Shown one piece after another: positions 1-32,000 of a stretch of 32,000 nucleotides of DNA. The stretch's first letter is position 1, and each line of letters opens with the position of its first letter. The stretch lies in the NCBI GenBank assembly GCA_041657425.1, contig JBBABY010000005.1, positions 60,633 through 92,632 on the forward strand. The letters run 5' to 3'. This stretch comes from an archaeon. GTDB taxonomy: Archaea; Iainarchaeota; Iainarchaeia; Iainarchaeales; CSSED10-239. The position numbers and the translations under genes are program-made. Below the pieces are notes generated by a model. It ran no database searches. It was not told the origin of the DNA and saw only the letters and a list, made by a program, of their open reading frames with translations.

Positions 1-1
1 A

Positions 2-829
2 GAAAATAATAAAAAGCTAATCATTTGGGCGTTAGTCGCTTTAGTGGTTGGTGTAGTAATAGGTCTACTATTAACAAGTATAGTAACAACAGGAAATGCA
101 GCAACCGCATTAGGTGAAAAATCAGCAACACTTGATACGAAAACCACAGAAGATAATGTAGTTGAATCAAGAACAAACTTAGTATTAAACTTATTAAAAG
201 TAAATAGAATTGAAAATAGAGACGAAGATTTATTAATTCATGCAAATAGTGGAACTGAACGTCTTATGTTATGGGGAGACACAATGACAAATATTTGGGC
301 TCCAAGCATAGATATTTCTGGATCTACAGCGGTCGCAATTTCTACACCTGTAAATTTTATAGGATTAGGAACAGATGGTATAAATATTTTTGCTCATAAT
401 TTTATGATTGCTAATTCAGAACAAACTCAAACAAATCCAATAATTTCACTTGATTTAGAAAATTCTGAATTAGTCATAAATGCATCCACTACAAAATTTA
501 TAAATGTCGTATCTGTAAGTCCAATCATTTCAGAATATAGTGTAGGAGACACATTTACTATAGAAAATAATACTATAGAAGTTGCTGCCATTTGGGATGC
601 AAATGGAGTAGTTGAAATGCATTTGTTCGATGCAAATATGATAAATCCAATTGTTGAATTTTACGGAGAAGGAGATATAATCTTTAATCAATATTTAACT
701 GCAAGTTTAAAAGTAGAAAATATTTCTCAAAATGTAGTAGGCATTGTGGTTTTACCAACAGGCAACTCATATTATGCATGTATAGGATCTGATGGAACTT
801 TGTTTAAAAGTAATTATCCATGTAACTAA
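2..829 (+). CDS. Membrane-anchored surface protein, 5'-truncated by the window edge; third member of the paralog family at 12413 and 13501
   Basis: The frame is open from base 2; the track ORF starts at an internal GTG at 44. Bases 1-100 are near-identical in nucleotide sequence to 12421-12520 and encode ..ENNKKLIIWALVALVVGVVIGLL.. (charged N-terminus plus hydrophobic helix). The rest is N/T/S-rich with two Cys near the C-terminus. Confidence 0.65.
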   Translation, partial: ENNKKLIIWALVALVVGVVIGLLLTSIVTTGNAATALGEKSATLDTKTTEDNVVESRTNLVLNLLKVNRIENRDEDLLIHANSGTERLMLWGDTMTNIWAPSIDISGSTAVAISTPVNFIGLGTDGINIFAHNFMIANSEQTQTNPIISLDLENSELVINASTTKFINVVSVSPIISEYSVGDTFTIENNTIEVAAIWDANGVVEMHLFDANMINPIVEFYGEGDIIFNQYLTASLKVENISQNVVGIVVLPTGNSYYACIGSDGTLFKSNYPCN

Positions 830-852
830 ATAGAAATAAAAAATAAAATCAT

Positions 853-1272
853 TTATTTAAGATAGATGATTTTATTTCCATCTTTTATTTTTCTCCTTTT
901 TGAATACTTGATTAAATAGTGTATCTTGCTTTTTGGAATGCCTAGTTTCTTTTCAAGGTCTCTGTAACTGTAGTCTTTGTATGTTTGTAAGATTTTTTGT
1001 AGTTTTTCTATCTTAATGTCAATTGGTCTTCCTTGTTCTTTTCTTATTGCAATTGTAATTTCTTTCTTTTTTATAAATTCCTTAATTGCTTTACTCAGTC
1101 TTTCATTAGTTGAATTAGAGATAGTTATCATCTTTAGTCTTTTACATCGGCTGAGTATTTTGTTAAGAACTGCTTTAGAGAAAGCCCTAGTGATATGTAG
1201 CTCTTCGCAGTTAGTATTAACTTGTCCTGCTTTTGTAAAGTCTGAAAGTGTATCTTTTACAGTGTAGTTCAT
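853..1272 (-). CDS. Small hypothetical protein with C-terminal helix-turn-helix
   Basis: 139-aa ORF. The C-terminal YSYRDLEKKLGIPKSKIHYLIK resembles a resolvase/Hin-type HTH. The central CKRLKMITISNS..GRP region is reminiscent of archaeal DUF1699-like proteins (unverified). Confidence 0.5.
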   Translation of the reverse strand: MNYTVKDTLSDFTKAGQVNTNCEELHITRAFSKAVLNKILSRCKRLKMITISNSTNERLSKAIKEFIKKKEITIAIRKEQGRPIDIKIEKLQKILQTYKDYSYRDLEKKLGIPKSKIHYLIKYSKRRKIKDGNKIIYLK

Positions 1273-1332
1273 ATTTGTCCAAGATTTAATAATTCAATAT
1301 TTATATCTGGTAGATTAGATTTATAAATAAAT

Positions 1333-3042
1333 CTATGTGTTTAGAAATTCAAAGGTACTGGTTGTTCCTTTTTTAAATTTGTGATTTTTTAAGAAATCTA
1401 TGTGGTCAAATCTTTCTCTTGTAATTTTTTCTTTATCTGTGTCTTGTAGTTGTATAAAATTATTAATATCATAAGAACACAAAAATTCAGGCATAATCAC
1501 ATAGTCTGCTCCAGCATGATATAATTCTAAAGCCACATCTATGTGATCATTAACTACAATAAATAAGATATTTTTGTTTTTAGATTTAATCTTAGATATT
1601 AAAAAGTGATTAATGGAATAAGAATTAATTGTTGATATAATTACTTTTATTTTAGAGAGATTTAGTTCTTCTGTTAATTCAACATTTCCTGCATCTCCAT
1701 AAATATGATTAATTCTATTTTTTGTAAGTATTTTATCGATTTCGGGATTATGGTCAATTACCAAAAATTTTTTATTTTTCGTTTTAAGATATTCTCCAAC
1801 ACCCATTCCTACTTTATTATATCCAAAGATGATATAATTATAATCTTCTATAATTTGCACTTCGTCTCTTGCATTTTTCTTTTCAAAGATATTTAGATAT
1901 TTTCCGATTTTATCAAATATCCAATCAGAATATATTATCATGTAAGAAGAGCAAGTAATTGTTATTAGCCCTACAAAGGTAACAAATGAAAGAACCTCTG
2001 TTGTTAAATGTCCCGCAGTAATTCCTAAAGCGATAAGGATTAAAGAAAATTCAGAAATTTGAGCAACAGTAAGTCCTGCCATAAATCCTACTTTTTTTTT
2101 GTAACCCGATAGTCCCATAATAATCATAACAATTAAAGGATTACCTATTAAAATAAATAATGACAAAATTATTATTGGAATAATGTGTGCGGAAAAACTT
2201 CCAAAAGTCATTTGTAATCCTAATAATACAAAAAATAAAATCAAAAAGAAATCTCTTAGTGGTTTAAGCTTAAGGTTTATCTCAAATCTGTACGTTGAAA
2301 AAGACAAGAAAAATCCTGCAAGAAGCGCCCCGATTTCAATAGAGAAACCAAAGTAAAAAAACAATGCTGCAAGTATTAAACACCAACCAATTGAAAATAA
2401 TAATAAAAATTCTTGCGATTTTGCTACAAATTTAAGAAATTTAGGCAACAAATATATTGAAAATAATAACAATCCAATTACTAATCCAATGCCAATAAAT
2501 ATATTAGTTAACATTGATGATTTGTTTTGTCCACTAAGAGAAGAAATAACAATTAAAACAACTATTGCAACAAGATCTTGAACAACTAAAAAACCAATAG
2601 ATATTTTTCCATAAAGAGAATTGACTGCCCCCTTATCTGTAAGCAACTTCATTATAATAATGGTACTACTAAATGCAAGAGCTAAAGACACATAAAGAGA
2701 AGTAACCCAATTAAATCCTATAAGTAAACAAATAAGATATCCTATACCAGTAGTAAAAACAATTTGACCAATACCTGTAAATAAGGAAACCTTGCCCACT
2801 TCTTTTAAGACTTTAGGATTAAGATTTATCCCTACCATAAATAACAATAAAGAAACGCCTATATGTGAAAATACCGTAATTGACGAGGTGTCTTTAATAA
2901 TATTTAGAACATATGGACTAACTACAATTCCTGTAAGTATATATCCAATAATTAGTGGTTGCTTTAATAATCTAATAATTGTAGTTATGATAATAGCTAT
3001 GAATATAATAATACAGATTTCAATAAAAAAATTATTAATCAT
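1333..3042 (-). CDS. CPA2-family cation:proton antiporter (Kef-type) with C-terminal RCK/TrkA-N domain
   Basis: 569 aa. Multi-TM N-terminal region with LKQPLIIGYILTGIVVSP and EFSLIL motifs typical of Na+/H+ exchanger folds. The C-terminal IIFGYNKVGMGVGEYL...VIDHNPE is a Rossmann-type RCK domain. Confidence 0.85.
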   Translation of the reverse strand: MINNFFIEICIIIFIAIIITTIIRLLKQPLIIGYILTGIVVSPYVLNIIKDTSSITVFSHIGVSLLLFMVGINLNPKVLKEVGKVSLFTGIGQIVFTTGIGYLICLLIGFNWVTSLYVSLALAFSSTIIIMKLLTDKGAVNSLYGKISIGFLVVQDLVAIVVLIVISSLSGQNKSSMLTNIFIGIGLVIGLLLFSIYLLPKFLKFVAKSQEFLLLFSIGWCLILAALFFYFGFSIEIGALLAGFFLSFSTYRFEINLKLKPLRDFFLILFFVLLGLQMTFGSFSAHIIPIIILSLFILIGNPLIVMIIMGLSGYKKKVGFMAGLTVAQISEFSLILIALGITAGHLTTEVLSFVTFVGLITITCSSYMIIYSDWIFDKIGKYLNIFEKKNARDEVQIIEDYNYIIFGYNKVGMGVGEYLKTKNKKFLVIDHNPEIDKILTKNRINHIYGDAGNVELTEELNLSKIKVIISTINSYSINHFLISKIKSKNKNILFIVVNDHIDVALELYHAGADYVIMPEFLCSYDINNFIQLQDTDKEKITRERFDHIDFLKNHKFKKGTTSTFEFLNT

Positions 3043-3127
3043 ATAATATTTAAGAAATATATATTTATAAATACAACTCTAGTACATAATAACTAAGGAC
3101 AATATAAAAATTAAAATACGAAAAAAA

Positions 3128-4816
3128 ATGACACATTTACTATTATTGAATATTGCAATTATCATAATTTGTGCAACAGTAATGACATTTATTTTTACTA
3201 AACTTAAACAACCATCTGTTCTCGCATTTATAGTAACTGGTATTTTAATAGGTCCGTTAGTTCTTGGTTGGGTTAATAATTCTGAAGAAATAATGTTAAT
3301 TTCTGAAATTGGAATTGCCTTTCTTTTATTTAGTGTAGGAATTGGAACGGATTTAAAAGAATTAAAAAGTTTAAAATTATCGATTATTCTTTTGCCATTA
3401 ATAAATATAGTTCTTATGTTTATATTTTTATTTGTATTTAGTAAAGTTATTAATCTCACATTAATTCAATCATTATATTTTTCTGTCATATTGTCATTCA
3501 GTTCCACAATGTTAGTTGCTAAGATTTATTTAGATAATTTTATGATTGATTCTTTGCATGGGCGGATTGCGATCGGAATACTTCTTGTTGAAGATCTTAT
3601 AGCCATTCTTGCAATTCCAATTTTAAAAAATTTCAGCGAATTTACATTTTTGATGTTTTTAATAATTCTTGCAAAGACTGCGGTATTTGTTCTTTTTGCT
3701 CTTTTTTTAAATAAAATTGTGTATCCTTATATTATAAAACAAGCATACAAATCTGAGCAAAGTTTCTTCTTATTATCAATTGCAAGTTGTTTTATATTTA
3801 TTATGTTATCTTATCTTCTTGATTTTCCAATGGCCGTTGGTGCATTTTTTGGGGGGGTTGCAATTTCTATTTATCCGTATAGTTACGAAATCTCTAATAA
3901 AATCTCAAGTATAAGAGATCTTTTAGCAACTATTGTTTTTGTATCTTTAGGTATGCAGTTATCTTTAAATATTTCTAACGATATTTTCTTTATAATAGTA
4001 ATATTTATACTTGCATTTATAATAAAACCAATAATTCATTTCTTTATGATTTTATTTGCAGGATATGGTACAAAAATTTCTTTAAGAGTATCTGGAGATT
4101 TAAACCAGATTTCTGAATTTTCGTTAATAATAGCAATGCAAGGAATCGCTTTGGGGCAAATTACAAGTTCACAATATGCAATAGTGATTATAATTACTTC
4201 TCTATCAATGTTAACAACACCTTATGTAATGCTTAATAGTGAAAAGATATATACTTTCTTTAAACCAATAATGGATAGATTTAAGGAAGAATTTTGGCAC
4301 AGGCAAATAAATTCATTGTCTACCATTTCAAAAGATATTAAAGATCACATAGTAGTAATTGGTTCAGATGTAATGACTGAAGGTTTCATAAAAGTAGTTT
4401 CAAGAGATGTAGATCAACCAATTATCTTAGTGGATTATAATCCAGAAAAGTTATTAGCTTTTCAAAACAAAAGAATAAAATATGTTTGTGGAGACATCAA
4501 CTATAAAGAAGTAATGAATGCAGTAAATTTAAAAGAAGCAAAACTTGCAATATTGACTGCTCCAAAGTTTGATACAACAATAAGATTTCTAAAAACTGCA
4601 AAAACAATTAACCCTCGGCTTCCAATTTATGTTAGAGCAAAAACTAAAAAAGAAGCATTACAATTATATGAGCTTGGTGCAGATTTAGTGATCTTACCAC
4701 ATGTTTTAGAATCAAATTATCTTCTTCAAAAAGTTTATTCTTTTGTTAAAGATGGTCCCGAAAGAAACAAGGCTCTAAGATCTGAATATTTAAGTTATTT
4801 AAAAAAAGAAAATTAG
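3128..4816 (+). CDS. CPA2-family cation:proton antiporter with C-terminal RCK/TrkA-N domain (paralog of 1333..3042)
   Basis: 562 aa. LKQPSVLAFIVTGILIGP and SEFSLIIA motifs plus C-terminal VVIGSDVMTEGF...LVDYNPE. Transcribed divergently from its paralog. Confidence 0.85.
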   Translation: MTHLLLLNIAIIIICATVMTFIFTKLKQPSVLAFIVTGILIGPLVLGWVNNSEEIMLISEIGIAFLLFSVGIGTDLKELKSLKLSIILLPLINIVLMFIFLFVFSKVINLTLIQSLYFSVILSFSSTMLVAKIYLDNFMIDSLHGRIAIGILLVEDLIAILAIPILKNFSEFTFLMFLIILAKTAVFVLFALFLNKIVYPYIIKQAYKSEQSFFLLSIASCFIFIMLSYLLDFPMAVGAFFGGVAISIYPYSYEISNKISSIRDLLATIVFVSLGMQLSLNISNDIFFIIVIFILAFIIKPIIHFFMILFAGYGTKISLRVSGDLNQISEFSLIIAMQGIALGQITSSQYAIVIIITSLSMLTTPYVMLNSEKIYTFFKPIMDRFKEEFWHRQINSLSTISKDIKDHIVVIGSDVMTEGFIKVVSRDVDQPIILVDYNPEKLLAFQNKRIKYVCGDINYKEVMNAVNLKEAKLAILTAPKFDTTIRFLKTAKTINPRLPIYVRAKTKKEALQLYELGADLVILPHVLESNYLLQKVYSFVKDGPERNKALRSEYLSYLKKEN

Positions 4817-5871
4817 ATATTTTTAAATTGTTTAACTAATTCTTCAATCTTCTCATCTACTCTCTTTAAAAATAATTTTGAATCTTGGTATTTATGATTT
4901 TTAAGTTTTTGTTTATATTTTGGGATATTTATTAAAAATTGTTTAAGACTTTTCTCATCAATTTTTGTGTGTGATTCTCCATATCCTAAAATATCAAGAT
5001 AGTGTGCATTTGTTAATTGTTCAAATTGATGTTTCATAGGAATGGAGTAGATTGGTTTTTTGAAATATAACGCTTCAGTAATTAATGTGTGCCCGCCATT
5101 AGTAATTATAGCTTTACATTCAGAAATATATTTAAACAGATTTGGTTCATTTTTTTTAAATGTAATATTTCCATCAATTTTATCTTGATTATATCCAAAT
5201 ACAATGAATTTTTCAGTTTTAATTTTCTTAAGAACCGGGGTCACATTTGTTTTCTCCATAAATCTGTTATACACAAGAATATACCCTTTGTCTTTAGATT
5301 TAAACTTTTTAATTTCGTCCATAAAAATAGGATCAAAGACTTCTGTATTCTTCTTAACAATGTTTGTTCTATAGAAACATAATCCAAAATAATAATTTGC
5401 AAAAGGATAAACTAATTTTGAAACTGCTTTTGCTTGAAAGAAATCTCCACTGTCCTTTGCTTTAAATTCAACATCTCCTCTAAAGATAGTTGCATGATTA
5501 TCAATTTCAATAGTTGGGATCTCAAGCATCTTTCCTGCCCAAAGAGTATATCTCTCAAGATCTGAAATAATTATATCTGGTTTATAATTATAAATGATTT
5601 TAGTTGTTTGTGTTAAGTTCTTTGCATTCTTTGCATTAAACCACCCAAAAAAACTTTTAGCAAGCTTTACTCCTTCTTTACTATAAACAAAAACTGGTTG
5701 TTTAACAACATCAATTTTAATGTTAGGATATTTTTTTTCTAAGAAGTTAGCAACACTTTCATCTGTAATAATTTGAATTTTGTGTCCTTTCTTAAGCAAG
5801 TGATCAATGATTGGAATACTTCTAGTGACATGTCCAAACCCATCTGAATTAAGTGCATATATAATCTTCAT
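4813..5871 (-). CDS. Glycosyltransferase, MJ1255-like / GT28 C-terminal-domain family
   Basis: 352 aa. N-terminal IYALNSDGFGHVTRSIPIIDHL and C-terminal ITNGGHTLITEALYFKKP match the UDP-glycosyltransferase (MurG-like) pattern. Confidence 0.65.
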   Translation of the reverse strand: MKIIYALNSDGFGHVTRSIPIIDHLLKKGHKIQIITDESVANFLEKKYPNIKIDVVKQPVFVYSKEGVKLAKSFFGWFNAKNAKNLTQTTKIIYNYKPDIIISDLERYTLWAGKMLEIPTIEIDNHATIFRGDVEFKAKDSGDFFQAKAVSKLVYPFANYYFGLCFYRTNIVKKNTEVFDPIFMDEIKKFKSKDKGYILVYNRFMEKTNVTPVLKKIKTEKFIVFGYNQDKIDGNITFKKNEPNLFKYISECKAIITNGGHTLITEALYFKKPIYSIPMKHQFEQLTNAHYLDILGYGESHTKIDEKSLKQFLINIPKYKQKLKNHKYQDSKLFLKRVDEKIEELVKQFKNI

Positions 5872-5941
5872 AATAATATTATAAAATAAAGCAATTTTTA
5901 AATGTTTTTAAATACTCATTTTTATTAAAAGGAGCAAACAA

Positions 5942-6523
5942 ATGATAATCTTAATATGTGGTTTTTCTGCATCAGGTAAAAGCTATCTAGTTAATTCTGT
6001 GGCAGATAAACTAAACTATAAGCACGTTCATACTTCAGATATTCTTAATCAAATTGCGTGCGGGGTTTCTGAAAAGAAAGTAAATTGTAATAATACAAAA
6101 ATGAACACCGGTTGGTACGAGTTTTCAGGACTTGATGAAAAGCGAAAGAAAACAAATAATATAGATAAGAAATTGGATAAATATCTTCTAAACTTAGTAA
6201 AAACAAAAAACAATATTGTTCTTGATTCTTGGACACTACCATATTTAGTAAAAGATAATAAAAAAGTAATTAAGATTTGGTTAGATGCAACAGAAAAAAT
6301 AAGATCACAAAGGCTTGCATTAAGAGACAAGATAACATACACAGAAGCACATAAGCTACTAAAAAGCAAAGATTCTTTTTCTAAGGAACATTTCCAAGAA
6401 CTCTATGGTTTTACGTTAGGGAAAGACAAACAAGTTTTTGATTTAGTAATTAATACAAATACTTTAAGTATAAAACAAGTAGAACAGAAAACTCTTGATT
6501 TTTTAAAAAAGAAAATTAAGTAG
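5942..6523 (+). CDS. P-loop nucleotide kinase, archaeal cytidylate-kinase-like
   Basis: 193 aa. N-terminal Walker A ILICGFSASGKS; the size and RLALRD motif are typical of small NMP kinases. An AGGAG RBS lies upstream. Confidence 0.5.
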   Translation: MIILICGFSASGKSYLVNSVADKLNYKHVHTSDILNQIACGVSEKKVNCNNTKMNTGWYEFSGLDEKRKKTNNIDKKLDKYLLNLVKTKNNIVLDSWTLPYLVKDNKKVIKIWLDATEKIRSQRLALRDKITYTEAHKLLKSKDSFSKEHFQELYGFTLGKDKQVFDLVINTNTLSIKQVEQKTLDFLKKKIK

Positions 6524-7354
6524 TTATTTTTCTATTTTTTTTCTTAGTCTTTCAATAACAGAATAATCTACATTATATTTTCCAAGTTCATTTTCTGGAA
6601 AAAAAGTGCTTCCGTGAAAATCAGAGCCACCACTTTCAATTAAGCATAATTTTTTTGCAATTTCTTTTGATTCCACGATAAACGCATCATATTCACTTCC
6701 ATGTGGTCCAGTAGTTTCAATTCCTGAAAGTCCATAAGAAATAAGTTTAGATGAATAATATTCAAAGTCATTTCTAAGAGATAACGGGAGATACCAAGGG
6801 TGAGGAAGCACAGCAACTCCTCCTGCATTTTTTATTTCAGCAATTACTTTTTTAGCACTATATCTTTTTGGTTTATAGTCAATACTTATCTTCTTAATAA
6901 TTCCAACAAATGCTTCTTGTAAGTTTTGAACATAGCCGTTCTTTCTAAGTTCCAAAGCCAGGTGTGTAGCCATAACTTTTTGTGTTGGTCCTGCAAACTT
7001 AAAGATTGATTCCATTTCAACATTGTAGCCATTATCTTGTAACCAATAAATCTTTTGAGTAACGACGTCACTAATGGATTTTGAGTTTTCTTCTAAAATC
7101 TTAAGTAATGGTTCATAATTAGGATCAAAGAAATAACCAAGAATTTCTGTAGACTCACAATTAATTTCAACACCTGTAATTAATTCGATTTTTTCTTTTT
7201 TTGCAAATTTAGAAGCATCAGCCAAAGCATCAACGCCATTATGATCAGTAATTGCTAAAGCTTTAAGTTTCTTAGAAGAAGCAATTTTTATTAAATATTC
7301 AGGAGAATGAAAACCATCTGAATAGTAAGTGTGAGTGTGTAAATCACAGTTCAT
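6524..7354 (-). CDS. PHP-domain metal-dependent phosphoesterase
   Basis: 276 aa. N-terminal DLHTHTYYSDG, then ITDHNG and GGSDFHG, the canonical PHP His/Asp motifs. Confidence 0.85.
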   Translation of the reverse strand: MNCDLHTHTYYSDGFHSPEYLIKIASSKKLKALAITDHNGVDALADASKFAKKEKIELITGVEINCESTEILGYFFDPNYEPLLKILEENSKSISDVVTQKIYWLQDNGYNVEMESIFKFAGPTQKVMATHLALELRKNGYVQNLQEAFVGIIKKISIDYKPKRYSAKKVIAEIKNAGGVAVLPHPWYLPLSLRNDFEYYSSKLISYGLSGIETTGPHGSEYDAFIVESKEIAKKLCLIESGGSDFHGSTFFPENELGKYNVDYSVIERLRKKIEK

Positions 7355-7370
7355 TTGTTTTCTTCCCGCT

Positions 7371-7580
7371 TTATTGCATAGTCTTGGTTGCTAGTTTTAT
7401 ATCTTCGCCAGTAACTGTTTTTCTTTTTGCGTGCTTTGCAAGTTCAATTGCTTGTTTTGAGATGTCCATAGCTACTTCAGAAAGAATCTTACTTAGTTCT
7501 TCTGCTGCGTCTTCTGACACTCTTTCTGCTCCTGCCTTTCTAATAAGTCTATCGATTGCTGCAACTGGTAAATCAGTCAT
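7371..7580 (-). CDS. Archaeal histone (HMf-type histone fold)
   Basis: 69 aa. [26 protein letters not shown]...[17 protein letters not shown] aligns along its whole length with the HMfA/HMfB pattern. Confidence 0.95.
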
Positions 7581-7651
7581 AAAATAACCCCCATATTTAA
7601 TTTAAATAAATTATAACGCTTTTCGTTTATAAGATGGTACTTCAAAAGCTT

Positions 7652-7659
7652 TTTAAATA
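7652..7659 (+). promoter_or_regulatory. TATA-box-like element (tttaaata) for the 7682 gene
   Basis: tttaaata lies 23-30 nt upstream of the ATG at 7682 with no RBS between them, which fits a leaderless archaeal transcript. Confidence 0.35.
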
Positions 7660-7681
7660 AAACCTCTAAAAGATATATACT

Positions 7682-8575
7682 ATGACGCTATTAGATTCCA
7701 TTCTTTTGCAGATTAATCAAAAGAAAACAAGCTTTAATGAGCTATTAACAAGAATCATACCTAATTATTCAAGTACAGAATCAGCAAGAGCTGCTCTTTT
7801 TCGTGTTATTAAAAACCTGGTGTCGTTTGGTTATATTCAAAAAACTGAAGATTTTTACGAGATAACTGAGAAAGGAAAAAAGATGGTGGAGTCAAAGCTT
7901 CAAGATAAGATGCTAAATAATATAAATAGCATAAATGATCTTCTTCAAAAATCTCAACCTGCAAAATCTCTACAATATCTTGATGACATGGTTAGAAATT
8001 TACAAATATTTTTAGAAAGATCAAAAGAAGACCAAACTCTTTTAAAGATAGGTAAAACAAGTGTTACTTTTTATGTTTCAGATTTAGAAGATATAAAAAC
8101 AAATGTCGCAAGTAGATTAACAAAATTTGAACAATCTTTTGATAGGCAGATACAGTCTTTAAAGGATTTAAATTTTGAAGATCAGTTTGTTATTAATCTT
8201 GACAATAACGCTTTTGAGTTGATTAAAGAATTATCCACTAGTAACAACGTTTCAGAACTAATAATTGATTGTGATAAGACAGATATCAATTCAGGGATGC
8301 TTTTTGAAACACATGCAGAGTTTGCAAAAAAGCCAGATAATGTTTTTATTCTTAAGCAAGCAGACATAGATGTTTTAAAGAAATTATTATTATCAAGACT
8401 TGACATAATAATGCAGACTAGATTTAAGACCTACATTAAAGAAATTGTAATTTATTTAAAGGTTGGAAAGCTTTACTTCACAGGCCCTTACAATCAGATA
8501 GTTACAATTAAAGAAAGCTATTCTAAACTAACAGAACCAGAAAAGAAAGAAGTTAAAGAAAAAATAATATCTTAA
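7682..8575 (+). CDS. Hypothetical protein with N-terminal winged-helix-like region
   Basis: 297 aa. SARAALFRVIKNLVSFGYIQKTEDFYEITEKGKKMV looks like a wHTH. The rest has no recognisable family. Confidence 0.5.
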   Translation: MTLLDSILLQINQKKTSFNELLTRIIPNYSSTESARAALFRVIKNLVSFGYIQKTEDFYEITEKGKKMVESKLQDKMLNNINSINDLLQKSQPAKSLQYLDDMVRNLQIFLERSKEDQTLLKIGKTSVTFYVSDLEDIKTNVASRLTKFEQSFDRQIQSLKDLNFEDQFVINLDNNAFELIKELSTSNNVSELIIDCDKTDINSGMLFETHAEFAKKPDNVFILKQADIDVLKKLLLSRLDIIMQTRFKTYIKEIVIYLKVGKLYFTGPYNQIVTIKESYSKLTEPEKKEVKEKIIS

Positions 8576-8576
8576 A

Positions 8577-8647
8577 GCAACTATAGTCTAGTGGTAGGAT
8601 GCAAGCTTCCCAAGCTTGCGACTCGGGTTCGAATCCCGGTAGTTGCA
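8577..8647 (+). tRNA. tRNA-Gly (anticodon CCC)
   Basis: Manual cloverleaf: acceptor gcaacta/tagttgc, anticodon stem caagc/gcttg with loop ttCCCaa, T-arm tcggg-ttcgaat-cccgg. 71 nt, CCA not encoded. Confidence 0.9.
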
Positions 8648-8652
8648 CTGCC

Positions 8653-8678
8653 TTTTCTTTTCTTGTAAGAAAAGAAAA
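8653..8678 (+). terminator. T-rich perfect hairpin immediately 3' of tRNA-Gly
   Basis: ttttcttttctt-gt-aagaaaagaaaa has 12-nt perfectly complementary arms. The T-rich 5' arm could act as an archaeal oligo-T terminator. Confidence 0.3.
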
Positions 8679-8774
8679 TGTAAGCTGCCAAAAGAAAAGA
8701 ACTATAAGGTGCCAAAAACGGCAGGTGTCGAAAGAAAACACGAACGATTAAAAAAATAATTAAACGGCAAAATT

Positions 8775-9356
8775 ATGTCAACTGTTAAAATACTTGTAGA
8801 AGGTTATGCTCACGAAGGAAAAGATTGTTATGAAGCAACTTGTTCGACAGTTTTAATTGAGGATTCCGGAAAAAGAATAATTGTTGATCCAGGTTGTAAC
8901 GAGAAACTACTTCTTAATGCATTAAAGAAAGAAAAATTAACCCCAAAAGATATTGATTTAATTTTCTTAACACATTATCATATTGATCACTTATTAAATA
9001 TAAGATTATTTCCTGGAATTGATATCTTAGATGGAGACATAATTTATCGTGGAGATAAAGAATTTTCTTTTAAAAAGAAAATACCTGGCACAAATATTGA
9101 AGTAATAGAAACTCCAGGCCACGCACACGAACAAGTAACTCTTTTAGTAAAAACTGAAAAAGGCATCATTGCAATTGCGGAAGACTTATGGTGGTGGGAA
9201 GATGGAAAACAAAAAACAGATAAGAAATCATTATTATCTTTAAAAGATCCATTTGTAAAAAATAAGCAAGCATTATTGAAAAGCAGGAAATTAATATTAC
9301 AAAAAGCAGACTATATAATTCCAGGACACGGAAAAATGTTTAAAGTAGAAAAGTGA
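8775..9356 (+). CDS. MBL-fold metallo-hydrolase
   Basis: 193 aa with THYHIDH (HxHxDH), ETPGH and IPGHG motifs. Confidence 0.85.
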   Translation: MSTVKILVEGYAHEGKDCYEATCSTVLIEDSGKRIIVDPGCNEKLLLNALKKEKLTPKDIDLIFLTHYHIDHLLNIRLFPGIDILDGDIIYRGDKEFSFKKKIPGTNIEVIETPGHAHEQVTLLVKTEKGIIAIAEDLWWWEDGKQKTDKKSLLSLKDPFVKNKQALLKSRKLILQKADYIIPGHGKMFKVEK

Positions 9357-9361
9357 GTGTT

Positions 9362-9556
9362 ATGAAACTAGGAAAATATAAACACTACAAGGGGAAGATT
9401 GTAGAAGTTATTAGTGTTGGTAAGCACACAGAGACAAATGAAGATTTAGTAATCTATAAAGAAGGAAAAAACTTTTGGGTAAGACCAGAAAAAATCTTTA
9501 AAGAGAAAGTAATTGTAAATGGAAAATCAGTTTCAAGATTTAAATATATAAAATAA
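9362..9556 (+). CDS. DUF1653-like small protein
   Basis: KHYKGKIVEVISVGKHTETNEDLVIYKEG..WVRPEKIF matches the DUF1653 pattern. I prefer the ATG at 9362 over the GTG at 9353 that overlaps the upstream stop. Confidence 0.6.
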   Translation: MKLGKYKHYKGKIVEVISVGKHTETNEDLVIYKEGKNFWVRPEKIFKEKVIVNGKSVSRFKYIK

Positions 9557-9575
9557 AAAGGAAGTGAAAAATAGT

Positions 9576-10916
9576 ATGAAAACAAGATTTTATGAAAATG
9601 CAGGACTTTCTAGTCCAAAGGTATTATTACCAAAAAAAGAAATAGATTATACTAAATGGTCAGTTGTTGCTTGTGACCAGTATACCTCTGAACCAGAATA
9701 TTGGAATTCTGTTAAAGAGATTGTAGGAAACAATCCCTCAACATTAAAAATAACATTCCCTGAAATTTATCTTGAAGATTCAGACAAAGAAGAAAGAATT
9801 TCAAATATTGTAACAACAATGAAAGAATATATTTCAAAAAAAATGTTTGATGAACATATGGGGTTCATTTATGTTGAAAGACAAATAAAAGACAAAATAA
9901 GAAAAGGATTAGTAGTTGCTTTAGATTTAGAAAAATATGATTATAATAAAGGTTCAACAACACTTGTCAGAGCAACAGAAGGAACAATTTTAGAAAGACT
10001 TCCACCAAGGATTGAAATACGTAAAGATGCACCTTTAGAATTGCCACACATAATGGTATTAATTGATGATCCTAAAGGGAAAGTTATTGAAAAGATTAGC
10101 GAGAATAAAAAAGATTTTGAAAAAGTATATGATTTTAATCTTATGAAAAAAGGTGGGCATATTGAAGGTTATCTAGTAAATAAAAGATTTGAAAAGAAAG
10201 CAGCTAAAGAATTAGAAAGACTTGCTAGTCCAGAAAAATTTAAAAAGAAATATAAGTTAGATAAAGATTATCCTGTTCTTTTGTATGCTGTTGGAGATGG
10301 CAATCATTCTCTAGCAACAGCTAAAGCAGTTTGGGAGAATCTAAAGAACACTGCAGAAAACAAAGTTGAAATAATGAACCATCCTGCAAGATTTGCTTTA
10401 ATTGAACTTGTTAATCTTCATGACGAGTCTTTAGAGTTTGAAGCAATTCACAGAGTATTATTTAATCTAAAGAAAGACATTGTTAAAGAAATGAAAAATC
10501 ATTTTGGAGATTGTTTTAGTTTTTCTAAAAAATCAAAAGAAGAAGTTATTGAAATAATAAAAACAAAGAAAAGCAAAGATAAACATTTTATTGGTTTAAT
10601 TACAGAGAATCCTAAAACAACTGGAATCATAAAAGTGGCTAGTCCGAAATCAAACTTGCCAGTTGGGACAATACAGGATTTCTTGGACAGTTTTGGTAAA
10701 TCAGGTGGCTTTGAAAAGATAGACTATGTCCATGGCGAGGATGTGGTGTGCTCTCTTGGTCAAAAACCAAACAACGCAGGAATCTATCTTCCAACAATTC
10801 AAAAGAAACAATTCTACAAAACTGTAATTGTTGATGGCGCTTTACCAAGAAAGACATTTTCAATGGGAGAAGCACACGAGAAAAGATATTATTTAGAGAC
10901 AAGAAAGATTAGGTAA
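9576..10916 (+). CDS. DUF1015-family protein
   Basis: About 446 aa. The N-terminal VVACDQYTSEPE and central VGDGNHSLATAKA resemble the DUF1015 PPYD / DGHHR motifs. The ATG at 9576 is preceded by aaggaag. Confidence 0.6.
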   Translation: MKTRFYENAGLSSPKVLLPKKEIDYTKWSVVACDQYTSEPEYWNSVKEIVGNNPSTLKITFPEIYLEDSDKEERISNIVTTMKEYISKKMFDEHMGFIYVERQIKDKIRKGLVVALDLEKYDYNKGSTTLVRATEGTILERLPPRIEIRKDAPLELPHIMVLIDDPKGKVIEKISENKKDFEKVYDFNLMKKGGHIEGYLVNKRFEKKAAKELERLASPEKFKKKYKLDKDYPVLLYAVGDGNHSLATAKAVWENLKNTAENKVEIMNHPARFALIELVNLHDESLEFEAIHRVLFNLKKDIVKEMKNHFGDCFSFSKKSKEEVIEIIKTKKSKDKHFIGLITENPKTTGIIKVASPKSNLPVGTIQDFLDSFGKSGGFEKIDYVHGEDVVCSLGQKPNNAGIYLPTIQKKQFYKTVIVDGALPRKTFSMGEAHEKRYYLETRKIR

Positions 10917-10989
10917 AAACCTAATCTAAAAATATAGTATTTAAACACAAGTAAACAGTATATATATTACCATTAAGGAGGAAACAATT

Positions 10990-11871
10990 ATGAGTTTAAA
11001 AGAACAATTTGAAAAATTAAAAGAAAATTGGTTATTAATTCTTTTAGTAGTATTAGTTTTAGGAACGATGATTTACTTACCAAACATAAGTGTTGGTTCA
11101 AGTTATAATTATGCTTCTGATTCTGCACTAGGAGGATATGCTCCCGCTTATGCAAAAGAAAGCTATCTAAATTATCAAAATCAAAATTTCTCTCCAGAAG
11201 TATTGAACCGTAAAATCGTTAAAACTTCAAATTTAGGAATTGAAACAAAGATAGGTAAATTTAAAGAAACAGATTCTCAAGTAAGAGAGGTAGTTAAAGG
11301 AACCGAATCAATAATTATAACTGAAAACATTTATTCAAATAAATTTGATTCAAAGGAAATATTTACAGGCAACTACACAATTAAAGTAAAAACAGATAAA
11401 CTAGATTTAGTAACAAATCAACTTAAGACTTTAGGAAAAGTAACAAGTTTTAATCAAGGAGCTGATGACGTTACTGGAGAATACACAAATGTAAACATAG
11501 AATTACAAGTTGAAAAAGAAAGACTTGAAAGATTTCAAGAAATGTATGCAGAAGCTGAAGAAATTAAAGATAAAATAGAATTAAACGACAGAATCTTTAA
11601 TCAAGAAAGAACAATTAAATATCTAGAAGATTCAATAAAAGATGTTGATCAAAGAATTGACTATTCAACAATCTATTTAACAATAAACGAAAGGTCAGAC
11701 TATCTAGGTATTGCTTTTGTTAAGTTATCAGATCTTTTAAGATCATTTATGAGCAGTTTAAATTCCTTAGTAAGACTAATAGTAGTAGTTCTTCCTTGGG
11801 TATTGATTGCAGGATTTATTTACGCAGTAAGTAAGTTAACCAAAAAGCAAGAAATCAAGAAGAAAAGATAA
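10990..11871 (+). CDS. DUF4349-like membrane protein
   Basis: 293 aa with an N-terminal TM, a central coiled-coil region (DVTGEYTNVNIELQVEKERLERFQ...IDYSTIYLTINE) and a C-terminal TM. AGGAGG RBS at 10976-10981. Confidence 0.65.
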   Translation: MSLKEQFEKLKENWLLILLVVLVLGTMIYLPNISVGSSYNYASDSALGGYAPAYAKESYLNYQNQNFSPEVLNRKIVKTSNLGIETKIGKFKETDSQVREVVKGTESIIITENIYSNKFDSKEIFTGNYTIKVKTDKLDLVTNQLKTLGKVTSFNQGADDVTGEYTNVNIELQVEKERLERFQEMYAEAEEIKDKIELNDRIFNQERTIKYLEDSIKDVDQRIDYSTIYLTINERSDYLGIAFVKLSDLLRSFMSSLNSLVRLIVVVLPWVLIAGFIYAVSKLTKKQEIKKKR

Positions 11872-11919
11872 TTTTTCTTTTCTTTTCTATTTTTATTATT
11901 TTCTAATCTAATATTATTT

Positions 11920-12336
11920 ATGTTAAAAATATACTTTGCAGGATCAATTAGTGGTGGAAGAGATGACCAAGAAATCTATTTTGAATTAATAAATTATCTT
12001 AAGACTAAGGGACAAGTTCTAACAGAGCATATTTCAGATAAAAATTTAAGTTCTTATGGCGAGAGCAATAAATTAACTTCTGAGCAAATCTTTACAAGAG
12101 ATGTAAACTGGTTAAAAGAATCAGATATTGTTGTTGCAGAAGTTACTCAAGTTTCTTTAAGTGTTGGTTATGAATTAGGGCTTTCTGAAAGTTTAAATAA
12201 AAAAGTAATTTGCCTATATCGTCAAAAAGAAGGAAAAAGACTTTCAGCAATGATTTCTGGTAACCACAACTTCTTAGTTAAAGAATATCAAACAATAGAA
12301 GAAGCAAAAAGGATTATTGATGAGATTTTCAAATGA
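11920..12336 (+). CDS. Nucleoside 2-deoxyribosyltransferase-like / DNPH1 (Rcl)-like deoxynucleotide N-hydrolase
   Basis: 138 aa. KIYFAGSISGGRDDQEIYFELINYLKTKGQVLTEHI closely follows the DNPH1 N-terminal signature. Confidence 0.6.
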   Translation: MLKIYFAGSISGGRDDQEIYFELINYLKTKGQVLTEHISDKNLSSYGESNKLTSEQIFTRDVNWLKESDIVVAEVTQVSLSVGYELGLSESLNKKVICLYRQKEGKRLSAMISGNHNFLVKEYQTIEEAKRIIDEIFK

Positions 12337-12337
12337 A

Positions 12338-12412
12338 CAATATATATATATATTTCGTTCATTCATTCTATTAAATTACAATTAAATAATTAAAAAATTG
12401 GAGGAAACCAAA
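12338..12412 (+). promoter_or_regulatory. Duplicated promoter/5'UTR module, copy 1: (TA)n, conserved leader, GGAGG RBS
   Basis: caatatatatatata..cgttcattcattctattaaattacaattaaataattaaaaaattggaggaaaccaaa recurs almost base-for-base at 13430-13500. Confidence 0.6.
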
Positions 12413-13363
12413 ATGGCAAAAGAAAATAATAAAAAGCTAATCATTTGGGCATTAGTAGCTTTAGTGATTGGTGTAATAATAGGGTTAGTAATAACAAACC
12501 TGACAACAACAGGAAAAGGGGGTTATATCTCTGAAATTCACCAGATTCGTCCAAAAACACAGGTTGGGATAACTATGCCTATTCCAATTTATTTGGAGTT
12601 AGTTCAAGAAATAGATAGTGTTAATGGTGGAACAGGTACTATTAATAAGTATGCGTTTATTGAAAACGAAGAATTTCACTCTAATTTACCCGGGAAAGTT
12701 AGAAAAAATACCACCGTCAACTTTTCTGATGGCACAGTATTATCTGACGATTATACTTCAGAATTAGAGTATTCTGCATATTATTCAGAATATATTGCAG
12801 GAACCTTTTTTGGTCCATTTACTTCAATAGAGGCTACTATATATGATATGAAAGTAACTTCTATAATTGATGCACACTTTAAAATAGGTTCTAAAATAAT
12901 ACCTAAATCATTAACAACTGTATTTAATCCGAATGAAGATTTATTTGCAGTAGTTAATAGTCTTGATTTAGATTGTAGTGGTCAATATAATCTAACACAT
13001 TCAGAAGTAGGAGATATTGATGAAATATCTGGGAATTTATATATTTCTCAATATAATCAAGGCACCGGTTGGACTAATGTTTTACAGGATTACCCTTTAG
13101 ATTTAACCTCGTCAGCAGATAATACCTATACAGGATATATTCCAGCATCTGCAATAACTCAGTTAAACAATGGAAGTCAGTACATTAGAGTGTCGATTAA
13201 TAGTCACATTATTACTGCAACAGGATTACAAACAAGTGCAGAAATGCACAAATATCTAAATTGTCAAACCAATAAATCTGAATCATTAACTCCTGAAGAA
13301 ATAAAGGACGTGAGAAAGATAACAGGCTATAAATCAATAGATGAAAGAGCAAAAATAAAATAA
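12413..13363 (+). CDS. Membrane-anchored surface protein, paralog family member
   Basis: ATG at 12413 lies 8 nt after GGAGG. MAKENNKKLIIWALVALVIGVIIGLVITNLTTTG is a signal/anchor helix. The ectodomain is N/T/S/Y-rich, with conserved LDLDCSGQYNLTHSE and YLNCQ Cys motifs shared with 13501..14448. Confidence 0.75.
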   Translation: MAKENNKKLIIWALVALVIGVIIGLVITNLTTTGKGGYISEIHQIRPKTQVGITMPIPIYLELVQEIDSVNGGTGTINKYAFIENEEFHSNLPGKVRKNTTVNFSDGTVLSDDYTSELEYSAYYSEYIAGTFFGPFTSIEATIYDMKVTSIIDAHFKIGSKIIPKSLTTVFNPNEDLFAVVNSLDLDCSGQYNLTHSEVGDIDEISGNLYISQYNQGTGWTNVLQDYPLDLTSSADNTYTGYIPASAITQLNNGSQYIRVSINSHIITATGLQTSAEMHKYLNCQTNKSESLTPEEIKDVRKITGYKSIDERAKIK

Positions 13364-13429
13364 GTTCTAACTACACAAAATGAGATTATTTAATTAATCT
13401 TATTTTTCTTTTTCTTTTTTCTTAAGCGG

Positions 13430-13500
13430 CAATATATATATATCGTTCATTCATTCTATTAAATTACAATTAAATAATTAAAAAATTGGAGGAAACCAAA
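13430..13500 (+). promoter_or_regulatory. Duplicated promoter/5'UTR module, copy 2
   Basis: Near-identical to 12338-12412, differing mainly in the length of the TA run. Confidence 0.6.
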
Positions 13501-14448
13501 ATGGCAAAAGAAAATAAAAAATCATTAATCATTTGGGCATTAGTAGCTTTAGTGATTGGTGTAATATTAGGATTAGTAATAACAAATTTATCAACAACAG
13601 GACAAGCAAAATCTATAACAGAGGTTGCGCCAAGAACATTAATTGGCACGGGATATAATTTTGTATTATATCAAAATATGAGTTTTGAAAATCCAAATGG
13701 AGAATATCTTTTATGGACGCAAGAAAACTTACAATCTAATGTTCCTGCAAGAATTAAAAAAGAATCTTCAATGTCATATAATTTAGACGATTTCAGACCA
13801 TACTTTCTTAATTCTTCTATAACTAATACAGAAAGAGCAGAAAATAGCAATTTAGGTTATGCTGCATATCCAGAAACTGTTTTATGGTTTCCAAACACAA
13901 CAAACACCCCCACCGTGTCCTATTCTTATTTTACAGAATGGACTTTTGGTAATGGAGTGACTAAAACAGAAGGTACTGGTTATTCAGTAAATGAAAATTA
14001 TAATTCATTTATAGAAGCAAGTTCTTTAAATGTAAATTGTTCTAATTATGAACTTGTTCATTCTACCCCTACGGGAATTAATTATCTTGGATATCAATTC
14101 TATATATATGATACAACTTACAATTATGATCAAGTTTATTACGGGTCTTGGATAGAAGCAAGAATAAATCCTAACGGTATTCAACAAGGAAATTTGCCAC
14201 AAGAGGCAATAGATATATTGCAAAATAATAATGGATATGAGGGAGTATTGATTGCACATATATCTACTACCGAGAATATGTATACTGTGGTTTACAGTGC
14301 TAATACTTATTTAAATTGTCAAAATGGCGCAATTACTAAATTAAATTCTGATGGTTTACAAAAATTACAACAAAAAACAGGAACTCCAATAGACGTAATA
14401 AAAAAATTACATGAAGAAGGTAAGATGCCTTTTACAGTACAAAAATAA
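13501..14448 (+). CDS. Membrane-anchored surface protein, paralog family member
   Basis: MAKENKKSLIIWALVALVIGVILGLVITNLSTTG. The ectodomain has diverged but keeps SLNVNCSNYELVHST and YLNCQ. Confidence 0.75.
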   Translation: MAKENKKSLIIWALVALVIGVILGLVITNLSTTGQAKSITEVAPRTLIGTGYNFVLYQNMSFENPNGEYLLWTQENLQSNVPARIKKESSMSYNLDDFRPYFLNSSITNTERAENSNLGYAAYPETVLWFPNTTNTPTVSYSYFTEWTFGNGVTKTEGTGYSVNENYNSFIEASSLNVNCSNYELVHSTPTGINYLGYQFYIYDTTYNYDQVYYGSWIEARINPNGIQQGNLPQEAIDILQNNNGYEGVLIAHISTTENMYTVVYSANTYLNCQNGAITKLNSDGLQKLQQKTGTPIDVIKKLHEEGKMPFTVQK

Positions 14449-14461
14449 AATCAACTAGATT

Positions 14462-16129
14462 TTATTTTTCTTTTTCTTTTTTTTCTTTAGCTTTTTTTAC
14501 AAATTCTACAAACAACGGGTGTGGAGTAAGTAGCTTTGATTTAAGTTCAGGGTGTGCTTGTGTTCCAATAAAGAAAGGATGTTTCTTAATTTCAATAAAT
14601 TCAAGAAGTTCTCCAGTTGGGTCCATTCCACAAAGCACAAGTCCTTTTTCTTTCAAGATTGAATGATACTTTGGATTAACTTCATATCTATGTCTGTGTC
14701 TTTCAGTAATTTTGTTTTTACCATATATTTTTGCAACCTGTGATCCATCTTGTAATTCAGCAACACAAGACCCAAGCCTCATGCTTCCACCAATCTTTTT
14801 ATTTTCTTGACCAGGAAGGATAGTAACAATTGGTTCTTTACAATCTTTGTCAATTTCTGTTGTGTGTGCCTCAGGCAGTCCACAAACATTTCTTGCATAC
14901 TCAATAACAGCAAGTTGCATTCCGTAGCAAAGTCCTAAGTAAGGAACATTATTTTCTCTAGCATATCTAATAATATTTAATTTTCCATTAATTCCTCTAG
15001 CTCCAAAACCACCAGGAACAATAATTCCATCAAGTTCTTTAATTTCTGGAGAGTTGGAAACGCCATCTTCTTCATATTTCTCAGTATCAATAAGTCTAAT
15101 TTCTAAAGATTCAGATACTGTGGTTTTAGCATGATGTAAGGCTTCAATAACTGAAGCATAAGAGTCGTCAATACCGGTGTATTTTCCACATATGCCAATA
15201 ACAATTTTTTCTTTAGTTCCAGTTTCTATCTTTTTAACTGCTTCAATAAATTTATCGAATTCTAAATTAGTATTTATTTTTAATTTCTTAGAAATGAGTT
15301 TATCTAGTTTTTGATTTTTAAAATTAATCGGTATTTCGTAAATATTTTTAACATCACAACCAGAGATTAATTGTTCAGGTAGTAGTGCACAATTTTCAGT
15401 AAGTTTCTCAATAGCCTTCTTATCAAGCATCCGCTTTGCTCTACAGATGACTGCGTCAGGAATAATTCCTCTTTTAAGTAATTCAGCAATACTATTTTGT
15501 GCAGGTTTAGTTTTCTGTTCATCGCTTGGTGCAATTTCAGGAACATAAGCGAGATGTACAAAAAAAACATTTTCTTTTCCAAGTTTTCTTCTAATTCCTT
15601 TACAAGCAGTAATGTACAATTCATTTTCTAAATCTCCAACAGTTCCTCCAATTTCAAGAAGTACAATGTTTGCATCATTATCAAGTGCAGTTTTAATAAC
15701 TCTATATTCTATGTAATTAGTAACTTCTGGTATTAACTTTACAGTTTTTCCTAAAAAAGCTCCGCTTCTCTCTAAGTCAATTATTTCTTTGTAGATTTTT
15801 CCCATTGTTAGGTTCTGAGATCCATTACAAGAAATATCTAAATATCTTTCATAATGTCCAAAATCCATATCCACTTCTGTTCCATCATCAAGAACAAAAA
15901 CTTCTCCGTGTTCCACAGGGTTCATAGTCCCTGGATCAAAATTAAGATAACCATCACATTTGATTGGTATTTTCTTAAGATCATTATCTAAAAGAAGAGC
16001 AATACTAGAAGCAGAAACTCCTTTACCAATCCCAGAAAGCACTCCGCCAGTAATTATTACAAATTTTAGTTTCTTGTCAATTGCTTGACTATAAATATCA
16101 TTAGTTTCTTTATAATCCATAAATCTCAT
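14462..16129 (-). CDS. pyrG: CTP synthase
   Basis: 555 aa. FVIITGGVLSGIGKG (synthetase N-terminus), the GICGKY..Y.S linker, and the GATase domain with GLCYGMQ (catalytic Cys) and HRHRYEVN. Confidence 0.95.
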   Translation of the reverse strand: MRFMDYKETNDIYSQAIDKKLKFVIITGGVLSGIGKGVSASSIALLLDNDLKKIPIKCDGYLNFDPGTMNPVEHGEVFVLDDGTEVDMDFGHYERYLDISCNGSQNLTMGKIYKEIIDLERSGAFLGKTVKLIPEVTNYIEYRVIKTALDNDANIVLLEIGGTVGDLENELYITACKGIRRKLGKENVFFVHLAYVPEIAPSDEQKTKPAQNSIAELLKRGIIPDAVICRAKRMLDKKAIEKLTENCALLPEQLISGCDVKNIYEIPINFKNQKLDKLISKKLKINTNLEFDKFIEAVKKIETGTKEKIVIGICGKYTGIDDSYASVIEALHHAKTTVSESLEIRLIDTEKYEEDGVSNSPEIKELDGIIVPGGFGARGINGKLNIIRYARENNVPYLGLCYGMQLAVIEYARNVCGLPEAHTTEIDKDCKEPIVTILPGQENKKIGGSMRLGSCVAELQDGSQVAKIYGKNKITERHRHRYEVNPKYHSILKEKGLVLCGMDPTGELLEFIEIKKHPFFIGTQAHPELKSKLLTPHPLFVEFVKKAKEKKEKEK

Positions 16130-16308
16130 CTTTACAATTAGTTTAGAAAATTATGTAATAAACAGTTTATAATCTTTATTGTTAATTTTGGCAATCGCCA
16201 GATTTATATACATTTTTGCTCATAAAATATATATTTGCGGCCAATTTGTAAGGTTATTGTGTGGAAATAGTAAACTATTGCGCGCTAACCTCAAAAAAAA
16301 TACACGGT

Positions 16309-16330
16309 ATTTTTTAGGATCCTAAAAAAT
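16309..16330. repeat. 22-nt perfect palindrome centred on ggatcc
   Basis: attttttaggatcctaaaaaat equals its own reverse complement. It sits in the spacer upstream of tRNA-Ser(UGA). Confidence 0.85.
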
Positions 16331-16346
16331 CAGTGATTTTTTATGA

Positions 16347-16400
16347 GAGCGCAACCGGTTTAGTTAACTAGAGAAGAAACGCCTATGAACTGGGCGAACA
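16347..16400 (+). repeat. Partial copy (C) of the GC-rich tRNA-Ser-associated module
   Basis: gcgcaaccggtttagt ... ctgggcgaac parallels gcaaccagttagt ... ggctgggcgccaac of module A (17157-17198) in the same order and orientation, and ends just before tRNA-Ser(UGA). Confidence 0.45.
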
Positions 16401-16406
16401 GTTAAA

Positions 16407-16489
16407 GCAGAGATGGCGGAGTGGCCAAACGCGCCAGCCTTGAGAGCTGGAGTCGAAAGACTACGCGAGTTCGAATCTCGTTCTCTGCG
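16407..16489 (+). tRNA. tRNA-Ser (anticodon UGA)
   Basis: Acceptor gcagaga/tctctgc, anticodon stem ccagc/gctgg with loop ctTGAga, long variable arm agtcgaaagact, T-arm gcgag-ttcgaat-ctcgt, discriminator G. No CCA. Confidence 0.9.
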
Positions 16490-16513
16490 CTTAAAATTGT
16501 TAAAAGATCATTT

Positions 16514-16852
16514 ATGTCAGAAGAAAAACCAATCATTACTTTTGATGATTTCATAAAATTAGACATAAGAATAGGAACAGTTATAGAAGCAGAAAAAGTA
16601 CCAAACAGTTCAAAGCTTCTAAAGCTAATAATTGACTTTGGAGATTTTAAAAGACAAATACTTGCAGGAATTGGTACCAAGTATTCTCCTGAAGACTTAC
16701 AAGGTAAACAAATACCAGTAATAGTTAATCTTGCACCAAGAAAGATGGCGGGGTTAGTTAGTCAAGGAATGATTATGGCTGTAGGGGATAATGATGTGGA
16801 AGCTCTTTTGTTTCCAACAGAAGCCGTAAAATCAGGAAGTTCAGTTCACTAA
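16514..16852 (+). CDS. tRNA-binding domain protein (Trbp111/CsaA/EMAP-like OB fold)
   Basis: MSEEKPIITFDDFIKLDIRIGTVIEAEKVPNSSKLLKLIIDFG...QILAGI...VIVNLAPRKMAGLVSQGMIM is the classic tRNA-binding domain. I use the ATG at 16514 because the track start at 16421 lies inside the tRNA gene. Confidence 0.8.
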   Translation: MSEEKPIITFDDFIKLDIRIGTVIEAEKVPNSSKLLKLIIDFGDFKRQILAGIGTKYSPEDLQGKQIPVIVNLAPRKMAGLVSQGMIMAVGDNDVEALLFPTEAVKSGSSVH

Positions 16853-16867
16853 AAGGAAGGGTAAATT

Positions 16868-17137
16868 ATGGATAAAATTAAAATAAATTATTTTATTGAT
16901 GTTCTATTAATAATATCATTTATTGTAGTAGCAATAACAAGCCTTGTAATATTTTTCTTTCTTCCAAGTGGAGTAAGACAAGCAGGTTATCAAACATTTT
17001 TAGGATTAACAAAACATTCATGGGGTAATATTCATACAATCTCAGGATTTGCAATGATAATTCTGTCATTGATACATTTGATATTACATTTCAAATGGTT
17101 AACAACAATGTCAAAAACAATATTTAAGAAAAAATAA
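16868..17137 (+). CDS. Small membrane protein, DUF4405-like
   Basis: 89 aa with two or three TM helices. WGNIHTISGFAMIILSLIHLILHFKWL resembles DUF4405. Confidence 0.5.
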   Translation: MDKIKINYFIDVLLIISFIVVAITSLVIFFFLPSGVRQAGYQTFLGLTKHSWGNIHTISGFAMIILSLIHLILHFKWLTTMSKTIFKKK

Positions 17138-17149
17138 TTTAGTTGTGTG

Positions 17150-17271
17150 TCGATAAGCAACCAGTTAGTGCCATACAAATTCTGGCTGGGCGCCAACTCA
17201 GGAAAACAAAAGTTTTCAGGATGCCAAGAAATCGCAGCGACGATTTGTTGTGCACGACCGCAACCGGTTGT
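17150..17271 (+). repeat. GC-rich non-coding module A abutting the 5' end of tRNA-Ser(GGA)
   Basis: Contains gcaaccagtt (17157-17166), ggctgggcgc (17184-17193), hairpins gaaaac-aaaa-gttttc (17202-17217) and aaatcg-cagcga-cgattt (17229-17246), and gaccgcaaccgg (17256-17267). An inverted homolog lies at 28208-28282. Confidence 0.6.
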
Positions 17272-17354
17272 GCAGAGGTGGTGGAGTGGTCAAACGCACT
17301 AGCCTGGAAAGCTAGAGTCGAAAGACTACGCGAGTTCGAATCTCGTCCTCTGCG
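17272..17354 (+). tRNA. tRNA-Ser (anticodon GGA)
   Basis: Acceptor gcagagg/cctctgc, anticodon stem ctagc/gctag with loop ctGGAaa. The variable arm and T-arm are identical to those of tRNA-Ser(UGA). Discriminator G, no CCA. Confidence 0.9.
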
Positions 17355-17570
17355 ATTAAATTTAGATCAACAGTTTGCTGTAAGTGAGCTTGTAGACTGG
17401 ATTAAAGGCAAGAAGCTCGCCCACGACTACGAAACAGGACTAATTTCTAAAATCCCGCTAATCTTCGAAGATACTCAAAAACATACGTACGTTTCTGAAA
17501 AGTGTTCTCAACAAAATCTTTTTAAATACAATATACAATAACTATTTATAGAAATAAAGTGTGATAAAAA

Positions 17571-18248
17571 ATGGTTGTAAGAAAATTAACAAAAGGCAGT
17601 TTCCCAAATGCAAAAAATATTAAGAGCATTAAAATAGGAGGTCGTAAATTCGTTGCAGAAAAGAAACAGACAGCAGACATAAAACTAGAAATAAATAAAG
17701 AAAAAATTAAAATAATCAGTTCTTTAAAAAAACGTCTAGAGAGAGGAGAATTAAAATTAACCAGTGCCGATTTAATGAAATTAAAGGCACAGGGAATTAG
17801 CCTGATTGAATTAAGAAAAGTAATAGCTCCAGAATATTTGTTAAAAACTTTGAGTTTAAAAGCATTTGTAAAAATATATGGTCAAGAAGATGTAGTTAAG
17901 GCTTTTAATGGTATTTCCCGATTAATATTTGATGCTGGTTTGAGGGAGACAGTTTATGCTATTGATCCAAAATATTTTAAAAATGAATTTTCATTAAAAG
18001 AAATTGTGAATAAGCTTTTTAAATACGGCTACAAGGATGTGTCACAGTATAGGGCCCCAGATATGCAAAGCTATATGTCACAAAATGGACGTTATGAAGT
18101 AGCAAAGGCTTGGGGGCTTAAGAATATAATAGAAACATTTGGGATTAAAGAGACTATGGTGGCTATGGGTAGATCAGAATCTGAACTTAGATCTTTATTA
18201 AATGCATCAGATTACGATTTAGGGAAAGCTTTTCCTCGCGAATATTAG
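17571..18248 (+). CDS. Hypothetical protein (lysine-rich N-terminus, no recognisable domain)
   Basis: 225-aa ORF of non-repetitive composition. Its TAG stop (18246-18248) overlaps the first bases of the tRNA-Ser 3' fragment. Confidence 0.55.
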   Translation: MVVRKLTKGSFPNAKNIKSIKIGGRKFVAEKKQTADIKLEINKEKIKIISSLKKRLERGELKLTSADLMKLKAQGISLIELRKVIAPEYLLKTLSLKAFVKIYGQEDVVKAFNGISRLIFDAGLRETVYAIDPKYFKNEFSLKEIVNKLFKYGYKDVSQYRAPDMQSYMSQNGRYEVAKAWGLKNIIETFGIKETMVAMGRSESELRSLLNASDYDLGKAFPREY

Positions 18249-18287
18249 AGTCTCACGACTACGCGAGTTCGAATCTCGTCCTCTGCG
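18247..18287 (+). repeat. tRNA-Ser 3'-end copy 1 (variable arm + T-arm + 3' acceptor strand)
   Basis: agagtctcacgactacgcgagttcgaatctcgtcctctgcg compared with the intact 17314-17354 agagtcgaaagactacgcgagttcgaatctcgtcctctgcg. They differ only in the variable-arm loop. Followed by a T-run. Confidence 0.85.
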
Positions 18288-18312
18288 ATTTTTTATTTTG
18301 TGTTTAAATTGC

Positions 18313-19710
18313 TTATTTCAAAAACACACACTCTTCATTTTTTATTCGCGGATATTTTTTGTTTGACCAAGCAATTGTTCCACCAGAAATGTGAATAGCA
18401 TTATATCCTTCAATAATTAAATTTTTTGCAGCTTTAAAGGACTTTTCTCCAGTTTCACAAATAAGATAGATGTTGTTTTCTTTTTTTATTTTTTGTTTAT
18501 AGTTTTTTATAAAAGCATCCATCGGTATGTTTGTAAATCCAGGAATGTGATAATCCCCAAATTTATTTTCAATTCTTAGGTCTATAAAAATATTGTTTGG
18601 ATTTCTTTTAATGTCTGTATTTAATTTTTCAGAATAGGTTTCTTTAAGTATTTTATAAAGTTTAGTTACAGTTATAGAATCTACTTTATCTTTTGTATGT
18701 TTAGTTGTAATTTCATAAGGAAGTAATTCTTTGTTAATTACTTTTGGAAAATCAGACGTTGGAAGATATGAAAAATATTCATCTAGATATGGTAATGGCG
18801 TGTCGTAACAAATAAATACGCAAGTTTTATTCTTAAGTTTATTTCTCTTAATATATTCTAATAACCCTGCAAGAGCAAACCCAGAACTTGGGCCAACTAA
18901 TAATCCGCTTCTAATTAATTTTAAGCTTTGGGTATAAGATTCAACACTTCCAATCTCGATAATATCATCTGCATTATTCTTCCAATCAAAAGCAATCATT
19001 TTCAAAAGATTTTTTGTTCTAACGCCTGGTACTAAGTTATTTGGTTTTCTTATTACCCCTATTGCCTTGAGGTTATCGTTTTTCTTCTTTAAGTAATTAC
19101 TAGTTCCAAGAAAGGTTCCAGTTGTTCCAAGTCCTGAACAAAAGATATCAATCTTTCCATTTGTTTGAATCCAAATTTGTTTTCCTGTTATCAAACTATG
19201 CGAATTAGGATTATTTAAATTATCATATTGTCCAAAGTTAATATATTTCTCAGATTTAGCCATTTGTTTAGCCTTATAGATCCCGCTATTTTCATCATCT
19301 GGATCTGGACAAATTGGTTCATTATTAATAATCGGAGTAATCCCAAATAACCTTAGCATATTTAATTTATTTTTTGTAACTTCATTTGAAACAAATGCTT
19401 TCATTGAATTTAATCCATAATGCCTGCCAATTATTCCTAAAGAATAAGCAGTATTCCCTGAAGAATTTTCTATGATTGTAGGTTTATTTTGTAATTTCTT
19501 TTGAATATGTGCTGAATTAATCATCTCATATGCAGGAATAGATTTAATATTAAGTAAAGGCAAAGTGTTTTGTAATTTTGCAAATATTCTAATCCCATTT
19601 TTTCTAAAAGGATTACATTTATCATCAAGCTCTACAAGAGGAGTCATATGATTATGAGGATTGATATAATCCTTTATTGCATTCTTTCCAGAATAAACAT
19701 TATTTTTCAT
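18313..19710 (-). CDS. PLP-dependent cysteine synthase/CBS-family enzyme fused to a C-terminal rhodanese domain
   Basis: 465 aa. LLNIKSIPAYEM (PLP-Lys region), ENSSGNTAYSLG and SGLGTTGTFLG (phosphate loop). The C-terminal about 100 aa carries IYLICETGEKSFKAA (rhodanese active-site Cys loop). Confidence 0.8.
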   Translation of the reverse strand: MKNNVYSGKNAIKDYINPHNHMTPLVELDDKCNPFRKNGIRIFAKLQNTLPLLNIKSIPAYEMINSAHIQKKLQNKPTIIENSSGNTAYSLGIIGRHYGLNSMKAFVSNEVTKNKLNMLRLFGITPIINNEPICPDPDDENSGIYKAKQMAKSEKYINFGQYDNLNNPNSHSLITGKQIWIQTNGKIDIFCSGLGTTGTFLGTSNYLKKKNDNLKAIGVIRKPNNLVPGVRTKNLLKMIAFDWKNNADDIIEIGSVESYTQSLKLIRSGLLVGPSSGFALAGLLEYIKRNKLKNKTCVFICYDTPLPYLDEYFSYLPTSDFPKVINKELLPYEITTKHTKDKVDSITVTKLYKILKETYSEKLNTDIKRNPNNIFIDLRIENKFGDYHIPGFTNIPMDAFIKNYKQKIKKENNIYLICETGEKSFKAAKNLIIEGYNAIHISGGTIAWSNKKYPRIKNEECVFLK

Positions 19711-19716
19711 AATCTT

Positions 19717-20661
19717 TCATTTAAATTTAAAATTAAGATCGATCTGAGAACTTAGATCTCCAAATCTGTCTTTAATGCTTGGTTGAGAAACATATTTCGT
19801 GTGTAATAATTGAAGTCTAGACAATCTTTTGTTTGGGTCAGGAGTAATTTTATTAATCTCTAAATATAGTTTTTCTAATACTTCTAAATTGTTAGTTTCA
19901 AATTTATCTAAAGTAACTGCCCCACCGTACTTATCAAGTAATTGTAGATATTTAGAATCTCTAATAAATCCAATTATTTTTTCTGCACCAACATTGTCTA
20001 TTAAAAATTTTAAATCATCTTCATTTTTTATTTTATTTCCAAGAATAAAGAAATTATCAACATTGTTTTTGCTTAAGTTTTCAAACATTTTAAACAATTC
20101 TACACTTTTTTTTGTAGGCTCTACAATTAGTACAATTGCATCAAACTGCAAATGCATTGAAGATGCAAATAAATCTGTTCCTGCAACCATGTCAGAAACT
20201 ATATATTCATTTTTATCGTATGTGTGACTAAGAATAATTTCTAAAATTTCAAGATTGTTATGATAACAACTAGTTCCTACACCGTGGACTTCATAAGTTC
20301 CAACAACTGCTAAGTATGCATTATCTGAAATCTCTTTACAGAAATTAGAAATAAAATAATCTTCTTTAGTAATTGTTATTAATTTAGAATTAACAGAAGG
20401 AGGAGTAGTCTTTCTAAATTCGTCATTATTTTTTATAAGATCGTTTGTTCCTTTTAAGTAGTTTTTAATTTTTAATTTTAGATTATTATTTGAAATATAT
20501 TCTTCAGAAGACACTGTACAATTAAATAACTCAGGAAGATGCACATTTATGTCTGCATCAATCACAAGTACAGGTTTTCCTTTAGAAATAATTAATTTAC
20601 TAAATAATGCAGAAAGGGTAGTTTTACCAACGCCGCCTTTCCCAACAAATGCTATTCTCAT
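19717..20661 (-). CDS. SIMIBI-class P-loop ATPase, CooC/MinD-like
   Basis: MRIAFVGKGGVGKTTLSA (deviant Walker A), VIDADIN, and IVSDMVAGTDLFASS...IVLIVEPTKKSVE (CooC-like switch region). I use the Met at 20661 rather than the 17-codon hydrophobic extension in the track. Confidence 0.75.
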   Translation of the reverse strand: MRIAFVGKGGVGKTTLSALFSKLIISKGKPVLVIDADINVHLPELFNCTVSSEEYISNNNLKLKIKNYLKGTNDLIKNNDEFRKTTPPSVNSKLITITKEDYFISNFCKEISDNAYLAVVGTYEVHGVGTSCYHNNLEILEIILSHTYDKNEYIVSDMVAGTDLFASSMHLQFDAIVLIVEPTKKSVELFKMFENLSKNNVDNFFILGNKIKNEDDLKFLIDNVGAEKIIGFIRDSKYLQLLDKYGGAVTLDKFETNNLEVLEKLYLEINKITPDPNKRLSRLQLLHTKYVSQPSIKDRFGDLSSQIDLNFKFK

Positions 20662-20724
20662 ACATATATATATTTTTCTTCCTTTATATATATTAATGAT
20701 AACCATTATCAATAAGGATAAAAT

Positions 20725-21084
20725 ATGTCTAAATCAAGAAGAACTATACAAAAAGAACTAATTTTAAAAGAAATAGAAAACATGAAAGTTTTCTTCTCTG
20801 CAGCAGAACTTTATAGTAGAATTAATTCTAAACACAAAATTGGTATTGCAACAATATATAGAATTCTTAATCAGCTAACTAAAGATTATATTATTTATTC
20901 ATTTGTTTGCGATAAACGAAACATTTATTCAAAACACGGAAGAAACCACTGCCATTTCGTTTGTGAAGATACTGGCGAAATTATTCATTTTAATATAGAT
21001 TCTTTAGATTTCTTAAAAGATAAACTTCCTGGAAAAATTATTTCTTTTCAAATAGAAATAAAAGGTATTAAAAATAAGAAATAA
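20725..21084 (+). CDS. Fur-family transcriptional regulator
   Basis: 119 aa. RRTIQKELILKEI...FSAAELYSRIN...IGIATIYRILNQL (Fur wHTH) followed by HCHFVCEDTGEIIHF (metal-site region). Divergent from the ATPase/PLP-enzyme pair. Confidence 0.75.
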   Translation: MSKSRRTIQKELILKEIENMKVFFSAAELYSRINSKHKIGIATIYRILNQLTKDYIIYSFVCDKRNIYSKHGRNHCHFVCEDTGEIIHFNIDSLDFLKDKLPGKIISFQIEIKGIKNKK

Positions 21085-21184
21085 TGATATATTTAGTTTT
21101 ATAAATTAAATATAAATTTTTTTATAGAAAACCACTTTTTATAAATTATTTCTTTCTATTGTTGTTTAAGGGGGGAGACAAAAT

Positions 21185-21493
21185 ATGACAAATGTATTTA
21201 AAGAATTTAAAGAGTTTTTACAAGAGTATAAAGTAATTGGCTTAGCAATTGCTTTTATTATTGGTGCGGCAATTACAACACTAGTAAAGTCTTTAGTTGA
21301 TAATATCATCATGCCAATAATCACACCATTCATTCCTGGTGGGCAATGGCAAACTGCAACATTAAAGCTTGGTCCAATAGTTCTAAACTGGGGCGCATTT
21401 GCTGGGGCATTACTTAATTTCATAATTATTGCTTTTGTAGTATTTATGATTGCAAAATATATGTTTAAAGAAGAAACAGTTACAAAAAAGTAA
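21185..21493 (+). CDS. mscL: Large-conductance mechanosensitive channel
   Basis: 102 aa. FKEFKEFLQEYKVIGLAIAFIIGAAITTLVKSLVDNIIMPII is the MscL TM1 signature, followed by a second TM helix. Confidence 0.85.
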   Translation: MTNVFKEFKEFLQEYKVIGLAIAFIIGAAITTLVKSLVDNIIMPIITPFIPGGQWQTATLKLGPIVLNWGAFAGALLNFIIIAFVVFMIAKYMFKEETVTKK

Positions 21494-21572
21494 GTAACTT
21501 TCTTTTTTATTTTTTTAGTAAGCGGCTAGTGAAAGAATGTGACTTGCAAAAAAGTATCGGTACTAGAATGCG

Positions 21573-21613
21573 AGAGTCTCACGACTACTCGATTTCGAAT
21601 CTAGTCTTATGCA
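21573..21613 (+). repeat. tRNA-Ser 3'-end copy 2 (degenerate)
   Basis: agagtctcacgactactcgatttcgaatctagtcttatgca has the same variable-arm variant as copy 1, but the T-stem and acceptor have decayed. Confidence 0.6.
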
Positions 21614-21739
21614 ATTCAATTCTAAGTAAGCATTTTGCGGCAAGTTGATTTGTATCGCGTGCATTGACTAAATTGTTTTAGATATATTTTTAAATTAGTT
21701 CTTATTAGTATATTTAGATTTTTATAAAGGAGGAATAAT

Positions 21740-22204
21740 ATGTTAAAAGAATTATCTATGAGCGAATATATTACAAAGTACACATCTATTTTACATTTAG
21801 GTGCTGGAATTTTATATATACTATACGGAATTGGATTATTAGTCCTTAAAAATTTCGCATCAAATCTTACTTCAATGTCAGGATTATTTGGCAGTGCATT
21901 TTTAAAAAATATGACTATTGGTCTTGCAATAATATTATTTATTGCAGGAATTTACACTTTATTAACAGCATATGGCCTTTGGGGGTATAAAAATTTTGGA
22001 AGAATAATGTTGTTAATAGAAATGTATGCTTTGGCTGCATTAATTGCAATAATGTTAATTATTTCAATATTTTCAATAATTACATTTTGGCAAGTTGGAT
22101 TAATCTATTTCCTTGCAATGATGTATTTGGGATTGATTATCTTTTTAAGCATATATCTATTCCAAGCACATCCAGAAATGGTTGCCCTTTTCAATAAAAT
22201 GTAA
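21740..22204 (+). CDS. Hypothetical integral membrane protein (about 4 TM)
   Basis: 154-aa hydrophobic ORF preceded by AGGAGG (21729-21734). Confidence 0.55.
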   Translation: MLKELSMSEYITKYTSILHLGAGILYILYGIGLLVLKNFASNLTSMSGLFGSAFLKNMTIGLAIILFIAGIYTLLTAYGLWGYKNFGRIMLLIEMYALAALIAIMLIISIFSIITFWQVGLIYFLAMMYLGLIIFLSIYLFQAHPEMVALFNKM

Positions 22205-22274
22205 AACACATTTTTGCCCAATTCTTTGGGCACATTTATTTTATTAGATAGTAATAGATAAATTAGGGAATATC

Positions 22275-22925
22275 ATGAATAATGAGCCAGTAACTAATAC
22301 AAATAAAGAATATCCTAAAAAAAAAGGGATATCTGTCAAATTTTTAATATCTCTTGGTATAATTTTAATAATTATAATTTTGGCAGTTATTTTGGTTTCC
22401 AAAGCAATATATAATAGAGATATTAGTACAAATATAAATAATTTTGATGAATGTATTGAGGCAGGAAATCCCGTAGTTGCGGGGACTTATCCTATACAAT
22501 GTAAAACACTAGACGGAAAACTATTTATTTCTACTTCAGATAATATTGAGAATAAACCTAAGCATGTTGATGATTTAATATTTGTAGAAAGACAAGCAAC
22601 TAATTTTGAGGAATGTTTAAACTGGGGTTTCGTTTCCCAAGGTTATCCTGAATATTGTACAGATGGGAATTCTACATTTATTAATCCTAAACATACAAGT
22701 GCTCCAACACTAGCAGAACAACAGATTTGTAATACTGATAGCGAATGTACAGGACTGCCAAATCCTTGTCATAGAACAAGGGTATGTATTAATAAAAAGT
22801 GGGTGTCTTTTTACAAAATTAAGCCAGCAGCGTGTACTTTAGAAATAGATCTTTTAGCAGTGTCTCCTGGAGATTGTGTTTGTCTAAATACAGTCTGTAC
22901 AAATAAGAAGTTAATTCAAAGTTAG
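22275..22925 (+). CDS. Membrane-anchored cysteine-rich secreted protein with an internal duplicated motif
   Basis: 216 aa with an N-terminal TM. Two repeats, NFDECIEAGNPVVAGTYPIQCKTLDGKLFIS and NFEECLNWGFVSQGYPEYCTDGNSTFIN, are followed by a Cys-rich tail. The TAG stop overlaps tRNA-fragment copy 3. Confidence 0.6.
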   Translation: MNNEPVTNTNKEYPKKKGISVKFLISLGIILIIIILAVILVSKAIYNRDISTNINNFDECIEAGNPVVAGTYPIQCKTLDGKLFISTSDNIENKPKHVDDLIFVERQATNFEECLNWGFVSQGYPEYCTDGNSTFINPKHTSAPTLAEQQICNTDSECTGLPNPCHRTRVCINKKWVSFYKIKPAACTLEIDLLAVSPGDCVCLNTVCTNKKLIQS

Positions 22926-22964
22926 AGTCTCATGACTACGCAAGTTCGAATCTCGCCATCTGCG
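22924..22964 (+). repeat. tRNA-Ser 3'-end copy 3 (partly degenerate)
   Basis: agagtctcatgactacgcaagttcgaatctcgccatctgcg. Confidence 0.7.
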
Positions 22965-22999
22965 AATTATTATTTAATAAACTATTTTGTGAAAAAAAC

Positions 23000-23326
23000 A
23001 TGACTAGAAAAAAAGACGCAGGAGAATTGTTACATTATTTTTATAAATCGTCTATAGTTGATCACTCCATTTCTGCAGAAGATTTACTAAAAGAAATAAG
23101 ATGGGGAAGTTGGAGATTAGAAAAAGCAATTAAATATCTAAGAGATGTTGATGCGATTGAAATTACTCTATTTAAAGAAAAGATTGAAAGATTACAAAAG
23201 TTTGTAATAGTGGGCCTAACAAAAACAGGTATCCAAATAATAGAAGATAAATCCAAATTTAAAACCACTTTCGGATTTGAAATAAACTTAGAGAGCACAA
23301 AGTGGAGTTGGAATACTAAACGATAA
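23000..23326 (+). CDS. Small hypothetical protein, possible winged-helix
   Basis: 108 aa. WRLEKAIKYLRDVDAIEI...GLTKTGIQIIED. A TATA-like ttatttaataa lies 20-30 nt upstream of the ATG. Confidence 0.5.
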   Translation: MTRKKDAGELLHYFYKSSIVDHSISAEDLLKEIRWGSWRLEKAIKYLRDVDAIEITLFKEKIERLQKFVIVGLTKTGIQIIEDKSKFKTTFGFEINLESTKWSWNTKR

Positions 23327-23331
23327 ATATT

Positions 23332-23348
23332 GCGCGCGAGCTGAACGC
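23332..23348 (+). repeat. Short fragment (D) of the GC-rich module
   Basis: gcgcgagctga (23334-23344) is the exact reverse complement of tcagctcgcgc in module B (28223-28233), and the match continues as cgc after one mismatch. It sits in an unusually GC-rich 80-nt spacer. Confidence 0.35.
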
Positions 23349-23411
23349 TGTCGTTTTTGGGATGAAGCACTTTTTCTAAAAGGGCTCCACTGGACAGCTA
23401 CCCCCGAAAAC

Positions 23412-23419
23412 TTTAAACA
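23412..23419 (+). promoter_or_regulatory. TATA-like box for the exonuclease gene (leaderless layout)
   Basis: tttaaaca lies 22-29 nt upstream of the ATG at 23441. The promoter-to-ATG segment resembles the one at 24356-24388. Confidence 0.35.
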
Positions 23420-23440
23420 CTATTTCTTTCATAGTTATTT

Positions 23441-24025
23441 ATGAATTACTTATATGTAGATATCGAAACTGTTCCTGTGGATAAGGAAAAACATTTATCT
23501 CTAGATGAAGAGGAAAGAAAGAAACTCTTAAATCCAATTGATTCAAAAATTATTGCAATCGGTCTAAAGTCAACTAAAGATAATAAGCTAGTCATTCTTC
23601 AATCTGATAATGAAAAGGAAATGTTAACTGAATTTTGGAAGATTTACGACAATTTTAGAGCAAATAGTTCTTTAACAAACAAGATTGTGGGCTTTAACAT
23701 TAAGCAGTTTGATATTTCTTTTTTAGTGACTAGAAGCTTTGTTAATGGAGTTACAGTTGTTCCTTTCGTCTTAAAAGAGATAATCGACATTAGAGACCTA
23801 TTAACTTGCTTTAAAAGAGGGCCAACAAGAGGCACTTTAAAGGAATTTGGAGAGATTATTGGCGTGGTCTTAGTAGAAGACATGGACGGCTCAAAAGTGG
23901 CTGAAACTTACTGGTCAGGAAATATTGATTTAATCAAGACTTACTTAGCAAAAGACATAGAATTAACTGAAAAGATTCACAACAAGGTAATGGAACTAGG
24001 ACTAGACAAAATAAGAGAATGGTGA
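23441..24025 (+). CDS. DEDD-type 3'-5' exonuclease, PolB-exonuclease-domain-like (RNase H fold)
   Basis: 194 aa. LYVDIETVP (Exo I), VGFNIKQFDISFL (Exo II) and YLAKDIELT (Exo III). Confidence 0.7.
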   Translation: MNYLYVDIETVPVDKEKHLSLDEEERKKLLNPIDSKIIAIGLKSTKDNKLVILQSDNEKEMLTEFWKIYDNFRANSSLTNKIVGFNIKQFDISFLVTRSFVNGVTVVPFVLKEIIDIRDLLTCFKRGPTRGTLKEFGEIIGVVLVEDMDGSKVAETYWSGNIDLIKTYLAKDIELTEKIHNKVMELGLDKIREW

Positions 24026-24096
24026 AATATCTATTTAAATATTTAATGTTCATATATATTACTACAAGACTATAATATTTGGAGAAATGATAAAAC

Positions 24097-24327
24097 ATGG
24101 AAAGACAACCAGTAGATGACAATAACCATAAAATGATTGGAAATATAGTTTCAATTGGATATGATCCAGAATTAGAAGTTCTAGAAGTAGAATATCAATT
24201 AGGCTATTTATACCAATATCTTAAGGTTCCTAAAGAAACTTACGACAAATTAATGAACGAAAGAAACAAAATTACATTCGTTCAAGAAAGAATCGCAAAA
24301 GTTTATAAAAATCAAAGAATCAAATAA
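24097..24327 (+). CDS. KTSC-domain small protein
   Basis: 76 aa. IGYDPELEVLEVEYQLGYLYQYLKVPKETYDKLMN fits the KTSC pattern. GGAG RBS at 24081. Confidence 0.55.
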   Translation: MERQPVDDNNHKMIGNIVSIGYDPELEVLEVEYQLGYLYQYLKVPKETYDKLMNERNKITFVQERIAKVYKNQRIK

Positions 24328-24355
24328 GATTCTTTATTTTTAATTTTTAAATAAG

Positions 24356-24363
24356 TTTAAATA
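24356..24363 (+). promoter_or_regulatory. TATA-like box for the 24386 gene (leaderless layout)
   Basis: tttaaata lies 23-30 nt upstream of the ATG at 24386. The 14 nt atagttatttatga ending at the start codon are identical to those at 23441. Confidence 0.35.
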
Positions 24364-24385
24364 ATCTCTTTTTCTATAGTTATTT

Positions 24386-25114
24386 ATGATAAGTAAAAAT
24401 TCTGAACAAAGTTATAGAGAAATTATTTTACTTATACACCCATTATTCAATTTATTTCTAGATAAAATTAGTAGAATAAATTTCAATAATAAGGAAGAGC
24501 TATTAAAATATTTAGTTGGAAGAGAACCATTATTGATTAATTTAAAAGAAACAGTTAAAGATTATGCAAAAATTATTCTAAAATATAAAAATAAAAAAGG
24601 CGCATTATTTGTTTTAATTAATCCGGCAGCAAATAGTTCTCTTTCTTTTAATGTAGATGGCAAGAAAGTAAATTGGAAAAATTTGCCAGAATGTCAAGCA
24701 CTATTTTCTATAGTAAATATCATAAGTGCTTTTGGAAGAAAAGAGTTAGGTGAAAGATTTGTAATAACTAATTTTAGTCCGGAAGACGGTTACACAAAAT
24801 TATTTTCTGAGAAAATCTATAATAAATTAGATAAATATCTAGAAATAAGAGCTTTTGGAGAATACACTGATGGTTGTGTTTATGATATTTCAAATAGAGT
24901 TGTTGAAGAATTACAAAACAGAGAATTTAGAATAATGGACTTAGAGACTTTAAGAGATCATTGTATATCACTAAACGAGATAGAAACGAAACTAGATAAG
25001 CTATTAGAAGAAAAAAGGAAAGTATCAAAAATTAAAGAAAATCAACAAAAGAAAGAACAAATTCAAAAAGTAGTTTCTATGTTAAATAATTATAAGAAAT
25101 CCAAAGCAAAATAA
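24386..25114 (+). CDS. Hypothetical protein, no confident family
   Basis: 242-aa ORF with a lysine-rich coiled-coil C-terminal tail. ILLIHPLFNLF ... AFGEYTDGCVYD weakly resembles the isochorismatase/cysteine-hydrolase core (unverified). Confidence 0.5.
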   Translation: MISKNSEQSYREIILLIHPLFNLFLDKISRINFNNKEELLKYLVGREPLLINLKETVKDYAKIILKYKNKKGALFVLINPAANSSLSFNVDGKKVNWKNLPECQALFSIVNIISAFGRKELGERFVITNFSPEDGYTKLFSEKIYNKLDKYLEIRAFGEYTDGCVYDISNRVVEELQNREFRIMDLETLRDHCISLNEIETKLDKLLEEKRKVSKIKENQQKKEQIQKVVSMLNNYKKSKAK

Positions 25115-25199
25115 ATTATAGTTTTTAGCATACAAATCTTTAAAAACCCTAAGATATTATATTAATTTAGATATACTTAAATTATTACATTGAATATTT

Positions 25200-27776
25200 A
25201 TGGCTATAGAAAAATATAAAGCAGATAAAGAAGAGAAAGATTTCTTTGAAAAAATAGAAGATGAACCAGCAGAAGAAGAGTTAATTGATACCGTTAAAGA
25301 AAAAAAAGAAAAGATAAAAGAAATATCTCCAAAGCTTGAATTTTTAACAGATCCAAAGGATCCAGAAATGGTCTATATTGGAAGAAAAAAAAGCGTTCTA
25401 AAGGATCATGGTTCTAAGTCTTGTGCATTCTTAGGAAAGGTTTATGAGGATGATTGTAGAGATAAAAAGGTACATCTTGATGGATTAAACCCTCATGTTG
25501 TGTTTATAGATGGTTCAAGAGGATCAGGTAAGAGTTATGGCCTTGGGGTAATTGCTGAAGAGTTATCTGCAAATAATCCATATATTGGACAGATTGTTGT
25601 TGATCCAGTAGGTGTCTTTTGGTCCATGAAATATCCAAATCAAGAAAAGAAAGAACTAGAGGAATTAATTGCTTGGGGATTATCTCCAAAAGGTTGTAAT
25701 AATTTAAAAGTTTTTGTTCCAGAAGGAGTAGTAAGTAAAGTTTCAAAAGAAACATATGATGAAACTTTTTCAATGTATCCATCTTTACTTTTAGCAGAGG
25801 ATTGGTGTCTAACTTTTGGAATTGATAGATTTAATCCAACAGGTTTACTTCTTGAAAAAACACTATCTTTCGTAAAAACGGGTTATAAAGCAGGAGATCC
25901 AAGTAAAGATGATGTTCCTGAGCAGGACATTCCTTCTAAAGGAAATCTTTACACATTAGAAGACATAATTTTTTGTTTACAAAACGCAATGGAGTTTAAG
26001 TCTTCTTCAACAGGTTATAAGCAAGATTCAATAAGAGCATTAGTTTCAAGATTTGAAGCAGCAAAGGCTTGGGGAATATTTAGTGATCACGGTACACCAC
26101 TTTCAAAGCTTTCAAAGGAAAGACAATTGACAATTCTTGATACTAGTTTTTTAGATGACAATATCACAGCACTAGTTATTGGAATATTAGCAAGAAGAAT
26201 ACTTTCTGCAAGAAAGTTAGTAACAAGACAAGATGCAATTAAAAAGTTTGATGATAATTCAGAAAGTCCTGATGATCTTCTAGAGATATCAATTCCTCCA
26301 ACTTGGGTGTATATTGATGAAGCTCACACATTAATACCTTCTGGTAACACAATCACTCCAGCAACAAACGCAATAATTGAATATGTTAAGCAAGGAAGAA
26401 GACCAGGTTGTTCAATGGTTCTTGCCACTCAGCAACCTTCTGCAATCAACTCCAAGGTTCTTTCTCAAGTTGATATTTTCATAAGCCATAAGCTTGTTTT
26501 CAATGACGATATCCACGCAGTTCAGAAAAGAATGCCTGCAATTATTCCTGAGGCTTACAAGGATCCTAATTTCATAAAGACACTTCCAGTAGGTGTTGCA
26601 TTAACTGGAGATAGAGGAGAAGAAACAAAAAGAGCATTTATCTTAAAAATAAAACCAAGACTAAGTCAACATGAAGGAAGAGATGCAGAAACAATTAGAG
26701 AGGTTCCAACATTAGGAAAAAAAGAAATAATTAATTTTTGTTCAGACATGGTATATAAGAAATTAGTTGCTTCAAAAACTTTAAAGACAACTGATGCAAA
26801 AGATTTGCTTGACGTAATTAATTCAAAGTACAATAGCGAAATAACATTTAATGAAGTATTAATCTCATTAAGTAAGATGGGTGTTGTTGAAAAAGAAAAC
26901 ATCTTAGTGTTTGCAAACAAAAGTCAAAAACAAAAAACAGAAATATCAAAAGAAGAAATAGAAAATATTAATCAAGCCATTGAGTATTCAAATGCAGTTG
27001 ACCAAAACCCAGAACTTAGAGAACCTGCTCCAGAAATAGAGCCAGACTACAAGCCAGTTCTTCCTCAAAGGATTTCAAGAGAAATAGCAATTAATATTGC
27101 AAGTAGAACTAATAAGAAGAAGTTCTTTTTTATTAAAGAAGAAGAATCAATTACTCAAATACATATAGTTTACAGAAAACTATACAAAGTAATTTACAAT
27201 ATCTTTGATGAAGAAGAAAATTATATCACTCATAATTGTTTCATAGATTCAATAACAGGAGAATTCATACATTTTGATGGAGTTGATTTTAAGGAGTCAA
27301 CTGGTTTTAATCTTGTTGATGATTTAACTGTTGATGATATTATATTACTAGATAAAATCTTTGCTTGGAGGACTCCAGAAGAGTTGTCTGAAGAATTAGA
27401 AGCAACTCCCGAACAAATAAAAGAAGATTTAATTTCTCTAGTTGACAGAGAATTAGCAGATGTTGATTTAATAAATAAACAAGAAGCTTTCAGAATTAAA
27501 AGAAAAATAGATGTGCCATTTTCCCCAAAGCTTTCAATTCTTTCTTCAGTAACTGATCTGCCATTAAAGAAGCAATTAATCCCAATTGTAGAAGATGAGG
27601 AAGAAATATCAAAAGAAGAAATTGATGAGAGATTAAATAAGTTATGGCAAAACATAGAAGTAGTAGACATTGAAGAAGTCTTTTGGCCAATCTGGGAAAT
27701 TAATTCAAGAGACAAAAGAGCAAATGATAGATTTGTTCTAGTTGATGCAGTACTTGGTCAAATAGTTGATGCTTAA
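25200..27776 (+). CDS. HerA/FtsK-superfamily (DUF87-type) P-loop ATPase with a long C-terminal extension
   Basis: 858 aa. Walker A VFIDGSRGSGKS, Walker B WVYIDEAHTLIP, GRRPGCSMVLATQQPSAI and FISHKL motifs. An acidic N-terminal tail and a C-terminal extension of about 370 aa are not typical of HerA. Confidence 0.8.
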   Translation: MAIEKYKADKEEKDFFEKIEDEPAEEELIDTVKEKKEKIKEISPKLEFLTDPKDPEMVYIGRKKSVLKDHGSKSCAFLGKVYEDDCRDKKVHLDGLNPHVVFIDGSRGSGKSYGLGVIAEELSANNPYIGQIVVDPVGVFWSMKYPNQEKKELEELIAWGLSPKGCNNLKVFVPEGVVSKVSKETYDETFSMYPSLLLAEDWCLTFGIDRFNPTGLLLEKTLSFVKTGYKAGDPSKDDVPEQDIPSKGNLYTLEDIIFCLQNAMEFKSSSTGYKQDSIRALVSRFEAAKAWGIFSDHGTPLSKLSKERQLTILDTSFLDDNITALVIGILARRILSARKLVTRQDAIKKFDDNSESPDDLLEISIPPTWVYIDEAHTLIPSGNTITPATNAIIEYVKQGRRPGCSMVLATQQPSAINSKVLSQVDIFISHKLVFNDDIHAVQKRMPAIIPEAYKDPNFIKTLPVGVALTGDRGEETKRAFILKIKPRLSQHEGRDAETIREVPTLGKKEIINFCSDMVYKKLVASKTLKTTDAKDLLDVINSKYNSEITFNEVLISLSKMGVVEKENILVFANKSQKQKTEISKEEIENINQAIEYSNAVDQNPELREPAPEIEPDYKPVLPQRISREIAINIASRTNKKKFFFIKEEESITQIHIVYRKLYKVIYNIFDEEENYITHNCFIDSITGEFIHFDGVDFKESTGFNLVDDLTVDDIILLDKIFAWRTPEELSEELEATPEQIKEDLISLVDRELADVDLINKQEAFRIKRKIDVPFSPKLSILSSVTDLPLKKQLIPIVEDEEEISKEEIDERLNKLWQNIEVVDIEEVFWPIWEINSRDKRANDRFVLVDAVLGQIVDA

Positions 27777-27791
27777 AAGAAGGAAAAACTT

Positions 27792-28127
27792 ATGTTAGAT
27801 TTACTTAAAAAAAAAGAAGATACAAAGCTTAGTGTTGATTCATTTATTTTAGACTCATGTAAAGCAACACCTGGTTTTGAGTTTTTCCCTAAGAAATCCA
27901 CAAAGATTGATTTAGAGAAATTATTAATGACTTTAAGGACAAAGAACTACTATATAGAAAAAGATAATTCTCCATTTCTAATAATTATAAAAACAAAAAA
28001 AGGAACAGTTACTATTTTTAGTTCATTAAAAATAATAATTAGAGAAACAACACAAGAAAAAGTTGCAAAAGCAATACTTACTGATCTCTTAAAAGTAATA
28101 AACGATTTTTTGTATAAGCAAGGGTGA
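27792..28127 (+). CDS. Small protein with a TBP-repeat-like motif, probably co-translated with the ATPase
   Basis: 111 aa, starting 15 nt after the ATPase stop and preceded by gaagga. FLIIIKTKKGTVTIFSSLKIIIRETTQEKVAKAI resembles one TATA-binding-protein repeat (tentative). The last 10 nt overlap tRNA-Ser(CGA). Confidence 0.5.
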   Translation: MLDLLKKKEDTKLSVDSFILDSCKATPGFEFFPKKSTKIDLEKLLMTLRTKNYYIEKDNSPFLIIIKTKKGTVTIFSSLKIIIRETTQEKVAKAILTDLLKVINDFLYKQG

Positions 28128-28207
28128 CTGAGTTCGGTTGAAGGTGCTAGTCTCGAAAACTAGATGCGGTTTATACCCGCACATGGGTTCAAATCCCATT
28201 CCTTGCG
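28118..28207 (+). tRNA. tRNA-Ser (anticodon CGA)
   Basis: Acceptor gcaaggg/tccttgc (one G-U pair), anticodon stem ctagt/actag with loop ctCGAaa, long variable arm tgcgg-tttatac-ccgca, T-arm atggg-ttcaaat-cccat, discriminator G. No CCA. Confidence 0.9.
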
Positions 28208-28282
28208 TAGAGCCGGTTGCGGTCAGCTCGCGCCCAGCCTGGTTTGAATATCATGCACTACTCGGTTTCGCTTGCGCACAGT
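28208..28282 (-). repeat. GC-rich module B, an inverted homolog of module A, abutting the 3' end of tRNA-Ser(CGA)
   Basis: ccggttgcggtc (28213-28224) and gcgcccagcc (28230-28239) are exact reverse complements of 17256-17267 and 17184-17193. The next 40 nt or so resemble the reverse complement of 17150-17183. Confidence 0.6.
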
Positions 28283-28388
28283 GGTTAATCTCCTAAACAG
28301 ATTATAAGGTTTAACCCTAATTAAAAAGAGGTATTTATATAAACTTTATATCATAATCTATTTATAGAAATCAAAGGAGATTTAAATA

Positions 28389-29669
28389 ATGAATAAAAAA
28401 ATATTAATTGGAATTTTTATAGTATTAATAATAGGTGTTGCAACAGCAGGAGCTGTTGCGTTTTTAAGACCTTATAATCCATTAACTCCACCATCAGTTG
28501 ATGATACTGGATTAACAACAGAAGGAATACAAGAAGTAGCAAATGCCAATAATAAGTTTGCAATTGATGTCTATAAACAAATAACTGCAACGAATAATGA
28601 CAATGTTTTCGTTTCTCCATATAGTATATCTTCAGCATTAGCAATGACTTATGAAGGGGCAAATGGTCAAACTGCAGATGAAATGAAAGCAGTTTTTAAT
28701 TTTCCTGAGACCGATTTAATGAGGCCTAACTTTGCAGCAGTTTATAATATAATTAATAAAGAAGATAAGCAATATGAACTAAGGACTGGAAATGCTTTAT
28801 GGATTCAGAAAGATTATACGATTTTATCTAATTATCTTTCAACAGTTGAAAAATATTATGGTGGTAAAGCAGTAAATTTAGATTTCATAAATGAAACTGA
28901 AAAATCTAGATTAACAATTAATAGTTTTATTGAAGAACAAACAAATAATAAAATAAAAAATTTGATTCCAGTAGGTTTAATTTCAGGAGATACAAGACTT
29001 GTTTTAACAAATGCAATATATTTCAAAGGTAAGTGGGATGTAGAATTTAATAAGGATAATACAATAAAAAGAGAATTTAGAACGCCAACAGAATCAAAAG
29101 AAGTTTTGACAATGTTTATGGCTCCAAAACCAGAAGAATTATTTAATTATTTTGAAGATGAAGAACTTCAAGCAATAGAGTTGCCTTACAAAGATAAAGA
29201 ATTATCAATGGTAATAATACTTCCAAAAGAAGATAATGTTTTAACAACACTAGAGCAATCTCTTACCTCTGAGAAATTAAATGAATGGACAAGTAATTTA
29301 AAAGAATCAAGAGTTGATGAAATTTATTTTCCAAAATTTGAATTTGATTCAGGTGCAGAATTAAGTGAGATATTAAAAGATATGGGAATGCCCACAGTAT
29401 TTTCGGCTTCAGCTGATTTTTCTAAAATGACTGGAAATAGGGAATTATCAATTGGTGCAGTAATCCATAAAGCATTCATAAAAGTAGATGAAGAAGGTTC
29501 AGAAGCTGCAGCAGCAACTGCAGTAGTAATGAGGGACACTGCTGTGGGGCCAGGAGATACGCCACCTAAAACAATATTTAAAGCAGATCATCCATTTCTT
29601 TTTTTGATTAAAGAAAACAGCACAGGAACGATCTTGTTTATGGGAAGAATCAATGATCCTTCCTCTTAG
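28389..29669 (+). CDS. Serpin-family protease inhibitor with N-terminal membrane anchor/signal
   Basis: 426 aa. NVFVSPYSISSALAMTYEGANGQTADEM, TNAIYFKGKW, hinge EEGSEAAAATAVV and DHPFLFLI are canonical serpin motifs. N-terminal hydrophobic helix ILIGIFIVLIIGVATAGAVAF. Confidence 0.9.
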   Translation: MNKKILIGIFIVLIIGVATAGAVAFLRPYNPLTPPSVDDTGLTTEGIQEVANANNKFAIDVYKQITATNNDNVFVSPYSISSALAMTYEGANGQTADEMKAVFNFPETDLMRPNFAAVYNIINKEDKQYELRTGNALWIQKDYTILSNYLSTVEKYYGGKAVNLDFINETEKSRLTINSFIEEQTNNKIKNLIPVGLISGDTRLVLTNAIYFKGKWDVEFNKDNTIKREFRTPTESKEVLTMFMAPKPEELFNYFEDEELQAIELPYKDKELSMVIILPKEDNVLTTLEQSLTSEKLNEWTSNLKESRVDEIYFPKFEFDSGAELSEILKDMGMPTVFSASADFSKMTGNRELSIGAVIHKAFIKVDEEGSEAAAATAVVMRDTAVGPGDTPPKTIFKADHPFLFLIKENSTGTILFMGRINDPSS

Positions 29670-29742
29670 TTCTTTTTGAAAATGAAATAAATTGCTTTTA
29701 TTTTTCAAATTTACAAAATTTTAAAAAATACAAACTATAACC

Positions 29743-29750
29743 TTTAAATA
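29743..29750 (+). promoter_or_regulatory. TATA-like box preceding the candidate ncRNA
   Basis: cctttaaatac sits in an AT-rich spacer, 22-30 nt upstream of where the GC-rich structured segment begins. Confidence 0.4.
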
Positions 29751-29772
29751 CAAGTTAATCCTAATATATATG

Positions 29773-29859
29773 TATGTCAGCTGCTAGTTCGTTCGTCAGG
29801 TAACCAATCCTGGGGGACAACCTAGGGTGGCAATATCCTTTGTGATATCCTCTGACATA
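29773..29859 (+). ncRNA. Candidate structured small RNA of unknown class
   Basis: A markedly GC-richer 87-nt island closed by a perfect 8-bp terminal stem (tatgtcag 29773-29780 / ctgacata 29852-29859). It has internal helices such as cagg-uaaccaau-ccug, a TATA box upstream, and a tattttttaa T-run immediately downstream. Confidence 0.4.
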
Positions 29860-30366
29860 TTATTTTTTAAAAAGATATTGCTCTATTTCTTCTAAATTTA
29901 ATTTGACACCTGTGTTAAGTTTATTCTTTTTATTAGTTCTCATTAAATAAGAATATTTGTGTGCATAAGAATAAGAATTTAATTTGCAAAAATATATATT
30001 CTCCTTTTCTAAATTCAATTTTAATTTTGCTATTAATAAATATTCTAGATTACGAATGATATCTGCTTCTTTACCATCAAAATCTCTACATATATTTAAA
30101 ATAATTTTTTCGTTATTTAATTTTTTGTGGATAGATAAAAATAAGAAATATATGATTACAGAATACAATCTTATTTTTAAATTTACTTTGCCAGATCTTG
30201 AATTTTCAAAACGCGTATATTTTTTCTGATTATATCTGATATTAATTAGATTAACCATTTTGGTTGTTATTTTGAATCCTATAGTAATATCTTTATTATT
30301 AGATATACAAATTGTATAATCTTTACTAAGTAAATCCTCTCCACTAACATCAATATCAAAGTTCAT
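29860..30366 (-). CDS. Hypothetical protein
   Basis: 168-aa ORF. The N-terminal FDIDVSGEDL and later ICRDFDGKE acidic motifs vaguely resemble DUF3800- or nuclease-like active sites (unverified). Confidence 0.45.
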   Translation of the reverse strand: MNFDIDVSGEDLLSKDYTICISNNKDITIGFKITTKMVNLINIRYNQKKYTRFENSRSGKVNLKIRLYSVIIYFLFLSIHKKLNNEKIILNICRDFDGKEADIIRNLEYLLIAKLKLNLEKENIYFCKLNSYSYAHKYSYLMRTNKKNKLNTGVKLNLEEIEQYLFKK

Positions 30367-30490
30367 AATTTCTCAACAGGATTATAAATACATTTTAGAG
30401 CGGTTGAGGTTTATAAAATCCGTCGTAATCTTTTTTTGTAATTTTGAAATAAACATATATTTAAAAGCAGTAACTTCCTATAATTATATA

Positions 30491-31453
30491 ATGAACAGAA
30501 ATACTTTATTTGTAGTTAGTATAATCCTTTGTTTATTCATAACTCCTCTAATTTCTGCCAAAGAACAAGCAGTATTATCAATACTAACTACTCCAGATAA
30601 AGATGCAGATACTTATTATGTTTCTAATTATTCAACAAGAGAAATAACTTTTGAGTCCACTTACAATCTAGGGAACAATCAAGAGGGCAAAGCAGTTTAT
30701 AGTTTGCAAGTTTCTCCAGATACTAGTGGTTTAGATATTGAACTATCAACAATAGAAAGTAATTTTATTAATGATTTAGATTCAAAAGAAGTACTTTATA
30801 TAAACACAGAAAAATTAACAGGGAATAAAACAGTTCAATTAAGAGTTTCAATATTTGATAATTACAATAATCTTTTAAGTACAAAAGTAAAATTTCTAAA
30901 GTTAGTTCCAAATAATTCAAATGATTATTATGAATACACTAAAGATCACACAGCTCCAAAATATATAGGTTATAATCTTTCAAGAAAAGTGTCAGTGATT
31001 AATGGATATAAAGATTCGGATTTAATTTCAATATTTACAACCACAGAAGATGGGTATGTTAAAGATATAACTTGTATTTCAAGCAATTCTGCAATAGTAA
31101 CAAACTTAATCTATAAAGATTCAAAACAAACAGATCTTAATATTTCAATTGATGTTAATGGTACATTACAATCAGGCGACTATATAATCAATTGTTTTGT
31201 TTATAATGCTTATGATAAAGAAGAAGTCGCAGAAATAAAGTTAAGATATACAAACATAGATTATCCAAAGCCAAAATTAATTAATATAGATATAAATAAA
31301 TCAACAAGTAAATCAATAGATACAAATTCTTCAGTAACCCCAAAGAACAGTGTAACTGGTTTTTTAGGTTTACCAAAAACCGGAAATCTAACTTACGTTC
31401 TTTTTGTAATATTTATTTTGTTACTGGTGTTAATCCTTTTTTCTAAAGACTAG
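30491..31453 (+). CDS. Secreted surface protein with a C-terminal LPXTG-type sorting signal
   Basis: From the ATG at 30491: MNRNTLFVVSIILCLFITPLISAKEQ (signal peptide). The C-terminus is GLPKTGNLTYVLFVIFILLLVLILFSKD, that is LPKTG plus a hydrophobic helix plus a short charged tail. Confidence 0.65.
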   Translation: MNRNTLFVVSIILCLFITPLISAKEQAVLSILTTPDKDADTYYVSNYSTREITFESTYNLGNNQEGKAVYSLQVSPDTSGLDIELSTIESNFINDLDSKEVLYINTEKLTGNKTVQLRVSIFDNYNNLLSTKVKFLKLVPNNSNDYYEYTKDHTAPKYIGYNLSRKVSVINGYKDSDLISIFTTTEDGYVKDITCISSNSAIVTNLIYKDSKQTDLNISIDVNGTLQSGDYIINCFVYNAYDKEEVAEIKLRYTNIDYPKPKLINIDINKSTSKSIDTNSSVTPKNSVTGFLGLPKTGNLTYVLFVIFILLLVLILFSKD

Positions 31454-31457
31454 ATTC

Positions 31458-31901
31458 TTAAGTAATCTTATCAAGTAGCCAGTGAGATAATATTCCAATA
31501 CATCCTGCAAGGAAGTAAACTAAATTAGGATAGCTTATAAAAAGTAAAGGTATAGCAAATATTATCCCAACAAGTGGTGTGTGTAGTATATCTCTGTGGT
31601 TAACTAATTGTAAGAATATTTCTATTAGAACAAGCACTCCAATAATTATTAAAAGCGTAATCTCTTGAGCAATAAATAAATAAATAATCCCGAGTAAGAT
31701 TATAGCATAAAGAACAATATGATTAAATTGTACTTTTATCCAAGAACTTTTAAGATCAAGATCAGGTATTAAAGAATATAATGCACAAAATACAAATGCT
31801 AAGAAAGTATTTGGTCCAGTGATACTTAAGATGTCCACAAAGAACATATAGAACACAACAAATAATAAACTTGCAAATAATATGTGGTTTATTTTGTTCA
31901 T
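31458..31901 (-). CDS. Membrane-bound metal-dependent hydrolase, DUF457/YdjM-like
   Basis: 147 aa, multi-TM, with IPDLDLKSS, NHRDILHTPL and SHWLLD motifs. Confidence 0.65.
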   Translation of the reverse strand: MNKINHILFASLLFVVFYMFFVDILSITGPNTFLAFVFCALYSLIPDLDLKSSWIKVQFNHIVLYAIILLGIIYLFIAQEITLLIIIGVLVLIEIFLQLVNHRDILHTPLVGIIFAIPLLFISYPNLVYFLAGCIGILSHWLLDKIT

Positions 31902-32000
31902 AAATAATCTATTTTTAAACCTTTTATAAATATTATATATGTTTAAAGCTTTATATTTGTTTTGTAATATGAATTTATATGAAAATGTGATAATTTATGG

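What the first reader, a model, noticed from the sequence alone, without database searches (positions are those of the whole stretch)
23000..28127. Same-strand cluster of a HerA-type ATPase, a PolB-exo-like exonuclease and small unknown partners, unlike known HerA systems
Six co-oriented, tightly spaced genes make up the cluster. (1) A 108-aa wHTH-like protein. (2) A DEDD 3'-5' exonuclease (YVDIETVP / FNIKQFDISFL / YLAKDIELT). (3) A KTSC-domain protein. (4) A 242-aa orphan with a basic coiled-coil tail and a faint isochorismatase-like pattern. (5) An 858-aa HerA/FtsK-superfamily ATPase (GSRGSGKS, WVYIDEAH, ATQQPS). (6) A 111-aa protein, 15 nt downstream behind its own RBS, with one TBP-repeat-like motif (VTIFSSLKIIIRETTQEKVAKAI). 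The ATPase has an acidic N-terminal tail and a C-terminal extension of about 370 aa. That extension holds two similar beta-rich units, IHIVYRKLYKVIY..CFIDSITGEFIHF and VFWPIWEINSR..FVLVDAVLGQIVDA. Established knowledge: HerA-family motors work with NurA in end resection, act in conjugative or viral DNA translocation, and pair with Sir2- or DUF4297-type effectors in anti-phage systems. None of those partners (NurA, Sir2, DUF4297, Mre11/Rad50, VirD4-like) is visible here. Inference: given the accessory context (tRNA genes, att-like repeats, inverted modules), this may be an undescribed defence or mobile-element DNA-processing module. In that case the exonuclease and/or the orphan would be the effector, and the TBP-like protein a nucleic-acid-binding adaptor.
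Basis: partly seen in the sequence, partly recalled or inferred. Interest (0 to 1): 0.7.

Follow-up and report, generated by a model that had tools for sequence, protein, structure and literature searches.

The report
Conserved archaeal HerA-like ATPase with TBP-domain partner
The six genes are not one system: only the large HerA-type ATPase and the small TBP-fold protein just after it stay together in related tiny archaea (Iainarchaeia), where they look like an uncharacterised chromosomal housekeeping pair, not an anti-virus or mobile module.

Summary
All six co-oriented ORFs are at the stated coordinates. The domain calls for the PolB-exo-like exonuclease, the KTSC protein, the HerA/DUF87 ATPase and the single TBP repeat hold. 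The wHTH call (108 aa) and the isochorismatase hint (242 aa) do not.

The window is ordinary chromosome of a DPANN archaeon (Iainarchaeia/Diapherotrites, near Ca. Forterrea), with no integrase or att structure. The ATPase is conserved over its full length (42-83% identity) in at least 219 species-level genomes, among housekeeping genes.

In 81 species-level loci, the 242-aa orphan occurs only in this genome. The wHTH, exonuclease and KTSC genes occur in 3, 7 and 5 loci, in shuffled order. The TBP-like gene lies directly downstream in 18 of 19 loci of the window's own clade. In more distant genomes it is often adjacent or a few kb downstream, sometimes beyond an inverted glmU-glmM-glmS cassette.

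The ATPase C-terminus is two wHTH domains, each followed by a PepSY-like unit. The two units are homologous (hhalign probability 94%). It fails the tests for canonical HerA-NurA, anti-phage HerA, FtsK and VirB4.

Best reading: a lineage-specific, vertically inherited HerA-superfamily DNA motor with a monopartite TBP-domain partner. It is a new variant of a known kind. Its cellular role is inferred, not shown.

The parts
25200..27776 (+). 858-aa HerA/FtsK-superfamily ATPase, the core of the conserved unit
   Evidence: PF01935 above cut-off. Full-length homologues at 42-83% identity in at least 219 species genomes. Long invariant stretches include the Walker A, Walker B, QQP and RR motifs.
25200..25337 (+). 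Disordered acidic N-terminal tail (residues 1-46), variable in length in homologues (up to about 300 aa)
   Evidence: pLDDT below 50; pI 4.7; large Asp/Glu-rich insertions in homologues.
25338..26711 (+). Small N-terminal beta domain plus P-loop motor (residues 47-504): Walker A 105-112, Walker B 369-376, ATQQPS 409-414
   Evidence: PADLOC mad8 covers residues 77-497 (E 3e-16). HerA chains in PDB align only to about residues 308-468 (E 2.5e-8).
26712..26924 (+). Helical/winged-helix domain 1 (residues 505-575), basic (pI 8.8)
   Evidence: AF2 pLDDT 77-87 with helices and a beta-hairpin; pI.
27045..27299 (+). PepSY-like alpha+beta unit 1 (residues 616-700; IHIVYRKLYKVIY...DSITGEFIHF)
   Evidence: AF2 pLDDT 76-91 (one 10-residue block at 54), one helix plus an antiparallel sheet. 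Homologous to unit 2 by hhalign, probability 94%.
27300..27509 (+). Winged-helix domain 2 (residues 701-770), TrmB/MarR/ArsR-like, acidic in this protein (pI 4.3)
   Evidence: Profile search of PDB finds MecI, ArsR and MarR chains. Foldseek probability 1.0 to MarR/ArsR wHTH. TrmB and IclR HTH are above the Pfam cut-off in homologues P0047 and P0118. pI.
27534..27773 (+). PepSY-like unit 2 (residues 779-858; VFWPIWEINSR...VLVDAVLGQIVDA)
   Evidence: AF2 pLDDT 80-91. PF03413 PepSY above cut-off in homologues P0089, P0048 and P0100. hhalign to unit 1.
27777..27791 (+). 15-nt spacer with an SD-like GAAGGA (27779-27784), 7 nt before the ATG. It implies co-transcription of the ATPase and the TBP-like gene.
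   Evidence: None of the other five genes has an SD-like motif. Short spacers (about 6-68 nt) are seen in the adjacent pairs of other loci. Co-transcription is an inference.
27792..28127 (+). 111-aa monopartite TBP-domain protein, the only conserved partner of the ATPase. It has an extra N-terminal beta-hairpin carrying invariant C23, F31 and P33.
   Evidence: PF00352 above cut-off here and matched at E<=0.1 in 11 of 16 family members. AF2 pLDDT 87.9; Foldseek 1ais TBP probability 1.0, TM 0.56, rmsd 2.5 A; RNase H3 N-domain is also hit. Alignments A2 and A3. Linkage.
28118..28207 (+). tRNA-Ser(CGA), overlapping the last 10 nt of the TBP-like gene. A syntenic neighbour, not an integration scar.
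   Evidence: The same tRNA sits at the same place in L002-4, L010-14 and L027.
23000..23326 (+). 108-aa basic protein. A neighbour only, not part of the conserved unit. The wHTH call is unverified.
   Evidence: No family. Present in 3 of 81 species loci.
23441..24025 (+). 194-aa PolB-exo-like DEDD 3'-5' exonuclease. A neighbour only.
   Evidence: PF10108. Present in 7 of 81 loci at offsets of -84 to -3047 nt.
24097..24327 (+). 76-aa KTSC-domain protein. A neighbour only.
   Evidence: PF13619. Present in 5 of 81 loci; its order relative to the exonuclease is swapped in relatives.
24386..25114 (+). 242-aa orphan, specific to this genome. Not part of the conserved unit.
   Evidence: No family and no PDB relative. 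Absent from all other loci, including those whose ATPase is 75-83% identical.

Best explanation
The real unit is a two-gene, probably bicistronic pair, not six genes.

Gene 1 is a soluble HerA/FtsK-superfamily P-loop motor. By analogy with the superfamily it would form a ring that translocates along double-stranded DNA. It carries a lineage-specific C-terminal module: a basic helical/winged-helix domain, a PepSY-like unit, a TrmB/MarR-like winged helix and a second, homologous PepSY-like unit.

Gene 2 is a basic (pI 9.5) single-TBP-domain protein.

The pair is vertically inherited and chromosomal, and probably near-universal in Iainarchaeia (Diapherotrites, DPANN). I read it as a housekeeping DNA-handling machine for chromosome processing, segregation or repair. 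In this model the motor supplies ATP-driven translocation. The wHTH domains and the TBP-domain protein would supply nucleic-acid or partner recognition.

Shown: gene content, domain architecture, conservation, synteny and linkage.
Inferred: ring assembly, DNA as the substrate, physical interaction of the two proteins, and the cellular role.

The upstream wHTH-like, exonuclease, KTSC and orphan genes are unrelated neighbours with their own likely promoters.
For: Family and motifs:
- DUF87/HerA central domain above the Pfam cut-off. The best PDB and PADLOC relatives are all HerA-type.
- The catalytic motifs are invariant across 15 homologues down to 45% identity.

Core, vertical gene:
- 219 GTDB species genomes encode a relative. 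Contigs reach 0.4-1.2 Mb and include complete chromosomes CP045477, CP064981 and CP010424.
- Neighbours are housekeeping genes such as CTP synthase, tRNA synthetase, CCA-adding enzyme, glmS/glmM/glmU, BacA and thioredoxin.
- Some homologues carry inteins (P0076, and 3 of 50 more distant ones). By general knowledge, inteins favour conserved sites of essential ATPases.
- No relatives in viral contigs or phage records.

Partner linkage:
- The TBP-like gene is directly downstream in 18 of 19 loci of the clade with at least 52% identity, and in L007, L028, L077, L089 and L091.
- It lies 1.5-7.7 kb downstream in L040, L047, L071, L080, L081, L085, L090 and L092. In at least L090 and L092 this is beyond an inverted glmU-glmM-glmS cassette, which is present in 27 loci.
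- Only this gene has an SD-like site and a 15-nt spacer.

DNA link:
- wHTH domains are present.
- The same motor clade is fused to SAP, MarR, TrmB or ArsR DNA-binding domains in other archaea.
- The partner has a TBP fold and is basic.

Four neighbours excluded.
Against: - No experiment, and no complex prediction between the two proteins.
- The AF2 model of the motor itself is poor (pLDDT below 50 over residues 345-438 and 462-503; 15-sequence alignment). Ring assembly and pore features are therefore assumed from homology.
- wHTH2 is acidic here (pI 4.3), so it may bind protein rather than DNA.
- PepSY domains are classically extracytoplasmic or protease-regulating, which fits a DNA motor badly.
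- In 46 of 55 testable distant loci no TBP-like gene lies within 6 kb. There the linkage is loose or absent, and the flank limit prevents a full count.
- The closest motor-only relatives outside DPANN sit in defence-like neighbourhoods. L093 has an MTase, a PLD nuclease and a BrxD-like protein. The Haloplanus plasmid L098 has a BREX-type ATPase next to the homologue. A defence ancestry or role cannot be excluded.
- 'Near-universal in Iainarchaeia' rests on a pattern scan, not on a genome-by-genome census.
Confidence: 0.5

Rival explanations
1. First reader's reading. All six genes form one undescribed anti-phage or mobile-element DNA-processing module. The exonuclease and/or the 242-aa orphan is the effector and the TBP-like protein is the adaptor.
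For: The six genes are co-oriented and fairly tightly spaced. The ATPase's best profile hits are defence-system HerA and mad8 models. An exonuclease next to a HerA-type motor recalls HerA-NurA logic.
Against: - orf242 is found only in this genome.
- wHTH, exo and KTSC occur in 3, 7 and 5 of 81 loci, with changed order and distances.
- The ATPase is syntenic and core.
- No integrase, transposase or att structure; the flanks are housekeeping genes.
- The tRNA-Ser is syntenic in relatives.
- PADLOC finds only a marginal DEDDh match for the exonuclease (E 0.012) and nothing for the other non-ATPase genes.
- The spacers of 58-114 nt lack SD motifs, which suggests separate transcription units.
Confidence: 0.04
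2. The ATPase plus TBP-like pair is itself a defence or conflict system that has become fixed in Iainarchaeia. A HerA-type sensor/scaffold is paired with a nucleic-acid-binding partner, and the effector is encoded elsewhere or lies in the C-terminal module.
For: - The best full-length motor match is PADLOC mad8 (E 3e-16 here; 1e-18 to 1e-22 in short relatives).
- Motor-only relatives in a thaumarchaeon and on a Haloplanus plasmid lie beside MTase, PLD-nuclease, BrxD-like or BREX-ATPase genes.
Against: - No recognisable effector domain (nuclease, Sir2, TIR, protease) in either protein.
- Distribution is broad, in conserved housekeeping synteny, one locus found per genome, with very strong sequence conservation. 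That is unlike the patchy, island-borne pattern of defence systems.
- No mad1-mad7 neighbours.
Confidence: 0.12
3. It is the lineage's version of the canonical HerA end-resection helicase, working with NurA/Mre11/Rad50 encoded elsewhere. The C-terminal module and the TBP-like protein are accessories.
For: HerA is the nearest characterised family. DPANN genomes are often rearranged, so operon loss is plausible (general knowledge).
Against: - NCBIfam canonical HerA equivalogs score 24.8 and 21.8 bits against cut-offs of 970 and 800.
- Similarity to solved HerA chains is limited to about 90-160 residues of the motor.
- No NurA, Mre11 or Rad50 in any of 12 Pfam-annotated loci, and no such conserved neighbour cluster in 81 loci.
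- The same motor clade occurs with quite different fusions (DUF835, SAP) in other archaea.
Confidence: 0.1
4. The motor does not act on DNA. It is a protein- or envelope-directed ATPase (secretion, assembly or protease-control). The PepSY-like units act as protease or partner regulators, and the TBP-fold protein is a protein-binding adaptor.
For: - PepSY domains are classically protease-inhibitory or extracytoplasmic (Pfam PF03413 description).
- wHTH2 is acidic.
- In distant loci the conserved synteny is with glmS-glmM-glmU, an S_layer_C-domain protein, a DUF4013 membrane protein and an M50 site-2 protease.
- The FtsK/HerA superfamily includes VirB4-type secretion ATPases (general knowledge).
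Against: - No signal peptide or TM segment (maximum 19-residue hydropathy 1.34).
- No Pfam hit to VirB4, TrbE or VirD4 families.
- DNA-binding fusions (SAP, MarR, TrmB, ArsR) recur across the motor clade.
- The envelope-gene synteny lies on the opposite strand and is missing in the window's own clade.
Confidence: 0.14

Closest known systems
HerA (archaeal/bacterial HerA-NurA end-resection helicase; Pfam DUF87 PF01935 / HerA_C PF05872)
   Same: Same P-loop superfamily and the nearest characterised family. The DEAH-type Walker B and the (A/S)(T/S)Q(Q/R)PS...LSQ...I..KL region align with solved HerA chains.
   Different: - Fails the curated HerA equivalog cut-offs by a wide margin.
- No NurA, Mre11 or Rad50 neighbours.
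- Has a roughly 350-aa C-terminal module (wHTH, PepSY-like, wHTH, PepSY-like) and an acidic tail not reported for characterised HerA (general knowledge).
- Is partnered with a TBP-domain protein.
Anti-phage HerA systems (HerA-Sir2, HerA-DUF4297; PDB 8xau, 9c1m, 8wiv, 8ziq) and MADS mad8
   Same: These give the best PDB and PADLOC hits. The mad8 profile aligns across the whole motor. Motor-only relatives in other archaea sit in defence-like islands.
   Different: - E-values are only 1e-6 to 1e-17.
- No Sir2, DUF4297 or mad1-7 partners.
- It is a core, syntenic, vertically inherited gene rather than a patchy island gene.
FtsK/SpoIIIE
   Same: Same superfamily. The general layout is analogous: a motor followed by a C-terminal winged helix, which in FtsK (the gamma domain) reads DNA polarity signals (established knowledge; PMC3130261, PMC3384302).
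   Different: - PF01580 is not reached (absent here; E about 0.005, below cut-off, in homologues).
- No membrane anchor.
- Homology of its wHTH to FtsK-gamma was not tested.
Monopartite TBP-domain proteins of Thermococcales (Brindefalk et al. 2013, PMC3597702) and the RNase HIII N-domain
   Same: Single TBP domain of about 90-110 aa in an archaeon, distinct from the real two-repeat TBP. The fold match also includes the RNase H3 N-domain.
   Different: - Direct homology to the Thermococcales family was not tested.
- The family here has an extra N-terminal hairpin with an invariant Cys and an FxP motif.
- It is genomically linked to a HerA-like ATPase, which that paper does not report.
DPANN-specific double-PepSY-like family cls.004634 (Makarova et al. 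2019, PMC6393860)
   Same: A DPANN-restricted protein family with two PepSY-like domains and unknown function. The ATPase C-terminus also carries two PepSY-like units.
   Different: In the window the units are fused to a motor and alternate with wHTH domains.

Membership tests
FtsK/HerA superfamily of P-loop pumping ATPases | Walker A, DEAH-type Walker B, a conserved Q/R sensor region and a match to a superfamily profile | tested here: met
   GSRGSGKS, WVYIDEAH, ATQQPS and KQGRRPG are invariant in 15 homologues. PF01935 scores 38.6 bits against a cut-off of 23.2.
Canonical HerA (HerA-NurA end resection) | Reaches the curated equivalog score (NF040819 / NF040937) | tested here: not met
   24.8 bits against 970, and 21.8 against 800.
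Canonical HerA (HerA-NurA end resection) | Operon or neighbourhood with NurA, Mre11 and Rad50 | tested here: not met
   None in the window or in 12 Pfam-annotated loci. No such conserved neighbour cluster among 81 loci. Presence elsewhere in the genomes was not testable.
Canonical HerA (HerA-NurA end resection) | N-terminal HAS beta-barrel | tested here: inconclusive
   Four beta-strands are predicted at residues 57-104, but pLDDT is only 52-79 and there was no fold match.
Anti-phage HerA systems (HerA-Sir2 / HerA-DUF4297) | Curated HerA_antiphage equivalog score, with an adjacent Sir2 or DUF4297 effector | tested here: not met
   36.5 bits against 850, and 31.3 against 800. No effector in any locus.
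Anti-phage defence systems in general | Patchy distribution in variable islands | tested here: not met
   At least 219 species genomes, with conserved housekeeping synteny.
MADS (mad1-mad8) | Match to mad8 plus the other mad genes in an operon | tested here: not met
   mad8 matches at E 3.3e-16 over profile positions 5-312 of 314. No other mad gene is hit in the cluster.
FtsK/SpoIIIE | PF01580 motor profile at its cut-off, plus an N-terminal membrane anchor | tested here: not met
   No PF01580 hit here and sub-threshold hits (16.7-16.9 bits against 24) in homologues. Maximum 19-residue hydropathy is 1.34, so no TM segment.
Conjugative VirB4/TrbE, VirD4/TraG | Profile match and T4SS neighbours | tested here: not met
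   No such Pfam family at E<=1. No T4SS genes in the loci. Plasmid tblastn gives only weak motor hits, apart from one haloarchaeal plasmid at 30% identity.
Viral FtsK/HerA-type packaging ATPases | Relatives in viral genomes and a capsid-gene context | tested here: not met
   No relative in IMG/VR, apart from one 38-residue P-loop match, and none in phage records. The PHROG terminase hit covers only 82 residues.
TBP-domain superfamily (111-aa protein) | Pfam TBP repeat at cut-off and the helix-grip TBP fold | tested here: met
   25.8 bits against 22.9. Matched at E<=0.1 in 11 of 16 family members. Foldseek TBP hits at probability 0.97-1.0, TM 0.47-0.56.
TATA-binding protein proper | Two tandem TBP repeats forming the saddle | tested here: not met
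   One repeat only, 90-123 aa across the family.
Thermococcales monopartite TBP-domain family (PMC3597702) | Sequence homology to NP_578195 / YP_184404-type proteins | not tested
   Those sequences are not held here. The profile search returned only DPANN-type proteins.
PepSY (PF03413) for the C-terminal units | Pfam profile at cut-off | tested here: inconclusive
   Not reached in the window protein (protein 1). It is reached for the last unit in homologues P0089 (29.1), P0048 (34.4) and P0100 (24.9) against a cut-off of 24. Unit 1 is linked to unit 2 by hhalign at probability 94%.
PolB-exo-like DEDD exonuclease PF10108 (exo194) | Pfam profile at cut-off | tested here: met
   49.2 bits against 24.
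Isochorismatase-like (orf242) | Any profile or sequence match | tested here: not met
   No hit in Pfam, NCBIfam, PADLOC or PDB.

The most novel reading that the evidence does not exclude
The ATPase/TBP-domain pair could be the dedicated chromosome-handling motor of Iainarchaeia. That is a soluble, FtsK-like functional analogue for segregation, decatenation, dimer resolution or DNA uptake from hosts, in a DPANN lineage. In this reading the wHTH/PepSY-like module and a single TBP domain, rather than a gamma domain or NurA, provide substrate recognition. It would give monopartite TBP-domain proteins their first assigned function. It would also define a new functional branch of the HerA superfamily, one that elsewhere in archaea appears as defence-island (motor-only) and DUF835/SAP-fused forms.
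Probability: 0.2. Interest if true: 0.7.

Novelty: new variant of a known kind. Interest (0 to 1): 0.4.

Why it matters
HerA/FtsK motors are central to DNA repair, segregation, conjugation, virus packaging and several new defence systems. This branch is strongly conserved and sometimes carries inteins. It is core to a whole class of ultra-small archaea, yet databases annotate it only as 'DUF87 / ATP-binding protein', and I found no paper describing it.

Its architecture (two wHTH/PepSY-like pairs) and its recurring TBP-domain partner give concrete, testable handles on two open questions. One is how DPANN archaea with minimal genomes manage their chromosomes. The other is what stand-alone TBP domains do.

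The practical result for the scan is negative. The apparent six-gene 'system' is an accident of local gene order, and it should not be catalogued as a defence or mobile module.

Tried and rejected
1. Six-gene operon. Rejected by tblastn and iterative-HMM censuses over 81 species loci.
2. Island integrated at tRNA-Ser. Rejected: the tRNA is syntenic in relatives, there is no integrase, and no tRNA-derived direct repeat was found.
3. Whole-protein AF2 plus Foldseek to classify the motor. This failed. The motor was modelled poorly from a 15-sequence alignment, and only the wHTH gave matches.
4. BLASTP between the two C-terminal halves found nothing. Profile-profile comparison was needed.
5. Search for a common partner of the motor-only relatives (L093, L094, L098). 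No pairwise similarity among their upstream or downstream genes, or to orf242 or the TBP-like protein.
6. TBP-like partner outside Iainarchaeia. None in the thaumarchaeal, Asgard or DUF835-fused (Thermoplasmatota-type) loci.
7. Apparent stand-alone C-terminal-module proteins (P0315, P0317, P0325, P0330). They start at an internal Met of the conserved RPRMSQHEGR motif, so they are probably truncated or frameshifted gene calls, not evidence of a split gene.
8. Rfam and single-strand folding of the GC-rich intergenic islands. No family, and no better than shuffles.
9. Literature searches for this ATPase or this pair found nothing specific.
10. PDB sequence searches for wHTH108, exo194 and orf242. 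Nothing significant.

Full report
**1. The observation**

The spacers are 114, 71, 58, 85 and 15 nt.

Profile searches confirm four of the six domain calls:
- The 194-aa protein is a PolB-exo-like DEDD exonuclease (PF10108, E 7e-13).
- The 76-aa protein is a KTSC domain (E 7.5e-16).
- The 858-aa protein carries the HerA central domain DUF87 (E 1.6e-9, above cut-off).
- The 111-aa protein matches one TBP repeat (25.8 bits against a cut-off of 22.9).

Two calls are not supported. The 108-aa protein has no family, only sub-threshold SarA-type and DnaD-type hints. The 242-aa orphan shows nothing isochorismatase-like and no relative in Pfam, NCBIfam, PADLOC or PDB. PADLOC finds only weak HerA and mad8 matches for the ATPase and one marginal DEDDh match for the exonuclease (E 0.012).

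**2. Where the window comes from**

GC content is 24-33%. The ATPase is identical to a protein of an 'archaeon' MAG. Its relatives are annotated Candidatus Diapherotrites, Iainarchaeum or Forterrea.

The rest of the window encodes ordinary chromosomal functions: Na+/H+ exchangers, a glycosyltransferase, cytidylate kinase, CTP synthase, a PALP-rhodanese enzyme, an ArsA/ParA-like ATPase, Fur, MscL, a serpin and YdjM. There is no integrase or transposase.

The tRNA-Ser(CGA) overlaps the end of the TBP-like gene. It occupies the same position in nine related loci of eight assemblies, so it is not an integration scar. The 'accessory context' premise is therefore not supported.

**3. The ATPase is a core, vertically inherited gene**

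A word-indexed search returned 663 relatives. The best 120 cover 60-100% of the query (nearly all 83% or more) at 44-100% identity.

A pattern scan of one genome per GTDB species found 219 genomes encoding a relative. They include complete chromosomes: Ca. Forterrea CP045477 and archaeon AR10 CP010424. The complete Iainarchaeum chromosome CP064981 also encodes one.

An alignment of 15 members down to 45% identity has long invariant stretches. These include Walker A, Walker B (DEAH), the QQP sensor region and the RR pair.

Some homologues carry inteins (P0076; 3 of 50 more distant members). By general knowledge, that is typical of highly conserved, essential ATPases.

No relative exists in 2.9 million viral contigs, apart from one 38-residue P-loop match, or in 50,697 phage records.

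**4. Which neighbours are conserved**

I ran tblastn and iterative HMM searches of the six proteins against 81 species-level loci (±6 kb). The counts of loci containing each gene are:

| Gene | Loci (of 81) | Note |
|---|---|---|
| orf242 | 1 | this genome only |
| wHTH108 | 3 | |
| exo194 | 7 | offsets -84 to -3047 nt |
| KTSC | 5 | order relative to exo swapped |
| TBP-like | 28 | |

The TBP-like gene lies immediately downstream in 18 of 19 loci whose ATPase is at least 52% identical. It is also adjacent in the distant loci L007, L028, L077, L089 and L091.

In other distant genomes it lies 1.5-7.7 kb downstream. In L090 and L092 an inverted glmU-glmM-glmS cassette has been inserted between the two genes. 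That cassette follows the ATPase in 27 loci.

In 46 of 55 testable distant loci nothing was found within the 6-kb flank. Linkage there is therefore loose or simply out of range.

In the window, only the TBP-like gene has an SD-like GAAGGA (7 nt from its ATG) and a 15-nt spacer. The other genes have AT-rich, TATA-like upstream regions. I infer a bicistronic ATPase/TBP-like unit and separate transcription of the rest.

**5. Anatomy of the pair**

The AF2 model of the ATPase is poor in the motor (pLDDT below 50 over residues 345-438 and 462-503). It is largely confident (10-residue pLDDT blocks 77-92) over residues 505-575 and most of 616-858; the linkers at 576-612 and 641-646 are below 50. The predicted domains are:
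- A disordered acidic tail (residues 1-46).
- A small beta domain plus the P-loop motor (47-504).
- A basic helical/winged-helix domain (505-575, pI 8.8).
- An acidic linker.
- An alpha+beta unit (616-700).
- A TrmB/MarR/ArsR-like winged helix (701-770).
- A second alpha+beta unit (779-858).

Evidence for the C-terminal domains:
- The winged helix is supported by a PDB profile search (MecI, ArsR, MarR), by Foldseek (probability 1.0) and by above-cut-off TrmB and IclR hits in homologues.
- The last unit reaches the PepSY cut-off in three homologues.
- The two units are homologous by hhalign (probability 94.2%, E 1e-7; controls 5-12%).
- There is no TM segment.
- wHTH2 is acidic here (pI 4.3), a caveat for DNA binding.

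The 111-aa partner models at pLDDT 87.9. Its best structural matches are TBPs (1ais: probability 1.0, TM 0.56, rmsd 2.5 Å over 81 columns), and the RNase H3 N-domain is also hit. It is basic (pI 9.5).

Its family of 98 clusters, 54-123 aa, carries only archaeal/Diapherotrites-type names where any are given. The members share an extra N-terminal hairpin with invariant C23, F31 and P33.

**6. The wider motor clade**

An exhaustive profile search found 2776 relatives, 323 of them at E<=1e-30. The same motor (profile positions about 84-530) occurs in several forms:
- Motor-only, 390-500 aa, in Thaumarchaeota, Hodarchaeales and on a Haloplanus plasmid.
- DUF835-fused forms of 780 aa (partial) to 1650 aa, one named as Thermoplasmatota; 3 of the 50 scanned relatives also carry a SAP domain.
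- Forms with various wHTH fusions.

The thaumarchaeal copy sits among an MTase, a PLD nuclease and a BrxD-like gene. The Haloplanus copy sits next to a BREX-type ATPase. The DUF835-fused copy lies among metabolic and membrane-protein genes. None of the three non-DPANN loci searched (L093-L096) has a TBP-like neighbour.

All forms hit PADLOC mad8 best, across the whole motor (E 1e-16 to 1e-22).

The Iainarchaeial long form is thus one architectural branch of a broader archaeal HerA-like clade. The members of that clade recur with DNA-binding fusions or in DNA-conflict contexts.

**7. Interpretation**

Best explanation (confidence about 0.5). The unit is a two-gene, chromosomal, vertically inherited pair. 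A HerA-superfamily ring translocase acts on DNA, and its wHTH/PepSY-like module and TBP-domain partner provide substrate or partner recognition. The likely role is chromosome processing, segregation or repair.

What is shown: composition, architecture, conservation and linkage. What is inferred: ring assembly, DNA as the substrate, physical interaction of the two proteins, and the cellular role.

Rivals:
- The six-gene defence or mobile module (0.04; refuted by the census).
- A fixed two-gene defence system (0.12).
- Canonical HerA with NurA encoded elsewhere (0.10; fails equivalog scores of 24.8 against 970).
- A non-DNA, envelope- or protease-related ATPase (0.14; PepSY, acidic wHTH2 and glm/S-layer_C/M50 synteny speak for it; lack of an export signal and recurrent DNA-binding fusions speak against it).

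**8. Comparison with known systems and novelty**

It works most like HerA/FtsK-type motors. It is not a member of canonical HerA-NurA, anti-phage HerA, MADS, FtsK/SpoIIIE, VirB4/VirD4 or viral packaging families. For each, at least one defining feature was tested and not met.

The partner belongs to the TBP-domain superfamily but is not a TBP. Its relation to the Thermococcales monopartite TBP-domain proteins (PMC3597702) and the relation of the C-terminal units to the DPANN double-PepSY family cls.004634 (PMC6393860) were not testable here.

Four literature searches found no description of this family or pair.

Verdict: a new variant of a known kind. It is moderately interesting (0.4) as an uncharacterised core DPANN motor with an unusual partner. 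As the proposed six-gene defence or mobile system, it is not real.

Noticed in passing
window 17142-17270, 23329-23407, 28208-28293, 29768-29856 (also 16366-16406, 18222-18288): Short intergenic islands of at least 50% GC in a roughly 29% GC genome, not explained by tRNA calls. Three of them share a roughly 25-nt motif (C)TGGGCGC(G/C)A(G/A)CT..GA(A/C)CGC: just upstream of tRNA-Ser(GGA), between the 108-aa gene and the exonuclease, and in inverted orientation just downstream of tRNA-Ser(CGA). In addition, 17257-17268 is complementary to 28213-28224. There is no Rfam family, folding is no better than shuffles, and the segments tested (23327-23415 and 28208-28300) are absent from relatives' loci. 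They could be small RNA genes, tRNA-flank processing elements or a short repeat.
   Followed up: partly
window 28118-28127: tRNA-Ser(CGA) begins 10 nt before the stop codon of the TBP-like gene. The same overlapping arrangement is conserved in related genomes (L002-4, L010-14, L027).
   Followed up: partly
window 23424-23444 and 24369-24389: Nearly identical 21-nt sequence (TTCTTTCATAGTTATTTATGA / TTTTTCTATAGTTATTTATGA) spanning the start codons of the exonuclease and the 242-aa orphan. Both are preceded by TTTAAA boxes about 25-30 nt upstream. This suggests similar promoters or leaderless starts, or a shared origin of the 5' ends.
   Followed up: no
L008, L009, L029 and 24 other loci; L090 491-4875; L092 3731-8946: An inverted glmU-glmM-glmS (UDP-GlcNAc synthesis) cassette directly follows the ATPase in 27 of 81 species loci. 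In the two cases with longer flank it separates the ATPase from the TBP-like gene. That gene is then followed by a DUF4013 membrane protein and, in L090, an M50 protease.
   Followed up: partly
homologues P0076 (1389 aa) and 3 of 50 distant relatives in A4: Inteins (Intein_splicing plus LAGLIDADG_3) are inserted in some members of this ATPase family.
   Followed up: no
L093 (Thaumarchaeota MAG) and L098 (Haloplanus sp. HW8-1 plasmid NZ_CP098519.1, 116089-117258): Motor-only relatives (389-501 aa) of the same ATPase clade lie in defence-like neighbourhoods. L093 has a type II MTase, a TPR protein, SLFN/AlbA_2, a PLD nuclease and a BrxD-like ATPase. L098 has a BREX-type ATP-binding protein, a PD-(D/E)XK nuclease and a helicase. 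This may be an undescribed archaeal defence module.
   Followed up: partly
P0252, P0262, P0278 (L095/L096 6001-10959), P0287: The same motor is fused to DUF835 (16 of 50 relatives), and 3 of those 50 relatives also carry a SAP DNA-binding domain. These giant proteins (1200-1650 aa) include at least one named as Thermoplasmatota. The one locus examined lies among metabolic and membrane-protein genes.
   Followed up: partly
window 28389-29669: A full-length serpin (PF00079, E 6.5e-119) with an N-terminal hydrophobic segment. It is encoded right after the pair and is syntenic in the 75%-identity relatives.
   Followed up: no
window 1333-3042 (-) and 3128-4816 (+): Two divergently oriented paralogous Na+/H+ exchanger/TrkA_N genes sit side by side.
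   Followed up: no
L042 (CAMTXJ010000014.1): This contig is titled 'Candidatus Peregrinibacteria bacterium'. It carries this archaeal ATPase and the TBP-like gene, and it matches an archaeal MAG contig (L043) in coordinates. It is probably a mis-binned or mislabelled archaeal contig.
   Followed up: no
P0232, P0315, P0317, P0325, P0330: Database entries that look like separate 'motor' and 'C-terminal module' proteins break at the conserved RPRMSQHEGR motif, where there is an internal Met. They are probably frameshifted or truncated gene calls rather than naturally split genes.
   Followed up: partly

Follow-up and report, generated by a model that had tools for sequence, protein, structure and literature searches.

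The window (the whole stretch of 32,000 nucleotides analyzed here) derives from an AT-rich genome with a GC content of 28%. Its own GC content varies from 21 to 40% per 500-nt bin, and the unit-2 cores of two short modules beside tRNA-Ser genes, termed A and B below, reach about 70%. TBP, the ribosomal protein L21e, Rpb4 and a DUF655 protein are encoded on an independent contig, which shares sequence with the window and continues past its end, and the small TBP-like protein encoded beside tRNA-Ser(CGA) has homologs in archaeal MAGs, one of which bears the name Candidatus Iainarchaeum. These archaeal neighbor genes and TBP-like homologs place the host in a DPANN-type lineage, which has been recovered from activated-sludge and digester metagenomes. 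ARAGORN and Rfam identified the following tRNA genes:

8577: tRNA-Gly(CCC)
16407-16490, + strand: tRNA-Ser(TGA), complete
17271-17355, + strand: tRNA-Ser(GGA), complete, 58.7 bits to the Rfam tRNA model
28118-28207, + strand: tRNA-Ser(CGA), complete, 50.1 bits to the Rfam tRNA model

The initial annotation of this DNA had placed the tRNA-Ser genes correctly, on the + strand, and its remark that the two adjoining the modules look complete agrees with these scores. Rfam sets the 5′ end of tRNA-Ser(GGA) at 17272, 4 nt past the CCGG end of module A, and 5 nt separate the 3′ end of tRNA-Ser(CGA) from module B. At gathering thresholds, Rfam recovered the four tRNAs and no other family in the whole window, and permissive scans of 17100-17275 and 28205-28390 returned noise only.

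Related contigs and loci are labeled L003, L022 and so on. One set was fetched via the CTP synthase (PyrG) gene, which lies 1 kb upstream of module A, and further relatives came from scanning metagenomes for the point where module and tRNA-Ser meet; the repeat described below recurred in both sets.

The repeat unit, its copies in the window and a nested cassette

Both modules are built from a repeat unit of about 28 nt, which consists of a short GC-rich hairpin followed by a conserved AACCGGTT-like tail. The order of its parts is Ha (consensus YTGYGYGY; e.g., TTGCGCGC, CTGGGCGC and CTGCGTGT), a linker of 4-6 nt, Hb (GNGCGMAACCRG), and then TT or CT. In the predicted fold, Ha pairs across a loop of 5-6 nt with the 5′ part of Hb to give a hairpin of 6-7 bp, and the tail, often the palindrome AACCGGTT, is left single-stranded. 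Units are found singly, in pairs as in A and B (with a spacer of about 20 nt), or in tandem arrays with a period of about 52 nt; in L004 and L025, tRNA-Ser(TGA) is preceded by five or more units that are repeated directly every 52 nt.

We aligned 18 distinct units from about 15 contigs and found the cores to be conserved and the linker variable. Across these units, 76% of the cells are paired when columns 1-7 are set against columns 14-20. At pair 4-17, 13 units have CG, four have GC and one has UG, and none has a mismatch. The covariation score of 0.218, compared to 0.146 in shuffles, was reached by one of 500 shuffles; the alternative register, columns 1-8 with 15-22, displayed no covariation. 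The copies in the window are as follows:

16278-16358, + strand: third module copy, in the tRNA-Ser(TGA) leader, with Ha (TTGCGCGCT), a type 2 cassette and then Hb (GAGCGCAACCGG); L019 has a short form at the same position
17143-17269, + strand: module A, two forward units forming the 5′ leader of tRNA-Ser(GGA)
17143-17166, + strand: unit 1 of A, followed by a spacer at 17167-17183
17184-17193 and 17256-17267, + strand: Ha and Hb of unit 2 of A, with tail TT
17198-17254, + strand: two-hairpin cassette, type 1, at the 3′ edge of the unit-2 hairpin loop in A
23330-23342, + strand: truncated copy, Ha and linker (TTGCGCGCGAGCT), past the stop codon of orf108 and adjoining no tRNA
28213-28281, - strand: module B, two inverted units in the 3′ trailer of tRNA-Ser(CGA), with the following parts as read on the + strand
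28213-28224: reverse complement of Hb
28225-28229: linker AGCTC
28230-28239: reverse complement of Ha
28240-28262: spacer
28263-28271, TT, 28274-28281: second unit of B, reverse complement of Hb, then of Ha

A conserved 45-nt hairpin element lies between the third copy and the tRNA at 16407. The leaders orthologous to A in L002, L020, L022 and L028 have identical cores. The boundaries of module B were inferred from comparison with L003, which has a 21-nt sequence in place of 28208-28316.

The initial annotation had described the sequence right after tRNA-Ser(CGA) as an inverted copy of module A, and this description is borne out. The 12-mer at 28213-28224 (- strand) and the 10-mer at 28230-28239 (- strand) are exact reverse complements of GACCGCAACCGG at 17256-17267 (+) and GGCTGGGCGC at 17184-17193 (+), respectively; the window holds no other exact occurrence of either, and a copy of GACCGCAACCGG with one mismatch starts at 16347 (+). 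When the window is shuffled with its dinucleotides preserved, about 0.01 matches to GACCGCAACCGG and about 0.04 to GGCTGGGCGC arise, so the resemblance goes well past what chance would give. The likeness that had been claimed past the cores was found over about 28211-28281: without its 57-nt insert, A aligns with the reverse complement of B over 89 columns with 60 identities, 16 substitutions and 13 gap positions, i.e., 79% identity in the 76 ungapped columns. Alignment and exact cores thus agree on B as the inverted counterpart of A, and in both modules the CCGCAACCGG end faces the tRNA. Likewise, 62 nt of A (17194-17255) correspond to the 5 nt AGCTC in B, as had been noted.

The true insert in A is the 57 nt at 17198-17254, because the orthologous L022 leader has just CAACC at that point: this leader is identical to A except that GGCTGGGCGC-CAAC runs straight into C-GACCGCAACCGG. 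In L002, the flanks are those of A, and the cassette at this point, of about 53 nt, belongs to another type (type 2), and further pairs of empty and filled sites are provided by L019 versus the window and by L109 (empty) versus L007. The insertion point is constantly the 3′ edge of the hairpin loop. We found two cassette families, each present in both TGA-type and GGA-type units, and each cassette folds as two hairpins whose stems, by inspection, vary among relatives yet stay paired (e.g., UGCC...GGCA versus CACC...GGUG). MAFFT and RNAalifold, run on whole leaders with a non-structural alignment, recovered part of hairpin 1. An nhmmer search of 450 kb of loci detected cassettes in leader modules and none outside them; by eye, related forward hairpins can be discerned in the trailers of L103, L119 and L121, beside inverted units. 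These empty and filled sites show that the 57-nt piece is a separate, nested insertion, and the hairpin loop a hot spot for this second small element, the two-hairpin cassette.

Distribution and polarity among relatives

Among the relatives, forward copies constitute the last stretch of the 5′ leaders of tRNA-Ser(TGA), (GGA), (GCT) and (AGA), and they stop 4-5 nt ahead of tRNA position +1 (L002, L004, L005, L007, L016, L017, L019, L020, L022, L024-L028 and L109). Inverted copies lie 3′ of tRNA-Thr(TGT) in L026, with a 3-nt gap, and 3′ of tRNA-Ser(TGA) in L115, with a 2-nt gap; in the tRNA-Ser(CGA) trailers of L103, L104, L105-107, L119 and L121 they are rearranged or truncated and positioned further out. 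Wherever a copy flanks a tRNA, its tail is directed at that tRNA. Module B hence belongs to a lineage-specific family of short GC-rich repeats residing in tRNA flanks, of which it is a copy with two units in inverted orientation.

The family also has members away from tRNAs. The truncated copy at 23330 recurs in L022, and the same place is empty in L003, L002, L105, L109 and L111. L026 has an intergenic copy between two ORFs (2338-2364), and in the HerA gene of L105 and L106 a 30-nt in-frame copy lies in a hypervariable Lys/Glu linker, where it is translated as ...ITARESERNRL.... An HMM of the unit run against about 360 kb of archaeal loci detected no further copies. Three module patterns searched against viral contigs gave chance matches only: all contigs matched by the two unanchored patterns had a GC content of 48-73%, and the pattern anchored on the tRNA matched no tRNA genes. 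Of the four copies in the window, three are no more than 50 nt away from a tRNA end, although such positions account for about 1% of the sequence. The repeat is thus dispersed yet strongly tied to tRNA flanks, a share that refers to the sampled loci, every one of which was retrieved through tRNA-Ser or neighboring genes. The initial annotation had named, as the outcome that would speak against its reading, a common dispersed repeat indifferent to tRNA ends; of this, the dispersal and the copies away from tRNAs were observed, and the indifference was not, for tRNA ends are clearly preferred.

Occupancy of individual sites is patchy. Leaders lacking the module at the same sites occur in L003, L007, L019, L022 and L027, and these are still 50-80 nt long; in L115, the promoters abut its tRNAs. 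Trailers lacking the module at the same site are found in L003/L114, L108, L109/110, L111-113 and L115-117. The cores are nevertheless the same in contigs with a protein divergence of 10-25% or more, and unit 2 of A together with its cassette is identical in L028, where the neighboring DUF4405 protein is 40% identical. As far as sequence comparison goes, purifying selection, and hence function, and recent spread would fit this core identity equally well. As an observation on the leaders themselves, L024 and L028 carry a TGA-type leader on the GGA tRNA, a possible case of leader exchange among tRNA-Ser paralogs.

These patterns bear on the idea that the modules are functional parts of pre-tRNAs, with stable GC-rich hairpins at the outer margins of leaders and trailers serving as signals for processing, termination or protection. 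The strong association with tRNA ends, the tail always facing the tRNA, and the high conservation of the cores across diverged contigs would suit such a role. So would the compensatory change in one stem pair, the restriction of all wobble pairs to the forward strand, and the cassette stems that, on inspection, differ among relatives and still pair. However, close relatives have the same tRNAs with no module (L003, L022, L109, L111 and L115), copies sit in an ORF and in spacers away from tRNAs, and truncated copies persist. Moreover, the trailer copies are read as the complement, in which the hairpin is weak because U-G pairs turn into C-A mismatches. On balance, we regard a functional role of this kind as unlikely.

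The segment between the modules and the complementarity of leader and trailer

The initial annotation had offered two readings of the inverted pair. According to the first, 17272-28207 would be an invertible or composite mobile segment, with A and B as the inverted repeats at its ends. Such repeats do bracket the segment, with cores of 10 and 12 nt that match perfectly, and remnants of integrated DNA lie inside it, in the form of partial copies of the tRNA-Ser 3′ end at 18245, 21571 and 22922. Yet L003, a 382-kb contig with a 78% identical PyrG, which lacks A, B and the third copy, is collinear with the window in both order and orientation: PyrG, tRNA-Ser(TGA), tRNA_bind, DUF4405, tRNA-Ser(GGA), MscL, orf108, KTSC, exonuclease, HerA, TBP-like, tRNA-Ser(CGA), serpin, orf349 and YdjM. 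Since L003 keeps gene order and orientation with neither repeat present, A and B are not the borders of a mobile or invertible segment. The collinearity extends to L109 and L115; the core genes thus retain their order and orientation in relatives that have only one of the repeats or neither. For the ORFs of 17.5-28.1 kb, Pfam scans and precomputed matches to Pfam revealed no recombinase or transposase, nor is there one beside the segment, and the same repeat stands at other tRNAs with no partner.

The DNA that the window has in addition codes for orf225, a PLP/rhodanese protein, a ParA-like protein, FUR and two membrane ORFs. The partial tRNA-Ser 3′ copies lie among this DNA, and such a ladder of tRNA fragments downstream of tRNA-Ser(GGA) points to old integrations at that gene, which are unrelated to A or B and would account for the extra DNA. 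We therefore take the segment between A and B to be ancestral, and consider a mobile or invertible segment bracketed by the two modules highly improbable.

The second reading concerns the RNA level. Split tRNA genes, as in Nanoarchaeum equitans, each encode part of a tRNA, and where the pieces are joined, their complementary flanks fold into a bulge-helix-bulge; the arrangement is expected to be conserved, as the tRNA could not be made without it. On paper, the topology here is the same: a tRNA with a GC-rich trailer complementary to the GC-rich leader of another, i.e., sequences outside the mature RNA ends that could pair, as is also the case for rRNA processing stems. The mutual complementarity of the two flanks, if both are transcribed, is supported by folding. 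Co-folding of 17130-17271 with 28208-28300 gave -98.6 kcal/mol, with 17135-17269 and 28211-28287 held together by about 62 intermolecular base pairs. Relative to the two RNAs folded separately, the gain amounts to -35 kcal/mol, compared to -2.8 ± 2.2 for shuffled B (14 standard deviations). A and B both lie on the transcribed strand of their tRNAs, with no oligo-T stretch between module and tRNA. On this model, a duplex of leader and trailer RNA would be physically plausible.

The analogy to split tRNAs does not hold, however. There is no split-tRNA arrangement because all three tRNA-Ser genes are complete, the two concerned being full-length cloverleaves, and because relatives keep the tRNAs with no modules: the same tRNAs lack such flanks in L003, L109, L111 and L115. 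By inspection of the co-fold, the junction is a 14-bp helix followed by a 2 × 4 internal loop by the tRNA ends, and no bulge-helix-bulge is formed. In contrast to Nanoarchaeum equitans, the partners belong to separate genes at a distance of 11 kb, and their pairing is unconserved among relatives. To a joining of tRNA pieces by complementary flanks we attach practically no probability.

A less specific version of the second reading is that leader and trailer copies on different pre-tRNAs pair in trans, the duplexes coupling or regulating the maturation of both tRNAs or yielding small RNAs. Besides the co-folding of A with B, a second candidate pair exists in L026, between the tRNA-Ser(GCT) leader and the tRNA-Thr trailer, and the cores are identical in both contigs that have full forward and full inverted copies, namely the window and L026. 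It is because of this core identity that functional pairing retains a small probability. Where A departs from the reverse complement of B, on the other hand, wobble-compatible changes are not in excess, and selection for pairing has left no sign: four keep G-U (T in A, C in the reverse complement of B), and three other transitions and nine transversions break pairing. The perfectly matching A/B cores are exactly the parts conserved family-wide, and we infer that A and B are complementary as a side effect of their common descent, in opposite orientations, which explains the match. Furthermore, no forward partner lies within 10 kb of the inverted copies in L103 and L115, many forward copies stand on contigs of 7-21 kb that hold no inverted partner for them, and the trailer copies of L103, L119 and L121 are rearranged or truncated with no matching changes elsewhere. 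Pairing in trans consequently appears quite improbable to us.

In its most developed form, this idea would amount to an archaeal antisense system of tRNA flanks, in which forward and inverted copies are kept as matched pairs and the flanks released by RNase P and tRNase Z form duplexes. If it were true, duplexes of tRNA flanks, their ends set by the enzymes of tRNA processing, could link different tRNAs in their maturation or abundance, or supply a small-RNA pathway; we see only a slight chance of this being so.

Other candidates were discarded along the way. The idea that A and B are halves of one structured RNA (a rod with a four-way junction) was given up because relatives display an ordinary repeat, the signs of which are short forms, arrays and inverted copies lacking a partner. 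A split SRP RNA, RNase P RNA, and C/D or H/ACA sRNAs were dropped, the motifs being absent. Derivation of the module from the 5′ half of tRNA-Ser was rejected as well: local alignments were non-significant, with p of about 0.06-0.8, and the module gave no tRNA-like match.

Origin of the repeat family and its affinities

The match of A and B marks neither a movable segment nor a split tRNA, and it joins no RNAs. Instead, we favor, with a probability of roughly 0.7, the explanation that the modules belong to a repeat family of tRNA flanks, that they are tolerated there, and that the A-B match results from shared descent. Under this explanation, forward copies would be transcribed in long 5′ leaders of pre-tRNAs and removed by 5′ processing, and inverted copies would be transcribed in 3′ trailers and removed by 3′ processing. 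The flanks would thus tolerate insertions, and copies could accumulate, because end processing removes them. Copies would be gained, lost, truncated, merged and exchanged through recombination or a transposition-like process. New copies may arise through recombination or gene conversion among the 88-95% identical tRNA-Ser paralogs, with the leader carried along; those in trailers, intergenic regions and the ORF would be ascribed to a separate, putative insertion process.

We compared filled and empty sites at the tRNA-Ser(CGA) trailer (against L003), in HerA (L105 against L103) and at the cassette sites (L022 and L109), and observed neither terminal inverted repeats nor a target-site duplication; at HerA and at the tRNA-Ser(CGA) trailer, clean insertion boundaries were not found. 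No IS was detected in about 450 kb of loci around this region. With the search for a transposase, terminal inverted repeats and a target duplication negative, mobility is deduced solely from the patchy distribution. Passive tolerance alone leaves the strict orientation of the tail towards the tRNA unexplained.

Several classes of known elements resemble the archaeal repeat. The yeast mitochondrial GC clusters, in the features given in PMC4478555, are GC-rich palindromes of AT-rich genomes that occur sporadically between strains and sometimes in genes; the same source describes their 'merger and shuffling', with stand-alone and merged forms at one site. It also cites GC-rich palindromes directly beside tRNA genes in Neurospora mitochondria (Yin et al. 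1981, cited in PMC4478555). REP/BIME elements and MITEs are described in PMC10969869 as short, multi-copy, non-coding hairpin repeats, mostly extragenic and variable in presence between strains, and the Rickettsia palindromic elements (RPEs) as being about 100-150 bp long and often located in ORFs.

By our comparison, the closest parallels are the mitochondrial GC clusters and the tRNA-flanking palindromes of Neurospora, with REPs and RPEs also bearing a likeness. Like the GC clusters, the archaeal elements are short GC-rich hairpins in an AT-rich genome, patchy among relatives, merged or nested, and sometimes in genes; like the Neurospora palindromes, for which a role in processing, termination or protection was reportedly proposed, they adjoin tRNA genes. 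Unlike the GC clusters, they reside on the chromosome of a free-living or episymbiotic archaeon and not in an organelle. In addition, their unit is polar, a hairpin plus a tail directed towards the tRNA, whereas a GC cluster is a simple palindrome, and they show filled sites with no AG or ACT target duplication as well as direct tandem arrays.

The archaeal unit shares with REP/BIME elements the form of a short imperfect palindrome or hairpin (the 7-position stem quantified above), and with MITEs the multi-copy, dispersed occurrence and the presence or absence between relatives. It differs from classical MITEs in having neither terminal inverted repeats nor a target-site duplication at the sites compared, and from REP/BIME elements in having no GTAG-like head and in the direct, not alternating, arrays of L004 and L025. 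Further, no associated RAYT or IS was found in the roughly 450 kb of loci read, and the strong preference for tRNA ends belongs to the archaeal repeat and not to REPs or MITEs. The in-frame HerA copy of L105/L106, which adds about 10 residues to a variable linker, recalls the RPEs; the archaeal unit, however, measures about 28-30 nt, and a single in-ORF case was seen. The searchable literature yielded no description of such repeats in DPANN archaea, a weak negative.

With this analysis, a documented repeat family takes the place of a mobile island of 11 kb and of a system resembling split tRNAs, both of them appealing readings that proved wrong. For annotation, it is of consequence that such GC-rich blocks can mimic structured RNA genes or the inverted repeats of mobile elements, and for assembly, that inverted copies 5-11 kb apart can produce misjoins. 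As regards pre-tRNA processing, the leaders in these archaea are unusually long and variable. The family further raises the question of mechanism, i.e., how a 28-nt element is targeted to tRNA ends. We would rate it as of moderate interest, as an apparent archaeal counterpart of organellar GC clusters. If the description holds, small AT-rich archaea carry a counterpart of the mitochondrial GC clusters, in which short GC-rich repeats cluster at tRNA ends with fixed polarity, nest within one another and occasionally enter coding sequence.

Repeat units in arrays and within a coding region

Among the related metagenomic contigs (designated by L-numbers), the repeat unit was found in direct tandem arrays located between tRNA-Ser(TGA) and the pyrG promoter region:

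L004 976-1205, minus strand: direct tandem array of the repeat unit
L025 506-740, minus strand: direct tandem array of the repeat unit

Both arrays comprise at least five periods of 52 nt, each formed by a unit and a conserved 24-nt spacer, with the number of units differing between the two contigs. A full repeat unit is also found in frame within the gene for the HerA-like ATPase:

L105 7498-7524: full repeat unit within the HerA gene
L106 2410-2436: full repeat unit within the HerA gene

Here, the unit occupies a hypervariable Lys/Glu-rich linker close to the N-terminus, where it contributes about 10 extra residues (ITARESERNRL) relative to the version from L103.

Elements flanking the tRNA genes

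The regions on either side of the tRNAs display further features:

window 16362-16406; L007 9790-9835, minus strand; L027; L109: conserved element of about 45 nt in tRNA-Ser(TGA) leaders
L115 5380-5422 and 6020-6065: TATA-like boxes abutting tRNA-Ser(TGA) and tRNA-Ser(GGA)
window 8649-8700; L002 8085-8125, minus strand; L103 10416-10450; L119; L121: AT-rich post-tRNA hairpins

The recurrent leader element, with the layout AGTTAAC...CGCC-UAUGAACU-GGGCG...AGTT, contains a small hairpin and a conserved ACGAACU-like loop. Its position varies by genome: in some it is found 5' of the module, in others it separates the module from the tRNA. In L115, a more distant, Iainarchaeum-like relative, the TATA-like boxes directly abut the two tRNAs; thus, their leaders are of near-zero length, as against 50-170 nt in the window's lineage, and the module is present only in a trailer. 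The AT-rich hairpins share the pattern CTTTTCTTTT-GTAA-AAAAGAAAAG and directly follow several tRNAs (Gly-CCC, Ser-TGA and Ser-CGA); they may serve as terminators or else constitute another repeat family.

A small ORF extends into tRNA-Ser(CGA):

window 27792-28127: ORF for a small TBP-domain protein
window 28118-28207: tRNA-Ser(CGA)

Their 10-nt overlap is retained in all relatives. That no promoter of its own is visible for this tRNA suggests that it shares a transcript with the HerA and TBP-like genes.

Leaders of different types and partial tRNA copies

One contig, L028, carries two tRNA-Ser(GGA) genes:

L028 115-198: tRNA-Ser(GGA)
L028 5742-5826: tRNA-Ser(GGA)

Their leaders differ in type: one has a unit of the TGA type plus a type 1 cassette (a two-hairpin insert), and the other is GGA-type and identical to module A of the window. 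This mixture, together with protein identities to the window of 100% for tRNA_bind but only 40% for DUF4405, suggests recombination or mosaicism around these tRNAs.

Downstream of tRNA-Ser(GGA), the window features three direct copies of a tRNA-Ser 3' part, with pairwise identities of 74-100%:

window 18245-18298: partial tRNA-Ser copy
window 21571-21624: partial tRNA-Ser copy
window 22922-22975: partial tRNA-Ser copy

These delimit gene blocks made up of orf225, of a PLP/rhodanese gene with ParA-like and FUR genes, and of two membrane ORFs, all of which are absent from the relative L003. The three partial copies resemble att sites left behind by a series of integrations, with no integrase remaining.
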